From Candidatus Woesebacteria bacterium (GTDB lineage Bacteria > Patescibacteriota > Microgenomatia > UBA8517), in contig DMZH01000002.1 in assembly GCA_003484955.1 (NCBI GenBank), positions 145,700 through 209,699 of the forward strand: 64,000 bases of DNA. Direction: 5' to 3'. Position 1 is the stretch's first letter. Each line of letters begins with the position of its first letter. A model generated the notes under the pieces. That model was not told the DNA's origin and did no database searches. It saw nothing but the letters and a program-made list of their open reading frames with translations. This document shows positions 1-64,000 of this stretch, one piece after another. A program made the position numbers and the translations under genes.

Positions 1-1016
1 TTCTTAACAATAAAGCCCCAACAAAACTTCAAATCGGTGAAAAGTTGACCAAAGGTTTGGGAGTTGGTGGAAATCCTGAAGTTGGTCGTCAGGCAGCGGA
101 GGAGTCCGTTGAAAAAATCAAAGAACTCCTTATTGATACGGAAATGGTATTTGTTACTGCGGGAATGGGCGGGGGAACCGGAACCGGAGCAGCTTCGATC
201 GTAGCCCAGCTTGCCAAAGAAGCTGGAGCCTTGACCATAGGAGTTGTGACAAAGCCCTTCGCTTTTGAGGGAACAAGAAGAATGGTTGCGGCGGAGGACG
301 GCATAGAAAGATTAAAAGAGGCGACAGATACCCTGATAGTAATTCCAAATCAGAGGCTGATGGATGTAATTGACAGAAAAATGACTCTTCTTGAAGCTTT
401 TAAAGTTGTTGATTCGGTTTTGGGACAGGGTGTCGGAGGAATAGCCGATATTATTACAACTGCTGGGCTTGTTAACGTAGACTTTGCCGATGTTAAGGCA
501 ATTATGAAAGACGCCGGAAGCGCTCTTCTTGGAATTGGAACCGGAGTCGGAGAGAATAGGGCCCAGATGGCAGCGAGAGCAGCCGTTTCCTCACCGCTTC
601 TTGATCTTTCGATTGAGGGTGCACGCGGAGTTCTTTTCAATGTTGCCGGAGGTAATGACCTTACAATGTTTGAGGTAGATGAGGCAGCAAGAATTATTTC
701 CTCGGCAGCCGACCCGGATGCAAATGTAATTTTTGGGGCTGTTATAAAGTCCGAACTTTCGGATCAGGTAAAAATTACAGTTATTGCCACGGGGTTTGAT
801 GAAACGAGGTCTCATCTTGCCCAAATGAGTCAGACGGCAGTTCAAAGGCCAATTGTTTCAGGTGTCATTAGCGAGCCGGCTGGGTCAATGACTGAAAAAC
901 GGGAAGACGAAGACGAAAGTGATGAACCACCGGAAAATGGCGGAAATTCGGGAAAAGACGAAGATGTTTTTGGAGAAAAGTTCGAAATTCCGGCGTTCCT
1001 CAGGAAAATCCGCTAA
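1..1016 (+). CDS. ftsZ: Cell division GTPase FtsZ (5' partial; the reading frame continues upstream of the window)
   Basis: Tubulin/FtsZ signature [12 protein letters not shown], FtsZ-like [17 protein letters not shown], and an acidic C-terminal tail ending in the conserved FLRK motif. The frame is open back to nt 3, reading ...[16 protein letters not shown]. Confidence 0.9.
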
Positions 1017-1399
1017 TGCCCGAAAGAAATCCTTGTTTAAAATCCGGTTGTCCGGGTTTTTGCTGTCAGGACATTGACATTGAGATCACAAAATCGGAAA
1101 GAACCAGAGTTTTCCCCACCGCAATTCACGTTGATTCGATGAAGGAACTTGCACAAATTAAGAAAGATAACCTGCAGGGATTGTATTATACAGAATATTC
1201 CAGAAAAGGCCTTGAGGGAGGGGATTTTTACGTAATTGTAATAAACGGCCCCTGTCCGAATAGACTTTCTGATGGATCCTGTCTAAAGCATGACGAGCGC
1301 GAATATGCCGCGCGCAATTTTGCAATCGGATGTTCCGACTGCAATGTTATCAGGAAAGAGAATGGATTATCTCCGATTTTTATTGAACCGGTCGAGTAA
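1016..1399 (+). CDS. Hypothetical Cys-rich small protein (127 aa), start overlaps the ftsZ stop (TAATG)
   Basis: Intact ORF translationally coupled to ftsZ. Seven Cys residues (CxxGCxxFCC ... CPNRLSDGSC ... CSDC) suggest metal binding. No family recognised. Confidence 0.35.
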   Translation: MPERNPCLKSGCPGFCCQDIDIEITKSERTRVFPTAIHVDSMKELAQIKKDNLQGLYYTEYSRKGLEGGDFYVIVINGPCPNRLSDGSCLKHDEREYAARNFAIGCSDCNVIRKENGLSPIFIEPVE

Positions 1400-1413
1400 G
1401 GTATAATGTATTA

Positions 1414-1716
1414 ATGCCATTTAATAGGCGAGGTTTTTTGCAGGCTTTGGAAGTTTTTCTTTACTGCGCTCTTGTTGGACTTATATTTTGGAAAGGAAAT
1501 GATATTTTCGGTGAAGTAAAGTCGTATTTTGGTCCGGTTCTTGTTCTTCTTCTTTTTTCCACATCGGTACTCGTCTGCGCGGCAATAGTTTTATACAAAC
1601 CCTACAAGCTTTTTATAGCTGACAAGAAAAAAGAAGCGTTGGATACGGTAATTTCAACCGCCATTTGGCTTTTTGTTTTTCTCCTGGCATTTTTTGGAGC
1701 AATGATTATTTTTTAA
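1414..1716 (+). CDS. Small hydrophobic membrane protein (three predicted TM segments)
   Basis: The ORF translation is dominated by hydrophobic helices. Confidence 0.35.
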   Translation: MPFNRRGFLQALEVFLYCALVGLIFWKGNDIFGEVKSYFGPVLVLLLFSTSVLVCAAIVLYKPYKLFIADKKKEALDTVISTAIWLFVFLLAFFGAMIIF

Positions 1717-1719
1717 GGG

Positions 1720-2217
1720 TCAGAATTTTGACTTCAATTCCAGGGCCCTCTCTACTATTCTTTCACCAACCTCTCCCCAGTCAAAATATTTTTTGTAATC
1801 TTCGGGATTGATAAGTTTTATTTCGGTAACGCTTCCCGCGGGGTCTTTTACAAAAGGTCCCAGAGGATTAACTTTACAGGCATATCTGAGCTGAATTTTG
1901 TAATCTTTTCCGTGAGATACCTCCTGATAGCCTATCGGTAGAAATTCCAGAACTTCCATATTGGATTCTTCGATAATCTCCCTCTTCAATGTATTTTCAA
2001 AAGTTTCCCCGTCCTCAATTGTTCCGCCGACAAGTCCCCAATTTTTCTTTTTTCCCCCGTGGGCGATCACCATTTTATCCCCATAAAAACAAACTCCGTA
2101 AGCCTGAGTGGTTTTTGCAGGATCAACTTCGTCAAAACTATCCGCGTCATGGTAAATTATTTTTGAGGTCCTCCCCGCAACTGTCATTGAAGAGTTTATA
2201 GTTTTAAGCATACGCAA
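1720..2217 (-). CDS. NUDIX hydrolase
   Basis: Nudix box GGTIEDGETFENTLKREIIEESNMEV (GX5EX7REUXEEXGU). Confidence 0.75.
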   Translation of the reverse strand: MRMLKTINSSMTVAGRTSKIIYHDADSFDEVDPAKTTQAYGVCFYGDKMVIAHGGKKKNWGLVGGTIEDGETFENTLKREIIEESNMEVLEFLPIGYQEVSHGKDYKIQLRYACKVNPLGPFVKDPAGSVTEIKLINPEDYKKYFDWGEVGERIVERALELKSKF

Positions 2218-2246
2218 ATTATATACGATTGGTGTAGAATCTGAAA

Positions 2247-2705
2247 ATGAGACAAAAACTTTTGGATTTATTGGAAAAAGTCAAAAAAATTGAAAAAACT
2301 TCCAGAGAGGCAGCCGTAAAATCCCATCACGCCGCAAATGAAGCAAGCGGCGGACTTGTTGCTTCCTACTCGGCTGCGGGGGATGTTGAACATGCCAGGA
2401 ATTCAGCCAACTTAAGTATAGGAAAAGCGGAGAAAATAAAGAAGCTGATGGAGGAGATTGAAAATTCGATCGGAGACGATGTGCCGGAGACTGCCAAACC
2501 CGTCTGTTTCCTCTCGGTTGAGTACGGGGAGGGAGATAAAAAAGATTTATATCTTGTTGAAAATCCTGTTCTTGTTGCGGGATTCAATTTAATTTCATCA
2601 AATTCTCCGCTGGGAAAGTCTTTGTGGGGTAAAGCTGTGGGGGACTCTTTCCTCTACACTTTTGGAGAACAAAGCTTCAGCGGCAAAATTTTGGAGATTG
2701 GATAG
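2247..2705 (+). CDS. greA: Transcription elongation factor GreA-like
   Basis: 152 aa with an N-terminal coiled-coil. The C-terminal FKBP-like segment ISSNSPLGKSLWGKAVGDSF matches the GreA/GreB motif ISxxSPLGxALLGKxxGD. Confidence 0.6.
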   Translation: MRQKLLDLLEKVKKIEKTSREAAVKSHHAANEASGGLVASYSAAGDVEHARNSANLSIGKAEKIKKLMEEIENSIGDDVPETAKPVCFLSVEYGEGDKKDLYLVENPVLVAGFNLISSNSPLGKSLWGKAVGDSFLYTFGEQSFSGKILEIG

Positions 2706-2717
2706 GGAATGTTTGGA

Positions 2718-3041
2718 TTACCGTAGAAACACCTGGCCTGTAATATCCAGCCTGTAAATGCCTGGCTGGAACAGTATCCAGTTTTTAGAAGAACCTTTAA
2801 GAAATCCTCTCTCAAATTTATTTGAACTAAAATCCTCGACTTGTATGAAGACACTTTTTTCTTCCCTGACAAGGCGGATAAAATAATCTCCGAAAGGTTG
2901 TTCGAAGCCGGGAACTTCTAAATAAACTGGCAGCACTTTTCCTGGGTGTTTGGTTAGTTTTTTAGTAACATTGTTCCAAAAATCTGGCCACGCCATATTT
3001 ATCGGTTCAAGCTCGTTTTTCAATTCTTTTCTCATTGGCAA
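2718..3041 (-). CDS. Hypothetical protein (107 aa)
   Basis: ORF only; it fills the gap between greA and dus on the opposite strand. Confidence 0.3.
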   Translation of the reverse strand: MPMRKELKNELEPINMAWPDFWNNVTKKLTKHPGKVLPVYLEVPGFEQPFGDYFIRLVREEKSVFIQVEDFSSNKFERGFLKGSSKNWILFQPGIYRLDITGQVFLR

Positions 3042-3094
3042 CGGTATTTTAAGCCTGGGGGATATCTAAAGTCAAAATAGGTATAATATACTTA

Positions 3095-4048
3095 ATGGAG
3101 AATTTTTGGACAAAACTTCCCAAACCGTTTACAGTTTTGGCTCCAATGGACGATGTTACTGATAATGTATTCAGACAGGTAGTACTTTCAGCAGGGCGTC
3201 CAGATGTGTTTTTTACTGAATTCTCCAATGCTGACGGCCTCGTACATGGCGCCAACGGAATTCCATTGCGGAAACTCAACTTTACGCCTGATCAGCACCC
3301 TATTGTTGCCCAAATTTGGGGGACCGACCCTGTGAATATGGAAAAGGCGGCAAGAATAGCGGCGAAGCTCGGATTTGACGGAATTGATATCAATATGGGC
3401 TGCCCCGTAAAGGAAGTGGTCAAAAAGGGTGCTGGGGCGGGACTTATTGGGAGTTATAGCCTTTCAGAAAAGCTGATAGATGCTGTCAAAAAAGGTGCCG
3501 GGGGGCTTCCTGTCAGCATAAAAACAAGGCTTGGCAGGAATGAGAATATAGCGCAGGAATGGGTCACGTTTTTACTTAAAAAGAATATCGTAGCATTGAC
3601 TGTTCACGGCCGGATTGCCAAACAAATGTCAAAAGGTGAGGCTAGTTGGGAGGAAATCGGAAAAATTGTAAAAATCAGGGATAGAATCGCTCCGGAAACC
3701 CTGATTATCGGGAATGGCGATATTAAAAGCTATGCGGAAGTTTTAAAAATGCAGAAAAAACACGGAGTCGACGGGGTGATGATAGGACGCGGCATTTTCG
3801 GCAACCCATGGGTATTTGTTAAAGATTTGAAGCCAGTGGAACACCCCAAAAAAGATTATATTAACTTACTTCTCAGGCATATTGATCTTTTCAAGAATAC
3901 TTGGGGAGAAAGTAAAAATTTTGCCATACTCAAAAAGTTTTTCAAAATGTACGTTAAGGATTTTAAGGGAGCAAATAGCCTGCGGATAAAACTGATGGAG
4001 GCAGAGAATTTTGAGGAAGTAAGGAGGATTTTATGGAGCTTGGACTGA
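3095..4048 (+). CDS. dus: tRNA-dihydrouridine synthase
   Basis: Dus TIM-barrel motifs APMDDVTDNVFR and NMGCP, and a KTRLG FMN/substrate loop. Confidence 0.8.
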   Translation: MENFWTKLPKPFTVLAPMDDVTDNVFRQVVLSAGRPDVFFTEFSNADGLVHGANGIPLRKLNFTPDQHPIVAQIWGTDPVNMEKAARIAAKLGFDGIDINMGCPVKEVVKKGAGAGLIGSYSLSEKLIDAVKKGAGGLPVSIKTRLGRNENIAQEWVTFLLKKNIVALTVHGRIAKQMSKGEASWEEIGKIVKIRDRIAPETLIIGNGDIKSYAEVLKMQKKHGVDGVMIGRGIFGNPWVFVKDLKPVEHPKKDYINLLLRHIDLFKNTWGESKNFAILKKFFKMYVKDFKGANSLRIKLMEAENFEEVRRILWSLD

Positions 4049-4076
4049 TTTCTCAAAGATGCTAGAATAGCTTCAT

Positions 4077-7000
4077 ATGGCAAAGAAACCTTTTTTTGAT
4101 CCGGTAGACCAGCAAGTAAACTTTCCCGAGCTTGAAAAGGTACTTTTGGAGAAGTGGTATAAGAATGGGATTGTCAAAAAATACCTGGCGCGCAATAAAA
4201 ACTCCAAGAAGTATTTTAGCTTCATGGATGGTCCTATCACGGCCAATAATCCCATGGGAATACACCACGCCTGGGGAAGAACCTATAAAGATCTTTGGCA
4301 GAGATTTAAGAATATGCAGGGCTACAGAGAGCGCTTCCAGAACGGCTTTGATTGTCAGGGACTGTGGGTGGAGGTTGAGGTTGAAAAAGAGCTTGGCTTT
4401 AAGACTAAAAAAGATATTGAAGTTTTTGGCATCGACAAATTTGTTCAGCTTTGTAAAGACCGGGTCAAAAAGTACTCCGGGATACAAACGGAGCAAAGCA
4501 AACGCCTTGGATATTTCATGGATTGGGATCATTCGTACTATACCTTGAGCGATGATAACAACTACATGATTTGGCATTTCCTGAAGGTTTGCAATGAAGC
4601 CGGATGGATCTACAAAGGACAGGACGCTGTAGCCTGGTGCCCGAGGTGCGAAACCGCCATCTCCCAGCACGAAATGCTGACGGAAGATTATAAAGAACTT
4701 ACCCACGAGTCCGTATTTTTGGCGTTTCCTGTTACGGGACAGTCGGAGGAATACCTTGTTGTCTGGACAACAACCCCATGGACGGTGCCGGCCAATGTTG
4801 CCGTAGCGGTTGATCCTGATTTGGATTATTCACTGGTCGGGATTAACGGTAAAAAGTATTGGGTTGCTAAAGGAGCTAAAGATAGAATTTTTACGGGGGT
4901 TAAGGCAAAAGAAATTAAGACTGCTAAAGGGTCAAAGCTGGTGGGCCTTAGATATAAAGGTGCTTTTGATCACTTGCCGAAGGTAATTGAGGCTTCCAGA
5001 AATGACAAATTTCACACGGTTGTGGCAACCGACGATTTAATTCTTCCCATAAACACAGAAGAAGGAACGGGAATGGTGCATGTTGCGACATCATCCGGAT
5101 CGGAAGATTTCAGGCTTGGAAAGAAACTGAGTTTGCCTGTAATTGAGATTATCAAGGACGATGCTTCGTATATGGAGAACCTAGGATTTTTGTCCGGAGA
5201 AAACGCCAAAAAACATCCGGAACTGATCTTGGACTTTCTGAGAAAGCTTGACGAAGCGGGAAAACACTTTTTCTATAAAACCGAAAAATATACCCATAGG
5301 TATCCAGCTTGCTGGAGATGTAAAACCGAGCTTGTTTGGAAAGTGGCCGATGAATGGTATATAGCAATGGATAAGTCATCGCAGATCTCGAGCCGTAAAT
5401 CTCAGACCGTAAAAATAGAGAAGTGGAAAGACGACGAGGATGAAATTAAGACCCCTCCTGATACAAGAACCCTTAGGGAAAGAATGAAAACAGTAGCGGC
5501 AAAAATTAACTGGATTCCGGGTTTCGGCCTTGACCGCGAAATGGATTGGCTGACCAACATGCACGACTGGCTCATCAGTAAGAAAAACAGATATTGGGGT
5601 CTGGCTCTTCCCATATGGGAATGCAAAAAATGTCACAATTTTGAGATAATCGGATCAAAAGAGGAATTAAAGCAGCGTGCGGTTTCGGGTTGGAAGGATT
5701 TTGAAGGCAAGAGTCCTCATAAGCCCCAAATAGACTTAATTAAGGTCAGGTGCGCCAACTGCGGCGCGGTAATGGATAGAATTGAACCGGTGGGCAATCC
5801 ATGGCTTGATGCCGGAATTGTACCTTTCTCCACAATCAGCGAGAAAAACGAAGCCTGCGGTTTTGATGTGACTAAAACCAAACCCATGTACGTCGAAGAT
5901 AGAGATGAATGGCAAAAATGGTTCCCGATTGATTTTATTACGGAAAGTTTTCCAGGACAATTCAAGAACTGGTTTTATGCAATGATTGCCATGAGTACGG
6001 TTCTTACGGACGTAAACCCATATAAAACCGTTTTGGGATACGGAACTCTCCTGGCCGAGGATGGACGGGCCATGCACAAAAGCTGGGGTAATTCAATTGA
6101 GTTTAACGAAGGGGCGGACAAAATCGGAGCTGATGTTATGAGGTGGATGTTTGCTAAGGCAAATCCGGCTGAAAATGCACTTTTTGGATATAAGGTTGCC
6201 GATGAGGTCAGGCGAAGATTCCATCTTAAGCTTTGGAATGTCTACAATTTTTTTGTAACATATGCCAATCTAGATGATTGGCACCCGGGAGTTCACAAAA
6301 AACCCGGCAGAAATTCGAATATTTTAGACAGATGGATACTTGTCAGGCTGGGTCAGACGACAGAACTTGTGGGGAACGCCCTGGAAAAATTTGACGCGGC
6401 AAGCGGGGCTTACGAAATTGAAAAATTTGTTGATGACCTGTCTCTTTGGTATATCAGGCGTTCCCGCGATAGGGTGGGTCCTGCCAAAGAGTCCGAAAAA
6501 GATGCAAACGCGTTTTATTCAACAACTTATTATGTCCTTTATATTTTAGGTAAACTGATGGCTCCTTTTACGCCGTTCCTTTCGGATTTTATTTACACAA
6601 ATCTTACAAAAGAGATTTCGGTGCACCTTTCCGACTGGCCGGAGGCGCCTTCCGAGCCAAGCGCCGATGAATATGAACTCATAAAGGAGATGCAGGCTAT
6701 GCGCGATATTGTTGAAAAGGTACACGCAAAAAGAAAAGAGTTGGCAATTCCGGTGAGACAACCACTGTCTAAAGTTAAAGTGTATGGTCAGGAGAAAAAA
6801 AGCATCAGCCCCGAGGTTTTAAAGATTGCAGAGAGCGAGTTGAATATAAAAACGGTTGACCTTCTCGGTGGAACAGACAAGATTGAGCTTGATATAGTGA
6901 TTACACCTGAGTTGAAGGAGGAAGCTGGTATTAGGGATATTGTTAGGAAAATTCAGGAAGAAAGGAAGAAATTGGGATTAAATCTTACTCAAAAAATTGA

Positions 7001-7112
7001 TGTTAAGATCGAAAAGTTACCCATGAGTAAAAAACTTATTCAGTGGATGTTGAAGAAGGCGCAGATTTCTCATCTCGGGGAAGGAAAATTTGAAGTAAAA
7101 AGATCCTCCTAA
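4077..7112 (+). CDS. ileS: Isoleucyl-tRNA synthetase (type-2 / eukaryote-like HIGH region)
   Basis: 1011 aa. GPITANNPMGIHHAWG fits the GPPTANG-PH-GH motif. DWLISKKNRYWGLALPIW matches the DWCISRQRYWGxPIP box of IleRS/ValRS. AMHKSWGN is a KMSKS variant. A zinc-knuckle CPRCE and a C-terminal anticodon-binding extension are present. Confidence 0.7.
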   Translation: MAKKPFFDPVDQQVNFPELEKVLLEKWYKNGIVKKYLARNKNSKKYFSFMDGPITANNPMGIHHAWGRTYKDLWQRFKNMQGYRERFQNGFDCQGLWVEVEVEKELGFKTKKDIEVFGIDKFVQLCKDRVKKYSGIQTEQSKRLGYFMDWDHSYYTLSDDNNYMIWHFLKVCNEAGWIYKGQDAVAWCPRCETAISQHEMLTEDYKELTHESVFLAFPVTGQSEEYLVVWTTTPWTVPANVAVAVDPDLDYSLVGINGKKYWVAKGAKDRIFTGVKAKEIKTAKGSKLVGLRYKGAFDHLPKVIEASRNDKFHTVVATDDLILPINTEEGTGMVHVATSSGSEDFRLGKKLSLPVIEIIKDDASYMENLGFLSGENAKKHPELILDFLRKLDEAGKHFFYKTEKYTHRYPACWRCKTELVWKVADEWYIAMDKSSQISSRKSQTVKIEKWKDDEDEIKTPPDTRTLRERMKTVAAKINWIPGFGLDREMDWLTNMHDWLISKKNRYWGLALPIWECKKCHNFEIIGSKEELKQRAVSGWKDFEGKSPHKPQIDLIKVRCANCGAVMDRIEPVGNPWLDAGIVPFSTISEKNEACGFDVTKTKPMYVEDRDEWQKWFPIDFITESFPGQFKNWFYAMIAMSTVLTDVNPYKTVLGYGTLLAEDGRAMHKSWGNSIEFNEGADKIGADVMRWMFAKANPAENALFGYKVADEVRRRFHLKLWNVYNFFVTYANLDDWHPGVHKKPGRNSNILDRWILVRLGQTTELVGNALEKFDAASGAYEIEKFVDDLSLWYIRRSRDRVGPAKESEKDANAFYSTTYYVLYILGKLMAPFTPFLSDFIYTNLTKEISVHLSDWPEAPSEPSADEYELIKEMQAMRDIVEKVHAKRKELAIPVRQPLSKVKVYGQEKKSISPEVLKIAESELNIKTVDLLGGTDKIELDIVITPELKEEAGIRDIVRKIQEERKKLGLNLTQKIDVKIEKLPMSKKLIQWMLKKAQISHLGEGKFEVKRSS

Positions 7113-7113
7113 T

Positions 7114-8166
7114 ATGCGTTCCGTTACTAATTTTTTGTTTAAAGATATTACCCTAAGCCTGTCAATGCTATTTTTACTGGCTTTTAGCGTCGTGATCTTA
7201 AACTCTTTGGAAAAAAATCTTTTTCCTCTTTATTTTGTTTATATTTTTACAGCGCTTCTGGTTTTTTGGATTTTTTCCATGACTGACTTCGAAATTATTT
7301 CTTTATTTTCCAAGTATTTGTATATTATAAGCATCGCGCTTCTTCTTTTAACTTTCATAATAGGAAGCGTTACCAGAAATACCGTCAGGTGGATTCAGCT
7401 GGGGCCAACAAGTCTTCAACCAGCTGAAATTATCAGACCGTTTCTTTTGGTATTTTTTGCGAATTACTTGGGTAGGGGAGAAGTAACCTTAAAAAAGATT
7501 GGTAAGGCTCTCCTCCTTCTCCTTCTTCCTGTGGTGCTTATCCTGGCGCAACCTTCCTTGGGAGTTTCTATTTTAACCATCGTCGGATTTGTCGGTGTGT
7601 TAATGGCTTCTAAATTTAATAAAAAACATCTGATTGTCGGGCTCTTAATTGGTGTAGCGATTCTACCGATTGCCTGGCGTGCAATGGCTCCTTATCAAAG
7701 ACAAAGAATTACCTCTTTTTTGGAACCGGCTAAGGATCCGAGAGGGGCAGGTTACAATAGTATCCAGGCAACAATTGCGGCGGGATCAGGAAAAATTTTC
7801 GGAACAGGGCTCGGAAAAGGGGTTCAAACACAGTTGGCATTTCTACCTGAAAAACAAACAGACTTTGTCTTTGCGGCAACCGCGGAAGAGCTTGGTTTGG
7901 TCGGAGCGGGATTTGTTCTTCTTGCCAGTTTTTTAATACTCATAAGGCTTACCTTTTTTATGGAACACGCTGTTTCTCCTCAGGCGCGGGCATACCTTTC
8001 CGGGTTTTTCCTGACCTATCTGATACAACTTTTTGTCCATGTTGGCATGAATATGGGTATGCTTCCGGTGACAGGGCTGCCCTTTCCACTTCTTTCGGCG
8101 GGAGGATCATCCCTTCTTGCCACCACAATGGGGCTGGGAATTGCGCTGGGAGCCTATCGCAAATAA
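7114..8166 (+). CDS. ftsW: FtsW/RodA/SpoVE family peptidoglycan glycosyltransferase (SEDS)
   Basis: Polytopic membrane protein with RWIQLGPTSLQPAEIIRPFLLVFFANYL, and LPEKQTDFVFAATAEELGLVGA matching the SEDS core. Confidence 0.75.
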   Translation: MRSVTNFLFKDITLSLSMLFLLAFSVVILNSLEKNLFPLYFVYIFTALLVFWIFSMTDFEIISLFSKYLYIISIALLLLTFIIGSVTRNTVRWIQLGPTSLQPAEIIRPFLLVFFANYLGRGEVTLKKIGKALLLLLLPVVLILAQPSLGVSILTIVGFVGVLMASKFNKKHLIVGLLIGVAILPIAWRAMAPYQRQRITSFLEPAKDPRGAGYNSIQATIAAGSGKIFGTGLGKGVQTQLAFLPEKQTDFVFAATAEELGLVGAGFVLLASFLILIRLTFFMEHAVSPQARAYLSGFFLTYLIQLFVHVGMNMGMLPVTGLPFPLLSAGGSSLLATTMGLGIALGAYRK

Positions 8167-8235
8167 CAAACAGGTTCAATTCATCCGCAAGTTTTCACTT
8201 GCTGTTTTCTTGAATCTGCTATAAAATACACGGGT

Positions 8236-8541
8236 ATGTCAAAGTATGCGGTTGTCAGAATTACCGGAAAACAATACAAAGTAGAAGAGGGGCAGGAGAT
8301 CCTTGTAGACAAACTTATTGACCCTAAGAAAATTTCGGCCGAGGTTTTACTTGTTGCCGACGGAGAAAAAGTAAGCGTAGGGAAACCTGTTCTTAAAAAC
8401 GAAGTTAAACTTAAAGTTGTAACGGACCTGGAAAAAGGAGAGAAGCTAGAAATCTATAAATTCAAGGCTAAAAGCAGATATAAAAGACATACCGGGTTTA
8501 GAGCACAATATACAAGACTTCTGGTTGAGAAGATCAGTTAA
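8236..8541 (+). CDS. rplU: 50S ribosomal protein L21
   Basis: MSKYAVVRITGKQYKVEEGQ... with a ...RHTGFRAQYTRL C-terminus typical of L21. Confidence 0.85.
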   Translation: MSKYAVVRITGKQYKVEEGQEILVDKLIDPKKISAEVLLVADGEKVSVGKPVLKNEVKLKVVTDLEKGEKLEIYKFKAKSRYKRHTGFRAQYTRLLVEKIS

Positions 8542-8568
8542 TATATCAAACTATAACTTTCTGTCCTC

Positions 8569-8597
8569 TTGACAACTGTGAAAACATCGATTATATT
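8569..8597 (+). promoter_or_regulatory. Sigma70-like promoter candidate upstream of rpmA (TTGACA-17-TATATT)
   Basis: TTGACA at 8569-8574, a 17-nt spacer, and TATATT at 8592-8597. Confidence 0.3.
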
Positions 8598-8618
8598 GTT
8601 GCTTAAGTTCAAAATAAT

Positions 8619-8870
8619 ATGTCAACACATAAAGCAGGAGGAAAAGCTTCACAACATGTAAGTCCGGCAGGAAAACGATTGGGCGCTAAGGTTTCCGATG
8701 GGGAAAAAGTGGTAAAAGGACAGATTCTAATTAGACAGAGAGGAACAAAATTTTCAAAAGGAGCGGGTGTAAAAGAAGGCCGCGACCATACCCTTTATTC
8801 AATTTTAGACGGAAACGTAAAAGTAAGCAGAAAAATAGGTAAACAGATAATGTCTGTTATTTCTAAATAA
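8619..8870 (+). CDS. rpmA: 50S ribosomal protein L27
   Basis: HKAGGKAS...GKRLGAKVSDGEKVVKGQILIRQRGTKF is the L27 signature. Confidence 0.85.
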   Translation: MSTHKAGGKASQHVSPAGKRLGAKVSDGEKVVKGQILIRQRGTKFSKGAGVKEGRDHTLYSILDGNVKVSRKIGKQIMSVISK

Positions 8871-8871
8871 T

Positions 8872-9720
8872 ATGGCGGAAGAAATAATACAGCTCGATAT
8901 AAATCAACTTCAACCAAACCCCCTTCAACCCCGCGGTGCCATTACCCCTGAAAGTCTGGTAGACCTTGTAGATTCAATTCGTGAACACGGAATTTTAGAG
9001 CCTTTGGTTGTTGCCAAAACTCCGGCAGGATTTCAAATTATTGCAGGTGAGAGGCGCTGGAGAGCATCTAAGCTTGCAGGGCTTACCCATGTTCCCGTTA
9101 TTGTGAGAGAAACTTCACCCAAAGGAATGCTTGAGATGGCCCTTGTGGAGAATGTCCAGAGAGTCGACCTTAACCCGCTTGATAGGGCAAAAGGATTTGA
9201 AAGGTTGATGAATGAGTTTGGCCTTACCACCAGTGAAATCGCAGTCAGAATAGGAAAAAGTGTAGCCTATGTCAGTAACTCGCTGAGGCTTTTATCTCTT
9301 CCCGACGCCCTTAAAGACGGACTTCTCTCGGGGCTTATCAGTGAAGGGCATGCTAGGGCTCTAGCAGCGATTGACGATAGTGGTCTCATGATTGAGGCCT
9401 ATAAGATCGTTTTGAAGGAAAGCGGATCAGTGAGGCGCGCGGAAGAGCTTGCAAGGCGAATGAAAGTTAAGTCGAACCAAGAAGTAAAAAGAACGGACGA
9501 ACACGTAAGAATAGTGTCCGAAGAGATTGACAAAATGCAGAGCGACATGGAGAAGGCATTGGTTGCCAGAAACAATGACGGTGTAGAAAGTATACGTAAA
9601 AATTCGGTAAAATTGATAAGGTCAAGACGCGAAACAAGAGTTGTCTTTATTCTCAAAGGGGGACTAGACGAGACGGAGAACACACTTCAAAGGATATACA
9701 AGTCAGTAACTTCAGAATAA
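8872..9720 (+). CDS. parB: ParB/Spo0J chromosome partitioning protein
   Basis: ParB box GILEPLVV and IIAGERRWRASKLAGL, and an HTH segment TTSEIAVRIGKSVAYVSNSLRLL. Confidence 0.8.
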   Translation: MAEEIIQLDINQLQPNPLQPRGAITPESLVDLVDSIREHGILEPLVVAKTPAGFQIIAGERRWRASKLAGLTHVPVIVRETSPKGMLEMALVENVQRVDLNPLDRAKGFERLMNEFGLTTSEIAVRIGKSVAYVSNSLRLLSLPDALKDGLLSGLISEGHARALAAIDDSGLMIEAYKIVLKESGSVRRAEELARRMKVKSNQEVKRTDEHVRIVSEEIDKMQSDMEKALVARNNDGVESIRKNSVKLIRSRRETRVVFILKGGLDETENTLQRIYKSVTSE

Positions 9721-10281
9721 TTATTCGAAAGAATAAGCGGGTGCGGGGACTACTCCTGCAAGTTTCAGAGGCAAATAAATAACCCAAGCACGGCCGCTGA
9801 TGGTACTTTTGGTGATCGGGCCCCAATATCTTGAATCTGAAGAATTTGGTCGGTTATCTCCCATTACAAAATATTCTCCCTCGGGAACTTTATATTCTTC
9901 ACCTTCCGCAAGGAAAGTTCCGGCCTGTGTCGGAGCGGAGTCGTCAATATAGGGCTCATTTAAAAGTTTGCCATTGATGTAAACACGCCCACCTTTGACC
10001 ATTACGGTCTCACCCGGTACCGCAATTATCCTTTTGATATATTCGTCCAAATTCGTAACGGGCGGGGTAAAGATGACGACATCGCCCCTTTCTGGATTTC
10101 TTAGATAATATGTAACCCTTTCCGTCAGAAGATATTCATTATTTGGAAAATTCGGCATCATTGATAGACCATCTATTTTGTGCGGCCGCATAACCAGAAG
10201 ATAGATAAAGAAAAAAATGCCTACGGCAAAAACTATAACTTCGAAAACATCCCAAAAAAAGGCGCCCAAACGCTTGATCAT
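9721..10281 (-). CDS. lepB: Signal peptidase I
   Basis: N-terminal TM segment, catalytic GLSMMPNF (Ser) and GDNRPNSSDSRYWG box E. Confidence 0.8.
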   Translation of the reverse strand: MIKRLGAFFWDVFEVIVFAVGIFFFIYLLVMRPHKIDGLSMMPNFPNNEYLLTERVTYYLRNPERGDVVIFTPPVTNLDEYIKRIIAVPGETVMVKGGRVYINGKLLNEPYIDDSAPTQAGTFLAEGEEYKVPEGEYFVMGDNRPNSSDSRYWGPITKSTISGRAWVIYLPLKLAGVVPAPAYSFE

Positions 10282-10329
10282 AATTCATTATAGAGAGGTA
10301 TAGGGGACTGATTCAAGGGGAGATAAACC

Positions 10330-11394
10330 TTATTTAAATTCGGTTATTATATCGTGAGCCTTACTTTCCCTTTGTCCCATTTCCGTGATTTGAATAAATT
10401 CGGCTTTTTTCCAGAGATCTTTTATAGTCGCCGCTCCCGCATAGGAAAACCCGGATCTTATATTAGCTTCCATTTTTTCAACAATTTTAGTAACCTCACC
10501 TTTGTAGGGAACGATTCCTTCTATTCCCTCTATGTGCTTGGAATAGTTTTTATCAAGCTCACTTTTGTTCCTTTTGATATGGTTTTCTTTTTCCATGAAA
10601 GACGTTGATCCAAAATACTGCTTATAGAGAAGTCCTTTTATTTTTACTTTCTTGCCGGGGGCTTCATCCGTTCCCGCAAATACATTTCCCGCCATAATGG
10701 CAGATGCGCCGGCCGCCAGAGCTTTTACGATGTCTCCCGAGTTTTTAATACCCCCGTCGGCAATGATAGTTTTTTTGAAGTATCTCGCGGCACGCGCGGC
10801 ATTGATTACAGCGGTAAGCTGGGGGACACCAAAGCCCGTTTCAACCCGTGTGGTGCAAATAGAACCGGGTCCGATGCCGACCTTGACACTGTCCGCACCT
10901 GCTTTAAACAGGTCAAAAGCGGCTTCATAGGTGGCAACATTTCCTGAGATTATGTCGACACTGTTTCCAAATTTTTGTTTAAGACTTTGCGTTGCCTCGA
11001 CTGTTTGCAGCATGTGGCCGTGTGCAACATCCAGAAAAAGGGCATCCGCACCTGCTTTTACTAAAGCTTCCGCGCGGTCAAACATTCCATTTCTTAAACC
11101 AACTGCAGCAGCGGCCAAAAGACCTTTCTTTTTGACGGCAAGAATCATATTTGCTTCTTCACCGGCCGTCATGAAGCGCGGTAAAACACCAAGCCCTCCG
11201 AGTTGACCCAATTTTATGGCCATTTCAACTCCGGTAACATCACTCATGTTGGCGCTGATTAATGGAATGTTAAGTTTTAGACGAGAGGTGATTGTTGTGA
11301 CCAAACTAACATCCTGCCTGCTTTTTATTTCAGAGTGCTGGGGGACTAAAAGGACATCGTCGTAGGATAGGGCCAGTTCTATTTTGGATTTCAT
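10330..11394 (-). CDS. IMP dehydrogenase / GMP reductase family protein (no CBS domains)
   Basis: Catalytic Cys loop GIGPGSICTTRVETGFGVPQLTAV in a TIM-barrel; 354 aa. Confidence 0.65.
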   Translation of the reverse strand: MKSKIELALSYDDVLLVPQHSEIKSRQDVSLVTTITSRLKLNIPLISANMSDVTGVEMAIKLGQLGGLGVLPRFMTAGEEANMILAVKKKGLLAAAAVGLRNGMFDRAEALVKAGADALFLDVAHGHMLQTVEATQSLKQKFGNSVDIISGNVATYEAAFDLFKAGADSVKVGIGPGSICTTRVETGFGVPQLTAVINAARAARYFKKTIIADGGIKNSGDIVKALAAGASAIMAGNVFAGTDEAPGKKVKIKGLLYKQYFGSTSFMEKENHIKRNKSELDKNYSKHIEGIEGIVPYKGEVTKIVEKMEANIRSGFSYAGAATIKDLWKKAEFIQITEMGQRESKAHDIITEFK

Positions 11395-11499
11395 AATTTT
11401 CGGACAACATGAACCACTTTATGTTTAAAAGAGGGGCGTGTCAATATTTTTAAGTTAACTGTTGGGTGGTATAATCTAAAGTTTAAGGAGTAATCACCA

Positions 11500-11573
11500 G
11501 GTCGCGTAGCTCAGTTGGTTAGAGCGTTGCATTCACATTGCAAAGGTCCCTGGTTCGAGTCCAGGCGCGACCA
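11500..11573 (+). tRNA. tRNA-Val (anticodon CAC)
   Basis: Manual cloverleaf: acceptor GGTCGCG/CGCGACC, D-arm GCTC-AGTTGGTTA-GAGC, anticodon stem TTGCA/TGCAA with loop TTCACAT, T-arm CCTGG-TTCGAGT-CCAGG, discriminator A. CCA is not encoded. Confidence 0.85.
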
Positions 11574-11574
11574 C

Positions 11575-12240
11575 TTGAAGAAAATAATATTTTTTACAAT
11601 CTGGTTTGCACTTTTTCCATTAGCGTTTTTAACGCTAACCGGAGTTACTCCGTTATCTTTCGCATTGGGCAGTTCCGCAAGATTGGCAAATTTTATTCAA
11701 AGGGGACTTGGGCTTTTTGCTTTTAGTATGCTTTTTGTCCAAATAATTCTCGGTGCTTTCATGAGCAAGATTTCGGAAAAACTGGGAAACTGGGTTTTTA
11801 ATTTCCATGTTTTCGAAGGCATACTTGCTTATATTTTGGTGTTCTTACACCCGATATTCTTTTTACTTTTAAGCTACTTTTCGGGAGCCAAATTTGATCC
11901 GTACGTTGCCTTTGTTAATATCTGCTTAATTTGCAAAACCCCAACAGACTATTACTATACGATCGGGAGAGTTTCCTTTTGGCTTTTGACGGTTACTGTT
12001 TTTGCCGCTCTTTTCAGAAAAACAACCCCATGGCTTAAAGCCAATTGGAGAAAATTCCATGTTTTAAATTATCTGGTCTTCTTACTGGTAGGTGCTCACG
12101 GATTTTTACTTGGAAGCGATTTTAGATCCCAACCATTTTTCACTTTTGCAATTTTGGCCTATGTAACCATTTTGGGAATTGTGATTTTTATAGAGCTTCC
12201 CCGCCTTTTCAAAAACTTTAGGAATTGGACAAAAAGTTAG
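11575..12240 (+). CDS. Ferric-reductase-like bis-heme transmembrane protein (start re-assigned to the in-frame TTG just after the tRNA)
   Basis: The ORF track start at 11515 lies inside tRNA-Val, and an in-frame TTG at 11575 follows the tRNA 3' end. Two His pairs, each spaced 13 residues apart (FHVFEGILAYILVFLHP and FHVLNYLVFLLVGAHGF), are typical of FRD/MsrQ-like heme b domains. Confidence 0.4.
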   Translation: MKKIIFFTIWFALFPLAFLTLTGVTPLSFALGSSARLANFIQRGLGLFAFSMLFVQIILGAFMSKISEKLGNWVFNFHVFEGILAYILVFLHPIFFLLLSYFSGAKFDPYVAFVNICLICKTPTDYYYTIGRVSFWLLTVTVFAALFRKTTPWLKANWRKFHVLNYLVFLLVGAHGFLLGSDFRSQPFFTFAILAYVTILGIVIFIELPRLFKNFRNWTKS

Positions 12241-14006
12241 GGATTTAGAATGTCTTCCTGTGGGTTCTGGGGGTCAAATTTGAGAGTCTTAAATTTTGGA
12301 CCAAGACCCTTGAGATTGTATTCTTTGTATTTTACTTCCCCGTTTGGTAAAAATTGGGCTACGATTAAAAGTGAATTGTTCGATTTTGGTAAAAGTTTCA
12401 ACTTGTATGATCCCTGTTTTGGATTTGTAAAGGCTACCATGCCGTCTTTATCTTTCTTTGTGTTGCCATCTTGGTCTGTCACCAAGAGATTTGAAGGATA
12501 GCTAATAACAACCAATGCCGACTGTGGATCTGCCGAGGCGGAGCTACCGAAGTCTGGCAGTGGGGTTTCAAGAAACTTTAAAATTTCGGACATGCCATCA
12601 GCTGAATTTATGAGACCGGAATGTGTTTGTGCAATTGTTGTATTATGTTCGTCATCAAACTTGCTACTTTCAAGTAGTATAGTACCATCCCCTTCATTAG
12701 AATATATTTTTCCATCTGGTTTTCCGTCTGACCAATTTGCCAATAAATCTTTTTTGGTTTTACCCTTTGTTAATATTTCCGAAAGCGTATCTTGGCCATT
12801 TCCGGTAAGTGTTCCGAATTTTACTCCCCGAAAATTATCCACAAAATTTAACGGCAGCCATCTATTTTGTGACAGAAGTGAAGGCGTGGATTTAAGGACA
12901 CCTGTTTTTGAGTCTCTAAGGTAATCAAATGTTGGTAATAAATTTTGTATGGATGGAACGAATTGATGAATTGCTTCTCTGTTGCTTGATAAAAGGCCAC
13001 AATGTTTGAGGTAGAGTGTTGTTGCCACCTTGGAAATGAAGTTATCTTCCCAGATATCTCCCCCGGCCCACGCGGGATATGCCTGAACGGCACCTTTTAG
13101 AGGAGAACCAACTGTGAGAAGGCTGTTTGTTTTTATTCCCTGGTCGTGGTTGGCCAAGTAGTCCGATGCAAGAAGACCGCCCATGCTGTGACCAACTATA
13201 TTTACTTTTTCGTCAGATACAGTGGAACTAATTATTTTGTCTGATAAAGCAGTAGAGTTAGAGGGAATTTGTTGTCGCCAGTCATAGTAAAATGGTATAA
13301 CTTGCCAGTCTGATTCAGACAGGGTCGTGAGAATAGGGTTGTAAACATCTTCGGCGTAGGAAGCTAGTGACCAGTTTTCCGGACTGTTATCGAAAGAGCA
13401 GTTTGCAAATGCGTTTGCATTCCAGCTGGCCCCAAGACCGGGGATAAAAACAGTTTTGGTAACAGTGGGTGGGGTGGAGGTGGGAGTCGAAGTGGGCGCT
13501 GGAATGTCAGTTGTTAAAGAACAAACGGGGTTACTACTGTGATTATCAAGACCAGTGCCTATATAGACTCGGGTTATTGTGGAAACTCCTGTGTAGGTCC
13601 AGATTAGGTTTGGCATTGTTGCAGGCCAATTACTTGAATTACAACCCATATCGTAGCCAGTTTCGCTTCGTATTCCACACCATTTATCTTGCCAACTATT
13701 GTTGTAATCGGCCCATGTACCCAAATTCCATGAACTTTCATTATCATTACTAGCTGATGTTGGCTCGGTCGAAGTGGTATCAAAATAAATATGTGTGTAA
13801 TCCCATAGATCTGGGTATGTTACCATTTGAAAATACAGATTGCCGTTCGAGTTCCATGTTCGATAAGTACAGGAATAGTCTGCTTCAACGACAGAAGTTG
13901 AAAAAAAGAAGAGAAGAAACGTAATCACGATAAGAAAGAGAAACTTTCTCATATAATTAGGTTTAAAACTTTTAAATTGTCTTGTCAACATACAAATTCG
14001 AAACAT
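12237..14006 (-). CDS. Secreted lipase/esterase-like alpha/beta hydrolase with an N-terminal W/N/Y-rich domain and a Pro/Thr linker
   Basis: Signal/TM N-terminus, PAPTSTPTSTPPTVTKT linker, and a nucleophile elbow VNIVGHSMGGLLAS (GHSMGG, as in lipase/LCAT/PGAP1-like hydrolases). Confidence 0.6.
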   Translation of the reverse strand: MFRICMLTRQFKSFKPNYMRKFLFLIVITFLLFFFSTSVVEADYSCTYRTWNSNGNLYFQMVTYPDLWDYTHIYFDTTSTEPTSASNDNESSWNLGTWADYNNSWQDKWCGIRSETGYDMGCNSSNWPATMPNLIWTYTGVSTITRVYIGTGLDNHSSNPVCSLTTDIPAPTSTPTSTPPTVTKTVFIPGLGASWNANAFANCSFDNSPENWSLASYAEDVYNPILTTLSESDWQVIPFYYDWRQQIPSNSTALSDKIISSTVSDEKVNIVGHSMGGLLASDYLANHDQGIKTNSLLTVGSPLKGAVQAYPAWAGGDIWEDNFISKVATTLYLKHCGLLSSNREAIHQFVPSIQNLLPTFDYLRDSKTGVLKSTPSLLSQNRWLPLNFVDNFRGVKFGTLTGNGQDTLSEILTKGKTKKDLLANWSDGKPDGKIYSNEGDGTILLESSKFDDEHNTTIAQTHSGLINSADGMSEILKFLETPLPDFGSSASADPQSALVVISYPSNLLVTDQDGNTKKDKDGMVAFTNPKQGSYKLKLLPKSNNSLLIVAQFLPNGEVKYKEYNLKGLGPKFKTLKFDPQNPQEDILNP

Positions 14007-14049
14007 CGAATTAGTAAATAGTATGGCGTGTCTATGGTAAACTTAATTT

Positions 14050-14781
14050 ATGAATTTGATTTACGAGGTCTATCATGGTAGAAGAAGGACTCAGAAACAT
14101 ATTATTCGAGAAGATGATTTTACCTATCATTATATTTTGAGCCTTTTTAAGAAGTACGACGTTAAGAATGAGAAAGTTCTTGATATTGGCTGCGGTGTGG
14201 GAACAATAGATTTTTATATGGTAAAAAAGGGAGCGAGCGTGCTTGGAATCGATATTTCGAGAAATGGGATCAATACTGCAAAACGTAATGCTGCTAAATT
14301 AGGGATAAAGAAAAATTTAAGATTCGAAGTGCTAGATTTTACCAAATCGATGCCTAAAGGTAGATTTGATAAAATAATATGTTCAGAAGTACTTGAGTAT
14401 ATTAAGAGTGACAGATTGGCAGTGATAACAATGTTTAAACTTCTTAAAAAAGGCGGAATTGTGGTTGCGTCTTCACCTTCAAAAAATGCCCCGCTGTATA
14501 AAATGAGGGCGTTAAAGACTTTTGATCAAAAGGTTGGTCATTTAAGAAGATATTTTGAAGACGAGTTTGTAAATTTATTTAAGAGAGAGGGTTATATAGT
14601 TTTGGAAACCAGAAAAACTGAAGGATTTTTGCGAAACTTTCTTTTTACCAATTCGTTTGGAGGATTTCTATTGAGGATTTTGAATAAAAAACCTTTTTCA
14701 AAAATGGTAACATTTATTGACAACATGATGATTCCTCTTTTTGGTGAATCAGACATTTATTTGGTGGCACAGAAAAAATGA
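14050..14781 (+). CDS. Class I SAM-dependent methyltransferase
   Basis: Motif I VLDIGCGVGTID and motif II DKIICSEVLEY. Confidence 0.7.
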   Translation: MNLIYEVYHGRRRTQKHIIREDDFTYHYILSLFKKYDVKNEKVLDIGCGVGTIDFYMVKKGASVLGIDISRNGINTAKRNAAKLGIKKNLRFEVLDFTKSMPKGRFDKIICSEVLEYIKSDRLAVITMFKLLKKGGIVVASSPSKNAPLYKMRALKTFDQKVGHLRRYFEDEFVNLFKREGYIVLETRKTEGFLRNFLFTNSFGGFLLRILNKKPFSKMVTFIDNMMIPLFGESDIYLVAQKK

Positions 14782-14879
14782 AAGTACTTTTTTGACATAA
14801 ATAGTGTGATTGGGGTAAGGGAGCAGCCAACAACTTATAGATCTCCGTAATTATATTTTTTGAAGATTATATATTGGCA

Positions 14880-15347
14880 TTACCTGTGGGATTTTTTATA
14901 AACGCATAATTTATAACCCGATTTTAGCTTGGTTGCCTCAAGTGTGAAACCGCATTTTTTATGCAGCGCGATTGAAATTTTATTTGTTGTCCGAATCTCG
15001 GCAATTAAAGGAAGTTTCTCGTGCCTGGCAATATTTATCAGTTTTTTTAGGATCGTTCGGCCGTAACCCTGCCTGCGGAATACTCCCGCAACGCATTCAG
15101 TTACAAGAAGCTCTTTGTCGAGACGATGCAGCGCTCCATATCCCACCGGCTGGTTTTTGCCATCCCGGGCAATAAAAATACGGTATTTGTCGGCTCGCGT
15201 CGCCCTCTGGTAGTAAGTAAAATACCAGTAAATCTGCTTGGGGATGTTGATATAGCCCGTATAATTAGTCAGATATGTCCGGCATTCATTCCGAATACGC
15301 CGTACGATCAGCGCGTCGGAAAGGGAATTTAGGCGGTTGAAAGTCAT
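14880..15347 (-). CDS. GNAT family N-acetyltransferase
   Basis: RQGYGRTILKKLINIARHEKL acetyl-CoA binding motif (Q/RxxGxG/A). Confidence 0.65.
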   Translation of the reverse strand: MTFNRLNSLSDALIVRRIRNECRTYLTNYTGYINIPKQIYWYFTYYQRATRADKYRIFIARDGKNQPVGYGALHRLDKELLVTECVAGVFRRQGYGRTILKKLINIARHEKLPLIAEIRTTNKISIALHKKCGFTLEATKLKSGYKLCVYKKSHR

Positions 15348-15355
15348 ATTTTATA

Positions 15356-16492
15356 TCACCAGCCTGACTTTATAACTTTACAGACCCTATCGACATCCTC
15401 CAAAGTTACATACCAATGCATTGGTAAAAGCAAATACCTGTTTTCCAGGAAGTCCATATTTGGGCAATCGTAAACTCTACCTCCATAGATTGAATATCTG
15501 TCACACCTGAAATGAGTTTCATTTGATTCAATATTGTGTTCAACCAATTTCTTTTTTAAAGCCTCTTTGTTGTCAACTTCAATCGTGCAAAGCCAGTAAG
15601 TCGGATTTGTACCGTCTGTTTTTGTCAAAACATTTTTGTTCATTACTCTTATTCCGGGAATTCCCTCCAATCCCTTTACATAGGCTTCAAATAACTTTTT
15701 GCTATGATTAATAACATTGGATAAATCTTTAAGTCCACCCAGTCCCATCGCAGCTTCTATATCCGTCATCTGATACTTATAACCCACTTCAAAAATGTCT
15801 TTCTTCCATCTCTCCTCGAACTTAGCTTTTCTATCAATTCCAAACCAACGAATCCTTTTAGCCTTTTCTTCCAAAATAGGGTCTTCTATTGTTAACATAC
15901 CGCCGTCGCCCGTCGTCAGACTTTTAATAGCTTGAAACGAATAAGCAGTATATTGCGAAATCTCCCCAACATTTTTGCCTTTATAAGTAGCTCCTATTGC
16001 CTGAGCCGCATCTTCAATAACAGGGATGTTCCATTTCCTGGCAATAGTGTGGATTTTATCCATATCAACAAGGTACCCGCCATAATGAACAACCACGATG
16101 GCCTTAACTCTTTCCTTTCTCACTTTTAATAGTTTTTCTACGTGATCCGGATTTAAGTTCAAATTGTCCTTATTTATATCGGCAAAAACCACTCTCGCTC
16201 TTTGGTAAAGAAGTCCGGCGTATGAAGCTGAGCAGGAGAATACAGGACCAATTACTTCGTCTCCATCTTTAATACCGGCCAAAATGTAAGCTAAATGAAG
16301 TGCTGATGTACATGAGTTAACTGCGATAGCTTTATGGTTATGAGAAATTTGTTTTTCAAATTCCAGCTCAAATTTATCCACAAGCGGACCTTGCCCAATC
16401 CAGCGTGTGTCCATCTGCTTCCTGGCGGCATCTTTAGCGGCCTTTGATAAATGCGGATAGAAAAGCACTATTTTTTTATTTGTTATTTTCAT
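15356..16492 (-). CDS. DegT/DnrJ/EryC1/StrS family PLP-dependent sugar aminotransferase
   Basis: DAAQAIGATYKGKNVG, a typical fold-type I aminotransferase of nucleotide-sugar pathways; 378 aa. Confidence 0.75.
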   Translation of the reverse strand: MKITNKKIVLFYPHLSKAAKDAARKQMDTRWIGQGPLVDKFELEFEKQISHNHKAIAVNSCTSALHLAYILAGIKDGDEVIGPVFSCSASYAGLLYQRARVVFADINKDNLNLNPDHVEKLLKVRKERVKAIVVVHYGGYLVDMDKIHTIARKWNIPVIEDAAQAIGATYKGKNVGEISQYTAYSFQAIKSLTTGDGGMLTIEDPILEEKAKRIRWFGIDRKAKFEERWKKDIFEVGYKYQMTDIEAAMGLGGLKDLSNVINHSKKLFEAYVKGLEGIPGIRVMNKNVLTKTDGTNPTYWLCTIEVDNKEALKKKLVEHNIESNETHFRCDRYSIYGGRVYDCPNMDFLENRYLLLPMHWYVTLEDVDRVCKVIKSGW

Positions 16493-16688
16493 TCACTCAA
16501 TAATAATATCATTCATAATGTAGTCAAGTTTATGGTTTCCGTTAATATATATAAAATCCAGACTTCCGAGAGAAAAATCTTTAATTTCTCAATGGTCATT
16601 TAATACCATAAAATCGATCAATAGTCTATCCAAAAGTGTTGTAAAGTGCCGATTTGTTTGTCAAGTTATAAATTGATAAACTTCATGT

Positions 16689-17555
16689 ATGAAAATACTT
16701 TTTATATCGCATTACAAATGGCCGCACGTAGGGGGGGTGGAGAAGCACGTATATGAACTTAGTAAAAGGTTAAAGGTGAAAGGAAATGGTATAAAAGTAA
16801 TTTCGGAAGAAGATATCAAGCAACCCCACATTAAATTTTTGGGCTTAATATATGTTTGGTTTTGGATGTTTAGAAATAGGAAATTGATAGAAGATGCCGA
16901 TATCGTCCATTGTCACGATGTTTTTATTTGGTATCTGCCTTTTCGCTTTCTTTATCCCAAAAAACCCGTATATACAACATTCCATGGTTGGGAGGGAATT
17001 TGGCCTATTCCATGGAAAAATATTTTCTTAAAAAAACTTGCCGCAAAATTATCATGGGGTTCGATAGCGGTAGGAAAATATATAGAAAAATATTACGGAA
17101 TAAAAGTTAATAAAATTATCTACGGTGGCACTTTAATACTGCATAGTATTAAAGTGGAAATAGGAAAGACGTCAATAGTTTTTGTTGGGAGATTAGAAAA
17201 AGATACCGGGATTTTAGGGTTTTTAAAATGGCTGAATAAAAATCCAAAACATGTTGTAGATTTTGTCGGTGACGGGGTTTTGAGGGAAAAATGCGAAAAG
17301 TACGGAACGATTCACGGATTTACGGATCCGACACCCTTTTATAAACAGGCAAAATATTGTGTTCCGGGAGGATACCTGGCTGCGCTTGAGGCATCATCAT
17401 ATGGTTGTGAGTTAAAGTTATTTTGGAATAATAAAATAAAGAGAGATTATTGGAAGATGTCGCCGTTTATTGGGAAGGATGTTGTGGCCTGGGCGAAAAA
17501 ACAGACCTGGAACAAATTAGCCGATGAATATCTCAATTTGTATAACAGTATTTAA
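16689..17555 (+). CDS. Glycosyltransferase family 4-like (short, divergent C-terminus)
   Basis: GT4 N-terminal motif MKILFISHYKWPHVGGVEKHV; 288 aa. Confidence 0.4.
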   Translation: MKILFISHYKWPHVGGVEKHVYELSKRLKVKGNGIKVISEEDIKQPHIKFLGLIYVWFWMFRNRKLIEDADIVHCHDVFIWYLPFRFLYPKKPVYTTFHGWEGIWPIPWKNIFLKKLAAKLSWGSIAVGKYIEKYYGIKVNKIIYGGTLILHSIKVEIGKTSIVFVGRLEKDTGILGFLKWLNKNPKHVVDFVGDGVLREKCEKYGTIHGFTDPTPFYKQAKYCVPGGYLAALEASSYGCELKLFWNNKIKRDYWKMSPFIGKDVVAWAKKQTWNKLADEYLNLYNSI

Positions 17556-18468
17556 CGAAGAGGGGACGATATCAGCTTTACTTGATTCTTTGGTTAATCA
17601 AACTAAAAAACCTGATGAAATTGTTATTGTTGACGGCGGATCGACTGATAGAACTGTTGAAATAATTAATCATTATCAAAAGAGATTTGGAGATATTAAA
17701 CTTCTCAAAGAAAAGTGCACACGCGCAAAGGGTAGGAATCTTAGTGTTGAGTTGGCTAGAAATGAAATTATCGCAATAACTGATGCGGGGTGTGTTGCCG
17801 ATAAAAATTGGCTTAAAAATCTGGTAGGACCTTTTGCAAATGGTGGTATCGACGTTTCTGCAGGCTTTTACCGTATGACAGGATCGAATCCTTTCAGGCG
17901 GGCAATGAGTGTTTTTTTGGGGACTGCACCCCGTAATTTTAATATGACTTTTTTACCTTCCACAAGATCTGTTGCTTTCACAAGAAAAATATGGGTTGAT
18001 ATTGGCGGATTTCCGGAAGGAATGAAAGAGGCGGCTGAAGACACTGCTTTTAATTACAAATTAGTAAATTTCGGTGCAAAAATTTCACGCGTGAAATCTG
18101 CGATAGTAGAGTGGGGGATGCCTAAGACCTTAAAAGACTTTTTTTGGAAAACATTTGCCTATGCAAAAGGGGACGTAAAATTAAAAATTTGGATTTTTCC
18201 GGAAAAAGGTATTATGTCGCACAATATTAAAGTTTTATCTGTCTTTTTTAGATACCTTATTGGGATATTATTACTGGTTTTTTCATTCAGGACTCCCCTT
18301 TTTTTTGCTGTTTTTGCAATTTGTTTATTTGCTTATTTATTTTGGTCATTCAGAAAAGTTTTTCTGGAGTTCGGGGATTGGAAAGTTTCTCTTTGGGGAC
18401 CAATTCTTCAAATAACTTCAGATATGGCCGTGATTGGAGGGTTTACTTCAGGTATACTTAGCAGGTAA
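17524..18468 (+). CDS. Glycosyltransferase family 2 with C-terminal TM helices
   Basis: ISICITVFNEEGTISALLDSL...IVIVDGGSTDRT, plus DxD region ITDAG. Confidence 0.7.
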   Translation: MNISICITVFNEEGTISALLDSLVNQTKKPDEIVIVDGGSTDRTVEIINHYQKRFGDIKLLKEKCTRAKGRNLSVELARNEIIAITDAGCVADKNWLKNLVGPFANGGIDVSAGFYRMTGSNPFRRAMSVFLGTAPRNFNMTFLPSTRSVAFTRKIWVDIGGFPEGMKEAAEDTAFNYKLVNFGAKISRVKSAIVEWGMPKTLKDFFWKTFAYAKGDVKLKIWIFPEKGIMSHNIKVLSVFFRYLIGILLLVFSFRTPLFFAVFAICLFAYLFWSFRKVFLEFGDWKVSLWGPILQITSDMAVIGGFTSGILSR

Positions 18469-19694
18469 TGGGCTATTTTAAAGACACGGTAAGAGGTCTA
18501 AGTTGGATGACAGCTTTCAGGGTTTTATACCGTCTTATTGGTATTGCAAGGATTGCAATTGTTGCCCACATCCTAAACCCCTTCAGTTTGGGAGTTTTCG
18601 GGATAGTTACAATAGTTCTTGGTTTTTTGGAAATAATTACGGAAACCGGAATAAATATTTTTTTAATTCAGGAAAAGGATGGCGTTAACGGATACATTAA
18701 TACCGCTTGGGTGGTGTCGATTGTACGCGGACTTCTGATATCAATTCTTATTTTTGCTTCGGCGGGTGTCGTCTCCGAATTCTTTAACTCCCCTGCATCA
18801 AAAAATCTTCTTTACATGGCCGCATTAATTCCTTTAATCAGAGGGCTTATAAATCCGTCTATCGTAAAATTTCAAAAAGAGCTGCAGTTTAACAAAGAAT
18901 TTTTGTATCGGATCTCAGTTTTTACAGTTGAATCCACGATCTCTGTATTGGGAGTCATAATCCTCAAATCGGTTTACGGTATGGTTTGGGGATTGCTCGC
19001 TGGAGCTGTTTTTGAAGTTGTGTATACGTTTATTTTTGCCAGACCGTGGCCGAAATTTGAATTTAATTTAATTGAAACCAAAAGAGTAATTGATAGAGGT
19101 AAATGGGTTACACTTTTTGGTGTTTTCGATTATCTTTATACACAAAGTGACAATATTATTGTTGGAAGGATTTTGGGAATGACACCGCTTGGAATTTATC
19201 AAAACGCATATAAAATTTCAACGGCTCCTCTAACCGAGGTTGGTGATATTTTTTTCCGTGTGACTTTTCCGGTTTTTTCCAAGATTTCAAGTGATACAGA
19301 AAGACTCAAAGCAGCATTTACTAAAAACATTTTAGTAAATTTTGCATTAATGAGTTTGGCAGGAATATTTATTTTCATTTTTGCAGAACCAATAGTGCAA
19401 ATTCTTTTTGGAAAAGGCTGGGAATTAGCTATCCCTGTAGTTAAACTTCTTTCAGTTCTGGGAGTTGTTAGGGGTATGGTTGGTTCCACGGGTTCCCTGC
19501 TGGTTGCCAAGGAAAAGCAGAAATATGCAGCAATTGTTATGATGATCAGTACTTTAGGTCTTTGGATCACAATAATTCCACTTACTTATGCATATGGAAT
19601 AATTGGCACTGGGATGGCGGCAATTATCGGAACTTTAATTTCTGTTCCTTTTACAGCGTATTATGTCCATAAGACACTTGGGGCTCAAACATAA
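18468..19694 (+). CDS. Polysaccharide biosynthesis protein / Wzx-like oligosaccharide flippase (MOP superfamily)
   Basis: About 12 TM helices and the typical flippase layout, next to glycosyltransferase genes. Confidence 0.55.
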   Translation: MGYFKDTVRGLSWMTAFRVLYRLIGIARIAIVAHILNPFSLGVFGIVTIVLGFLEIITETGINIFLIQEKDGVNGYINTAWVVSIVRGLLISILIFASAGVVSEFFNSPASKNLLYMAALIPLIRGLINPSIVKFQKELQFNKEFLYRISVFTVESTISVLGVIILKSVYGMVWGLLAGAVFEVVYTFIFARPWPKFEFNLIETKRVIDRGKWVTLFGVFDYLYTQSDNIIVGRILGMTPLGIYQNAYKISTAPLTEVGDIFFRVTFPVFSKISSDTERLKAAFTKNILVNFALMSLAGIFIFIFAEPIVQILFGKGWELAIPVVKLLSVLGVVRGMVGSTGSLLVAKEKQKYAAIVMMISTLGLWITIIPLTYAYGIIGTGMAAIIGTLISVPFTAYYVHKTLGAQT

Positions 19695-19726
19695 TATAAT
19701 ACAGCCGAGATACGCCTGGTAAATAT

Positions 19727-21985
19727 ATGCAAAAAAATAATAGAGTATCAGTTGTTGTTGTTCATTATGGACATGGAAGCGAACTTTTCAGATGTTTAGA
19801 TTCTCTTGCGAAAGTTAAGAGGAAATTTAGATTTACTGAGACTATTTTAGTAGATAACAATGAGGAAAAAATCGATAAAAACAAAATTCTTAAGAATTAC
19901 CCTTGGGTAAGATATATACCTGCCCCCAAAAATTTGGGATGGTGTGAAGGGCACAATTTAGGTTTTAAGTTGGCCAAAGGTGAATATATTTTTTCGCTTG
20001 ATTCAGATGTTCTAATTGATGTTAAATCCTTCAAGAGTATTTATGAAACAATAAGAAATAATCAAAAAATAGGAATCGTTTCCCCACGAGTTAGGAATAT
20101 ATCCGGCGAGCCTTTTTTGGGTGCGACCCTCGAACTGACTCCTTTACGGGGAGTGTTCTATTTGTCGTTTATTAAAAAATCATTTCTCGGCAATTCTATT
20201 GTTAAAGACCACCTAATAAGCGACTGGGATCGAAAGACATCCAGATATGTTGAAGTGGTTCAACTTGGGGCGTTTATTATGAGAAAAGACGCTTACGAAG
20301 ACATGGATGGTTTTGACAAAGATATTTTTTTGTATTTTCATGAAGATGATGTTTCAAAAAGATTGAGAGAAAAGGGATGGAAGCTTTTTTTTGATTCAAA
20401 ATCTGAAGCAATTCATTTGGAATCTAAATGGACGCCCAAAAATACAGCCAAGATAAGGAAAATTTGGGCAAAATGCCGATTCCATTATTTTAAAAAACAT
20501 TACGGTGTTTTATCTGCTCTTTTGGTAGAAACTTTTGCAAGGTTTTCTAAATACTCATTAATTCTAATGGGAATATTTTTTTTGGGTGCTTTCTTAAGAT
20601 TTTACAAAATCCAACCAAACTTAATTTTAAATGGTGAAATGGGGACTGATTATATGAACGTCTGGAACATTATTCACGGGACACGGACATTTCTGATAGG
20701 CCCCCGTACTTCTCACGAATGGTTTTTTATCCCCCCGATATCTTATTGGATCTATACGTTTCTTCTCTTTCTCGGAAAGTATAATCCGGTGATAGTTAAT
20801 ATTTTCTGGGCTTTTGTCGGATCTTCGGCAATTTTGGTTTGCTATTACTACGTTAAAAAGCTTTTTGATGAAAAAGTTGCACTAATTGCATCATTTTTAT
20901 TGGCCGTTTCCCCTACTTGGATCTATTACACAAGGGCGTCCCGATACAACGCCCCTGCAGGGATAATATTTTTCCCTTACCTTTACTACCTTGCAAAATC
21001 AATTAAAAATAACGGAAAAAGTTTGGGCATCCTCGGATTTATATTGGGGCTTTCCATGAGCTTCTTCCCAAGTCCGTTTTTGTTAATTCCGGCGGCAATT
21101 GTGTGTTTTGTTTTTTTTAAAGTTAAACCGCGCTTTAAATATGTTTTATATTCATTCGCAGGATTCCTGATTCCGAATATAACATTTGTCCTGTATGAGA
21201 TATCTGATAAATTCGCAATTACTACTCAAATTTTAAGTTGGATTCCATATAGGATCTTAGGTTTTTTTGGCTTATATCACAAAAATACCGTCAGCTCGCA
21301 GGTTCTATCGCAAAACGTTCTCTCGATTTATAAATTTTTTGAAGAAACATTTGTACCGAGTTCCGTACTCGTATCAGTAATAATATTTAGTTTTATTATA
21401 ATTGGGTCAATTGTTTGGTTTGCGAAATCGCTAAAGAATAAAAACAAAAAAATGGCTTTTATTTTAGTTTTTATAAATCTGGCTGTTTCTTATTTGGGGT
21501 TGTTTGTTCACGGGGATCCTCCTCCGCATTACTATTTGGTGATTTTTCCGGTCCCCTTGATCCTTGCCGGATACATCTTAGTCAAAACTTTTAAAAAGAC
21601 TTCTGTCTTGATTCTTTTTACTTTATTACTTGGTGGTTTAGGAATTTGGAATTTAGATGTCACCAATTGGTTTTATCAGGACAAACCCCTCAGTAGTTAT
21701 TCCGAAAGCCTACCCCCCTATATTGTTCAACTTGCGGCTGTAAATGAAATTCTATTAAATTCAAAGGATGCGGAGTTTTCGGTTGCCAGAATCGGGATGT
21801 ATGACCAGTTTGATAATAATTTTGCAAATAATTATATTTATCTTCTTACAATCCGCGGAGCAAAAGTTAAAAGCGGCGCGAAAGTACAATATACAATAGT
21901 GGAAGACGGTAATGCCGGGAAAACGGCGTTGGGAAGGGAAATTTGGACGGGGGGAGGGTTGCAGATATTTAAACTTACAAAATGA
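19727..21985 (+). CDS. Bifunctional glycosyltransferase: N-terminal GT2 domain fused to a polytopic GT-C-like (ArnT/PMT/GT39-like) membrane domain
   Basis: N-terminal VSVVVVHYGHGSELFRCLDSL and LDSDVLI (DxD). The C-terminal ~480 aa have about 12 TM helices and resemble lipid-linked-donor glycosyltransferases. Confidence 0.45.
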   Translation: MQKNNRVSVVVVHYGHGSELFRCLDSLAKVKRKFRFTETILVDNNEEKIDKNKILKNYPWVRYIPAPKNLGWCEGHNLGFKLAKGEYIFSLDSDVLIDVKSFKSIYETIRNNQKIGIVSPRVRNISGEPFLGATLELTPLRGVFYLSFIKKSFLGNSIVKDHLISDWDRKTSRYVEVVQLGAFIMRKDAYEDMDGFDKDIFLYFHEDDVSKRLREKGWKLFFDSKSEAIHLESKWTPKNTAKIRKIWAKCRFHYFKKHYGVLSALLVETFARFSKYSLILMGIFFLGAFLRFYKIQPNLILNGEMGTDYMNVWNIIHGTRTFLIGPRTSHEWFFIPPISYWIYTFLLFLGKYNPVIVNIFWAFVGSSAILVCYYYVKKLFDEKVALIASFLLAVSPTWIYYTRASRYNAPAGIIFFPYLYYLAKSIKNNGKSLGILGFILGLSMSFFPSPFLLIPAAIVCFVFFKVKPRFKYVLYSFAGFLIPNITFVLYEISDKFAITTQILSWIPYRILGFFGLYHKNTVSSQVLSQNVLSIYKFFEETFVPSSVLVSVIIFSFIIIGSIVWFAKSLKNKNKKMAFILVFINLAVSYLGLFVHGDPPPHYYLVIFPVPLILAGYILVKTFKKTSVLILFTLLLGGLGIWNLDVTNWFYQDKPLSSYSESLPPYIVQLAAVNEILLNSKDAEFSVARIGMYDQFDNNFANNYIYLLTIRGAKVKSGAKVQYTIVEDGNAGKTALGREIWTGGGLQIFKLTK

Positions 21986-22560
21986 TAAATTTTTCGTTAG
22001 TTACTTTAAATAGAAAGAACATTGCAGATTTTGCGAAAGAACGGAATATCCTTTTGGGAAAGTCGAAATTTGATTGGGTTTTATTTTTGGATTCGGATGA
22101 GAAATTATCAAAGGAACTGATAAAAGAAATATCGGATTTGGATGCATCAGGTTATTCCGGATTTTTTATAAAAAGGAAAATTATATTTTTGGGTAGAGAA
22201 ATCGGGGAAGATGTGGTTTTAAGATTGGGTAGGAGAAACTCGGGGAAATGGGTTCGGAAAGTTCACGAAACTTGGAATATAAAAGGTAAAACAGGTTGTC
22301 TTAAAAATTATATTATTCACCATACTGCCGATAATCTACATGAGTATATTGAAAAAATAAATCGGTATTCCGATATACACGCAAAAGAAAATATGCGCGA
22401 AGGCAAAAAATCCAATATTTCAAAAATAATTTTCTACCCTAAAGCAAAATTAATTCAAAATTTATTTCAAGGACGGGGCTTTGTTTTTAGTATGTTACAA
22501 TCTTTTCACTCGTTTTTGGGATGGGTAAAACAATGGGAATTACAAAGAAAATCAAATTAG
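21982..22560 (+). CDS. Glycosyltransferase family 2-like protein (short; may be a fragment)
   Basis: FDWVLFLDSDEKL DxD-type motif. The N-terminal nucleotide-binding part seems to be missing and the start overlaps the upstream stop. Confidence 0.3.
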   Translation: MINFSLVTLNRKNIADFAKERNILLGKSKFDWVLFLDSDEKLSKELIKEISDLDASGYSGFFIKRKIIFLGREIGEDVVLRLGRRNSGKWVRKVHETWNIKGKTGCLKNYIIHHTADNLHEYIEKINRYSDIHAKENMREGKKSNISKIIFYPKAKLIQNLFQGRGFVFSMLQSFHSFLGWVKQWELQRKSN

Positions 22561-23723
22561 ATAGTTTATTTTCGCTGCAAAGCGTATTTCTTTTTTTGTT
22601 TTTGGCCCTTTTTCCTTTCGGACAAATTATCAGGTTAAGTTTTAATATAGGCAGTTTAAATATACCTCTTCAGCCTATCGACGTTGTGGTTGGATTAGGG
22701 GCGCTTTATTCAATTTTATTTGAAAAAGAAAAACCAAAAGTTTACAAATACCTTAAATATTTTTTGGTAGCTGCGGGTTTCTCATTCATTTTGTCGGTAT
22801 TCATTTTTAAGTACGAAGTTCTTTATGGCCTATTTTATCTGGTCCGTATTGTCGCTTATACATTCTTTTTAAATTATGTTTGGAATTTTGCTAAAAAAAG
22901 CTCTACCAACGGCCATTTACTTTCAAGCAGTCTTTTGACGATTTCGGTTATCTCGGCAGTTTTTGGTTGGATTCAACTTTTTGTTTTTCCGGATATTAAG
23001 CCATTTTTTGTTTACGGTTGGGATATGCACTTGTTCCGCCTGGTGGGCACTTTCCTGGATCCCACATTTTTGGGCCTAATTATAGTTTTCGGATTGTTGC
23101 TATCGATCAATCGATTCATTGATAGTAGAGAAAAAAAGTATTTATTAATTACAGTATTCCTTTTGGTGTCTCTGGCATTTACCTATTCAAGAGCCAGCTA
23201 TCTGGCATTTTTGGGGGGTATCTTTGTCATCGCTTTTACGGAAAAGAAGTTTAGAAAAATGATGGTTTTGGCGATTGCCCTTTTGGTTTTTGCTTTACTC
23301 TTGCCGACGGCAAGAAACCACAGCATAGAGCTGACACGTTCATTTAGTATTATTGCCAGGTTGGACAATTATAAGGAGACAGTTGAGGTGTTTAAAAAAT
23401 TCCCCGTATTTGGAGTCGGGTTTAATAATCTTTGTATAGCCAGAAATAAATATATCGGAATGGAGTCTTTTACCTCTCATGCATGTTCGGGGTCCGACTC
23501 AAGTTTGCTTTTGATTCTTGCAACAACCGGCACAATAGGCCTGATGGTATTCGCGGGAAGCATCCTTGGAGTATTCAAATCTCTAACCGAAAATCGTGAA
23601 GCACAAACTGTAATTGCGGTATCTATGGCACTGTTTATTCATAGTCTGTTTTCCAATTCCTTGTTTTTCCCTTGGGTAATGGGGTATGTTGTAATTCTTC
23701 TTGCGGTCAGCGTTACGAAGTAA
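22521..23723 (+). CDS. O-antigen ligase / polymerase-like membrane protein (Wzy_C-like)
   Basis: Polytopic membrane protein with a periplasmic loop TYSRASYLAFLGG typical of the O-antigen ligase family. Confidence 0.5.
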   Translation: MGKTMGITKKIKLDSLFSLQSVFLFLFLALFPFGQIIRLSFNIGSLNIPLQPIDVVVGLGALYSILFEKEKPKVYKYLKYFLVAAGFSFILSVFIFKYEVLYGLFYLVRIVAYTFFLNYVWNFAKKSSTNGHLLSSSLLTISVISAVFGWIQLFVFPDIKPFFVYGWDMHLFRLVGTFLDPTFLGLIIVFGLLLSINRFIDSREKKYLLITVFLLVSLAFTYSRASYLAFLGGIFVIAFTEKKFRKMMVLAIALLVFALLLPTARNHSIELTRSFSIIARLDNYKETVEVFKKFPVFGVGFNNLCIARNKYIGMESFTSHACSGSDSSLLLILATTGTIGLMVFAGSILGVFKSLTENREAQTVIAVSMALFIHSLFSNSLFFPWVMGYVVILLAVSVTK

Positions 23724-24444
23724 AGTTGAGGCTTATATTTTTTTCAGTAGTATTTCCTGCTTGATCGGTTGACTTTACATTAAAGGTATTCGAGCCTTCA
23801 TTTAGGGTCGTAGTATATTGAAAAATTCCCGAATCGTCAACTGAAATAATTCTGTCATTAATTGTAACTTTGGCGTCAGTTTCGGTCTTTCCTGTGATTG
23901 TAATTTGTCTTTGATTGGATCCAAAATAGCTGGAACCGTCTGAGGGTGAAGTTATTTCCAAATCAGGTGTTTTCTTGTCAAAAGTTATTTGATGGTCATC
24001 TGATTTTTGGCTTTGGTTTCCCGATTGATCGGTGGCGGTTGCCGCAAAAGTATTTATTCCATCCTGCAAGGTTACGCCAAACGAAAATTGTCCATCGTTG
24101 TCAGCCAAGACCTCTTGAGGACTTCCATTAAAAGTAAGTTTTACTGAGGCTCCCGATTCCGTATTACCTGTCAATGTCAGGGTTTGTTGGTTAGTGAATT
24201 CCGGAAAATATTTAAATTTAGGGGGTGGGGGCGGTGTAAAATCGGAGTTGCTGATTTTATTGTTATTACCTCTAAGACTGGAGACAAGTGAGGCAAGTCT
24301 GCCAAGAGCCGGTATTCCGATAAAATAAAGTATCGCAATGGCGGCAATTGTCAGCAATATATAAAAAGTAGCGCTTCTTGTGTTTTTTCTCTCCTCGGAA
24401 TTTATAAACCTTCTTGTAAACTTTTTCATTTTATTTTTGAGCAT
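23713..24444 (-). CDS. Membrane-anchored surface protein with two bacterial Ig-like (Big) domains
   Basis: N-terminal TM anchor, a PPPPP linker, and repeated TLTGNTESGASVKLTFNG...DQSGNQS / ITITGKTETDAKVTIND...DQAGNTT modules. The start codon lies inside the left 187-bp inverted repeat. Confidence 0.5.
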   Translation of the reverse strand: MLKNKMKKFTRRFINSEERKNTRSATFYILLTIAAIAILYFIGIPALGRLASLVSSLRGNNNKISNSDFTPPPPPKFKYFPEFTNQQTLTLTGNTESGASVKLTFNGSPQEVLADNDGQFSFGVTLQDGINTFAATATDQSGNQSQKSDDHQITFDKKTPDLEITSPSDGSSYFGSNQRQITITGKTETDAKVTINDRIISVDDSGIFQYTTTLNEGSNTFNVKSTDQAGNTTEKNISLNFTS

Positions 24445-24625
24445 GTTTATAATTTAGCTCGAACTCATTTTACAACAAAATACTAACAATTACATTTGCG
24501 TCAAGAAAAGGGGTTAAAGGGGAAATGAATTGACGCGAATGTCGTGTTGTCGCTCAGTCCCGCTTCGCGGGACTTCGCTAACTCTGTTCTCTTGCTCGCT
24601 CCTTTCAGTCGCTCGCAATACGCCA
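24439..24625. repeat. Left copy of a perfect 187-bp inverted repeat (IR187-L)
   Basis: Identical over all 187 nt to the reverse complement of 34539-34725. Contains the hairpin AGTCCCGC-TTCG-GCGGGACT. Confidence 0.9.
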
Positions 24626-25137
24626 AATGGTAAAGGGGTTATTTGTACAACCTTTGGTTGCTCAACATTTTCTCCGTTGCAAAAGTTTTCTGTAATCCGA
24701 GTATTTGCCCACCCACCCTAGAAAGGAGTTGGCGCTGCCCCCTCTGCACTCGCTAGGGCCCCCTATGGGCGGCCTTGCCGATGTTTTACTTTTGTTTATC
24801 TAAGTGTTCAGTATCTTCCTCGCCTCGTGCAAAAAACATTTGCCCCTTCGGGGTTGCACTCGGCTTTTCTCAAACACTTTTAAGTAGCGTTGCTCGTTCC
24901 GGGGGGCGTTCCTTTTTTTCCGCCCCCGCGCTTTTATTTTTTCCCTTTTCGCGCGTGGTCGGCGGAAACCTGCTTCGCAGGATAGCGCCAATGCAGGGAA
25001 CAGAAAACCAATAGGCCAAAATGGTGGAAATTGGCCGATTCTAGCTTCAAATTGGACAAAATCTAAAACAAAGAAGCTTCCACAGTTTTACTTCACAAAC
25101 ACTTCGCTTTAGTACAAGAGCGAAGTATACTAACTGT
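24626..25137 (+). ncRNA. Candidate structured noncoding RNA (GC-rich, several UUCG-tetraloop hairpins); identity unknown
   Basis: This ~510-nt stretch has no credible ORF and is far more GC-rich than the rest of the window. Hairpins CCCC-TTCG-GGGG (24844-24854), CCTGC-TTCG-GCAGG (24969-24981) and GGGGGGCG...CGCCCCC are present. The IR hairpin CCCGC-TTCG-GCGGG lies upstream. Confidence 0.25.
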
Positions 25138-25776
25138 ATGGCAGACGACACACCACAAGACACTACAACAACTCAAGACACACCTGCAGATCAACCAGTA
25201 GTTCAACCCGAACCACCGAAAGTCGAGGAGACTCCTGACGAAATTCCACCAACTGAAACTTCAGCAGAAGAAAAACCAACACCAACAGAAGAACCCAAAC
25301 CAGAAAATCCTCCCGAAGTTCCTGAAATTCCCCGAACTCCCGAAACATCCAAGGAGGAAACTAAAACAGAAGAGAAACCAACAGAAACAAAAGCAGAAGA
25401 ACTAAAAACAGACGAGAAACCCAAAGACGTGTCCGCCGAAGTCTCGACGAAGGTGGAAGAAGTTAAACCAGAAGTACCCGCTCCCGAATCTCCCAAACAA
25501 CCCGAAAAACCTATACCCGCCGAAACTTCAGTGAAGGAGGGCCAACCAAACCTTGACGACTTAAGAGACAAAGCAAACAAAGAGAGACAAGACAGAAAAC
25601 AGGAACATTTATCAGAAGTTGAGAAGTTAGCTAAATCAAAACAAATTAACAATGATGATGTCCGTGAGCTTTTGCACGTTTCCCAAAGTACAGCAACAAA
25701 TTATCTGGAAGAATTGACCAAACAGGGGAAAATCAAGAAGTCTGGGAAGGCAAAAGCTACTTCGTACTCTTCTTAA
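25138..25776 (+). CDS. Acidic low-complexity (P/E/T/K-rich) protein with a C-terminal winged-HTH DNA-binding domain
   Basis: About 150 aa of PEPK/TPTEE-type disordered repeats, then DVRELLHVSQSTATNYLEELTKQGKIKKSG (wHTH). Confidence 0.45.
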   Translation: MADDTPQDTTTTQDTPADQPVVQPEPPKVEETPDEIPPTETSAEEKPTPTEEPKPENPPEVPEIPRTPETSKEETKTEEKPTETKAEELKTDEKPKDVSAEVSTKVEEVKPEVPAPESPKQPEKPIPAETSVKEGQPNLDDLRDKANKERQDRKQEHLSEVEKLAKSKQINNDDVRELLHVSQSTATNYLEELTKQGKIKKSGKAKATSYSS

Positions 25777-26053
25777 CTTTAGTTGTGATTAGTTTAAATC
25801 CGCCTTTACCAAATTTAATAACTTGGCCTATTTTACTTATTGTGGAGGAGCTAACAGGAATTAACTTTTCAATTTCCTCATATGTTTTATCAGCTAGGAT
25901 ATAGTTTGCAATCTTGATTCGTTGGGCAAAATCCAAAGTTTCCTCATCTGTAAATAGATCTTGAATAAATAAGGCCAAATTATTTTTAGTCTTAACTTTG
26001 TAAAACGAATCAACCAGAAGTTCTTGGTCTTTACCCAGTGCCACTTTTGCCAT
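25757..26053 (-). CDS. TrpR-like YerC/YecD family protein
   Basis: 98 aa with the Trp-repressor-like fold signature LFIQDLFTDEETLDFAQRIKIANYILADKTYEEIEKLIPVSSSTISKI. Confidence 0.5.
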   Translation of the reverse strand: MAKVALGKDQELLVDSFYKVKTKNNLALFIQDLFTDEETLDFAQRIKIANYILADKTYEEIEKLIPVSSSTISKIGQVIKFGKGGFKLITTKVKKSTK

Positions 26054-26109
26054 AATTAACTATATCACGTTAATCCAATCAATTAAATAATTTCTGTCAG
26101 TCATATTTC

Positions 26110-26138
26110 TTGACAAAGTAATTCTTTTCATTTAATAT
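26110..26138 (+). promoter_or_regulatory. Sigma70-like promoter candidate (TTGACA-17-TAATAT)
   Basis: TTGACA at 26110-26115, a 17-nt spacer, and TAATAT at 26133-26138. Confidence 0.35.
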
Positions 26139-26261
26139 GAATTGACCGTTTGATACGGCGCACTTTTAAACAGATATTTATTTTCTTATTTGGAAATCGA
26201 CAGTTGTTTAATTACAACTAAGTACAGGGTAACTTGTACATTAAGGTATTTTTTTAATACC

Positions 26262-26286
26262 GCAGATGAAAATCTGCCGCTTTTTT
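26262..26286 (+). terminator. Rho-independent terminator candidate (GCAGAT-GAAA-ATCTGC then CCGC TTTTTT)
   Basis: A 6-bp stem with a GNRA loop followed by a T6 tract, ~125 nt downstream of the promoter candidate. Confidence 0.35.
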
Positions 26287-26482
26287 CCGGGACATGCACA
26301 GCAAGATGTATATGCATTAAGTTATGTGTCATTGCCAGGATCACAGGCATAATGGGGCTAAGATATGACAGTAGAAATATCGTGGCACGTCAGAAATATT
26401 TAAGGAGGCTCAAGATCTTTCTTTTAGGATTTCCTTTTTAAGACGGGCACTTGGCATTTTTGCCAGGTTAGAAAGGATAAAT

Positions 26483-26680
26483 ATGCTGAAAAAGTACAAC
26501 CAACTTATTAGTCTTATTGATGAGTTGGCCAAAGACGAAGATCTGAAGCCAGGTAAAAAGGATATACTTAAGAGGGCATTGAAGGAACTGTTCCACGCTC
26601 TTGATACTAAAAATATCAAAGGTGTGAGAAAAGCAATCGATCAGCTCTCAAAAGAACTGCTAATTGTTTACCATCCTTAA
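26483..26680 (+). CDS. Small helical hypothetical protein (65 aa), first gene of the RT/R-M cluster
   Basis: ORF with a good RBS-like context (AGGATAAATATG); no motif recognised. Confidence 0.3.
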   Translation: MLKKYNQLISLIDELAKDEDLKPGKKDILKRALKELFHALDTKNIKGVRKAIDQLSKELLIVYHP

Positions 26681-26713
26681 TTATTTCCATAAGGACCCGT
26701 TTGACGGATTTTT

Positions 26714-27043
26714 ATGGAAGTACCTATTATGAACTACGGAAAAGCACTCAAAATTGCACGCTCCGCGCGAAACATTTCTCAGAAAGATTTAAGTGATGCT
26801 ATTAGTTTGGATCCAAGCTATATTTCGCTTATAGAAAAAGGTAAAAGAATACCGACTATCGAAACTCTTGAGAAAATTGTAAAAAGTCTCAATATCCCAA
26901 TACATCTGTTTTTTCTATTGGCATCTGGCAAGAATCAAATGAAGAAAATGCCGTCTAGTAAAAAGGCGGGGGTAGCAGAGTTGTTGTTGGATCTTCTTCT
27001 TTCCACTGAAAAAAATGAGCACTCTCCAAAAAACAAAAATTAA
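26714..27043 (+). CDS. XRE-family helix-turn-helix transcriptional regulator
   Basis: ISQKDLSDAISLDPSYISLIEKGKRIPTIETLEKIVKSL matches the Cro/C1 HTH. The 3' end overlaps the RT start by 29 nt. Confidence 0.7.
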   Translation: MEVPIMNYGKALKIARSARNISQKDLSDAISLDPSYISLIEKGKRIPTIETLEKIVKSLNIPIHLFFLLASGKNQMKKMPSSKKAGVAELLLDLLLSTEKNEHSPKNKN

Positions 27044-27992
27044 ATCAGTTGCTGAACTTTCGCAAACTCTAAAGGTTGGTGTTAAGGAATTCGTCAAAAC
27101 CGCTAAAAATGCAAATTTGTTTTATAGACCATTTGATCTTAGCAAAAAAGGATCTGAAAAATGGAGACACATAGATAATCCAACAGGCAAACTCAAAATA
27201 ATCCAAAAGGCTATAAACAAACAAATTTTGCGCGACTTAATGTTTCAACTTCCACCTAATATCATGGGTGGTATCGAGAACAAATCTATTCTTGAAAATG
27301 CCAAAGTACACGTTGGACAAGAAATGGTTGTCACGATAGATATCAAAAATTGCTTTCCTAAAACAAAAAATGAGGTCATCTTTACCATCTGGAAAAATTT
27401 ATTGGGATTCGAGCCGAATAGTGCAAGGTTATTAACCCAATTAACTACAACAAAGGGACACCTACCTCAAGGTTCCCCTGCGAGTCCATCTTTATCAAAT
27501 CTTGCCCTACTTCCGATTTCAAAAGAAATTTTGAATTATTCAAAAAAACATCATTTGAACTTTACTATATATGTTGACGATATTACATTATCCGGAAAGA
27601 AAAGTTCAGCATTAGATTCAATTAGCCCAGTTGTTAAAATCATTCAAAAATATGGCTATGCAATAAGAAATAAGAAAGTTAAAAAAATGCCTTCATATAA
27701 AACTCAAACGACAACAGGAATCCAACTAAACTCTGAAATTTCCATTGGAAAGCAGAAGATTGATGAAATTAGGAAGGAAATAATTAATCTTGCCAAACTA
27801 CAAAAGCCGTATATCACTAAAAAATCAATTTTTAGCAAAATTGATTATGTAAAAAAAATTTCGCCAGAAAAAGGACAAAAACTACTAGAGTTTGCCAATA
27901 TGATATTGGAGGAAGATATTGATTATATTGCTGTTGATCCAGAAAAAGACGAAAAAAGAGATTGCAATGGAAAGGCCTGCCTAGCTAAATAG
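27015..27992 (+). CDS. Reverse transcriptase, retron-type (no maturase or endonuclease domains)
   Basis: RT motif 1/2 TIDIKNCFPKT, motif 4 LPQGSPASPSLSNLAL (retron-like LPQGAPTSPxLSNL), motif 5 YVDDITLSG, and a downstream TTGIQLN that matches the retron VTG region; 325 aa. Confidence 0.7.
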   Translation: MSTLQKTKIKSVAELSQTLKVGVKEFVKTAKNANLFYRPFDLSKKGSEKWRHIDNPTGKLKIIQKAINKQILRDLMFQLPPNIMGGIENKSILENAKVHVGQEMVVTIDIKNCFPKTKNEVIFTIWKNLLGFEPNSARLLTQLTTTKGHLPQGSPASPSLSNLALLPISKEILNYSKKHHLNFTIYVDDITLSGKKSSALDSISPVVKIIQKYGYAIRNKKVKKMPSYKTQTTTGIQLNSEISIGKQKIDEIRKEIINLAKLQKPYITKKSIFSKIDYVKKISPEKGQKLLEFANMILEEDIDYIAVDPEKDEKRDCNGKACLAK

Positions 27993-28052
27993 GTCAATTA
28001 CTTCGCTTTAGTACATTCGTACAAGAGCAAAAAGTGCTAAAATACACACATA

Positions 28053-30320
28053 ATGGCTAATTCATTAAATCTTTCTGACAACGAAAAGCGAGATATTATT
28101 AAATTTTTACAAGAAGGCAAATCTCTTCCTGAAAAATATAGATTTCTTCTTTTTAATGACGATCGTGAAGTTGAGCTTTTGTGGAATGGTAAAACAAATG
28201 AAGTTACTAATGTAGTATTGCCCTTTCAGGTAATAGAGCAAATTGACGAGCCAAGAAGTGATGCCAAATTCGGAATGCAAAACACACTTTTTGATACTAC
28301 TGGTCGACAAATTACAGGGTGGACAAATAAACTTATTTGGGGCGACAACAAATTAATACTTTCTTCACTCAAAAATGGTCCACTTCGAAAAGGAATTGAA
28401 GCACAAGGCGGTATAAAGTTGATTTACATTGACCCGCCCTTTGACGTTGGTGCTGACTTTTCAATGAATATAGAAGTTGGAGAAGATAGTTTTACCAAAA
28501 AACCCTCTGTAATTGAGGAAATTGCATATAGGGATACTTGGGGCAAAGGTGCAGATAGTTTTATTGCAATGATTTATCAAAGATTAAAATTGATGCACGA
28601 TTTATTGGCTAACGATGGAAGTATCTATGTCCATTGCGATTGGAGATTAAATAGCTATATGCGTTTAATCCTTGATGAAATTTTCGGTAAAGAAAATTAT
28701 AGAAATGAAATTGTTTGGAAACGCACATATTCTACAAAAGCACAGAGTATTAGCTTTGGTAAAACTCATGAACTTATTTTGTTTTACGCAAAAAGTGAAA
28801 GTACTAAATTAAAACAACTTTATCAAAAGCCAGATGAAGGGTATGTAGATAAATATTTTAATAAAACGGACGAAAATGGCAAAAAGTATCAATCTTTAAG
28901 CTTAACCCAACAAGGACAAGGACCAGCTAGATATTTTGGAGACAAACTAATAGAACCGACTAAGGGAATGCATTGGATTTGGTCGCAGGATAGAATCACT
29001 AAAGCTTTTCAAGAAGGTAGAATAGTTTTTACTAAAAATGATTTTCCAAGACTTAAAAAATACCTTGAGGATTGGAATGAACAAGGTCGTCCAATTGATG
29101 GTCTTTGGGTGGATGATGAAGTCGGGCCTCTAAACTCGTGGCACAGTGAATCACTCGATTATCCAACTCAAAAACCTGAATCGATGCTCACTCGCATAAT
29201 TCAATCCAGCAGTAATGAGGGAGATTTGGTTGCAGATTTTTTCTGTGGATCGGGAACAACACTTGCAGTTGCTGAAAAATTGAATAGAAAGTGGATAGGG
29301 TCTGATCTGGGAAAATTTGGAATACATACAACAAGAAAAAGAATGATAGGAGTGCAAAGAGAACTTAAGAAAGATGGCAAAGATTTTAGAGCTTTTGAAA
29401 TATTAAATGTTGGTAAGTATGAAAGAGATAGTTATCTAACAACAAATGATGATTTGAGAGCTGAAGAAAGAATAAAGCAAGCAGAAAGGAAAGAAAAAGA
29501 ATTCGTAAAACTTATTGTTACTGCCTATAAAGCAGAACTCATTGAATCATTTGTAAATATTGTAGGTAAAAAACGAGATAGACTAATTGCGGTTGGTCCA
29601 ATAAATACTCCTGTATCCTCTAAGTTTATTCAACAAGTAGTAAATGAATGCAAAGATAAAAATTTAACTAAAGTAGATATTTTAGGTTTTGACTATGAAA
29701 TGGGTATGAACATTGAGGAATATAGAAGTCAAAGTATTGATATTGTTTTTAAGGTAATTCCGAGAGAAGTTTTTGATAAACAAGCTGTAGAAAAAGGACA
29801 AGTTAAGTTTTACGATGTCGCATATATTGACGCAAAACCAGTTGTAAAGGGTGGAGCTAAAAGCAAGGAGTTGTCCATCGAGCTTACTGACTTTTCAGTT
29901 TTTTATAACCAAGATGCGAGTGATGATGTTTCTGAAAGTTTAAGACCTGGTGGAACAAAAGTTGTTGTTGAAAATGGACAAGTTGTTAAATTAACAAAAG
30001 ATAAAGAGTCTGATGTTGTATCAAAAGAAGTTTTAACTAAAAAATGGAGTGACTGGATTGATTATTGGGCAGTTGATTATAATTTTTCTGATAGAAAAGA
30101 AGTAATAATTGACCAAGACGATAAAGGTGAATATGTTGAGGCTTGGACAGGGGACTATATTTTTGATAACGAATGGCAAAGTTTTAGAACAAATAAAAAT
30201 AGAAATCTTGAATTAACTTCAACTCCAAGAGAAATGATAAAAGGAAATTATAAAGTTGCTGTTAAAGTTGTTGATATTTTTGGCAATGATACAACTAAAA
30301 TTATTGAGGTAAATATTTAA
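28053..30320 (+). CDS. mod: Type III restriction-modification Mod subunit (beta-class N6-adenine/N4-cytosine DNA methyltransferase)
   Basis: Motif IV IYIDPPF precedes motif I DFFCGSGTTLAVAEKLNRKWIGSDL (order IV-TRD-I); 755 aa. Confidence 0.75.
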   Translation: MANSLNLSDNEKRDIIKFLQEGKSLPEKYRFLLFNDDREVELLWNGKTNEVTNVVLPFQVIEQIDEPRSDAKFGMQNTLFDTTGRQITGWTNKLIWGDNKLILSSLKNGPLRKGIEAQGGIKLIYIDPPFDVGADFSMNIEVGEDSFTKKPSVIEEIAYRDTWGKGADSFIAMIYQRLKLMHDLLANDGSIYVHCDWRLNSYMRLILDEIFGKENYRNEIVWKRTYSTKAQSISFGKTHELILFYAKSESTKLKQLYQKPDEGYVDKYFNKTDENGKKYQSLSLTQQGQGPARYFGDKLIEPTKGMHWIWSQDRITKAFQEGRIVFTKNDFPRLKKYLEDWNEQGRPIDGLWVDDEVGPLNSWHSESLDYPTQKPESMLTRIIQSSSNEGDLVADFFCGSGTTLAVAEKLNRKWIGSDLGKFGIHTTRKRMIGVQRELKKDGKDFRAFEILNVGKYERDSYLTTNDDLRAEERIKQAERKEKEFVKLIVTAYKAELIESFVNIVGKKRDRLIAVGPINTPVSSKFIQQVVNECKDKNLTKVDILGFDYEMGMNIEEYRSQSIDIVFKVIPREVFDKQAVEKGQVKFYDVAYIDAKPVVKGGAKSKELSIELTDFSVFYNQDASDDVSESLRPGGTKVVVENGQVVKLTKDKESDVVSKEVLTKKWSDWIDYWAVDYNFSDRKEVIIDQDDKGEYVEAWTGDYIFDNEWQSFRTNKNRNLELTSTPREMIKGNYKVAVKVVDIFGNDTTKIIEVNI

Positions 30321-33011
30321 ATGGCATTACATAAAGATTTTCCAAAAGATCCGTACGCAATACTTGACCCTTCGATCAGGTGGTTTCCTGCTGACGAAGT
30401 CTTAAGAGAAAAAGGATATGATAAATTACTTCCACCACTCGTTGCTGATCTCCGAAAAAAAGTAAAAGAATGGAGAGATAAAAATTATGAAGGTGCGAGT
30501 GAAACTTCACAATCACTTTTGAATTGGTGGTTTAAGGAAGATCATGTTGTATACGATCAACATGGTGTTTCTTCAAATTTTAGATATTACTTTGCGCAAA
30601 GAGAAGCTTTAGAAACTGTCATATGGCTTTATGAAGTTGCCAAGGTAAAAGATAAATACGATCTAATTAGATACAACTCAACTCAAGTATTAAGTGCGGG
30701 TATGTTTACTGAGGATTGGTTAAGATTTGTAATCAAAATGGCAACAGGAGCAGGAAAGACAAAAGTTATGAGTTTAATTATTGCTTGGGCATATTTTCAT
30801 AGAAAATATGAGTTAGATTCTAATCTTTCAAAAAACTTTCTATTAATTACTCCAAATGTAATAGTATTTGAAAGAATCAAAAATGACTTTGAAGGTCTAA
30901 AGATATTTTTTACAGATCCGGTTTTACCTGATAATGGATATAATGGTCAAAATTGGCAAGATGATTTTCAATTAACATTACACTTACAAGATCAGTTAAG
31001 TACCATTTCAGATACCGGAAATATATTTTTAACTAACATACACAGAGTTTTTGAAGGAAATATTAAAGAAGCGAGTTTAGATGACGAAGATGTTTCTTCG
31101 TACTTCTTAGGTCGTAAACCAGTTACAAAAACTAACGATTCGACAGTTGACCTTGGTATGATTGTTCGAGATATTGATGAACTGATTGTTATAAATGATG
31201 AAGCCCACCATATACACGATGAAAATATGGTTTGGTATAAATCTATACTTGATATTGACAACAAGTTAAAACAAAAAGGATCAGGTCTCGCACTTCAATT
31301 AGATCTAACAGCCACTCCAAAAAAGAATGATGGCTCGATATTCGTGCAGGTAATATCTGACTATCCTTTAGTCGAAGCAATTCATCAAAGAATTGTCAAA
31401 AATCCAGTAATACCTGATGGGGCAAGTCAGGGGAAATTAAAGGAAAACCAAAGTATTTTGTTTAGTGAAAAATATAGAGACTATATTAATCTTGGAGTTG
31501 AAGAATGGAGGAAAACATATAAAACCTTAGAACCGATGGGTAAAAAATCAATTTTATTTATAATGACGGATGATACAAAAAACTGTGATGAAGTAGCTGA
31601 ATATATTAAAACAAGTTTTTCTGATCTTCGCGATGCAGTTTTAACAATCCACACTAATAAAAGCGGAGAGATTTCAGAAAGCGTTGGTGGTAAAAACGAA
31701 GAAGATTTAATACTTCTCCGAAAACAAGCTAATGAAATTGATAGTTGGGAAAGTCCTTTCAAAGTAATAGTTTCTGTAATGATGCTTAAAGAAGGCTGGG
31801 ATGTAAAAAACGTAACTACTATTGTAGGTCTTAGACCTTACGCAGCGGATTCAAAGATTCTTCCAGAACAAACGCTTGGTAGAGGTTTAAGGAGAATGTT
31901 TTTTGGCAGAGATGATGTTGAAGAATATGTAAGTGTAATTGGTACCACCGCTTTTATGGAATTTGTTGAATCAATTCAAGGGGAGGGTGTAATGCTTGAG
32001 CGAAAAGCTATGGGTGCAGGATCAAAGCCAATTACACCTGCAGTTATTGAAGTTGATAAGGAAAATCCAAATAAAAATATTGAAAAACTTGATATAGAAA
32101 TACCTGTAATGACTCCAAGAATCCAAAGGGAATATAAAAATCTTGCCAATTTAGATGTTTCTCAATTTGGAAATAAGAAAGTAAGTGTAAAGACTTTCTC
32201 AGAACAAGAAAAAAGAGAAATTATTTTCAAAGATGTTGTTGACGAAAAAATACATCATACAACTGTACTAACTGGCGATATTGAACCAGATTATAGAAGT
32301 GTAATTGGTTTTTTTGCCCAAGCTGTAATGAGAGAACTTAGGCTTTTTGGTTGTTATGACATTTTGTTTGAAAAAGTAAAGGAATTTATCGAGAAATATT
32401 TATTTGATATTACAGTTGATTTATCAGATCTCAATATATTAAGAAACTTGTCAGAAGTAGAATATATAAAATTTATTAAAGACACATTCAAAGATGCCAT
32501 TAATAACTTAACAATTCAAGATACTGGAGACACTGAAATCAAAAATTATATTAAAATTAGTGAAGCAAGACCATTTGTTGTTAATGATAAATCATATTTA
32601 ATTCCAAAAAAATCAGTATTTAATAAAATTGTAGGAGATAGTAATTTTGAACTTACTTTTGCTGATTTTCTTGAAAACTGTGAAGATGTAATTTCATTTT
32701 CCAAAAATTATCAAAACAAAGAAGCGAGTGCATTAAGAATTGAATATAAAAATTCAGAAGGGTTAATCGCAAACTATTATCCAGACTTTTTCGCAAAATT
32801 GGATGATAAAACTGTTTACATAATTGAAACAAAAGGCCGAGAGGAAGATGATGATAAACTAAAATTTGAAAGATTACAAAAATGGTGCATCGATGTAAAC
32901 AGTCGTCAAACAAAAGTGGAATATAAATCTCTATATATTAAGCAAGAAGAATGGGAAAATAATAAATTAAAAAATTTTGACGAGGTTGTTAGGTTATTTA
33001 CATCTATTTAA
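30321..33011 (+). CDS. res: Type III restriction enzyme Res subunit (SF2 DEAH helicase plus C-terminal PD-(D/E)xK endonuclease)
   Basis: Walker A ATGAGKTKVM, motif II VINDEAHH, helicase C region VSVMMLKEGWDVKNV, and a C-terminal YYPDF...VYIIETKG nuclease motif. The start abuts the mod stop. Confidence 0.75.
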   Translation: MALHKDFPKDPYAILDPSIRWFPADEVLREKGYDKLLPPLVADLRKKVKEWRDKNYEGASETSQSLLNWWFKEDHVVYDQHGVSSNFRYYFAQREALETVIWLYEVAKVKDKYDLIRYNSTQVLSAGMFTEDWLRFVIKMATGAGKTKVMSLIIAWAYFHRKYELDSNLSKNFLLITPNVIVFERIKNDFEGLKIFFTDPVLPDNGYNGQNWQDDFQLTLHLQDQLSTISDTGNIFLTNIHRVFEGNIKEASLDDEDVSSYFLGRKPVTKTNDSTVDLGMIVRDIDELIVINDEAHHIHDENMVWYKSILDIDNKLKQKGSGLALQLDLTATPKKNDGSIFVQVISDYPLVEAIHQRIVKNPVIPDGASQGKLKENQSILFSEKYRDYINLGVEEWRKTYKTLEPMGKKSILFIMTDDTKNCDEVAEYIKTSFSDLRDAVLTIHTNKSGEISESVGGKNEEDLILLRKQANEIDSWESPFKVIVSVMMLKEGWDVKNVTTIVGLRPYAADSKILPEQTLGRGLRRMFFGRDDVEEYVSVIGTTAFMEFVESIQGEGVMLERKAMGAGSKPITPAVIEVDKENPNKNIEKLDIEIPVMTPRIQREYKNLANLDVSQFGNKKVSVKTFSEQEKREIIFKDVVDEKIHHTTVLTGDIEPDYRSVIGFFAQAVMRELRLFGCYDILFEKVKEFIEKYLFDITVDLSDLNILRNLSEVEYIKFIKDTFKDAINNLTIQDTGDTEIKNYIKISEARPFVVNDKSYLIPKKSVFNKIVGDSNFELTFADFLENCEDVISFSKNYQNKEASALRIEYKNSEGLIANYYPDFFAKLDDKTVYIIETKGREEDDDKLKFERLQKWCIDVNSRQTKVEYKSLYIKQEEWENNKLKNFDEVVRLFTSI

Positions 33012-33698
33012 ATGTATAAACTTTCACCATCAGATTTTGCATATTTATACGAGGAATGTAAGCTTTGCTATTACTTAAAGATTAAACATGGAATATACCA
33101 ACCAAGCATGCCAATGCCTGGAGTTTTTTCTGCAATAAATACTCGACTTCAAGGAAATTTGGTTGGTAAAAATCTTCACACGCTTTCAGAAAAGTTGCCA
33201 GATGGGATCGTTGAAAATCAAGAAGGTTGGGTTGAATCAAAACCAGTTCCTGATACGGAAGTATTTATAAAAGGCAAATACGATTTATTAGTTAAACTTC
33301 CTGATGACACGCACCTATTGGTTGATCTAAAAATTAGCACACCGGGGGATGATAAAATTGAAAAATATAAAACTCAACTTAATGCCTACAAATTTGCTCT
33401 TGAAAATCCAGCTAACGGAAACCCTATAAAATTAACAAGGCTTGGACTTTTGATTTTTTATCCAGACCAAGTTAGTTTTGAGAAAGGAAGTGCTACCCTA
33501 ACTTTTCCTCCAAGCTGGTTAGAGGTTCCTGCTGATCAAACAGGATTTTTAGCTTTTGCAAAAAGAATAGATAAATTACTTTCGGGTCCAACACCAGAGG
33601 AGGGAAAAGAATGTAAATGGTGCAAATATAGACATTTGGGAGATACCCTTTCTCATACTGATACTGGAAGTGTGAAGGATGACACAATTCCATTTTAA
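33012..33698 (+). CDS. Cas4/RecB-like PD-(D/E)xK nuclease with four Cys (probable Fe-S cluster), not CRISPR-linked
   Basis: N-terminal CKLC, core GKYDLLV ... LLVDLKIS (D...D-x-K), a QLNAY (QxxxY) motif, and a C-terminal CKWC. The start abuts the res stop. Confidence 0.55.
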   Translation: MYKLSPSDFAYLYEECKLCYYLKIKHGIYQPSMPMPGVFSAINTRLQGNLVGKNLHTLSEKLPDGIVENQEGWVESKPVPDTEVFIKGKYDLLVKLPDDTHLLVDLKISTPGDDKIEKYKTQLNAYKFALENPANGNPIKLTRLGLLIFYPDQVSFEKGSATLTFPPSWLEVPADQTGFLAFAKRIDKLLSGPTPEEGKECKWCKYRHLGDTLSHTDTGSVKDDTIPF

Positions 33699-33946
33699 GG
33701 AGTTAACTTTGGTGTTGTACAACAGTGAAGTATATTGACAATTTGCCACCAAATGGTAACAATGGTATTATACTTCTCCAATGACTAAAACTAACAAATC
33801 TCAACCAACTAAAAAAGCAGTTTATTTTATTGCTACAAAATATAAAAATAGGCAGACTCGTGTCAGTCTATATACAAAAGACTGGAAAAGTGTCGCTAAA
33901 AGCGATGCTACGGATAAACTCGGATATTCATTAGAATAACTTCTCC

Positions 33947-34459
33947 ATGGGTAAGAAAAATAAATCTCCGTTAACCCCAATGGATTTTCAGTTGGGTTCT
34001 GGAGGCGTCATTCCCTCCACCCAGGAAGCTTTTGGACCAAACAAAGAATTCTCTGGAAATATACGAAAAGAAGAAAGCGGCGCGACTGCAGAATTTAAAA
34101 AAGCTCTTGGTACCCAGATAGATGTCGAAATTGGTGAGTTGAAACAGTTCCCTTCGGATAAGGAGTTTTTTGTGTTTATAATTCAATACTTTGTTTCAGA
34201 CAAAGAATATAAGGCCAGAGACCTGGACAATATGGCTAAAACCATGCTGGACTTATTGAAAGGAAGATTTTATAAAGACGATGGACAAGTTAAGACACTC
34301 TTAGTTGGTAAGAAGATGGAAAAACGTGTTCCTAAAAATTTTATATATTTTGCATTAAAAGAAATGAAGGATGACAGAGATATTGATGCCCTGAAGATTT
34401 CCGGGCTAGAAAGATCAGTCACTCTTTTCAATGAACAAGTGGCAAAAGGACTTTGCTGA
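33947..34459 (+). CDS. rusA: RusA-like Holliday junction resolvase (phage-type)
   Basis: ARDLDNMAKTMLDLLKGRFYKDDGQVKTLLVGKK matches the RusA motif DLDNxxKxxLDxLxGxxxxDDxQV...K. Confidence 0.55.
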   Translation: MGKKNKSPLTPMDFQLGSGGVIPSTQEAFGPNKEFSGNIRKEESGATAEFKKALGTQIDVEIGELKQFPSDKEFFVFIIQYFVSDKEYKARDLDNMAKTMLDLLKGRFYKDDGQVKTLLVGKKMEKRVPKNFIYFALKEMKDDRDIDALKISGLERSVTLFNEQVAKGLC

Positions 34460-34538
34460 TACTAAAAATTGGCTTCAATTGTATAAAATAGTTATTCGAT
34501 TTTTTAATTGAGTATTTTATATTATCAATAGGCACGAG

Positions 34539-34725
34539 TGGCGTATTGCGAGCGACTGAAAGGAGCGAGCAAGAGAACAGAGTTAGCGAAGTCCCGCGAA
34601 GCGGGACTGAGCGACAACACGACATTCGCGTCAATTCATTTCCCCTTTAACCCCTTTTCTTGACGCAAATGTAATTGTTAGTATTTTGTTGTAAAATGAG
34701 TTCGAGCTAAATTATAAACATGCTC
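34539..34725. repeat. Right copy of the perfect 187-bp inverted repeat (IR187-R)
   Basis: The reverse complement of 24439-24625, with 187/187 identity. Confidence 0.9.
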
Positions 34726-34773
34726 CCAAGATAAATTTTTTGAAGAGGCGCGAAGCGCCGACCAAGCGAATTG
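34725..34773. repeat. 49-bp inverted repeat, copy a (IR49-a), immediately abutting IR187-R and upstream of the recombinase gene
   Basis: CCCAAGATAAATTTTTTGAAGAGGCGCGAAGCGCCGACCAAGCGAATTG is the reverse complement of 36275-36324 apart from a 1-nt indel. Confidence 0.85.
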
Positions 34774-34838
34774 ACACTCCACGGACTGATATTATTTGAG
34801 CTATTGCTTCGGGATAATTGCAAAGATATAAATAAGTA

Positions 34839-36386
34839 ATGGTAAATAAATTCTTCCTCTACGCCAGAAAGTCCACAGATGTAGAAGATATGCAGGTTCT
34901 TTCAATTGAAGCTCAAATTAATGAACTCCGTGAGTTAGCCAAGAAAGAAGGTTTAGAGATAGTAGATGAGCTAATTGAAAAGAAATCTGCAAAAAATCCC
35001 GGAAGGGTAATTTTTAATTCCATGCTTGATAGAATTGAAAAAGAAGAAGCTAATGGAATTATATCTTGGCACCCAGATAGACTTGCCAGGAATAGTGTGG
35101 ACGGAGGAAGAATTATTTACCTCTTAGATAGAAATAAATTATCTGCCCTCAAATTTAATACCTTTTGGTTTGAATCTACTCCTCAAGGAAAGTTCATGCT
35201 TAGTATTGCATTTTCTCAAAGTAAATATTATGTAGATTCCTTGTCAGAAAACACCAAAAGAGGACTTCGCCAAAAAGCTAAAAATGGATATTGCCCCAGT
35301 GTTGCCCCAATTGGTTATTTAAATGATTCAAGAAACAAAACTATTGTTTTAAATAAAAAAGTTGGTCCAATTATCAAAGAAACTTTTGAACATTATAGTA
35401 ACGGCAATATCCTAATGCGTGAAGTAAGTAGCTTTTTGGCTGAACGTGGAATACTTCTTCCTAGTGGTAGACCCTTCGGTCTTTCAAGAATTAGAAAAAT
35501 CTTAACAAATCCATATTATTATGGTCATTTTATATATGCGGGAGAAGTATATGAGGGCAGACACGACCCAATAATTTCAAAGCTACTTTTTGACAAAGTC
35601 CAAGAAATTATTAATAGAAAAAATAAACAGTGGAGTAAGGCTAGAGTAGAAAGAGTTCACAAGCCTTACGTTGGACTTTTGACGTGTGGTGAGTGCGGAA
35701 TGGGCATTACAGCTGATTTTAAAGATAGACATTATAAAAACGGCAATTGTAGCCATTTTAATTATTACAGGTGTACTAAAAAGGATAAAACTACAAAATG
35801 TCTACAATCCCATATCCGCGAGGAGGACTTGGATAGTCAGCTCACCACACTTCTCAAAAAGTACACTTTGAAAAATGCTTGGGCAATAAAAATGAATAAG
35901 AAACTAGATATTGAATCAAGAGATATTGCCCAATCATCCCTTTCTGTCATTTCTCTCAAGAGAAAAGAAATTGATAATTTGAATTCTAAACTCCAGCTTC
36001 TTTTAGACAGTTATTTAGATCAAATAACTGATAAAGAAATGTACAAAAAAAAGAAGCTTGAGTTATTCTCTCAAAAGAAAACTTTTGAGGAACAAATTAT
36101 CAATTTGCAAAACCAGAAAGGGAATTGGATCGAACCTATGAGAAAGTGGATATCCGAAGCAAGTGAAGTGGATCAAATAATATCAACAAACAATAAAGAC
36201 GATAAAAAGGTTCTCGCTTCAAAAATCTTCGGCTCGAACCTCTTTTTGGAAGACAAAAAAGTCCGTGGAGTAGGCCAATTCGCTTGGTCGGCGCTTCGCG
36301 CCTCTTCAAAAAATTTATCTTGGGAGCCGAGAGTGGGGATCGAACCCACGACCTGCGGTTTACGATACCGCCGCTCTGCCAACTGA
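34839..36386 (+). CDS. Large serine recombinase (resolvase catalytic domain, recombinase domain and zinc ribbon)
   Basis: N-terminal FLYARKSTDVEDMQ...Q with the catalytic Ser in YxRxST, the resolvase core GIISWHPDRLARN, a recombinase domain, and a Zn ribbon CGECGMG...C...YYRC. The 3' end reads ~60 nt into tRNA-Thr (...GIEPTT...). Confidence 0.75.
   Translation: MVNKFFLYARKSTDVEDMQVLSIEAQINELRELAKKEGLEIVDELIEKKSAKNPGRVIFNSMLDRIEKEEANGIISWHPDRLARNSVDGGRIIYLLDRNKLSALKFNTFWFESTPQGKFMLSIAFSQSKYYVDSLSENTKRGLRQKAKNGYCPSVAPIGYLNDSRNKTIVLNKKVGPIIKETFEHYSNGNILMREVSSFLAERGILLPSGRPFGLSRIRKILTNPYYYGHFIYAGEVYEGRHDPIISKLLFDKVQEIINRKNKQWSKARVERVHKPYVGLLTCGECGMGITADFKDRHYKNGNCSHFNYYRCTKKDKTTKCLQSHIREEDLDSQLTTLLKKYTLKNAWAIKMNKKLDIESRDIAQSSLSVISLKRKEIDNLNSKLQLLLDSYLDQITDKEMYKKKKLELFSQKKTFEEQIINLQNQKGNWIEPMRKWISEASEVDQIISTNNKDDKKVLASKIFGSNLFLEDKKVRGVGQFAWSALRASSKNLSWEPRVGIEPTTCGLRYRRSAN
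36275..36324. repeat. 50-bp inverted repeat, copy b (IR49-b), inside the recombinase 3' coding region and ending 1 nt from the tRNA-Thr 3' end
   Basis: Reverse complement of 34725-34773 with one extra nucleotide. Contains the hairpin GGCGC-TTCG-(C)GCGCC. Confidence 0.85.
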
Positions 36387-36397
36387 GCTACCTCGGC
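36325..36397 (-). tRNA. tRNA-Thr (anticodon CGT)
   Basis: Manual cloverleaf on the minus strand: acceptor GCCGAGG/TCTCGGC (G7-U66 wobble), D-arm GCTC-AGTTGGCA-GAGC, anticodon stem GCGGT/ACCGC with loop ATCGTAA, T-arm GTGGG-TTCGATC-CCCAC, discriminator U. Confidence 0.8.
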
Positions 36398-36429
36398 TTA
36401 TGTGCTCAATTATAGCATTTCTGGGCGTG

Positions 36430-36500
36430 AGCGGGTGAGCGGAGTCGAACCGCCCTTTCCACCTTGGGAAGGTGGCGTTGAGCCGATCAACTACACCCGC
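36430..36500 (-). tRNA. tRNA-Gly (anticodon CCC)
   Basis: Manual cloverleaf: acceptor GCGGGTG/CACCCGC, D-arm GTTG-ATCGGCT-CAAC, anticodon stem CCACC/GGTGG with loop TTCCCAA, T-arm GGCGG-TTCGACT-CCGCT, discriminator U. Confidence 0.75.
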
Positions 36501-36567
36501 ATCAGCACAACAAAGACACACGAATTATATCATTGATTCAAATGTATGTCCGCCTTCCAAGGTTTTA

Positions 36568-37134
36568 TTATCTGGGTAAAATTAGAATGTTTCCCGTATG
36601 AATTATATTAGGGTTATCTAATTCGTTTACCTCTGCAATTTCAGTCCATCTGAAACCATCTCCATAGGCTCTGACTGCTATATTCCACAGGCTGTCTCCT
36701 TTAACTACTGTGTAGGTCTCGCTTGTTATCGGCGATTCTTGTAAAACAGTTTGAGATTCAGATTCCTCTGTTGTTGTAGGTTCGTTTGGTGTGACATCAT
36801 CAGGTAAGATTAACTTTTGTCCAATCTCAATATTATCTGTCTCTAAATTATTGGCACTTTTTATGTCTACCCAGTTATATCCGGAACCATACGAATTTTC
36901 TGCAATCGACCATAGTGTTTCACCTTCTACTACAGTGTGTTCGTTAATAGCTGATGTCTGGGTTGAGTCTACCGTAATACTGCCGTTTCCCTTGTCTTTA
37001 AAGTAATTTACAACCAAGACTCCAACTATAACAAGAACAATTGCCCCTAAGATCATGCTAATATTTTCCTCGTTAAGTTTTATTTGTTTGAGAAGTTTTT
37101 TTAGTTGAAAACTGTTATTTTGATCAAATTTCAA
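36568..37134 (-). CDS. LysM domain protein (N-terminal TM anchor, two LysM repeats)
   Basis: LysM repeats at TVVEGETLWSIAENSYGSGYNWVDIKSANNL...IGQKLILP and YTVVKGDSLWNIAVRAYGDGFRWTEIAEVNEL...TGNILILP. Confidence 0.7.
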   Translation of the reverse strand: MKFDQNNSFQLKKLLKQIKLNEENISMILGAIVLVIVGVLVVNYFKDKGNGSITVDSTQTSAINEHTVVEGETLWSIAENSYGSGYNWVDIKSANNLETDNIEIGQKLILPDDVTPNEPTTTEESESQTVLQESPITSETYTVVKGDSLWNIAVRAYGDGFRWTEIAEVNELDNPNIIHTGNILILPR

Positions 37135-37225
37135 ATTTATTCACCTTCTTTCCGAAGGGCAGAGTTAGGCTGAATGTAGAGGAAGAAACGAATGAAGTCA
37201 ATAGGAAAATAATAATATTATTGGG

Positions 37226-37489
37226 CGGGATCGACGAGATTCGGACTCGCAACCTCTTCCGTGCACCTTTTTGTTTCCAAAAAGTTTGGACTATCTCATC
37301 ATCCTAAAAATAGGAGCCAGGTATATAGTCTCTACACATTTACTACGTTCACATAAACTGAACGCAGCTTTAGCTCGGGATTGCCATCTTAAAGGTTTCC
37401 CCGAATTAGCCTGGTTTTACATTCCAGATCACTCTGGAACGCTGCCACAATCGACAGGGAAGCGCTCTAGCCAGTTGAGCTACGACCCC
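37226..37489 (-). tRNA. Split tRNA gene, probably tRNA-Asp(GTC), with a ~190-nt intervening sequence (putative intron) in the anticodon loop
   Basis: The 5' half (37458-37489) is GGGGTCG-TA-GCTC-AACTGGCTA-GAGC-G-CTTCC, followed by loop nts CTGT.... The 3' half (37226-37260) is GGAAG-AGGTT-GCGAG-TCCGAAT-CTCGT-CGATCCC-G. The halves pair into a canonical cloverleaf only if 37261-37457 is removed. The predicted mature loop is CTGTCAC, and the intervening sequence ends in G. Confidence 0.5.
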
Positions 37490-37501
37490 AATACACGTAT
37501 T

Positions 37502-37912
37502 TTACCAGTAATAGTCTTTAGCCGCAATTACACCTTTTTCTTGGTTATTTTTTGATTTTTCTATTCTTATACTTAGTTTCTTTTTACCAACAAAAATAGC
37601 TTTTGGGAAAAAGCATAATTTATCAATTTTTGGAATATACACGATCAGGGCGTCAACCTCATTTTTCTTGTATGTATAAGTATTTTTTCTTCTGTCAACA
37701 TACTCAAGTTTTACAACAACAGATCCATGCGTATTTGAAGGTTTTCCGTTGGCATATTTTACTTGTAAGCGGGAGAGACGAAGACCATCATCAATAATTA
37801 AATCATATCGGGCATCAAACAAAGGTCTGCTGGGCAAATATCCCAATTCAAATGCTCTTAACTCGGCCTTACTTACGGCCAATTGTCCTTTTGTGTTGGT
37901 GGTTGTCTTCAT
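37502..37912 (-). CDS. Hypothetical protein, possible PD-(D/E)xK (Hjc-like) nuclease fold
   Basis: Weak E...YDLIID...LQVKY pattern (E-D-QxK); 136 aa. Confidence 0.25.
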   Translation of the reverse strand: MKTTTNTKGQLAVSKAELRAFELGYLPSRPLFDARYDLIIDDGLRLSRLQVKYANGKPSNTHGSVVVKLEYVDRRKNTYTYKKNEVDALIVYIPKIDKLCFFPKAIFVGKKKLSIRIEKSKNNQEKGVIAAKDYYW

Positions 37913-37976
37913 ATATAAACTTTAATATAAATTATGACTATGTGCAAGCTAGGTACATTCTATTTACTCTATTTGT

Positions 37977-39716
37977 GTGTTAGGATTTTTGCATACGGAA
38001 GTGCAAAACAATTTAACCAACCTCCAAATCGCTGAGCTTCTTAGAGATGTAGCCGCATCATATCAGTTGAGAGATAAAGATAAGTATAAATTTCAGATAA
38101 TTGCCTACGAACGAGCGGCCGACGCAGTCGAACACGCCAGTTCCGAGCTTAAAGACCTTTGGGATGATGGGAAACTTGAAGATGTTCCCGGCATTGGGCC
38201 GAGTATAGCTGAGCATTTGGGTGAACTCTTCAAAACAGGACACTCCAAACATTTTGATAGTCTTATGAAAGATATTCCCGCCGATGCCTTTAAACTTATG
38301 GAACTGCCCGGAATCGGAATCAAAACAGCCATGAAAATGATTAAAGCAGGAAACCCTAAAGAAGTTAGGGAAAAATTAAAAGAAGTCGCCGAAAAGGAGA
38401 AAAAGGGAAAACGCCACCTTTTGCCCTACGCTGCCACGGTGGCCCATGAAGTAATGGAGTATTTATCAGAAAACCCTGCCACCATGCGTGTGGACCCTCT
38501 AGGAAGCCTCAGACGTCAGGCATCTACCATCGGTGACATTGATATTGCCGTAGCCACGAATGATCCTGTAGCGGTGATTGATTATTTTACTAAATATCCA
38601 AAATCTCAAAAAATGATAGAAAAAGGCGAGCACACAGCTTCAATTCTCCTTCCGGGAGGGATCCAGGTTGATTTAATGACCCAACCAATTGAATCTTACG
38701 GCTCACTATTACAGCATTTTACAGGATCAAAACATCACAACATAGCTCTACGTGAGCTGGCTCTCAAAAAAGGATTGAGCCTTTCCGAATACGGTATACG
38801 CAAATCACAAGAGCCAAATTCAAAGATCCAAAAGTTTAAAACCGAGGAAGAGTTCTATAAATATTTAAGGCTTGACTATATAGAACCGGAACTAAGGGAA
38901 GATACAGGAGAAATTGAATCGGCCAAGGAGCATAAATTACCAAACTTGGTTGAATTAGGTGAAGTCAAAAGCGATCTTCAAATTCATTCTAGCTTTGATA
39001 TAGAAACAAGCCATGATCTGGGCGAAAGCAGCATAGAGGAAATTACCAAGAAGGCTAGTGAGTTAAGGTACGAATACATTGCTTTTACGGAACACAATCC
39101 CAGCCAGAAAGGACATAATGATTCCCAGATCGTGGAAATACTCAAAAGAAAGCGTGAAAACATTGATAAAATTAATTACTCATTAAAGAATAGGCATGTA
39201 AGTAGTATACAAAAAGTATTCAATAGCCTTGAAATTGATATTCTGTCAGACGGTAGCCTACCTGTTCCCGAACAAGGGTTGGAACTTTTAGATTTTGCTC
39301 TTGTCTCCATTCACTCAAGTTTCAATTTGGAAAAAGATCTAATGACCAAGCGGGTTTTAACTGCTTTGACTCACCCTAAAGTACGCATATTTGCCCATCC
39401 AACAGCCAGAAAACTTAATGAAAGGGAGGGGGTTGAGCTTAATTGGCCCGAAATTTTTGACTTTTGCCTCAAAAATAATAAATGGATAGAAATAAACTGC
39501 GATCCGATGAGACTGGATCTGCCGGATAATCTAGTTCGTGAGGCTGTGAAACTTGGTGTGAAAATGACTTTTGGTACCGATGCTCACCATAAAGACGGAA
39601 TGGATAACATGACTTTTGGAGTTTCTGTTGCAAGACGGGGTTGGTGTGAAGCCCGTGATATAATAAATACTCGAAGTTTAGTTGAGTTTGAGAAATTATT
39701 GAAAGAAGGTGAATAA
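37977..39716 (+). CDS. polX: DNA polymerase X family protein with a C-terminal PHP domain
   Basis: HhH motifs VPGIGPSIAEHL and LPGIGIKTAMKMI, the Pol beta nucleotidyltransferase motif IGDIDIAVATNDP, and C-terminal PHP histidines (HSSFD..., FTEHNP...). Confidence 0.75.
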   Translation: MLGFLHTEVQNNLTNLQIAELLRDVAASYQLRDKDKYKFQIIAYERAADAVEHASSELKDLWDDGKLEDVPGIGPSIAEHLGELFKTGHSKHFDSLMKDIPADAFKLMELPGIGIKTAMKMIKAGNPKEVREKLKEVAEKEKKGKRHLLPYAATVAHEVMEYLSENPATMRVDPLGSLRRQASTIGDIDIAVATNDPVAVIDYFTKYPKSQKMIEKGEHTASILLPGGIQVDLMTQPIESYGSLLQHFTGSKHHNIALRELALKKGLSLSEYGIRKSQEPNSKIQKFKTEEEFYKYLRLDYIEPELREDTGEIESAKEHKLPNLVELGEVKSDLQIHSSFDIETSHDLGESSIEEITKKASELRYEYIAFTEHNPSQKGHNDSQIVEILKRKRENIDKINYSLKNRHVSSIQKVFNSLEIDILSDGSLPVPEQGLELLDFALVSIHSSFNLEKDLMTKRVLTALTHPKVRIFAHPTARKLNEREGVELNWPEIFDFCLKNNKWIEINCDPMRLDLPDNLVREAVKLGVKMTFGTDAHHKDGMDNMTFGVSVARRGWCEARDIINTRSLVEFEKLLKEGE

Positions 39717-39719
39717 ACG

Positions 39720-40301
39720 ATGATATATATACTTGTGGCAATTTTAATAATATTAGTTTTTTGGATAATCTCTGTTTACAACTTTTTTGTTAGCACCAAG
39801 ACCAGGGTGGGCGCGGCAATTCAGGAAATTGGCAATCAACTTAAAAGACAATTTGAACTTATTCCGAATTTGGAATCTTCCGCTAAAGGATATTTGATCC
39901 ACGAAAAAGGTATTTTTGACGAGTTGACAAACGCGAGAAAAGCAATTTCTTCTGCGATGAACTCGGGGGACTTGAAAAAAATGACTGATGCCGGAAAGAT
40001 GCTTTCCGACCTCTTACCTAAAATTCAGGTGGTTGTTGAAGACAATCCTGAGATAAAGGCCAGCGAGGTGGTCAAAAACTTAATGGATGAGCTAAGGGAC
40101 ACGTCGGACAAAGTCATGTATGCAAGGCGCCTTCTTATAGATCTGACGGCAGATTATAATGTCAAAATGGTTTCATTTCCAAGTAACGTAATTGCAGGTA
40201 TTTTCCGCTTTGAAAAATTAAAAGGGTTGGAAACACCTGTTGACGGAGACGAGTTAAAAGTTGGAAAAGAGGAAATGGAAACCCCAAAAATTAATCTCTG
40301 A
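39720..40301 (+). CDS. lemA: LemA family protein
   Basis: N-terminal TM segment and VSTKTRVGAAIQEIGNQLKRQFELIPNL, typical of LemA. Confidence 0.65.
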   Translation: MIYILVAILIILVFWIISVYNFFVSTKTRVGAAIQEIGNQLKRQFELIPNLESSAKGYLIHEKGIFDELTNARKAISSAMNSGDLKKMTDAGKMLSDLLPKIQVVVEDNPEIKASEVVKNLMDELRDTSDKVMYARRLLIDLTADYNVKMVSFPSNVIAGIFRFEKLKGLETPVDGDELKVGKEEMETPKINL

Positions 40302-40326
40302 TTAATTTTGAAATTCTAATTGATCT

Positions 40327-41256
40327 GTGAGAAATATTTACGAAGTTCAAAAGTCCAATAAGATCAAGAGTGCGGTTGTTGTCGCTCTTTTTGTTGTGTT
40401 TGTTGCTTTAGCCACCTACGTTTTGGCCAAAGCTATGAGTATTTATTTTGGATATGAACCGGGCCAGCTGGGATTTGTGGGCGTTGCCTTGATTGTTTCG
40501 GGAATTTCCAGTTTTGTCGGTTATTATTTTTCCGACCAGATTGTTTTGGGAATTTCAGGAGCAAGACCCGCAGACAGGAAAAAGGATTTTCTTTTTTATA
40601 CAGTTGCCGAGAACCTATCCATAGGAGTTGGGATTCCGGTTCCTAAGCTTTACGTAATAGCTGATTCTGCACCGAATGCTTTTGCGACAGGTAGAGACCC
40701 GGTTCACGCTGCGGTTTGCGCAACATCCGGGCTTTTGGAAAAATTAAACCGAACTGAGCTGGAAGGGGTGGTTGCCCATGAAATAACCCATGTCAGAAAT
40801 TATGACACAAGGCTGATGTCTGTTGTTTCTGTAATGGTCGGTCTTATAGCACTTTTGGGCGACTGGCTTTTAAGGGCAACCTGGTTTGGTGGAAGAAGAA
40901 ACAATAACGACAGAGACAGCGGAAGCTCAATTTTTCTGGTTTTAGGAATAATTTTTGCCATTCTGTCCCCGATTATCGGACAACTCATTCAGTTGGCAAT
41001 TTCCAGACGTCGTGAATTTTTTGCAGATGCGGGATCGGTTGAGCTGACAAGGCAACCCAGCGGTTTAATCTCTGCATTAACTAAAATCTCAGCCGACAGC
41101 GAACCTTTGGAAGTTGCAAATAAAGCCACAGCACATCTTTATATTTGCAGTCCCTTTAAGGCCAAAGGTCGCGGAAGCGCCAGTTGGTTTGCAAATCTTT
41201 TTAACACACACCCGCCGATTGCAGAACGCATAAAAATCTTGAAAGGGATGGCTTAA
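40327..41256 (+). CDS. htpX: M48 family zinc metalloprotease HtpX
   Basis: HEITHVRNYD (HExxH) and FFADAGSVELT, with four TM segments. Confidence 0.75.
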   Translation: MRNIYEVQKSNKIKSAVVVALFVVFVALATYVLAKAMSIYFGYEPGQLGFVGVALIVSGISSFVGYYFSDQIVLGISGARPADRKKDFLFYTVAENLSIGVGIPVPKLYVIADSAPNAFATGRDPVHAAVCATSGLLEKLNRTELEGVVAHEITHVRNYDTRLMSVVSVMVGLIALLGDWLLRATWFGGRRNNNDRDSGSSIFLVLGIIFAILSPIIGQLIQLAISRRREFFADAGSVELTRQPSGLISALTKISADSEPLEVANKATAHLYICSPFKAKGRGSASWFANLFNTHPPIAERIKILKGMA

Positions 41257-41299
41257 ACTTCTTGTTAAAAATTCTATTTGGCGATATTATTACGAGAGT

Positions 41300-41611
41300 A
41301 TGGTAAAGCTCACAAAAGAGGACGTTTTGCATGTTGCCAAACTCGCAAAGTTAGACTTGGTAGAAGCAGAAATTGAAAGATTTACGCCACAACTTTCTAA
41401 CGTAATTAATCACTTCAGTGAACTTTTGGAAGTTGACACAGGAGACACCGAACCGACAAGCCAGACAACAAGACTTGAGAATGTTTACCGTGAGGATAAA
41501 GTAGCTGTTGAAGGGTCCTTAAGCGCTGAGGAAGCAATTTCAGGATCCGACAAAATTCACAACGGTTATTTTAAAGTCAAGGCTATTTTGGAAGGAAGAA
41601 CGGATAAATAG
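41300..41611 (+). CDS. gatC: Glu/Asp-tRNA amidotransferase subunit C
   Basis: LTKEDVLHVAKLAKLDLVEAEIERFTPQLSNVINHFSEL. Confidence 0.75.
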   Translation: MVKLTKEDVLHVAKLAKLDLVEAEIERFTPQLSNVINHFSELLEVDTGDTEPTSQTTRLENVYREDKVAVEGSLSAEEAISGSDKIHNGYFKVKAILEGRTDK

Positions 41612-41620
41612 ATTTTATTT

Positions 41621-43033
41621 ATGAAAAACACGAAAGACATCCCGCTGACAATTAAGGAAACACAGGAAGGCCTTTTAAAGAAAAAGTTCTCGGCAATGGA
41701 GCTGGTCGATGCCTATCTTGGAAAAATAGACGAAGAGAAAGACCTAAACGCGTATATAACAATTTGCGATGATGAGGCTTATAAAAAAGCCGGAGAGGTA
41801 GATAAACTTATTGCGAATAACTCTTTAGATTTTTCGGAAAACTTTCCTCTTTTGGGTGCGACGATAGGCCATAAAGATTTATTTTTGACCAAGGGTATAA
41901 GAACAACAGCAGCCTCCAAAGTACTTAATGGCTATGTTCCTGCCTATTCCGCAACCGCCGTTGCCAGAATGGAAAAAGCAGGAGGAATAATTTTGGGAAA
42001 AACAAATTGTGATGCTTGGGCGCATGGGGCAAGCGGAGAAAATTCCGATTTCGGACCAACCAAGAACCCGTGGAATAAAAAGTTTGTTCCGGGAGGATCC
42101 AGCAGTGGCTCCGCAGTCTCCGTTGCAGCAGGTCTTTCCCTGATTGCCACAGGAACGGATACGGGAGGTTCCATCAGACAGCCTGCCAATTTTTGCGGAG
42201 TGGTTGGCCTTAAACCTACTTACGGAGCTGTTTCAAGGTACGGAATAATTGCCATGGCTTCGTCTCTTGACTCGGTCGGGAATTTCGGAAAGAGTGTGGC
42301 CGATGTTGAGACGGTTTTTAACGTAACTAAAGGTGAGGATGGACGGGACAGCACCGTCAAGAATGCAGAGTTTATTAAGCCAAAAGGCAAAATAAAAATA
42401 GGTATCCCTAAAGAATATTTTGTAGAAGGAGTGGATAAAGAGGTTGCCGAAAGCGTGATTAAAGTATCCAAGGTTTTTGAGAAGGCAGGAATTGAACTTA
42501 GAGAAATCAGCCTTCCCCACACCAAATATGCCATATCTGTTTATTACATCGTTCAGCCCGCAGAGGTTTCCTCGAATCTCGGAAGATATGACGGAATAAG
42601 ATATGGAAATCCCCGCGCGGATTTCGGAGCCGAGGCAAAAAGAAGAATTATGCTTGGAACCTATGTTTTATCTGCAGGCTATTACGACGCCTTTTATCTT
42701 AAGGCTCAGAAAGTCAGGTCTAAGCTGATCGGGGATTTTGAAGCCGCTTTTGAAACAGTTGATGCAATTTTGGCGCCTGTTTCGCCCACCCCGGCATTTA
42801 AACTCGGAGAAAAGGCCTCGGATCCTCTTAAAATGTATTTGGCCGATATTTTTACGGCACCGGCAAACCTTGCCGGAATTCCGGGGCTTTCCATTCCCTC
42901 GGGTTTTAATGAAGGGGGACTTCCTTTAGGATTTCAGCTTTTGGGTCCCAGATTTTCAGAGCCTGTTCTATTCGAGTTGGGAAAACTATACGAGAAGGAA
43001 ACCGATTATAAAGCGATATTGCCAAACCTTTAA
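41621..43033 (+). CDS. gatA: Glu/Asp-tRNA amidotransferase subunit A (amidase signature family)
   Basis: GGSSSGSAVSVAAG amidase signature; 470 aa. Confidence 0.8.
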   Translation: MKNTKDIPLTIKETQEGLLKKKFSAMELVDAYLGKIDEEKDLNAYITICDDEAYKKAGEVDKLIANNSLDFSENFPLLGATIGHKDLFLTKGIRTTAASKVLNGYVPAYSATAVARMEKAGGIILGKTNCDAWAHGASGENSDFGPTKNPWNKKFVPGGSSSGSAVSVAAGLSLIATGTDTGGSIRQPANFCGVVGLKPTYGAVSRYGIIAMASSLDSVGNFGKSVADVETVFNVTKGEDGRDSTVKNAEFIKPKGKIKIGIPKEYFVEGVDKEVAESVIKVSKVFEKAGIELREISLPHTKYAISVYYIVQPAEVSSNLGRYDGIRYGNPRADFGAEAKRRIMLGTYVLSAGYYDAFYLKAQKVRSKLIGDFEAAFETVDAILAPVSPTPAFKLGEKASDPLKMYLADIFTAPANLAGIPGLSIPSGFNEGGLPLGFQLLGPRFSEPVLFELGKLYEKETDYKAILPNL

Positions 43034-43035
43034 AT

Positions 43036-44280
43036 ATGCTACGCGACTACAAATCTGTAATTAAAAATAAAAAATTCAAATATATCTGGATTTCTCAGAT
43101 ATTTTCTCAGCTGACAATAAACATTATGAACTTTGTGCTTTTGATCCGGCTTTTTGAAGTTACGGGTTCGGCAATCTCAACGTCGCTTTTATGGGTAGCC
43201 TATGCACTTCCCGCAATTTTAGTAGGGCCTTTTGCGTCAGCAGTGGTTGACCTTGTTGATAAAAGAAAAATGCTCATTTTTACAAATCTTTTTCAGGCTC
43301 TGGTAATACTGATTTTTGGCTTTGCCGCAAATTCCAGCATTTTCTTTCTATATGAAGTAGTTTTCCTTTATTCTTTATTAAACCAATTCTATGTCCCGTC
43401 CGAAACTTCCACTCTGGCATTTGTTTTGAAAAAGGATAAATTAGTTCATGGCAACAGCCTTTTTTTCATAACTCAGCAGGGCTCTTTGGTTGTGGGCTTT
43501 GCTTTGGCTGGCCTTCTTAACGCATTTCTAGGATTTAATAACACAATATTTTTGTGCTCAGCATTCCTTTTCATTGCTTTTCTTAGCACACTATTTTTAC
43601 CGAGCTTAAAATCCGAAAATGAAATCCCCAAGGGATTTGAAACTGCCGTTTTTGGTTTCTTTAAACATATAAGCAACGGCTACGCCTTTATAAAAAGTGA
43701 AAGAAAAGTGCTGACTCCCGTACTTCTTCTCATCGGATTTCAGGTTGCACTGCAGGTTGTAATTGTTCAATTCCCAACCTTGGCAAAAAATATTTTAAAC
43801 ATTCCTCTAAACAGCGCCGGAATATACATGCTGGTGCCCGCAGGGATTGGGGCGGTTTTTGGGGCTCTTTTTATACCCAAAATTTTGAAAAGAGATGTAA
43901 GAAAGAAAACACTCATCGATATCGCTCTGTTGGCAATGGCCATATCGCTGATATTTTTGACTTTTGTCATTCCGCTTTTTAGCTACATTGTCAGATTTAT
44001 ACTCTCATTCCTTTCGGTAGTGGTTATAGGGTTCAGCTTTGTTGCAATTCTGGTTCCCTCACAGACATTTCTACAGGAATCAACCCCGTCGGAACTCAGA
44101 GGCAGGGTTTTCGGTAATTTCTCTTTTCTGGTAATAACGGTATCTGTGCTGCCGGTTGTATTTTCCGGATCGATAGTTGAAATATTCGGTATCAAGTCTC
44201 TGTTGCTTTTACTGTCCGTTTTTATTTTTGTAGTTTATGGATTTTCCAAAAAGTTTGGTGATAGATTTTTGGCAGGATAA
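43036..44280 (+). CDS. MFS transporter
   Basis: 12 predicted TM helices; inserted between gatA and gatB. Confidence 0.5.
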   Translation: MLRDYKSVIKNKKFKYIWISQIFSQLTINIMNFVLLIRLFEVTGSAISTSLLWVAYALPAILVGPFASAVVDLVDKRKMLIFTNLFQALVILIFGFAANSSIFFLYEVVFLYSLLNQFYVPSETSTLAFVLKKDKLVHGNSLFFITQQGSLVVGFALAGLLNAFLGFNNTIFLCSAFLFIAFLSTLFLPSLKSENEIPKGFETAVFGFFKHISNGYAFIKSERKVLTPVLLLIGFQVALQVVIVQFPTLAKNILNIPLNSAGIYMLVPAGIGAVFGALFIPKILKRDVRKKTLIDIALLAMAISLIFLTFVIPLFSYIVRFILSFLSVVVIGFSFVAILVPSQTFLQESTPSELRGRVFGNFSFLVITVSVLPVVFSGSIVEIFGIKSLLLLLSVFIFVVYGFSKKFGDRFLAG

Positions 44281-44300
44281 ATTATGATTTTAATAAGATT

Positions 44301-45623
44301 ATGAATAAATTTACACCCATAATCGGCCTTGAGGTACACATTGAGCTTTCAACAAAAAGCAAAATGTTTTGCGGATGTTCCTCCGACCATTTTGGAAAAG
44401 CCCCAAATACGCAGGTTTGTCCAGTATGCCTGGGACTACCTGGAGCGCTTCCCTTTGCCAATAAAGAGGCTGTTACCGCTACCGTCAAATTTGGTCAGGC
44501 TTTTGGATCCCGAATAAACAGTTTCAGCAAATTTGACAGAAAACACTATTTCTACCCAGATTTACCCAAAAGCTACCAGATTTCACAATACGACATGCCG
44601 CTTTGCGTCGGCGGAGCCTTTGAGGACAAAAGGATAAGACGGGTCCATCTTGAGGAGGATACCGGCAAGTTGGTTCACGAAACCATAAATGGAGAAAAAT
44701 CGACACTGATTGACTTTAACAGAAGTTCGGTTCCTCTAATGGAAATGGTAACCGAGCCTGATTTCCACGACACGGTTTCAATTATAAGATTTCTGAAGGA
44801 GGCTCAAATGGTGGCGAGGTACTTGGGGATCAGTAATGCCGATATGGAAAAAGGTTCCATGAGACTTGAAGCAAACATATCTTTAAGCACAGAAGAGGGT
44901 ATTAAAAAAGGAGAGCTTCCCAATTACAAAGTGGAGCTGAAAAATATTAATTCATTCAAGTTCTTGGAAAAAGCAATAAACGCCGAGATTAAAAGACAGG
45001 AAGAAATTTTAACTGCCGGGGGGACTATACATTCGGAAACCCGTGGCTATGACGAAGTGAAGCAAACCACATACTCGCAAAGAAGCAAAGAGGAGGCTAA
45101 AGATTATAGATATTTCCCGGAGCCGGACCTTCCCCCAATGAGATTTACCGATGGGGAAATAGAGGAAATAAAAAACTCTCTTCCGGAACTTCCCAAGGAT
45201 AAAAGGAAAAGGTTTGCTGACAAATATTCGCTGTCCAACGACTACATTGAGATCCTTATTTCCAACCCTGGAAGGTCTTCCTATTTCGAAGAGGCGGTTA
45301 GCCTTGGACAAAATTGGAACCTGTCGGCAAAGTTGATTGCGGATCTGATGATAAATAAAAAGCTTGATTTACAGCACCCCGAACCTGCGGGACTCATTAA
45401 AAAAGTTGTAGAAATTATCAAAGTGGAATATTCCGACGGCAGTGATGTCGAGACAGCCGTAAACGAAGTGGTGGCAGAGGAATCAAAAGCAGTGAAAGAC
45501 TATAATAATGGCAAGGGTGAAGTTGTCGGATTTTTAATGGGCATGGTTCAGAAAAAACTAAAAGGTAAAGGAAATCCGTCCATGGTACGCGAAAAACTCT
45601 TAAATAAATTAAATGAGCGATAA
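44301..45623 (+). CDS. gatB: Glu/Asp-tRNA amidotransferase subunit B
   Basis: PIIGLEVHIELSTKSKMFCGC...CPVCLGLPGALP. Confidence 0.8.
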   Translation: MNKFTPIIGLEVHIELSTKSKMFCGCSSDHFGKAPNTQVCPVCLGLPGALPFANKEAVTATVKFGQAFGSRINSFSKFDRKHYFYPDLPKSYQISQYDMPLCVGGAFEDKRIRRVHLEEDTGKLVHETINGEKSTLIDFNRSSVPLMEMVTEPDFHDTVSIIRFLKEAQMVARYLGISNADMEKGSMRLEANISLSTEEGIKKGELPNYKVELKNINSFKFLEKAINAEIKRQEEILTAGGTIHSETRGYDEVKQTTYSQRSKEEAKDYRYFPEPDLPPMRFTDGEIEEIKNSLPELPKDKRKRFADKYSLSNDYIEILISNPGRSSYFEEAVSLGQNWNLSAKLIADLMINKKLDLQHPEPAGLIKKVVEIIKVEYSDGSDVETAVNEVVAEESKAVKDYNNGKGEVVGFLMGMVQKKLKGKGNPSMVREKLLNKLNER

Positions 45624-46317
45624 AATAACTGAGATTCCAATTCAGGTAGAGAAGCCTTTCCAGCGGGAAGCGGCTAAGGAAGCCAATGAAACAATAGCGA
45701 GTATCCCCGGCGGCTCTACTGTTTTGTCAAACCCGGACTTGGGTGCCGAGATTCTTACAAAGTACGAAAAAGCAGAAGAATTGCAGGCGGAAGCGGAAGA
45801 ATTAAAAGCGGAAAACGTTAGAGACCCCCTCACAGGTGCCTTTAACAGGCGCTTCCTTGACCAACAGCTGGAGCATAAACTTCAAAGCGGACAAAAGATT
45901 TCTTTGATCATGGTGGATGTAGACCATTTTAAAGAATTTAACGATACCTACGGCCATAAAAACGGCGACAGGCTTCTCATCGAACTGGTAAGAACCCTAT
46001 CCGCCCGCCTAAGGCTTACCCGCCTGAACGGAGAAAAGGATTTTATAGCCCGCTATGGGGGAGAGGAATTTGCAATAATACTTTCTAATGTAAATGATTC
46101 GGACACAGCCAAAAATGTAGCCGAAAATCTTAGACAAATGGTTGCCGGTTTGAAATTTAGTATCGATGAAAAACCAACAGCCAAAAAAACAGTAAGCATG
46201 GGGGTGGCGGTCAGCAGAGATAACGATACCCCTGAAAATCTAGTAGTCAGGGCAGATAAGGCTTTATACAAAGCAAAAGACAATGGACGTAATTGTGTCG
46301 AGGCAGAGCCAGCTTAA
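45613..46317 (+). CDS. GGDEF-domain diguanylate cyclase (no obvious sensor domain)
   Basis: Active-site RYGGEEF, inhibitory-site-like context, and an N-terminal coiled coil. Confidence 0.7.
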   Translation: MSDKITEIPIQVEKPFQREAAKEANETIASIPGGSTVLSNPDLGAEILTKYEKAEELQAEAEELKAENVRDPLTGAFNRRFLDQQLEHKLQSGQKISLIMVDVDHFKEFNDTYGHKNGDRLLIELVRTLSARLRLTRLNGEKDFIARYGGEEFAIILSNVNDSDTAKNVAENLRQMVAGLKFSIDEKPTAKKTVSMGVAVSRDNDTPENLVVRADKALYKAKDNGRNCVEAEPA

Positions 46318-46323
46318 TTATGT

Positions 46324-49300
46324 ATGTCTAAATTTGCCCATCTCCATGTTCACACAGAATATTCTCTCCTTGATGGCTTAAGCAACATTCCCAAACTCTT
46401 GACCTATGTAAAGGAAAACGAGATGGACTCTGTGGCAATTACCGATCATGGAGTAATGTACGGCGAAATTGAGTTTTACAAAGAGGCACAGAAACAGGGC
46501 GTCAAGCCGATAATTGGAATGGAAGGCTATATTACATCGGGAGACTTGAAGGATAGACCCGCAAGAGGACGGGTTAAAAATTATCACGTCATACTTTTAG
46601 CAAAAGACCATGAAGGATATCAAAATTTAATGAAAATTTCTTCGGTTGCCCACATCGACGGTTATTACTACCGACCACGAATGGACAGAAATACCCTTAA
46701 AAAATACTCTAAAGGGATAATCTGTTCTTCGGCGTGTCCCATGGGAGAGGTCGGGCAAGCTCTTTTGGAGGATAATTTTGATGAAGCTAAGAAAATCGTT
46801 TCCTGGTATTCAGATGTTTTCAAAGATGATTATTATTTGGAAATTCAAAGGCATGAATATGAAAAATGGATTGATAAGGCGGGAAACCAGGAAATTAAAA
46901 CGTATCTTACCGAAATGAGGGATAGTGAGAAAAAATGGAACAATGGAATTATCAAATTGAGCAGAGACCTGGGGATACCGCTTATGGCTACAAACGATGC
47001 TCATTATATAAAACCGGAAGATGCTACCGCACAAGATGCTCTTGTTTGTATTTCTACAGGCAAAACAATGGGTGACACAAAAAGAATGAGGTATATAGAT
47101 GCTCCCACTTTTTATCTAAGAACTCCCGATGAAATGAAAAATCTTTTTCCTGATGTTCCTGATGCATTGGAAAATACGGTAAAAATAGCTGAAAAATGTA
47201 ATTTGGAGATTACGCTTGGTAAATGGTATTTTCCAAAATTTGAGCTTCCCCAAGGAGTGACCGCCGATGAGGAATTAAGAAAGATGGCCAGAAATCTTTT
47301 GTCCGAAAAAGCCCCGGATACGGGCAAAGAAGGGAAAGAAAGACTGGAATATGAACTGGATATCATTTGCAAAAAGGGATATGCCCCGTATTTTTTGATA
47401 GTTCGCGACATTGTTCATTGGGCAAACAGCAAAGGAATTATTACCAATACAAGAGGATCTGCCGCCGGGAGTTTGGTTTCTTACGTTTTGGGTATTACTA
47501 CGGTTGATCCTCTTAAATACTACTTGCCTTTTGAAAGATTTTTGAATCCTTTCAGGCCATCTCCGCCGGATATTGACTTTGATGTGGCTGACGACCGCAG
47601 AAGCGACATTATTGGATATATAACAGATAAATATGGTAAAGAAAAAGTTGCCCAAATTTGCACTTTCGGAAGAATGTTAAGCCGCGCTGCCGTAAGAGAT
47701 GTCTCGAGGGTTTTGGGTTATCCATATTCCGTGGGAGATAAGATATCAAAAATGATTCCTCCGCCCAAGCAAGGTTTCCCGATAACAATAGATAAGGCAC
47801 TCGAGGAAGTTCCCGAATTGCGGACAATGTATGACACAGACACTGATACTAAAAAGGTTCTGGATTTGGCAATACAGATTGAGGGCAATGCCAGGCATGT
47901 TTCGGTTCACGCTGCGGGAGTTGTCGTTTCACCGAGTGAAATTACCGATTTTTCTCCGGTGCAAAAAGAACCTTCGGGAGACAAGATAATTACTCAGTAC
48001 GAAATGCATGCCTGTGAAGATGTTGGTTTAATTAAGTTTGACATTCTGGGAATAAGAAATTTATCCATACTTGGTGCAGCCGTAGATATTGTTAAAAAAG
48101 AGGTCGGAGTCAGTGTTGATCTGCATAGTATTCCTCTTGATGATAAAAAAACCTTCGACATGCTCGCAAGCGGCCAGACAATGGGTGTTTTCCAATTTGC
48201 CAGCGGTGGAATGACCAAGTACTTGGTTGAGCTTAAACCCACAAGAATAGAGGATCTCATGGCTATGGTTGCGCTTTATAGACCGGGTCCGATTTCTCAA
48301 ATTCCCGAATACATCAAAAGAAAACATAATTCCAAATTGGTTAAATATTTGGATCCCAGAATGGAAAAATTCCTTGGAATGTCTTATGGACTTATTGTCT
48401 ATCAGGATGATTTGCTTTTCTGCGCCCTTGATTTAGCCGGATATACCTGGGAAGAGGCTGACAAATTCAGAAAAGCAGTCGGTAAAAAAATTCCTGAAGA
48501 AATGGCCGCACAAAAGGAGAAATTTATTAAAGGTATTATTTCCAATGGCCAAACGGAGAGTTTTGCGGAAAACCTTTGGAAACTTTTTGAGCCTTTCCAA
48601 TCGTATGGTTTTAATAAAGCTCATGCAGCTTCATATGGAATGATTGCCTACCAAACCGCATATATGAAAGCAAACTATCCTGTTGAGTACATGGCAGCCC
48701 TTCTTACCGCAGAATCGGACGACAAAGAAAAAGTTTCGGCTGCAATTAACGAATGTAGGCGCATGAAGGTAAAGGTGCTTCCGCCGGACATAAACGAATC
48801 CGATATAGGATTTACCATTACGAACGATAAAGATTCATTGAACGGAAAAGCCATAAGGTTCGGACTTTCCGCGATCAAAAATGTGGGCCAAGCTGCAATT
48901 TCTTCAATTCTTTCTGCCAGAGCTGAAGGAAGGTTCGAATCTTTTGCCGGTTTTCTGGCAAGAGTTGATGGTAGAAAAATTAACAAAAGAGTATTGGAAA
49001 GTTTGATCAAGGTCGGCGCAATGTCCGCTTTCGGCGGCAGGGCAGCACTTCTTTCGGCAATGGACTCAATTCGTGATAAAGTCAGCGTACCTAAAAACGA
49101 TGACTTACAGCAAGGTCTTTTTGCAACAGGGGAACTTAAAAAAACCGAGGCCTCGACAGTTATAACAATTGCTAATATTCAGGAATTTCCGGATGAGGAG
49201 CTTGAGGCTCTTGAAAGACAACTACTGGGTTTTTCCCTAAGCGCTAAGCCGATTAGTGAGATTATCGGTCCCTTAGAGTTCCAATCTACCCATAAAATAA

Positions 49301-49800
49301 TTGAAATCATGGGTACCGAGATGCACGTGGATACTGTTCGGGTTGCCGCCGTTGTCGCAGGCGTTAGAGTTATTACGACTAAAAAAACAGGTGCTGAAAT
49401 GGCTTTTGCAAAGCTGGATGACGGAACCGGAACCATTGAGGTTGTTATTTTCCCTAAAACTTTTAAAGAAACAAGAGATTTTTGGAATGAGGGGCAGCCG
49501 CTTTTGGTAACCGGTAAAATTGACGTTCGTGACGAAACCCCGGGAATTATAGTTGATGCAATTGAAACGATAGGTAGCATCGGCGAGAAAAAATTCAGGG
49601 AAGTATATATGAATATTCCCAAGGACACCGATATAAATAGTCTCAAAAGGTTAAAGTTGCTACTCACTGAAAATATTGGGGATAAAGACGCTTACCTCGT
49701 TTTTGACGGAGGGCGAAATGTTAAGTTACCTTTCAAAATAAACTGGAATGAATCTCTTGCTCAAAAAATTAGCGACATCCTTGAAAACAAGTCTTCTTGA
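46324..49800 (+). CDS. dnaE: DNA polymerase III alpha subunit
   Basis: PHP domain HLHVHTEYSLLDG; 1158 aa with polymerase core and OB-fold regions. Confidence 0.85.
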   Translation: MSKFAHLHVHTEYSLLDGLSNIPKLLTYVKENEMDSVAITDHGVMYGEIEFYKEAQKQGVKPIIGMEGYITSGDLKDRPARGRVKNYHVILLAKDHEGYQNLMKISSVAHIDGYYYRPRMDRNTLKKYSKGIICSSACPMGEVGQALLEDNFDEAKKIVSWYSDVFKDDYYLEIQRHEYEKWIDKAGNQEIKTYLTEMRDSEKKWNNGIIKLSRDLGIPLMATNDAHYIKPEDATAQDALVCISTGKTMGDTKRMRYIDAPTFYLRTPDEMKNLFPDVPDALENTVKIAEKCNLEITLGKWYFPKFELPQGVTADEELRKMARNLLSEKAPDTGKEGKERLEYELDIICKKGYAPYFLIVRDIVHWANSKGIITNTRGSAAGSLVSYVLGITTVDPLKYYLPFERFLNPFRPSPPDIDFDVADDRRSDIIGYITDKYGKEKVAQICTFGRMLSRAAVRDVSRVLGYPYSVGDKISKMIPPPKQGFPITIDKALEEVPELRTMYDTDTDTKKVLDLAIQIEGNARHVSVHAAGVVVSPSEITDFSPVQKEPSGDKIITQYEMHACEDVGLIKFDILGIRNLSILGAAVDIVKKEVGVSVDLHSIPLDDKKTFDMLASGQTMGVFQFASGGMTKYLVELKPTRIEDLMAMVALYRPGPISQIPEYIKRKHNSKLVKYLDPRMEKFLGMSYGLIVYQDDLLFCALDLAGYTWEEADKFRKAVGKKIPEEMAAQKEKFIKGIISNGQTESFAENLWKLFEPFQSYGFNKAHAASYGMIAYQTAYMKANYPVEYMAALLTAESDDKEKVSAAINECRRMKVKVLPPDINESDIGFTITNDKDSLNGKAIRFGLSAIKNVGQAAISSILSARAEGRFESFAGFLARVDGRKINKRVLESLIKVGAMSAFGGRAALLSAMDSIRDKVSVPKNDDLQQGLFATGELKKTEASTVITIANIQEFPDEELEALERQLLGFSLSAKPISEIIGPLEFQSTHKIIEIMGTEMHVDTVRVAAVVAGVRVITTKKTGAEMAFAKLDDGTGTIEVVIFPKTFKETRDFWNEGQPLLVTGKIDVRDETPGIIVDAIETIGSIGEKKFREVYMNIPKDTDINSLKRLKLLLTENIGDKDAYLVFDGGRNVKLPFKINWNESLAQKISDILENKSS

Positions 49801-49832
49801 AGATAAAGCCGATTTCTTGTACAATAACGGTC

Positions 49833-50201
49833 ATGGCATTAAAAATTTCGATTAAAGAAACAGAGTTTGGTGTCGGAGACAGAATCCGTGTTGTCCAAAA
49901 AGTAAAAGACGGAGACAAATCCCGTGAATCTATTTTTGAAGGAATGGTTATTTCTATAAAAGGCCGAGAACCCGGAAAGACTTTTTTGGTCAGAAGAATT
50001 GGTGAGGCCGGAATCGGAATTGAACGTATCTTTCCTGTTAACCTTCCTTCCATAGATAAAATCATTGTAGTTAAAAGAGGAACGGAAGGGGTCAAAAGAT
50101 CCAAGCTTTATTACACCAGACTTAAAGCCCCGACAGAGATAGAAATGATTTACAAGAAAGCCGGTAGTAGGATTAAGAGTGGCTCCAAAGGTAATAAGTA
50201 A
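49833..50201 (+). CDS. rplS: 50S ribosomal protein L19 (start re-assigned to the internal Met MALKIS...)
   Basis: GDRIRVVQKVKDGDKSRESIFEGMVISIKGREPGKTFLVRRIGEAGIGIERIFPVNLPSIDKIIVVKRGTEGVKRSKLYYTR matches L19. The ORF-track start at 49797 overlaps dnaE. Confidence 0.75.
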   Translation: MALKISIKETEFGVGDRIRVVQKVKDGDKSRESIFEGMVISIKGREPGKTFLVRRIGEAGIGIERIFPVNLPSIDKIIVVKRGTEGVKRSKLYYTRLKAPTEIEMIYKKAGSRIKSGSKGNK

Positions 50202-50292
50202 GGGAGAAAACCCCCGTCAATCTTCTTGCACACATGTTCCAGATCGTCTACATTGGATATATGAAGCTTTTAAAAGGGGGTGACACTAGACA

Positions 50293-50556
50293 ATGAATTC
50301 ATACTGGAATGGATATACAGGTGCTTTTGTTCCCGGGGTTTTGGCAGGCTGGCTGAGTATGTTTGTAATTCCAATTGCAATCTGGAGTCTATTTTGGATG
50401 GGTATGGCTCTTTGGAAAGCTGCCAGAAACGGAAGTAAAGCTTGGTTCATAGTTTTACTCTTGGTACACACATTGGGAATTTTGGATATTCTTTATATTT
50501 TTGTATTTTCCAAAATGGGTGAGGCTAAACCAAAGCTTAGTAAAAAATCAAAATAA
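50293..50556 (+). CDS. Small membrane protein (two TM helices), hypothetical
   Basis: Hydrophobic 87-aa ORF. Confidence 0.3.
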   Translation: MNSYWNGYTGAFVPGVLAGWLSMFVIPIAIWSLFWMGMALWKAARNGSKAWFIVLLLVHTLGILDILYIFVFSKMGEAKPKLSKKSK

Positions 50557-50673
50557 CTCTTAATTGGATACTTTTTTGATTGGCAGTTTACTGTCACCAT
50601 AAACTTGTTCTTAGTTTAATTGTGATAAATGCCTGCCCGTTCTATTTCTTCCAATCCTGTTATAATGTAGCTA

Positions 50674-51189
50674 ATGTTAATCTTAGGAATTGATCCAGGA
50701 ACGGCCACGACTGGGTTTGGGCTTGTCAGACTTAACGGAAATGGAAATGAAGTGGTTGAGTGGGGACTCATCGAAACGGACAAAAGCCTTCTCAAAGAAA
50801 GACGCCTCGACTTTATTTTTGAAGAAACAGTAAGCCTCATTAACAGACACAAACCCGATGTTTTTGTCTTTGAAAAAATCTTTTTCTCCAATAATGCCAA
50901 AACTGCAATTGCCGTGGGACAAGCTCAGGGAGTAATGCTTTTGGCAGCCTCAAAAACCAAGGTTAGAGTTGAAGAATATGCACCTGGTACAATTAAAAAA
51001 ATGATTACGGGAAACGGTCGTGCAAACAAAAAGGATGTCCAAGCTTCAATTAGAAAGATTTTGGGAAATCGTGTAAAAAGCGCCAAGCATAAAAAGACTC
51101 ATTTTGACGATGCCGCCGATGCACTAGCCATTGCCCTAACTCATGCATTTAAAATTGGTGAAGGAAAGGGGGTGAGTGAAGCTGTTTAA
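50674..51189 (+). CDS. ruvC: Crossover junction endodeoxyribonuclease RuvC
   Basis: MLILGIDPGTATTGFGLV and FVFEKIFF...E catalytic acidic residues. Confidence 0.8.
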   Translation: MLILGIDPGTATTGFGLVRLNGNGNEVVEWGLIETDKSLLKERRLDFIFEETVSLINRHKPDVFVFEKIFFSNNAKTAIAVGQAQGVMLLAASKTKVRVEEYAPGTIKKMITGNGRANKKDVQASIRKILGNRVKSAKHKKTHFDDAADALAIALTHAFKIGEGKGVSEAV

Positions 51190-51427
51190 AATCGGTCACG
51201 TAGTCCATTTTTACGATAAAATCGGTGTAGCCATAGTTGAGCTTGATGGCACTCTTGCTGTAGGAGACAAAATTAAATTTAGCCGAGGAGGGGAAGACTT
51301 ATTTGAGCAAAATGTCGATTCGATCCAGATTGAACATGAAAAAAAGGATTCCGCAGGGAAAGGAGATGTGGTAGGATTGAAGACTAATGAGGAGGTTAAA
51401 GAAGGGGTCGAAGTTTTCAAAATTTAA
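51176..51427 (+). CDS. Hypothetical small beta-barrel protein (EF-Tu domain-2-like?)
   Basis: 83 aa, VGDKIKF...GDVVGLKT pattern. Confidence 0.25.
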   Translation: MKLFKIGHVVHFYDKIGVAIVELDGTLAVGDKIKFSRGGEDLFEQNVDSIQIEHEKKDSAGKGDVVGLKTNEEVKEGVEVFKI

Positions 51428-51803
51428 TTGGCAGGAAGCTCCTGATATTAAAACGCGTGTTTTAACCTTAATGGAGGGGCTTCGGCTTGATTATCTTCTC
51501 GGAGAGAGACTGTTTTTTTACCGTTCTCAAGGATCAAAAGCCAGAGCCTATGCCAGGACTTGGGGTTTGCCTAAAATCTGGCAGCATGCGTTAGGAACAG
51601 AACCTGCTTATATAATTGAGGTCATTTCGGGGTATTTTGATAAACTTTCCCCAAAAGAACAGGACAAAGTACTTCTTCACGAAATAAGCCATATCCCAAA
51701 AAATTTTTCAGGGGCTTTGGTTCCTCACACCAGACACGGGAAAGGAAGTTTCAAAGGTAAACTTGAAATTTTAATTGATAAATATTTTGAAAGTTATGAC
51801 TAA
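51387..51803 (+). CDS. Putative zinc metallopeptidase-like protein (HExxH)
   Basis: VLLHEISHIP (HEISH). Confidence 0.3.
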   Translation: MRRLKKGSKFSKFNWQEAPDIKTRVLTLMEGLRLDYLLGERLFFYRSQGSKARAYARTWGLPKIWQHALGTEPAYIIEVISGYFDKLSPKEQDKVLLHEISHIPKNFSGALVPHTRHGKGSFKGKLEILIDKYFESYD

Positions 51804-52478
51804 ATGAAAATAATTATTTTACATGGTGATGATATCGGAAAAAGTTATCTGCGCCTTAAAAAGTTTATTGATGTGGCAAGAGAGAGATCCTGGGAGGTCT
51901 CCTACATTGATGAATCCAATCAAAACTTTGAAGAGGTTTTATCGGCCTCATCGCTTTTTGGAACTGAACAGTTTTTTATTTTGAAAGACATAAAAAAACT
52001 TGGTAAAAAAGAATTTGTTTGGCTAAACAAAAAATATAAAGAACTTCCGGGAAATTTAATAATTTATTTTGAGGGCACGCTAAATGCCACCATACTTAAA
52101 AGTTTTCCGGATGATTCAAAAATTGAGGAGTTTAAACTTCCGGTACTTCTTTGGAATTTTCTTGACAACCTCATTCCAGGAAGGTCGGAATACTCAGTTA
52201 AAACTCTACACAAAATTCTGGAAAAAGAACCGGTTGAATTTGTTTTTTCCCTAATTGCGAGGCATTTTAAAGATCTTTACTGGGTCAAGGTAGATGCTGC
52301 CTCAACCGGATTTCCTTTTTGGAAAATGAATAAACTAAAATCTCAAACATCAAAATTTACCTCGGAAAAGTTACGACAGTTCATTGACCTTTTGAGTAAA
52401 ATGGATATCGAGGTAAAAACTTCAAAGGCAAATCTTGAAGATGAACTTGACCTTCTTATCATTAAACAATTAGAATGA
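51804..52478 (+). CDS. holA: DNA polymerase III delta subunit-like
   Basis: Size and LSASSLFGTEQFFILKD plus a C-terminal helical domain resembling HolA. Confidence 0.45.
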   Translation: MKIIILHGDDIGKSYLRLKKFIDVARERSWEVSYIDESNQNFEEVLSASSLFGTEQFFILKDIKKLGKKEFVWLNKKYKELPGNLIIYFEGTLNATILKSFPDDSKIEEFKLPVLLWNFLDNLIPGRSEYSVKTLHKILEKEPVEFVFSLIARHFKDLYWVKVDAASTGFPFWKMNKLKSQTSKFTSEKLRQFIDLLSKMDIEVKTSKANLEDELDLLIIKQLE

Positions 52479-53842
52479 TAGCATCTGAAATGACAATCGA
52501 TTCTTCAATTTTTAAAGCATACGATATCAGAGGAATTTATCCCGGTTCCATTAACGAAGACATTGCTTACGCCATTGGTCAGGGCTACGCCGATTTTGCC
52601 AAACCTGAAGGGGAAGTGATGATAGGTATGGATATAAGACTTCATTCCAAGGCTCTCAAAGATAGCGTCATCAAGGGGCTTACAGATGCCGGCATCGATG
52701 TGGTGGATGTGGGCTTTATGTCAACCGATATGCTTTATTTCGGTGTCGGGAACTATAAATTCGGAGGGGGACTTCAATCTACCGCTTCACACAATCCTCC
52801 CGAGTGGCACGGCTTAAAAATGGTTGAAAAAGGCCCTACACCAATGACACTGGAGCACGGAATCGGACAAGTCCGCGATTTTGTACTTAGTGGTAAAACA
52901 GTTAACGCCGATAAAAAAGGCAGTGTCAGAAAAATGGACATCTGGGAAGACTACTGTAAGCACATTTTAAGTTGGATCGATGTCACCAAGATAAAACCCA
53001 TGAAAGTTGTATTAAATCCCAATTTTGGATTGGGAGGAAAAATATTTGAAAAAATTGTTGAAATGGGAAAACTTCCTCTAGAACTAATCAAATTAAACTT
53101 TGAACCAGATGGCAATTTCCCTAAAGGACGCCCTGATCCTTTCATCCCTGAAAACAGAGTGGAATTTTCAGAACTTGTCAAAACTAGCGGTGCTGATTTG
53201 GGAATCACTTGGGATGCCGATTCCGACCGGGTCTTCTTCTGTGCCGATGGCGGCCTTTTCGTTGAGCCGTATTTTTTGAACACAATACTTATCAAACAAA
53301 TGTTGAAAAAGCATCCCAATGAAAAGATTGTCTATGATCCCAGATATACATGGGCACTTCTGGATGCAATCAAAGAAAATGGAGGTACACCCACCATTAG
53401 TAGGGTTGGCCATTCCTACATTAAGGAGATTTTAAAGGGACAAAATGCACTTTTTGGGGCAGAAAGTAGCGGGCATACATACTATCGTGATTATTGGTAT
53501 TCGGATTGCGGCATGATCCCTCCGATGCAGGTTTTGGAGTATTTAAGTGAAACAGGAGAAAAACTGTCGAATATTATGGCGCCGGTACTTTCCAAATATT
53601 TTATATCCGGTGAAATTAACAGTGACGTATCCGATAAAGAGGGAAAAATGAACGAAATAGCCCAGAAGTATTCAGATGCCGAAGTCTCCAGACTCGACGG
53701 AGTGGCAGTTGAATATCCGGATTATCGTTTTTGCGTCAGGCCAAGCAATACAGAATCTCTTTTACGTCTGACTTTGGAAGCCAAATCAAAAGAGTTAATG
53801 GAACAAAAAAGAGACGAAGTTTTAGCAATAATCAGAAGTTAA
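52475..53842 (+). CDS. Phosphomannomutase/phosphoglucomutase (archaeal-type alpha-D-phosphohexomutase)
   Basis: Active-site loop TASHNPPEWHGLKM, metal-binding DADSDR and sugar-binding GAESSGH. Confidence 0.75.
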   Translation: MIASEMTIDSSIFKAYDIRGIYPGSINEDIAYAIGQGYADFAKPEGEVMIGMDIRLHSKALKDSVIKGLTDAGIDVVDVGFMSTDMLYFGVGNYKFGGGLQSTASHNPPEWHGLKMVEKGPTPMTLEHGIGQVRDFVLSGKTVNADKKGSVRKMDIWEDYCKHILSWIDVTKIKPMKVVLNPNFGLGGKIFEKIVEMGKLPLELIKLNFEPDGNFPKGRPDPFIPENRVEFSELVKTSGADLGITWDADSDRVFFCADGGLFVEPYFLNTILIKQMLKKHPNEKIVYDPRYTWALLDAIKENGGTPTISRVGHSYIKEILKGQNALFGAESSGHTYYRDYWYSDCGMIPPMQVLEYLSETGEKLSNIMAPVLSKYFISGEINSDVSDKEGKMNEIAQKYSDAEVSRLDGVAVEYPDYRFCVRPSNTESLLRLTLEAKSKELMEQKRDEVLAIIRS

Positions 53843-53843
53843 T

Positions 53844-54857
53844 ATGAAAGACTCTCTTGGAATTGAAAAAGCGTTGACACTTTTTCCCGATCAGCTTAAG
53901 GAAGCCTGGGGTCAGGCGACCTCAAATGATCTGCTAAAAATTACTTCCCAAAAGATAATAATTAGTGGAATGGGCGGCTCTTCACTCGCTGGAAGGATCA
54001 TTTCTTCCATTAATGAAAGTGGGGGTAATACCGAAATAGTTGTTTTTAATGATTACGGACTTCCCGGTTATGTTGATTCTTCCTGGACACTTATCGCTAA
54101 TAGTTATTCGGGTAATACCGAAGAGACTCTCTCGGCAATTGATGTAGCCAAATCCCGCGGGGTAAAAATTTACGCTGTATCAACCGGTGGCAAAATCGGA
54201 GAGATGATCAAATCCGGTGAAATTTACGGAGTAATTTTGACTCCTACCACAAATCCGTCTAATTACCCCAAATCAGCATTGGGAATTTCACTGGGCGGTC
54301 TTCTTGGCCTCATGTCCAAGGCGGGTGTGATTGGTTTAAGTGATGAAGAATTTCAAAAATCGATCGAGGAACTGATAGAGATCAGGAAAAATTGGGATGT
54401 AAAGTCAATGGCTCAAAAAATGAACCAGAAAATCCCTGCGCTTATTGCCGCGCGACCCTTACTAGGTTCTCTTCATGCGGGAAGAAATGTAATAAATGAA
54501 ATAGGCCGTACGTTTGCATCTTTCTTTGATCTACCGGAACTTGATCATCATTTGGTTGAAGCGACAATGTTCCCCAAAAATTTATTCAAAGATATTTATT
54601 ATTTATTTTTTGTAAGCGATTTATATTCTGAAAGAATTAAAACCAGAATCAAAATTACCAAAGATTTATTTGCGGAACAGGAACTAAATTTCGGTGAAAT
54701 AAAACTTACCGGTTCGAATTCTTTAACCCAGGCTTTTGAGATACCCCATTATTGCGCCTGGCTGGCATTTTACATTTCCGAACTGAACGGGGAGGATCCG
54801 GGACCAGAACCCTGGATTTTAAAACTTAAGAGTGAACTTTCCCAGCCTGTACACTAA
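53844..54857 (+). CDS. Bifunctional phosphoglucose/phosphomannose isomerase (SIS domain, archaeal-type)
   Basis: ISGMGGSSLAGRII SIS motif; 337 aa. Confidence 0.6.
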   Translation: MKDSLGIEKALTLFPDQLKEAWGQATSNDLLKITSQKIIISGMGGSSLAGRIISSINESGGNTEIVVFNDYGLPGYVDSSWTLIANSYSGNTEETLSAIDVAKSRGVKIYAVSTGGKIGEMIKSGEIYGVILTPTTNPSNYPKSALGISLGGLLGLMSKAGVIGLSDEEFQKSIEELIEIRKNWDVKSMAQKMNQKIPALIAARPLLGSLHAGRNVINEIGRTFASFFDLPELDHHLVEATMFPKNLFKDIYYLFFVSDLYSERIKTRIKITKDLFAEQELNFGEIKLTGSNSLTQAFEIPHYCAWLAFYISELNGEDPGPEPWILKLKSELSQPVH

Positions 54858-54902
54858 GCACCTCTTTACCTTTTAGCGTTTACCTTTTACCATGTATGTA
54901 GT

Positions 54903-57170
54903 ATGTCCAAGCTGCCCATTGTTGTAAACTTCCGCGATATTGGTAAATCCGATACCCCTCTTGTCGGTGGAAAAGGCGCCAATTTGGGAGAAATTTATAA
55001 TGCAGGTTTTCCTGTTCCACCCGGGTTTGCCATTACAGTCGTCGGGTACGACCTGTTTTTGAAAGAAAACGACTTAATCAACAAAATCTACAGCACTCTG
55101 AAGCCTCTTGATGTCAACGATCCGGCACAGCTAGAGCAAGCCGCCGGGAAAATTCGCAAACTAATTCTTAACGGCAAAATTCCGGATGAAGTTGCCCAAA
55201 AAACAATATCCGCTTACAAAAAACTATCCGGTTTTATGAAAAACGCCTTGGTTGCAGTCAGATCATCGGCAACAGCTGAAGACATGGCCGGCACAAGCTT
55301 TGCGGGTCAGCAGGAAACTTTCCTTGATATCAAAGGAGAAGCAAATTTGCTCAATGCGGTTAGAGGGTGTTGGGCATCTCTATTTTTAGGCCGTTCCATA
55401 TACTATCGCGTCGAAAATAAAATTCCACACGAAAAGGTTAAAATCTCCGTGGTTATCCAGAAAATGGTTCAAAGTGAAGTTTCCGGTGTTATGTTTTCTA
55501 TAGATCCTGTTAAAAACGATAAAGATAGAATAATTATCGAGTCGGTTTGGGGACTTGGCGAAATGATAGTACAGGGCTCGGTCGTACCTGACACATACGT
55601 GGTTCAAAAAGATACTTTTGCAATCCTTTCCAAAGAAATTTCAGATCAATCCATTCAGCTCGTCAAACTTAAAAATAAAACCAAAGAGGTTGAAGTGCCA
55701 AAACGTCTAAGAGATAAACAAAAAATTACGGATAAAGAAATAGTTGCTTTGGCAAAGTTTTCCGATAAACTTCAAAAGCATTATTATTTTCCACAGGATA
55801 CCGAGTGGGCGTTGGAAAATGGAAAGCTTTACATAGTTCAAACCAGACCGGTAACTACAGTTGCGCAAACTGCCAAGTCTGTAAAATTAAATAAGGGAAA
55901 TATTAAGATAGCAGAGGCCCCAATCTTAAGCGGAAGCCCGGCCTCTCCGGGTACGGGAACGGGTCCCGTGAGGATTCTCAAATCTCCCAAAGAAATCGAT
56001 AAAATTAAAAAGGGTGACGTATTGGTAGCCCCCATGACCTCTCCGGATTATGTTCCTGCAATGAAAAAGTCTGCCGCGATTGTAACCGACCAGGGCGGGC
56101 AAACATCACACGCTGCAATTGTTTCAAGAGAACTGGGGATTCCTTGCGTGGTAGGAACCGAAAACGCAACCAAAACTTTAAAAGATGGCCAAATAGTAAC
56201 GGTTGACGGAGAGCTGGGTAAAATCTTTTTAGGAGCAGGTATAAAGAAAACAGAAGAGGAAAAAGCCGAGGCGGTAAAGCCAAAATTCTCAAAAGTTAAA
56301 ACAGCAACAAAAGTCTATGTAAATTTGGCTCAACCCGAAAGGGCGGGGGAAATAGCTAAAATGAATGTCGACGGAGTCGGACTTCTCAGGGCCGAATTTA
56401 TGATTGCCAACATCGGAATTCATCCTAAAGAGGCAATTAAGAGAAAGGAACAAGGTAAATTTATTACAAAATTATCAAATGACCTTTTGGCATTTTGTAA
56501 AGCTTTCTACCCCAGACCCATTATTTATAGAGCGACGGACTTCAAAACCAATGAATATAGAAGTCTTGCGGGTGGAAAGTTTTGGGAACCTGTGGAACCC
56601 AATCCAATGCTTGGTTTTAGAGGAGCCTTCAGATATGTTGCAAACCCTGAAGTTTTTAACCTTGAACTTCAGGCTATTAAAAATGTCAGGGAAAAATATG
56701 AAAATTTACATTTAATGATTCCTTTTGTCAGGTCTCCCGAAGAGCTGTCGCGCGTAAGGCGCTTGGTTGCAAGCGGCGGACTTTTCGAAAAGCCTACTTT
56801 TAAGTTTTGGATGATGGTCGAAATTCCTGTGAACGTTATTCAAATTGAGGATTTTATAAAAGTCGGGATTGACGGAGTTTCTATTGGAAGCAATGATTTG
56901 ACAATGCTTATTGAAGGAACGGATAGAGATAACTCTGAAGTTGCCAGTGAATTTAACGAAATGACTCCGGCCGTTTTGTGGGCTTTAAAGCGGGTAATTA
57001 CAAAGTGCGATGAAGCGGGTGTTACGTCTTCGATTTGCGGTCAAGCACCCAGTGAATATGAAGATTTAGTTAAAAAGTTGGTCCGTTGGGGAATAACCAG
57101 TGTTTCGATTAACCCTGACTCTGTCGATAGAGTTCGTGGTATTGTCGCTGAAGCGGAAAAAGAAATATAA
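54903..57170 (+). CDS. ppsA: Phosphoenolpyruvate synthase (pyruvate, water dikinase)
   Basis: ATP-grasp N-terminus, phospho-His domain GGQTSHAAIVSRELGIPCVVG, and a C-terminal PEP-utilising TIM barrel. Confidence 0.8.
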   Translation: MSKLPIVVNFRDIGKSDTPLVGGKGANLGEIYNAGFPVPPGFAITVVGYDLFLKENDLINKIYSTLKPLDVNDPAQLEQAAGKIRKLILNGKIPDEVAQKTISAYKKLSGFMKNALVAVRSSATAEDMAGTSFAGQQETFLDIKGEANLLNAVRGCWASLFLGRSIYYRVENKIPHEKVKISVVIQKMVQSEVSGVMFSIDPVKNDKDRIIIESVWGLGEMIVQGSVVPDTYVVQKDTFAILSKEISDQSIQLVKLKNKTKEVEVPKRLRDKQKITDKEIVALAKFSDKLQKHYYFPQDTEWALENGKLYIVQTRPVTTVAQTAKSVKLNKGNIKIAEAPILSGSPASPGTGTGPVRILKSPKEIDKIKKGDVLVAPMTSPDYVPAMKKSAAIVTDQGGQTSHAAIVSRELGIPCVVGTENATKTLKDGQIVTVDGELGKIFLGAGIKKTEEEKAEAVKPKFSKVKTATKVYVNLAQPERAGEIAKMNVDGVGLLRAEFMIANIGIHPKEAIKRKEQGKFITKLSNDLLAFCKAFYPRPIIYRATDFKTNEYRSLAGGKFWEPVEPNPMLGFRGAFRYVANPEVFNLELQAIKNVREKYENLHLMIPFVRSPEELSRVRRLVASGGLFEKPTFKFWMMVEIPVNVIQIEDFIKVGIDGVSIGSNDLTMLIEGTDRDNSEVASEFNEMTPAVLWALKRVITKCDEAGVTSSICGQAPSEYEDLVKKLVRWGITSVSINPDSVDRVRGIVAEAEKEI

Positions 57171-57177
57171 TAATTTT

Positions 57178-58446
57178 ATGAGCAAGATTAAACATATTTG
57201 GGCAAGAGAAATTTTGGATTCCAGGGGTATACCGACGGTGGAGGCAGCATGTTTGCTTGAATCCGGTGAAGTTTCCGTATCCTCAGTTCCCGCAGGTGCC
57301 TCAACCGGAACCCATGAAGCACTGGAACTCCGAGATACACAAAATCCAAGGTATTTGGGTTTGGGCGTACTTCAGGCCGTAAACAATGTAAATACAATTC
57401 TTGGACCGGCACTTGTAGGGATGGATCCGACCGATCAGGAATCTATAGATAAAAAGTTAATAGAACTCGATGGGACGGAAAACAAAACCAAATATGGTGC
57501 GAACGCTGTTCTTTCTGTCTCTGAGGCAGTTGTAAAATGCGGTGCAATGGCCACACACCAGCCTTTATATTCCTGGATTTTCGCATTGGCCACAAAATAC
57601 AATATTTGCCAAAGCGTAAAAATTCCGACACCGCTTTTTAACATGATTAACGGAGGTAGACACGGCGCGGGTAATCTTGATTTTCAGGAATTTTGGGTAA
57701 TCCCCACCAGCTCAAAGAATTTTTCTGAGGGTCTTCAGATTGGGGTTGAAATATACCAAACCATAGGAAAAAATTTAAAACATCGTGGTGCGATTCATTC
57801 TGTCGGAGATGAGGGTGGCTATGCGCCGGATCTTTTTACCAATGCAGATGCTCTGGAGGTTTTTGTGGAATCTATACATCAAACCAACTACTCGCTTGGC
57901 CGTGACGCTCTTTTGGGACTGGATCTTGCCTCAAACAGTTTTTATAAGGACGGGGAATATTTCATCAAGGACCATTCCTCGGCCATGAACGATTTACAGC
58001 TTTCGGATTATTATAAATCGCTTATTGAACAATACAAACTGGCTATAATGGAGGATCCTTTTCATGAAGACGCCTGGGAGACTTGGACAGCTTTTACCGG
58101 ACAGGTTTCTCAATCGACTCTTGTTGTCGGCGACGACCTTTTGGCCACCAATCCGAAGCGTGTAGAGAGGGCCATCAAAGAAAAGTCCTGTAACTCAATT
58201 CTTATTAAACCAAATCAAATTGGTACCATTACGGAGACTTTGCAGGTTATCAAGATGGCCAGAGAAGTAAATTGGAAGATAGTTGTTTCTCACAGGTCAG
58301 GAGAGACAAACGACAGCTTTATTGCAGATTTTGGAGTTGGTGTTTCTGCTGATTATGTTAAGTTTGGCGCTCCCGCAAGAGGTGAGAGAGTAGCCAAATA
58401 TAACCGCCTCTCTACTATTGAAATAGAATTAGGTAGAATTAAATAA
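57178..58446 (+). CDS. eno: Enolase (start at the internal Met MSKIKHIW...)
   Basis: IWAREILDSRGIPTVEA and the enolase signature IKPNQIGTITET. Confidence 0.85.
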   Translation: MSKIKHIWAREILDSRGIPTVEAACLLESGEVSVSSVPAGASTGTHEALELRDTQNPRYLGLGVLQAVNNVNTILGPALVGMDPTDQESIDKKLIELDGTENKTKYGANAVLSVSEAVVKCGAMATHQPLYSWIFALATKYNICQSVKIPTPLFNMINGGRHGAGNLDFQEFWVIPTSSKNFSEGLQIGVEIYQTIGKNLKHRGAIHSVGDEGGYAPDLFTNADALEVFVESIHQTNYSLGRDALLGLDLASNSFYKDGEYFIKDHSSAMNDLQLSDYYKSLIEQYKLAIMEDPFHEDAWETWTAFTGQVSQSTLVVGDDLLATNPKRVERAIKEKSCNSILIKPNQIGTITETLQVIKMAREVNWKIVVSHRSGETNDSFIADFGVGVSADYVKFGAPARGERVAKYNRLSTIEIELGRIK

Positions 58447-60113
58447 TGCAAGATGAATCTTCAAAGACTGTGCTCTTAGTTGTTTTGGACGGCTGGGGAC
58501 TTGCGGCTCCCGGGCCAGGGAACCCTATTTCTCAAGCGGATTTACCCAATATAAGAAAGTTTATGACAGCATTTCCCCACACACAGCTTCAAGCATCGGG
58601 TGAGGCGGTCGGACTACCCAGAGGAGAGGTCGGAAATACGGAAACGGGACACCTTAACCTGGGTGCCGGCAGGATCGTCTATCAAGACCTTTTAAGAATT
58701 AACATGAGCATTGCTGACGGAAGCTTTTACGATAACCCGATACTAATTGGTGCGGTGGATCATGCCAAAACTTTTAACGGAAATCTCCATTTAATGGGGC
58801 TTATCGGTGCAGGGGGGGTTCACAGCAATATTGAACACCTTTATTCCCTGATTGAACTTGCCAAAAAGCACCAATTTAACCGGATTTTTCTGCACTTGTT
58901 CACTGACGGCAGAGATTCTCCTCCAACCGCAGCCAAAACTTACATAAGCCAACTGAGAGGGGTTCTTGACAAGCGTGGCGTTGGTCAAATTGCCTCAATT
59001 ATGGGCAGATATTGGGCGATGGACAGAGATATGCGTTGGGACAGGACCGCCAAAGCATATTTTGCCTTGACCAAAGGAGAGGGACATCTTTTCAAAACTC
59101 CCGAAGAAGCAATTGATGCATCCTATGCCGAGGGAAAAACGGATGAATTTATTGAGCCCTGCATAATAACTACCCAGGAAGGTAAACCTATAGGAACCAT
59201 AAAACCCAACGATGCTGTAATATTTTTTAATTTTAGAATTGACCGGCCCAGACAACTTTCCAGGGCCTTTACTTTTCAGGATTTTTCTAAAGCAAATTTA
59301 CCCGTCGGATTTGACCCTTACCTGGTTAAATATCAAAAGTCCCATCTTGCAACTCAAATCACCGGTTCCACAGAACCTTTTATCAGAGGTCCGAAACTTG
59401 ACAATCTTTATTTTGCGACAATGACGCAGTATGAAAAATCCATTGAAGAATCCGGTGCTAAAGTTGTATTTCCACCCGAAGCTGTAAAATTGCCTCTTGG
59501 CGCAGTTATTTCCGGCGCAGGCTACAAACAACTTCGCGTATCCGAAAGCGAAAAGGAAAGATTTGTAACGTTTTATTTTAACGGTCAGCAGGAAGTGGCA
59601 TTCGACGGTGAAGAACGTTTAATTATTCCTTCTCCGAAAGTAAACACTTACGATCTTAAGCCTGAAATGAGTGCCAGAGAAATTACAGAGAATGTTTTGG
59701 AAAAACTAAAAATTCAGGGTCAATATAGATTTGTTCTTATAAATTTCGCTAATCCGGATATGGTAGGACACACCGGTAATATTGGAGCTGCAGTTAAAGC
59801 ATGTGAGGTTGTAGATGAATGTATAGGTAAACTGGGGGATTGGGCGATGGCTTATGGAGGATATATGATTATAACAGCCGACCACGGAAACGTGGAGGAA
59901 ATGATTGATCAGGCAACGGGGACCATAGAAACCGAACATAGCGCCAGCCCTGTTCCTTTCATAATTGTTTCGCAAAAACTGATGGGAAAGCCCGTCACTC
60001 TTACTTCGGGAATTCTTGCAGACATAGCGCCAACTATTCTAAATATCCTGGGAATTACCGTTCCCTCCAATATGACGGGTCATAATTTACTGGATTCACA
60101 ATTCAAATTGTAA
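58446..60113 (+). CDS. gpmI: 2,3-bisphosphoglycerate-independent phosphoglycerate mutase
   Basis: LLVVLDGWGL, catalytic Ser region and TADHGN metal site; 555 aa. Confidence 0.8.
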   Translation: MQDESSKTVLLVVLDGWGLAAPGPGNPISQADLPNIRKFMTAFPHTQLQASGEAVGLPRGEVGNTETGHLNLGAGRIVYQDLLRINMSIADGSFYDNPILIGAVDHAKTFNGNLHLMGLIGAGGVHSNIEHLYSLIELAKKHQFNRIFLHLFTDGRDSPPTAAKTYISQLRGVLDKRGVGQIASIMGRYWAMDRDMRWDRTAKAYFALTKGEGHLFKTPEEAIDASYAEGKTDEFIEPCIITTQEGKPIGTIKPNDAVIFFNFRIDRPRQLSRAFTFQDFSKANLPVGFDPYLVKYQKSHLATQITGSTEPFIRGPKLDNLYFATMTQYEKSIEESGAKVVFPPEAVKLPLGAVISGAGYKQLRVSESEKERFVTFYFNGQQEVAFDGEERLIIPSPKVNTYDLKPEMSAREITENVLEKLKIQGQYRFVLINFANPDMVGHTGNIGAAVKACEVVDECIGKLGDWAMAYGGYMIITADHGNVEEMIDQATGTIETEHSASPVPFIIVSQKLMGKPVTLTSGILADIAPTILNILGITVPSNMTGHNLLDSQFKL

Positions 60114-60132
60114 CCTGTATACTTTTTAAATC

Positions 60133-60762
60133 ATGGATAACATTATGCGAATACTCGCAGATTTTTTGACATCCTTTATCTCCTCTTATGGGTATTTTGC
60201 CGTCTTTATTTTTATGACCGCAGAGAGCGCCCTAATCCCCATCCCGTCTGAGGTAACAATGACCTTTGCGGGGTTTTTGAGCGGAATCGGAATAATGAAT
60301 ATCTGGGTTGTAATACTAATCGGCGCCTTCGGAAATCTTGTCGGTTCCCTTCTCGCTTTTTGGCTGGGAAGAAAAATGGGTGAGGAATGGATAAGAGTAG
60401 CCATCAGAAAATGGGGAAAGTGGGTTCTCATTCATGAGAAAGACTTTGATAAAGCACTCGTTTGGTTTGGTAAATATGGTCAGGGTATAACTTTCGGGTC
60501 ACGCCTCCTTCCAATCGTCAGAACTTTCATTTCACTTCCCGCAGGAATTGCCAACATGGACATTAAGCTCTTCAGTCTGCTTACTTTTATCGGTTCTTTT
60601 ATTTGGTCGGCAGTTTTAGCCTTTATTGGTCTTAAACTCGGCCAAAACTGGAATGCAATTGAACCGATCTTTCGAAAATTCCAGTACTTAATAGTTGGAG
60701 TCTTTTTTGCCTTAGCAGTTCTTTACGTCTGGAACCACTTCAGAAAGAATAAAAAGGAGTAG
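60133..60762 (+). CDS. DedA family membrane protein
   Basis: FMTAESALIPIPSEV and GxxxG-rich re-entrant helices typical of DedA/Tvp38. Confidence 0.6.
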   Translation: MDNIMRILADFLTSFISSYGYFAVFIFMTAESALIPIPSEVTMTFAGFLSGIGIMNIWVVILIGAFGNLVGSLLAFWLGRKMGEEWIRVAIRKWGKWVLIHEKDFDKALVWFGKYGQGITFGSRLLPIVRTFISLPAGIANMDIKLFSLLTFIGSFIWSAVLAFIGLKLGQNWNAIEPIFRKFQYLIVGVFFALAVLYVWNHFRKNKKE

Positions 60763-60793
60763 TTAGTTAGTTCTTTGGATATATGCAAAAACT

Positions 60794-61417
60794 TCAGTTT
60801 TTATATCTCCGTATCAACCCGACGACCCGCCCCTGAATGCGAACATTTTTAACAAAAATCGGCTGCATTGTAGAATTGGCCGGCTGAAGTCTGATGCGTG
60901 TTGCCTCTTTATAAAATCTCTTCAGAGTTGCCATACCATTATCAAGAAGGGCTACGACGACATCTCCATCTTTGGCATGTTCAGTTTGTTCGACGATAAC
61001 ATTATCTCCGTCCCTAATTCCGTCCTCTATCATACTTTCACCCCTTACTTGCAACACATAGGTTCTTTTGCTTCCGCTTACAAACGATGCCGGAATATTC
61101 ATTGAAGCATTGGGGTCGGTATAGGCTTCGATGGGTAAACCGGCTGCAATATAACCTAAAATAGGAACATTAAAGTTTTCACTCTTTTCAAGACTAGTAT
61201 CTCCCTCAGTCAGTTCAATTGAACGGACTTTTCCCTGTTTTCTTTTAATAAGTCCTTTTGCCTCAAGTGACTGCAGGTGTTCGTGAACCGTGGCTAGTGA
61301 AGAAACACCGATAGCCTCCGCAATTTGTTTGAGAGTGGGGGCTGACCCATTTAATTCAATATACTGTTTTATAAAACCTAAAATTTGCCTTTGTTTTCTG
61401 TAAACTATTAGTGCCAT
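60794..61417 (-). CDS. lexA: LexA repressor (S24 peptidase)
   Basis: N-terminal wHTH. C-terminal VRGESMIEDGIRDGDNVIV (catalytic Ser) and cleavage-site/Lys region. Confidence 0.75.
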   Translation of the reverse strand: MALIVYRKQRQILGFIKQYIELNGSAPTLKQIAEAIGVSSLATVHEHLQSLEAKGLIKRKQGKVRSIELTEGDTSLEKSENFNVPILGYIAAGLPIEAYTDPNASMNIPASFVSGSKRTYVLQVRGESMIEDGIRDGDNVIVEQTEHAKDGDVVVALLDNGMATLKRFYKEATRIRLQPANSTMQPIFVKNVRIQGRVVGLIRRYKN

Positions 61418-61512
61418 ACCTTAGATTAATTTACAAACATTACCCGAACATTGCAACTGGATCTTTCTTGTTCAAACCCAAACATATCCCAAACGTATGT
61501 TAAAATAACTAA

Positions 61513-63531
61513 ATGAAATTCAAGCTTAATTCAAATTATAAACCGATTCCTGATCAAGAAACTGCTGTTAACTCTCTTAGCGAGGGAATTCTCTCCGGCG
61601 AAAAATATCAAACATTGCTTGGGGTAACAGGAAGTGGAAAAACTTTTACAATGGCCAACGTTATTGAAAAAGTTCAAAGGCCGACTCTCATTATTTCGCA
61701 CAACAAAACCCTGGCAGCCCAACTCTATCAGGAAATGCGTGACCTCTTTTCGAAAAATGCAGTTTCATACTTCGTTTCGTACTATGACTATTATCAGCCG
61801 GAGGCATACATTCCCTCAACAGATACCTACATTGAAAAGGACGCCGATATAAACGAAACAATAGACAAGCTTCGTCTTGCCGCAACAACAAACTTACTGA
61901 CCAGGTCCGATACAATAGTGGTTGCTTCCGTATCCTGCATTTACAACATTGGTTCTCCCCGTGAATACGGTCATTTTGTTCTTGAAATTACTGAGGGTAT
62001 GAAAGTAGGAAGAGAACAAATTATCGACAGGATCGTCGATTTACAATACGAAAGAAGTGATTTTGGATTCAACCGCGGAACTTTCAGAGTCAGGGGGAAT
62101 GTAATTGATATTTACCCTGCTTATCTGGACGAGGGAATTCATATTGAATTCGATGAAGATAAAATTCAGAAAATAGAAATGATTAACCCTGTTACCGGAA
62201 CTGTAACCAAAAGTAAAAACGGATTCGACCCAACAACCTTTGTTCTTTATCCTGCTAAGCATTTTATGACCAATCCGGATAATTATGGAGAGGTTTTCGC
62301 AAAAATAATGTTCGACCTTGATAAAAGAGTAAAAGAACTAAAATCCGAGGGAAAAGAACTGGAAGCGCACAGAATTGCCCAAAAAGTTACATATGACATG
62401 GAGATGATTAAGGAAGTGGGCTACGTTAAAGGTATCGAGAATTACTCAAGATATTTTGATGGTAGGAGCCCTGGAGACCCTCCTTTTTCTCTCCTCGACT
62501 ATTTCAATGAACCATACAAAGATAAATGGCTGCTTCTTGTCGACGAGTCTCACATGACTTTCCCGCAAATAAGGGGAATGTTTAACGGAGACCTGGCAAG
62601 AAAACAAACTTTGATTGATTATGGTTTCAGGCTTCCCTCTGCCTTGGACAACAGACCCCTGAAATTTGAAGAATTTATGAGAAGAATTCCTAATTTTATA
62701 GCCAGTTCGGCAACACCCAAGGATTGGGAAGTAAGTATGAGTGGCGGCAAAACCACGGAGATTTTGGTTAGACCCACCGGGATTCCGGATCCGTTAGTTG
62801 AAATAAAACCCGTAAAAAATCAGGTAGCCGACGTTATCGAAGAGATCAAGAAAGTTACTTCAAAAAAACAGCGTACTTTGGTTACAACTTTAACCAAAAA
62901 GACCGCGGAGGACTTGACTACATATCTGAACGAACAGGGATTAAAGGTTCAATACCTGCATTCGGATGTGGCTACACTTGACAGAACCGACATTCTGGAT
63001 GATCTTAGGAACGGAAAATATGATGTCCTGGTGGGAATAAACCTTCTCAGAGAAGGCCTGGACCTCCCCGAAGTGAGCCTGGTAGCCATACTTGATGCGG
63101 ACAAAGAAGGATTCCTTCGAAGTGACGTGACCCTTATTCAAACGATGGGTAGGGCCGCCAGACACGTTGAGGGCCGCGTTTTTATGTATGCCGATAAGGT
63201 AACAGGATCAATGGAAAGGGCTCTCTCCGAAGTTAAAAGAAGGCGTGCCTATCAGCTTGAATACAACAAAAAACACAACATTACACCCGTGAGCATTAGT
63301 AAACCAATTCGGGAGCGCATAATTGAGAACCAACAAGGCGAACGGGGTTCCTGGGTATTTGGATCAAAAGAACCGGTTTATGATAGTCTTCCTAATTTGG
63401 AAGTTGACGCAATGACACCTATGGAAAAGAAACGTTTGATTAAAAATTTAACAACCGAAATGCGCATGGCAGCTCAAGATCTGAATTTTGAACTTGCGGC
63501 AGAGATTAGAGATAAGATTAAGGAAATATAA
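61513..63531 (+). CDS. uvrB: Excinuclease ABC subunit B
   Basis: Walker A GVTGSGKTFT, DESH box VDESHMTFPQ, beta-hairpin and C-terminal UVR domain; 672 aa. Confidence 0.85.
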   Translation: MKFKLNSNYKPIPDQETAVNSLSEGILSGEKYQTLLGVTGSGKTFTMANVIEKVQRPTLIISHNKTLAAQLYQEMRDLFSKNAVSYFVSYYDYYQPEAYIPSTDTYIEKDADINETIDKLRLAATTNLLTRSDTIVVASVSCIYNIGSPREYGHFVLEITEGMKVGREQIIDRIVDLQYERSDFGFNRGTFRVRGNVIDIYPAYLDEGIHIEFDEDKIQKIEMINPVTGTVTKSKNGFDPTTFVLYPAKHFMTNPDNYGEVFAKIMFDLDKRVKELKSEGKELEAHRIAQKVTYDMEMIKEVGYVKGIENYSRYFDGRSPGDPPFSLLDYFNEPYKDKWLLLVDESHMTFPQIRGMFNGDLARKQTLIDYGFRLPSALDNRPLKFEEFMRRIPNFIASSATPKDWEVSMSGGKTTEILVRPTGIPDPLVEIKPVKNQVADVIEEIKKVTSKKQRTLVTTLTKKTAEDLTTYLNEQGLKVQYLHSDVATLDRTDILDDLRNGKYDVLVGINLLREGLDLPEVSLVAILDADKEGFLRSDVTLIQTMGRAARHVEGRVFMYADKVTGSMERALSEVKRRRAYQLEYNKKHNITPVSISKPIRERIIENQQGERGSWVFGSKEPVYDSLPNLEVDAMTPMEKKRLIKNLTTEMRMAAQDLNFELAAEIRDKIKEI

Positions 63532-63559
63532 TTGTTTAAAATTATGTTATCATTGACGT

Positions 63560-63760
63560 ATGGAGAATCTAAAAATTAAATTTATAAAGAAATATGCCAA
63601 TTTACCATGGGGAGCTCGAGAAGAAATAATTGCCATTGTTGATGATCAAAATTTCACTTGGAATTCTGCTAATATAGAGATAGATAGGGGTATGAATCCT
63701 CCTACTGAAATAGGTGAAAAAATCCTAAAGCAATTGCAAGAATTGGGGATTCTAGTATGA
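63560..63760 (+). CDS. Hypothetical small protein (66 aa)
   Basis: ORF only. Confidence 0.2.
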   Translation: MENLKIKFIKKYANLPWGAREEIIAIVDDQNFTWNSANIEIDRGMNPPTEIGEKILKQLQELGILV

Positions 63761-64000
63761 AAAACCGAGCAAAGAAAGATATATTAAGTAATAAGAAGAC
63801 TAGAGAACAAGTTCAAAAACTTGTTGTAGCAAGGCTTTCTACGATACCTAGAGATCTTGAGATAGCAATTGGGAATGAGCAATATACAATAAGCGATCTC
63901 CAAAGATTTGTGATGGAAAATAACGATATTGGTAAACAAGTTATGGAATTGCAAATGGAGTATCTTAAGAGAATGGCTTCAGGGGAGATTTATAAAATGT
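63758..64000 (+). CDS. Hypothetical protein, 3' partial (runs off the window)
   Basis: ATG at 63758 overlapping the upstream stop (ATGA). The open frame reaches the window end. Confidence 0.2.

Follow-up and report, generated by a model that had tools for sequence, protein, structure and literature searches.

[quoted passage not shown]

The interrupted tRNA-Asp gene

Herein, we analyzed a stretch of 64,000 nucleotides (hereafter, the window) in which a tRNA-Asp gene is split by a group I intron and is preceded by a gene for a 136-aa protein (Table 1). On the minus strand, positions 37489-37458 read as the acceptor strand GGGGTCG, the D-arm, and the 5' anticodon stem CTTCC, and positions 37260-37226 as GGAAG, a 5-nt variable loop, the T-arm, the acceptor strand CGATCCC, and the discriminator G. 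Both halves had been described in the initial annotation, and direct reading of the sequence bore them out. The same annotation had taken 37261-37457 as the intervening sequence. The insert is real, but this interval combines seven loop bases with the 190-nt intron, whose true limits are 37453-37264. U 37454 closes the 5' exon and C 37263 opens the 3' exon; the exon-final U and intron-final G recorded earlier are thus U 37454 and G 37264.

When the two exons were joined, ARAGORN called the product tRNA-Asp(gtc). The identity elements of tRNA-Asp are G73, G2:C71, G10, G34-U35-C36, and C38, all of which are carried by the spliced product, with its loop CUGUCAC. Under default settings, ARAGORN and the Rfam tRNA model reported tRNA-Val, tRNA-Thr, and tRNA-Gly alone in the window and missed the split gene; neither found any other tRNA-Asp within the 64 kb. 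The 3' end of the gene reads ...CGATCCC-G-CCCAAT and does not encode CCA, which would be harmless if a CCA-adding enzyme is present.

The open reading frame of the 136-aa protein lies on the same strand as tRNA-Asp, and its stop codon is located 12 nt before the tRNA 5' end. The stop codon overlaps a TAAAAT motif resembling a -10 element, which may be a promoter element of the tRNA. A scan for consensus promoters upstream of tRNA-Asp returned nothing significant and did not call this motif. The sequence GTAAAATAC is kept 5' of tRNA-Asp in all loci that bear the endonuclease gene, and relatives without the gene have TTGATATAAT there.

Table 1. Positions of the features of the interrupted tRNA-Asp locus in the window
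Feature	Position	Strand	Basis
Free-standing 136-aa PD-(D/E)XK endonuclease gene, I-Ssp6803I-like, PF11645	37502..37912	-	Pfam, PDB 2OST, Foldseek, PADLOC
-10-like TAAAAT (within TGGTAAAAT), putative tRNA promoter element	37499..37504	-	Overlap with the stop codon of the endonuclease gene; 9 nt 5' of tRNA position 1
tRNA-Asp(GUC) 5' exon: acceptor, D-arm, 5' anticodon stem, loop C32 U33 G34 U35	37454..37489	-	Sequence; ARAGORN call of tRNA-Asp on the spliced product
Group I intron, 190 nt, ORF-less, site 35/36, last base G 37264	37264..37453	-	RF00028, 79 bits; block absent in locus L139; covariation-backed fold
Internal guide sequence 5'-GUG/GCAG-3'	37442..37448	-	GCAG with exon CUGU forms P1 (U.G at splice site); GUG with 3'-exon CAC forms P10
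P2 hairpin, GNRA loop (GUGA)	37421..37440	-	Independent folding in all homologs; compensatory changes
P3 5' strand CCAGG	37410..37414	-	Partner 37317-37321; C-G to U-A covariation at two positions; 100% paired
P4-P5-P4' domain: UUCGGGG / AAA / CCUUUAAGAUGG / CAAU / CCCGAG	37374..37405	-	P4 invariant in 17/17 and 100% paired; P5 covaries
P6/P6a hairpin	37337..37373	-	Compensatory change in all 10 pairs across homologs
P7 5' strand GACUAU	37325..37330	-	Pseudoknot with 37289-37294; invariant in 17/17; 100% paired
P3 3' strand CCUGG	37317..37321	-	Pair counts
P8 hairpin UCCUA-UUUU-UAGGA	37302..37315	-	Only helix between P3' and P7'; homologous hairpin of differing sequence in all homologs
P7 3' strand AUAGUC	37289..37294	-	Pair counts
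P9 hairpin, invariant GAAA tetraloop	37267..37284	-	6/7 pairs compensatory; 97% paired
tRNA-Asp 3' exon: C36 A37 C38, 3' anticodon stem, variable loop, T-arm, acceptor, G73	37226..37263	-	Sequence, ARAGORN, intron-less alleles

Fold and splice junction of the intron

The Infernal search that had been proposed as a check gave a full-length match to the group I model RF00028 at 37470-37267, scoring 79 bits (E=2e-18) where the gathering score is 50. At first, a group I fold could not be confirmed by eye; it is now backed by this covariance model, by RNAalifold, and by pair counts over P1-P10. Besides exceeding the RF00028 threshold, the intron has a P1 with a U.G pair, a terminal G with P10, and a P3-P9 core containing the P3/P7 pseudoknot. 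Among 17 homologs, P1 (CUGU/GCAG with U36.G45), P4, and P7 are invariant, while P3, P5, P6, P8, and P9 covary; P10 (GUG/CAC) is paired in 88% of cases. The loop of P9 is invariably GAAA, and that of P2 is always a GNRA loop. P7 is the guanosine-binding helix of group I introns, and the P7 of this intron is expected to play the same role.

Three comparisons bear on the fold. When 10 homologs were cut at invariant anchors and the segments were folded separately, the P2, P6, P8, and P9 hairpins formed in all of them despite differing sequences, and the same 10 homologs revealed C-G to U-A changes in P3. Unguided RNAalifold of the 17 homologs recovered the anticodon stem, P1-P6, and P9, with compensatory changes in 19 of the 52 pairs. 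The P1-P10 model itself was drawn up manually on the basis of the sequence and the Rfam alignment, and its counts include the P3/P7 pseudoknot and P10. Across the 17 homologs, 90.4% of its cells were standard-paired, compared with 37-48% when the partners were slid by 1-3 columns; 30 pairs were changed on both sides, a number that none of 500 shuffles reached, and the covariation score was 0.282 against at most 0.125 for the slid versions, although both controls flatter the model because it was built from the window sequence and the 17 sequences are related. For P8, the column count was 78% paired with a slipped MAFFT register, and this helix was therefore judged by the independent folds rather than by columns.

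The small size of the intron had been raised as a point against a group I assignment. Introns of this lineage are 173-229 nt long, and bacterial tRNA introns span 184-894 nt (PMC13011429), so that 190 nt lies at the small end of the known range and is not anomalous. At this length the intron is too short for protein coding.

The position of the splice junction needed a proper test. The proposed intron-aware run (ARAGORN -i) did find the split gene, but it called tRNA-Ala(tgc) with the intron at tccct/.../tgcac, that is, after U33, two bases away from the Asp junction. Considering that both the Asp and the Ala placements give an exon-final U and an intron-final G, as is also the case in the related loci L055 and L041, these two bases alone left the assignment ambiguous. 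We scored the eight possible junctions, and the one after U35 was alone in combining an exon-final U, a terminal intron G, and a 4-bp P1 with a contiguous 5-bp P10. In this arrangement the guide 5'-UUGUG/GCAG-3' forms five P10 pairs with the 3' exon, three of which are Watson-Crick. Neighboring placements also reach 9 bp of pairing in total, but their exons do not end in U. The terminal G and the 4-bp P1 of the Asp junction were kept in 10/10 homologs, and later in 17/17.

A tRNA-Ala(UGC) with the same 190-nt intron shifted two bases upstream, to position 33/34, was refuted by these comparisons, and we assign it practically no probability. Its P1 would be reduced to a single base pair, and its intron would end in G in only 3/10 homologs and in T or A in the other seven. 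The identity of tRNA-Ala resides in G3:U70 and A73, unlike the G3:C70 and G73 found here. Intron-less genes speak for the same junction: in one metagenome scan, with a pattern that matched both predicted products, 37 intron-less genes were retrieved, all of which read CTGTCAC (37/37) and none CTTGCAC (0/37). The mature loop CTGTCAC and anticodon GTC (Asp) first read from the sequence therefore agree with these alleles as well as with the ARAGORN call on the spliced product. Four of the intron-less genes (L121, L137, L146, and L157) are identical to the predicted spliced product of the window at 74/74 positions, and the syntenic locus L139 (~91% identical) lacks exactly the 190 nt. Furthermore, an identical two-base artefact of ARAGORN and tFind has been disproved by the sequenced spliced product of a homolog (PMC13011429). 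Together, the junction scores, the homologs, the intron-less alleles, L139, and the tRNA identity elements place the intron at 37453-37264, position 35/36.

We consider it very likely that the tRNA-Asp(GUC) precursor is split between U35 and C36 by an ORF-less, self-splicing group I ribozyme of 190 nt. In the proposed mechanism, the transcribed intron would fold into P1-P10, and the guide GUGGCAG would align both exon ends. An external guanosine would attack after U35, which is located in the U.G pair of P1; the terminal intron G (37264) would then occupy the same site, and the exons would be ligated.

Homologous introns and the host lineage

The view that tRNA introns are poorly documented in CPR bacteria is outdated, since a 2025 preprint and a 2026 paper cover exactly this class. 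Nakagawa et al. (mSystems 2026, PMC13011429; bioRxiv 10.1101/2025.07.03.662931) described introns at position 35/36 in tRNA-Asp(GUC) and tRNA-Asn(GUU) of Patescibacteria. In their work, the tRNA-Asp precursor of GCA_001029755.1 self-spliced in vitro precisely at 35/36, a terminal G-to-C change abolished the reaction, and ARAGORN miscalled the Asp gene as Ala-UGC at 33/34, two bases off. Their Asp introns match the window in the host tRNA, the site, the Ala(UGC) 33/34 miscall, and the ORF-less state. Over the whole precursor, the window is 79.7% identical to CP011214.1 (= GCA_001029755.1), and GCA_030583725.1 has almost the same P3-P4-P5 and P7 cores. From the three Asp cases of that paper, the window copy differs in its genome, in the exon D-loop, and in the peripheral helices. 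Being homologous to the published Asp cases and distinct from them, the window intron is, on sequence comparison, a new member of an already described class that has been validated in vitro. It has the 35/36 insertion site and a host placed within Patescibacteria. What is established is its sequence, its fold, its junction, and its relationship to the in vitro-spliced homolog; the window copy may by analogy be expected to splice as well.

The assignment of the host follows the neighborhood of the gene. Among the closest loci, L055 is 98.5% identical over the precursor, and the 4/270 positions at which it differs from the window are all in loops. The intron-bearing tRNA and the PolX gene beside it are common to the closest loci, Ca. 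Woesebacteria CP011214.1, and Microgenomates MAGs. The closest loci have a GC content of 33-39%, and the 'uncultured Gammaproteobacteria' label that they carry is most likely a taxonomy-mapping error. The window locus is syntenic and homologous with CP011214.1 and with the Microgenomates/Woesebacteria MAGs L020 and L112, indicating that the host is probably a member of Patescibacteria. An identical locus is present in GCA_000994035.1 and GCA_000996165.1.

A decaying pseudogene, with an intron that has lost splicing in a cell relying on another tRNA-Asp elsewhere, is favored by the restriction of the view to 64 kb of the genome and by the failure of default annotation tools to see the tRNA-Asp gene. 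No other tRNA-Asp occurs within the window, however, and a published complete genome has no tRNA-Asp besides the interrupted copy (PMC13011429). The exons and the catalytic core are invariant across 17 lineages, in which the peripheral helices vary only in a compensatory manner, and the window and L055 differ by 1.5% at the tRNA and intron but by ~6% in the neighboring PolX gene. Decay of this kind is therefore very improbable. The failure of tRNA finders, which miss this essential gene or call it Ala, skews the tRNA complements and completeness scores of Patescibacteria, a point that is already in the literature.

With regard to intron subgroups, nearly all tRNA introns of Patescibacteria have been classed as IA (PMC13011429). 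On inspection, P8 proved to be the sole hairpin separating P3' from P7' in the window intron, which leaves no room for P7.1/P7.2. Subgroup IA is marked by these P7.1/P7.2 helices. The minimal IC3 introns of Azoarcus tRNA-Ile and cyanobacterial tRNA-Leu(UAA) have GNRA loops on P2 and P9 and no P5abc extension, features that the window intron shares, together with a length of ~200 nt, the absence of an ORF, and a location in the anticodon loop. However, the IC3 type inserts at 34/35 or 36/37, whereas the window intron lies at 35/36 in a different host tRNA. A scan of genome contigs with a permissive core pattern retrieved mostly tRNA-Leu(UAA) introns, with at least 8 loci of the Asp lineage among the matches listed. 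The P4-P5-P4' motif AATTCGGGGAAACC..GG.AATCCCGAG recurs in at least 85 introns of tRNA-Leu, which come from many phyla, and the P4-P5 core of the window intron equals that of tRNA-Leu introns.

The flanking endonuclease gene

The 136-aa protein matched Pfam PF11645 over residues 4-134 with 75 bits against a threshold of 26 (E=7e-21), and an NCBIfam search returned no match. By sequence and by predicted fold alike, its only significant relative of solved structure is I-Ssp6803I (PDB 2OST; E=2.5e-7 by sequence). Four chains of 2OST also led the Foldseek results with a probability of 1.0 and a TM-score of ~0.5, obtained with a moderate model (pLDDT 69), and PADLOC labeled the protein a homing endonuclease. 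Across 116 family sequences, conservation of D37, D41, Q50, and K52 reaches at least 99%, and 2OST has the same residues at the aligned positions, in agreement with the catalytic D...(D/E/Q)xK motif. Some homolog records at NCBI are titled 'group I intron-associated PD-(D/E)XK endonuclease'. We take I-Ssp6803I to cut the anticodon region of a tRNA gene.

PF11645 is also listed for endonucleases encoded inside cyanobacterial tRNA-fMet introns (PMC13011429), and according to a review the target of I-Ssp6803I is a 23-bp pseudo-palindromic sequence. The two proteins are ~25-27% identical, and both are tied to a tRNA gene bearing a group I intron. I-Ssp6803I is, however, encoded inside the tRNA-fMet group I intron of Synechocystis, whereas no part of the window gene falls within the intron and the gene precedes tRNA-Asp by 12 nt; the window protein is thus a free-standing relative rather than an intron-encoded enzyme. 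We regard it as very probably a free-standing homing endonuclease with tRNA-Asp as its locus.

An ordinary host nuclease, inherited vertically and placed beside tRNA-Asp by chance, would agree with the strong purifying selection on the gene (dN/dS 0.09-0.15, with saturated synonymous sites) and with its near-constant length, as nearly all of more than 200 clusters at 64-100% identity have 136 aa. The distribution of the gene, in contrast, is patchy: presence varies among genomes that are 93-97% identical, and the ancestral intergenic sequence is intact where the gene is absent. L055, L139, and L041 lack the gene and share an intergenic sequence with a TTGATATAAT-type box, in place of which the window carries a cassette of ~480 bp. 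In L008, a C-terminal remnant without D37 and D41 is all that is left. Considering also the homology to a known homing endonuclease and the same arrangement in a Streptomyces phage, chance placement of an ordinary nuclease is unlikely.

To describe the context of the gene, we compared 14 independent chromosomal contexts. In all 14, the gene lies 13-65 nt upstream of tRNA-Asp(GUC). Ten of these tRNA genes (the window and nine other loci) have the 35/36 intron and consensus exons, and four are uninterrupted. Streptomyces phage Forrest carries, within its tRNA array, a homolog of 50% identity that stops 7-8 nt short of tRNA-Asp(GTC), and this tRNA has a variant anticodon arm with A38. The four uninterrupted chromosomal tRNAs and that of Forrest all depart from the consensus, either within the anticodon loop or immediately 3' of it. 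Consequently, an uninterrupted consensus site is found at 0/14 loci carrying the endonuclease, compared with 29 loci that have such a site and no gene. In the scan of species representatives, the gene was present in 4/8 assessable loci containing the intron, versus 0/29 intron-less consensus alleles with enough upstream flank (Fisher p=0.001); with intact copies and distinct flanks only, the p value was 0.017, and this association is confounded by phylogeny and by locus retrieval, the 29 alleles having been fetched with an exact-consensus pattern. At intron-positive loci without the endonuclease, the upstream ORFs were a methyltransferase fragment, an ASCH-domain protein, and unknowns without Pfam matches, none of which matched a nuclease family.

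Simple co-transfer of intron and endonuclease was ruled out for the window lineage, as L055 has the same intron without the gene. Because the window and L055 share an intron lineage and differ in the gene, the two elements moved separately in this clade.

Two known models fit the endonuclease, namely collaborative homing and intron-independent homing. In collaborative homing, which has been described for two phage systems (PMC3984707), a free-standing enzyme and an ORF-less intron share one site. There, as here, both elements are patchy and partly independent among close relatives. The known cases concern phage protein-coding genes and other nuclease families, whereas the present one concerns a tRNA gene on a bacterial chromosome and a PD-(D/E)XK enzyme. 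Collaborative homing is moreover defined by a cleavage site that coincides with the intron insertion site, so that the intron confers immunity; for the present enzyme such a target is a hypothesis, to which the 0/14 count lends indirect support.

We tentatively propose, somewhat doubtful as it is, a homing system of two parts on a bacterial chromosome, in which the endonuclease is paired with the ORF-less intron of tRNA-Asp. The enzyme would target the uninterrupted anticodon region, cutting consensus tRNA-Asp at or next to 35/36. Carriers would be shielded by the intron, which would then protect its own genome, or by variation in the target, for instance A38 or changes in the anticodon stem, and the subfamily would move between Patescibacteria chromosomes and actinophage tRNA arrays. 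Collaborative homing is favored by the finding that the gene never stands beside an uninterrupted consensus site. It is weakened by the exact-consensus retrieval of the 29 alleles, by the origin of the variant alleles in more divergent lineages, and by the difference in the gene between the window and L055.

The flanking endonuclease gene is the part of this locus that could add to published work. Nakagawa et al. sought endonuclease genes only inside introns of more than 500 bp and concluded that transfer is limited (PMC13011429); a gene flanking the tRNA lay outside that search and was not seen. Our literature search found no description of a PF11645 endonuclease adjacent to a tRNA gene. The patchy distribution of ORF-less bacterial tRNA introns is an old question, to which an endonuclease acting in trans and specific for a tRNA locus would be a concrete answer. 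If the two-part system is real, it would provide a horizontal route for bacterial tRNA introns that encode no endonuclease themselves, in conflict with the limited transfer inferred in that paper, and the protein would add a sequence-specific enzyme that is new and acts on a tRNA gene, present in bacterial chromosomes and in phage tRNA arrays.

That the endonuclease has no functional tie to the intron, their co-occurrence being coincidental or due to shared ancestry, is a real possibility that falls a little short of an even chance. The gene adjoins an intron-less tRNA-Asp in 4/14 chromosomal contexts and in phage Forrest, and it differs between the window and L055 within one intron lineage. 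More distant homologs in phages and viral contigs adjoin tRNA-Pro, tRNA-Val, or tRNA-Ser, all uninterrupted. Against the lack of a tie stand the restriction of the gene, among consensus anticodon arms, to intron-interrupted alleles, the deviation of all five gene-bearing intron-less alleles from the consensus, and the fact that the closest characterized relative is an intron-encoded enzyme. A precedent for homing without an intron exists in SegB, a free-standing GIY-YIG homing endonuclease that performs intron-independent homing in the tRNA arrays of T4-like phages (PMC13096335). Like SegB, the window protein is encoded by a free-standing gene among tRNA genes, and its phage homologs also reside in tRNA arrays. 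However, SegB has an unrelated nuclease fold and no link to an intron, whereas the subfamily of the window protein is associated with a single specific tRNA.

The endonuclease gene and the tRNA genes it adjoins

The free-standing endonuclease gene beside the interrupted tRNA-Asp (Table) was missing in close relatives of the window locus. Members of its subfamily adjoined tRNA-Asp(GUC) in every chromosomal context sampled (14/14) and also in Streptomyces phage Forrest. At a related locus, L008, an endonuclease remnant (L008:3615-3887) lay 5' of an intron-containing tRNA-Asp; it lacked the N-terminal 45 residues, among them the catalytic aspartates. Such a truncation would fit a homing endonuclease gene in decay. 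Phage and viral tRNA arrays contained distant PF11645 homologs (31-41% identical). Those of L175, L178, L180 (Synechococcus phage Sf-FR1), and L181 (Vibrio phage Pylo) ended 0-15 nt 5' of a tRNA gene or overlapped it, the adjoining tRNAs being Pro, Ser, Val, and Pro, respectively, a pattern that points to a broader family of tRNA gene-associated endonucleases.

Table. Coordinates of genes and ORFs around the interrupted tRNA-Asp and in the block at tRNA-Thr
Feature	Position	Strand	Remark
Retron-type reverse transcriptase	27015-27992		11.9-kb block; PADLOC RT_VI, 4e-69
Large serine recombinase	34839-36386		11.9-kb block
LysM-domain gene	36568-37134	-	Downstream of interrupted tRNA-Asp, same strand
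94-aa ORF, TTG start	37271-37555	+	Spans intron, 5' exon, and end of endonuclease gene
I-Ssp6803I-like PD-(D/E)XK endonuclease, 136 aa	37502-37912	-	12 nt upstream of interrupted tRNA-Asp

Intron core and tRNA-Asp gene

The exact P4-P5-P4' motif of the window intron (37374-37405, minus strand) was shared, among loci L001-L120, by at least 85 tRNA-Leu(UAA/CAA) introns from Proteobacteria, Acidobacteriota, Chloroflexota, Cyanobacteria, and other groups. Patescibacteria tRNA introns have been assigned to a separate subgroup, IA (PMC13011429), an assignment with which this common motif sits awkwardly. The homologous intron at L164:2454-2702 was 229 nt long because its P6 hairpin was tandemly duplicated, ACACATTTTGACGAATGTGAT being present twice.

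At the 3' end of the tRNA-Asp (37220-37226, minus strand), the discriminator G was followed by CCCAAT; therefore, CCA is not encoded. Some homologs, for example in GCA_030583725.1, do encode it. The 94-aa ORF on the opposite strand is almost certainly spurious, and gene callers might annotate it instead of the tRNA.

Variable regions and neighboring genes

At the intergenic position between the PolX and tRNA-Asp genes where the window carries the endonuclease cassette, the close relative L041 had a different insertion of ~880 bp (L041:3083-4002); it contained, on the opposite strand, a fragment of an ORF with a methyltransferase domain. This intergenic spot is a variable region. The LysM-domain gene was followed by tRNA-Gly(CCC) and tRNA-Thr(CGU) (36321-37134, minus strand), with a good promoter-like site (10/12 matches, with TG) 5' of tRNA-Gly at 36552-36524.

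An 11.9-kb block of low GC (0.31-0.34; 24443-36313), missing in L055, L041, L139, and other relatives, was inserted at the exact 3' end of tRNA-Thr(CGU), with a junction repeat of only roughly 4 bp. Besides the recombinase and reverse transcriptase, it encoded RusA, a Cas4-like nuclease, and Type III Res and Mod, and it resembles an integrated defence island.

The MAGs of L055, L041, L105, L008, and L001 are titled 'uncultured Gammaproteobacteria bacterium'. These loci showed synteny and homology with Woesebacteria/Microgenomates genomes and a GC content of 33-39%; the Gammaproteobacteria label is probably wrong.
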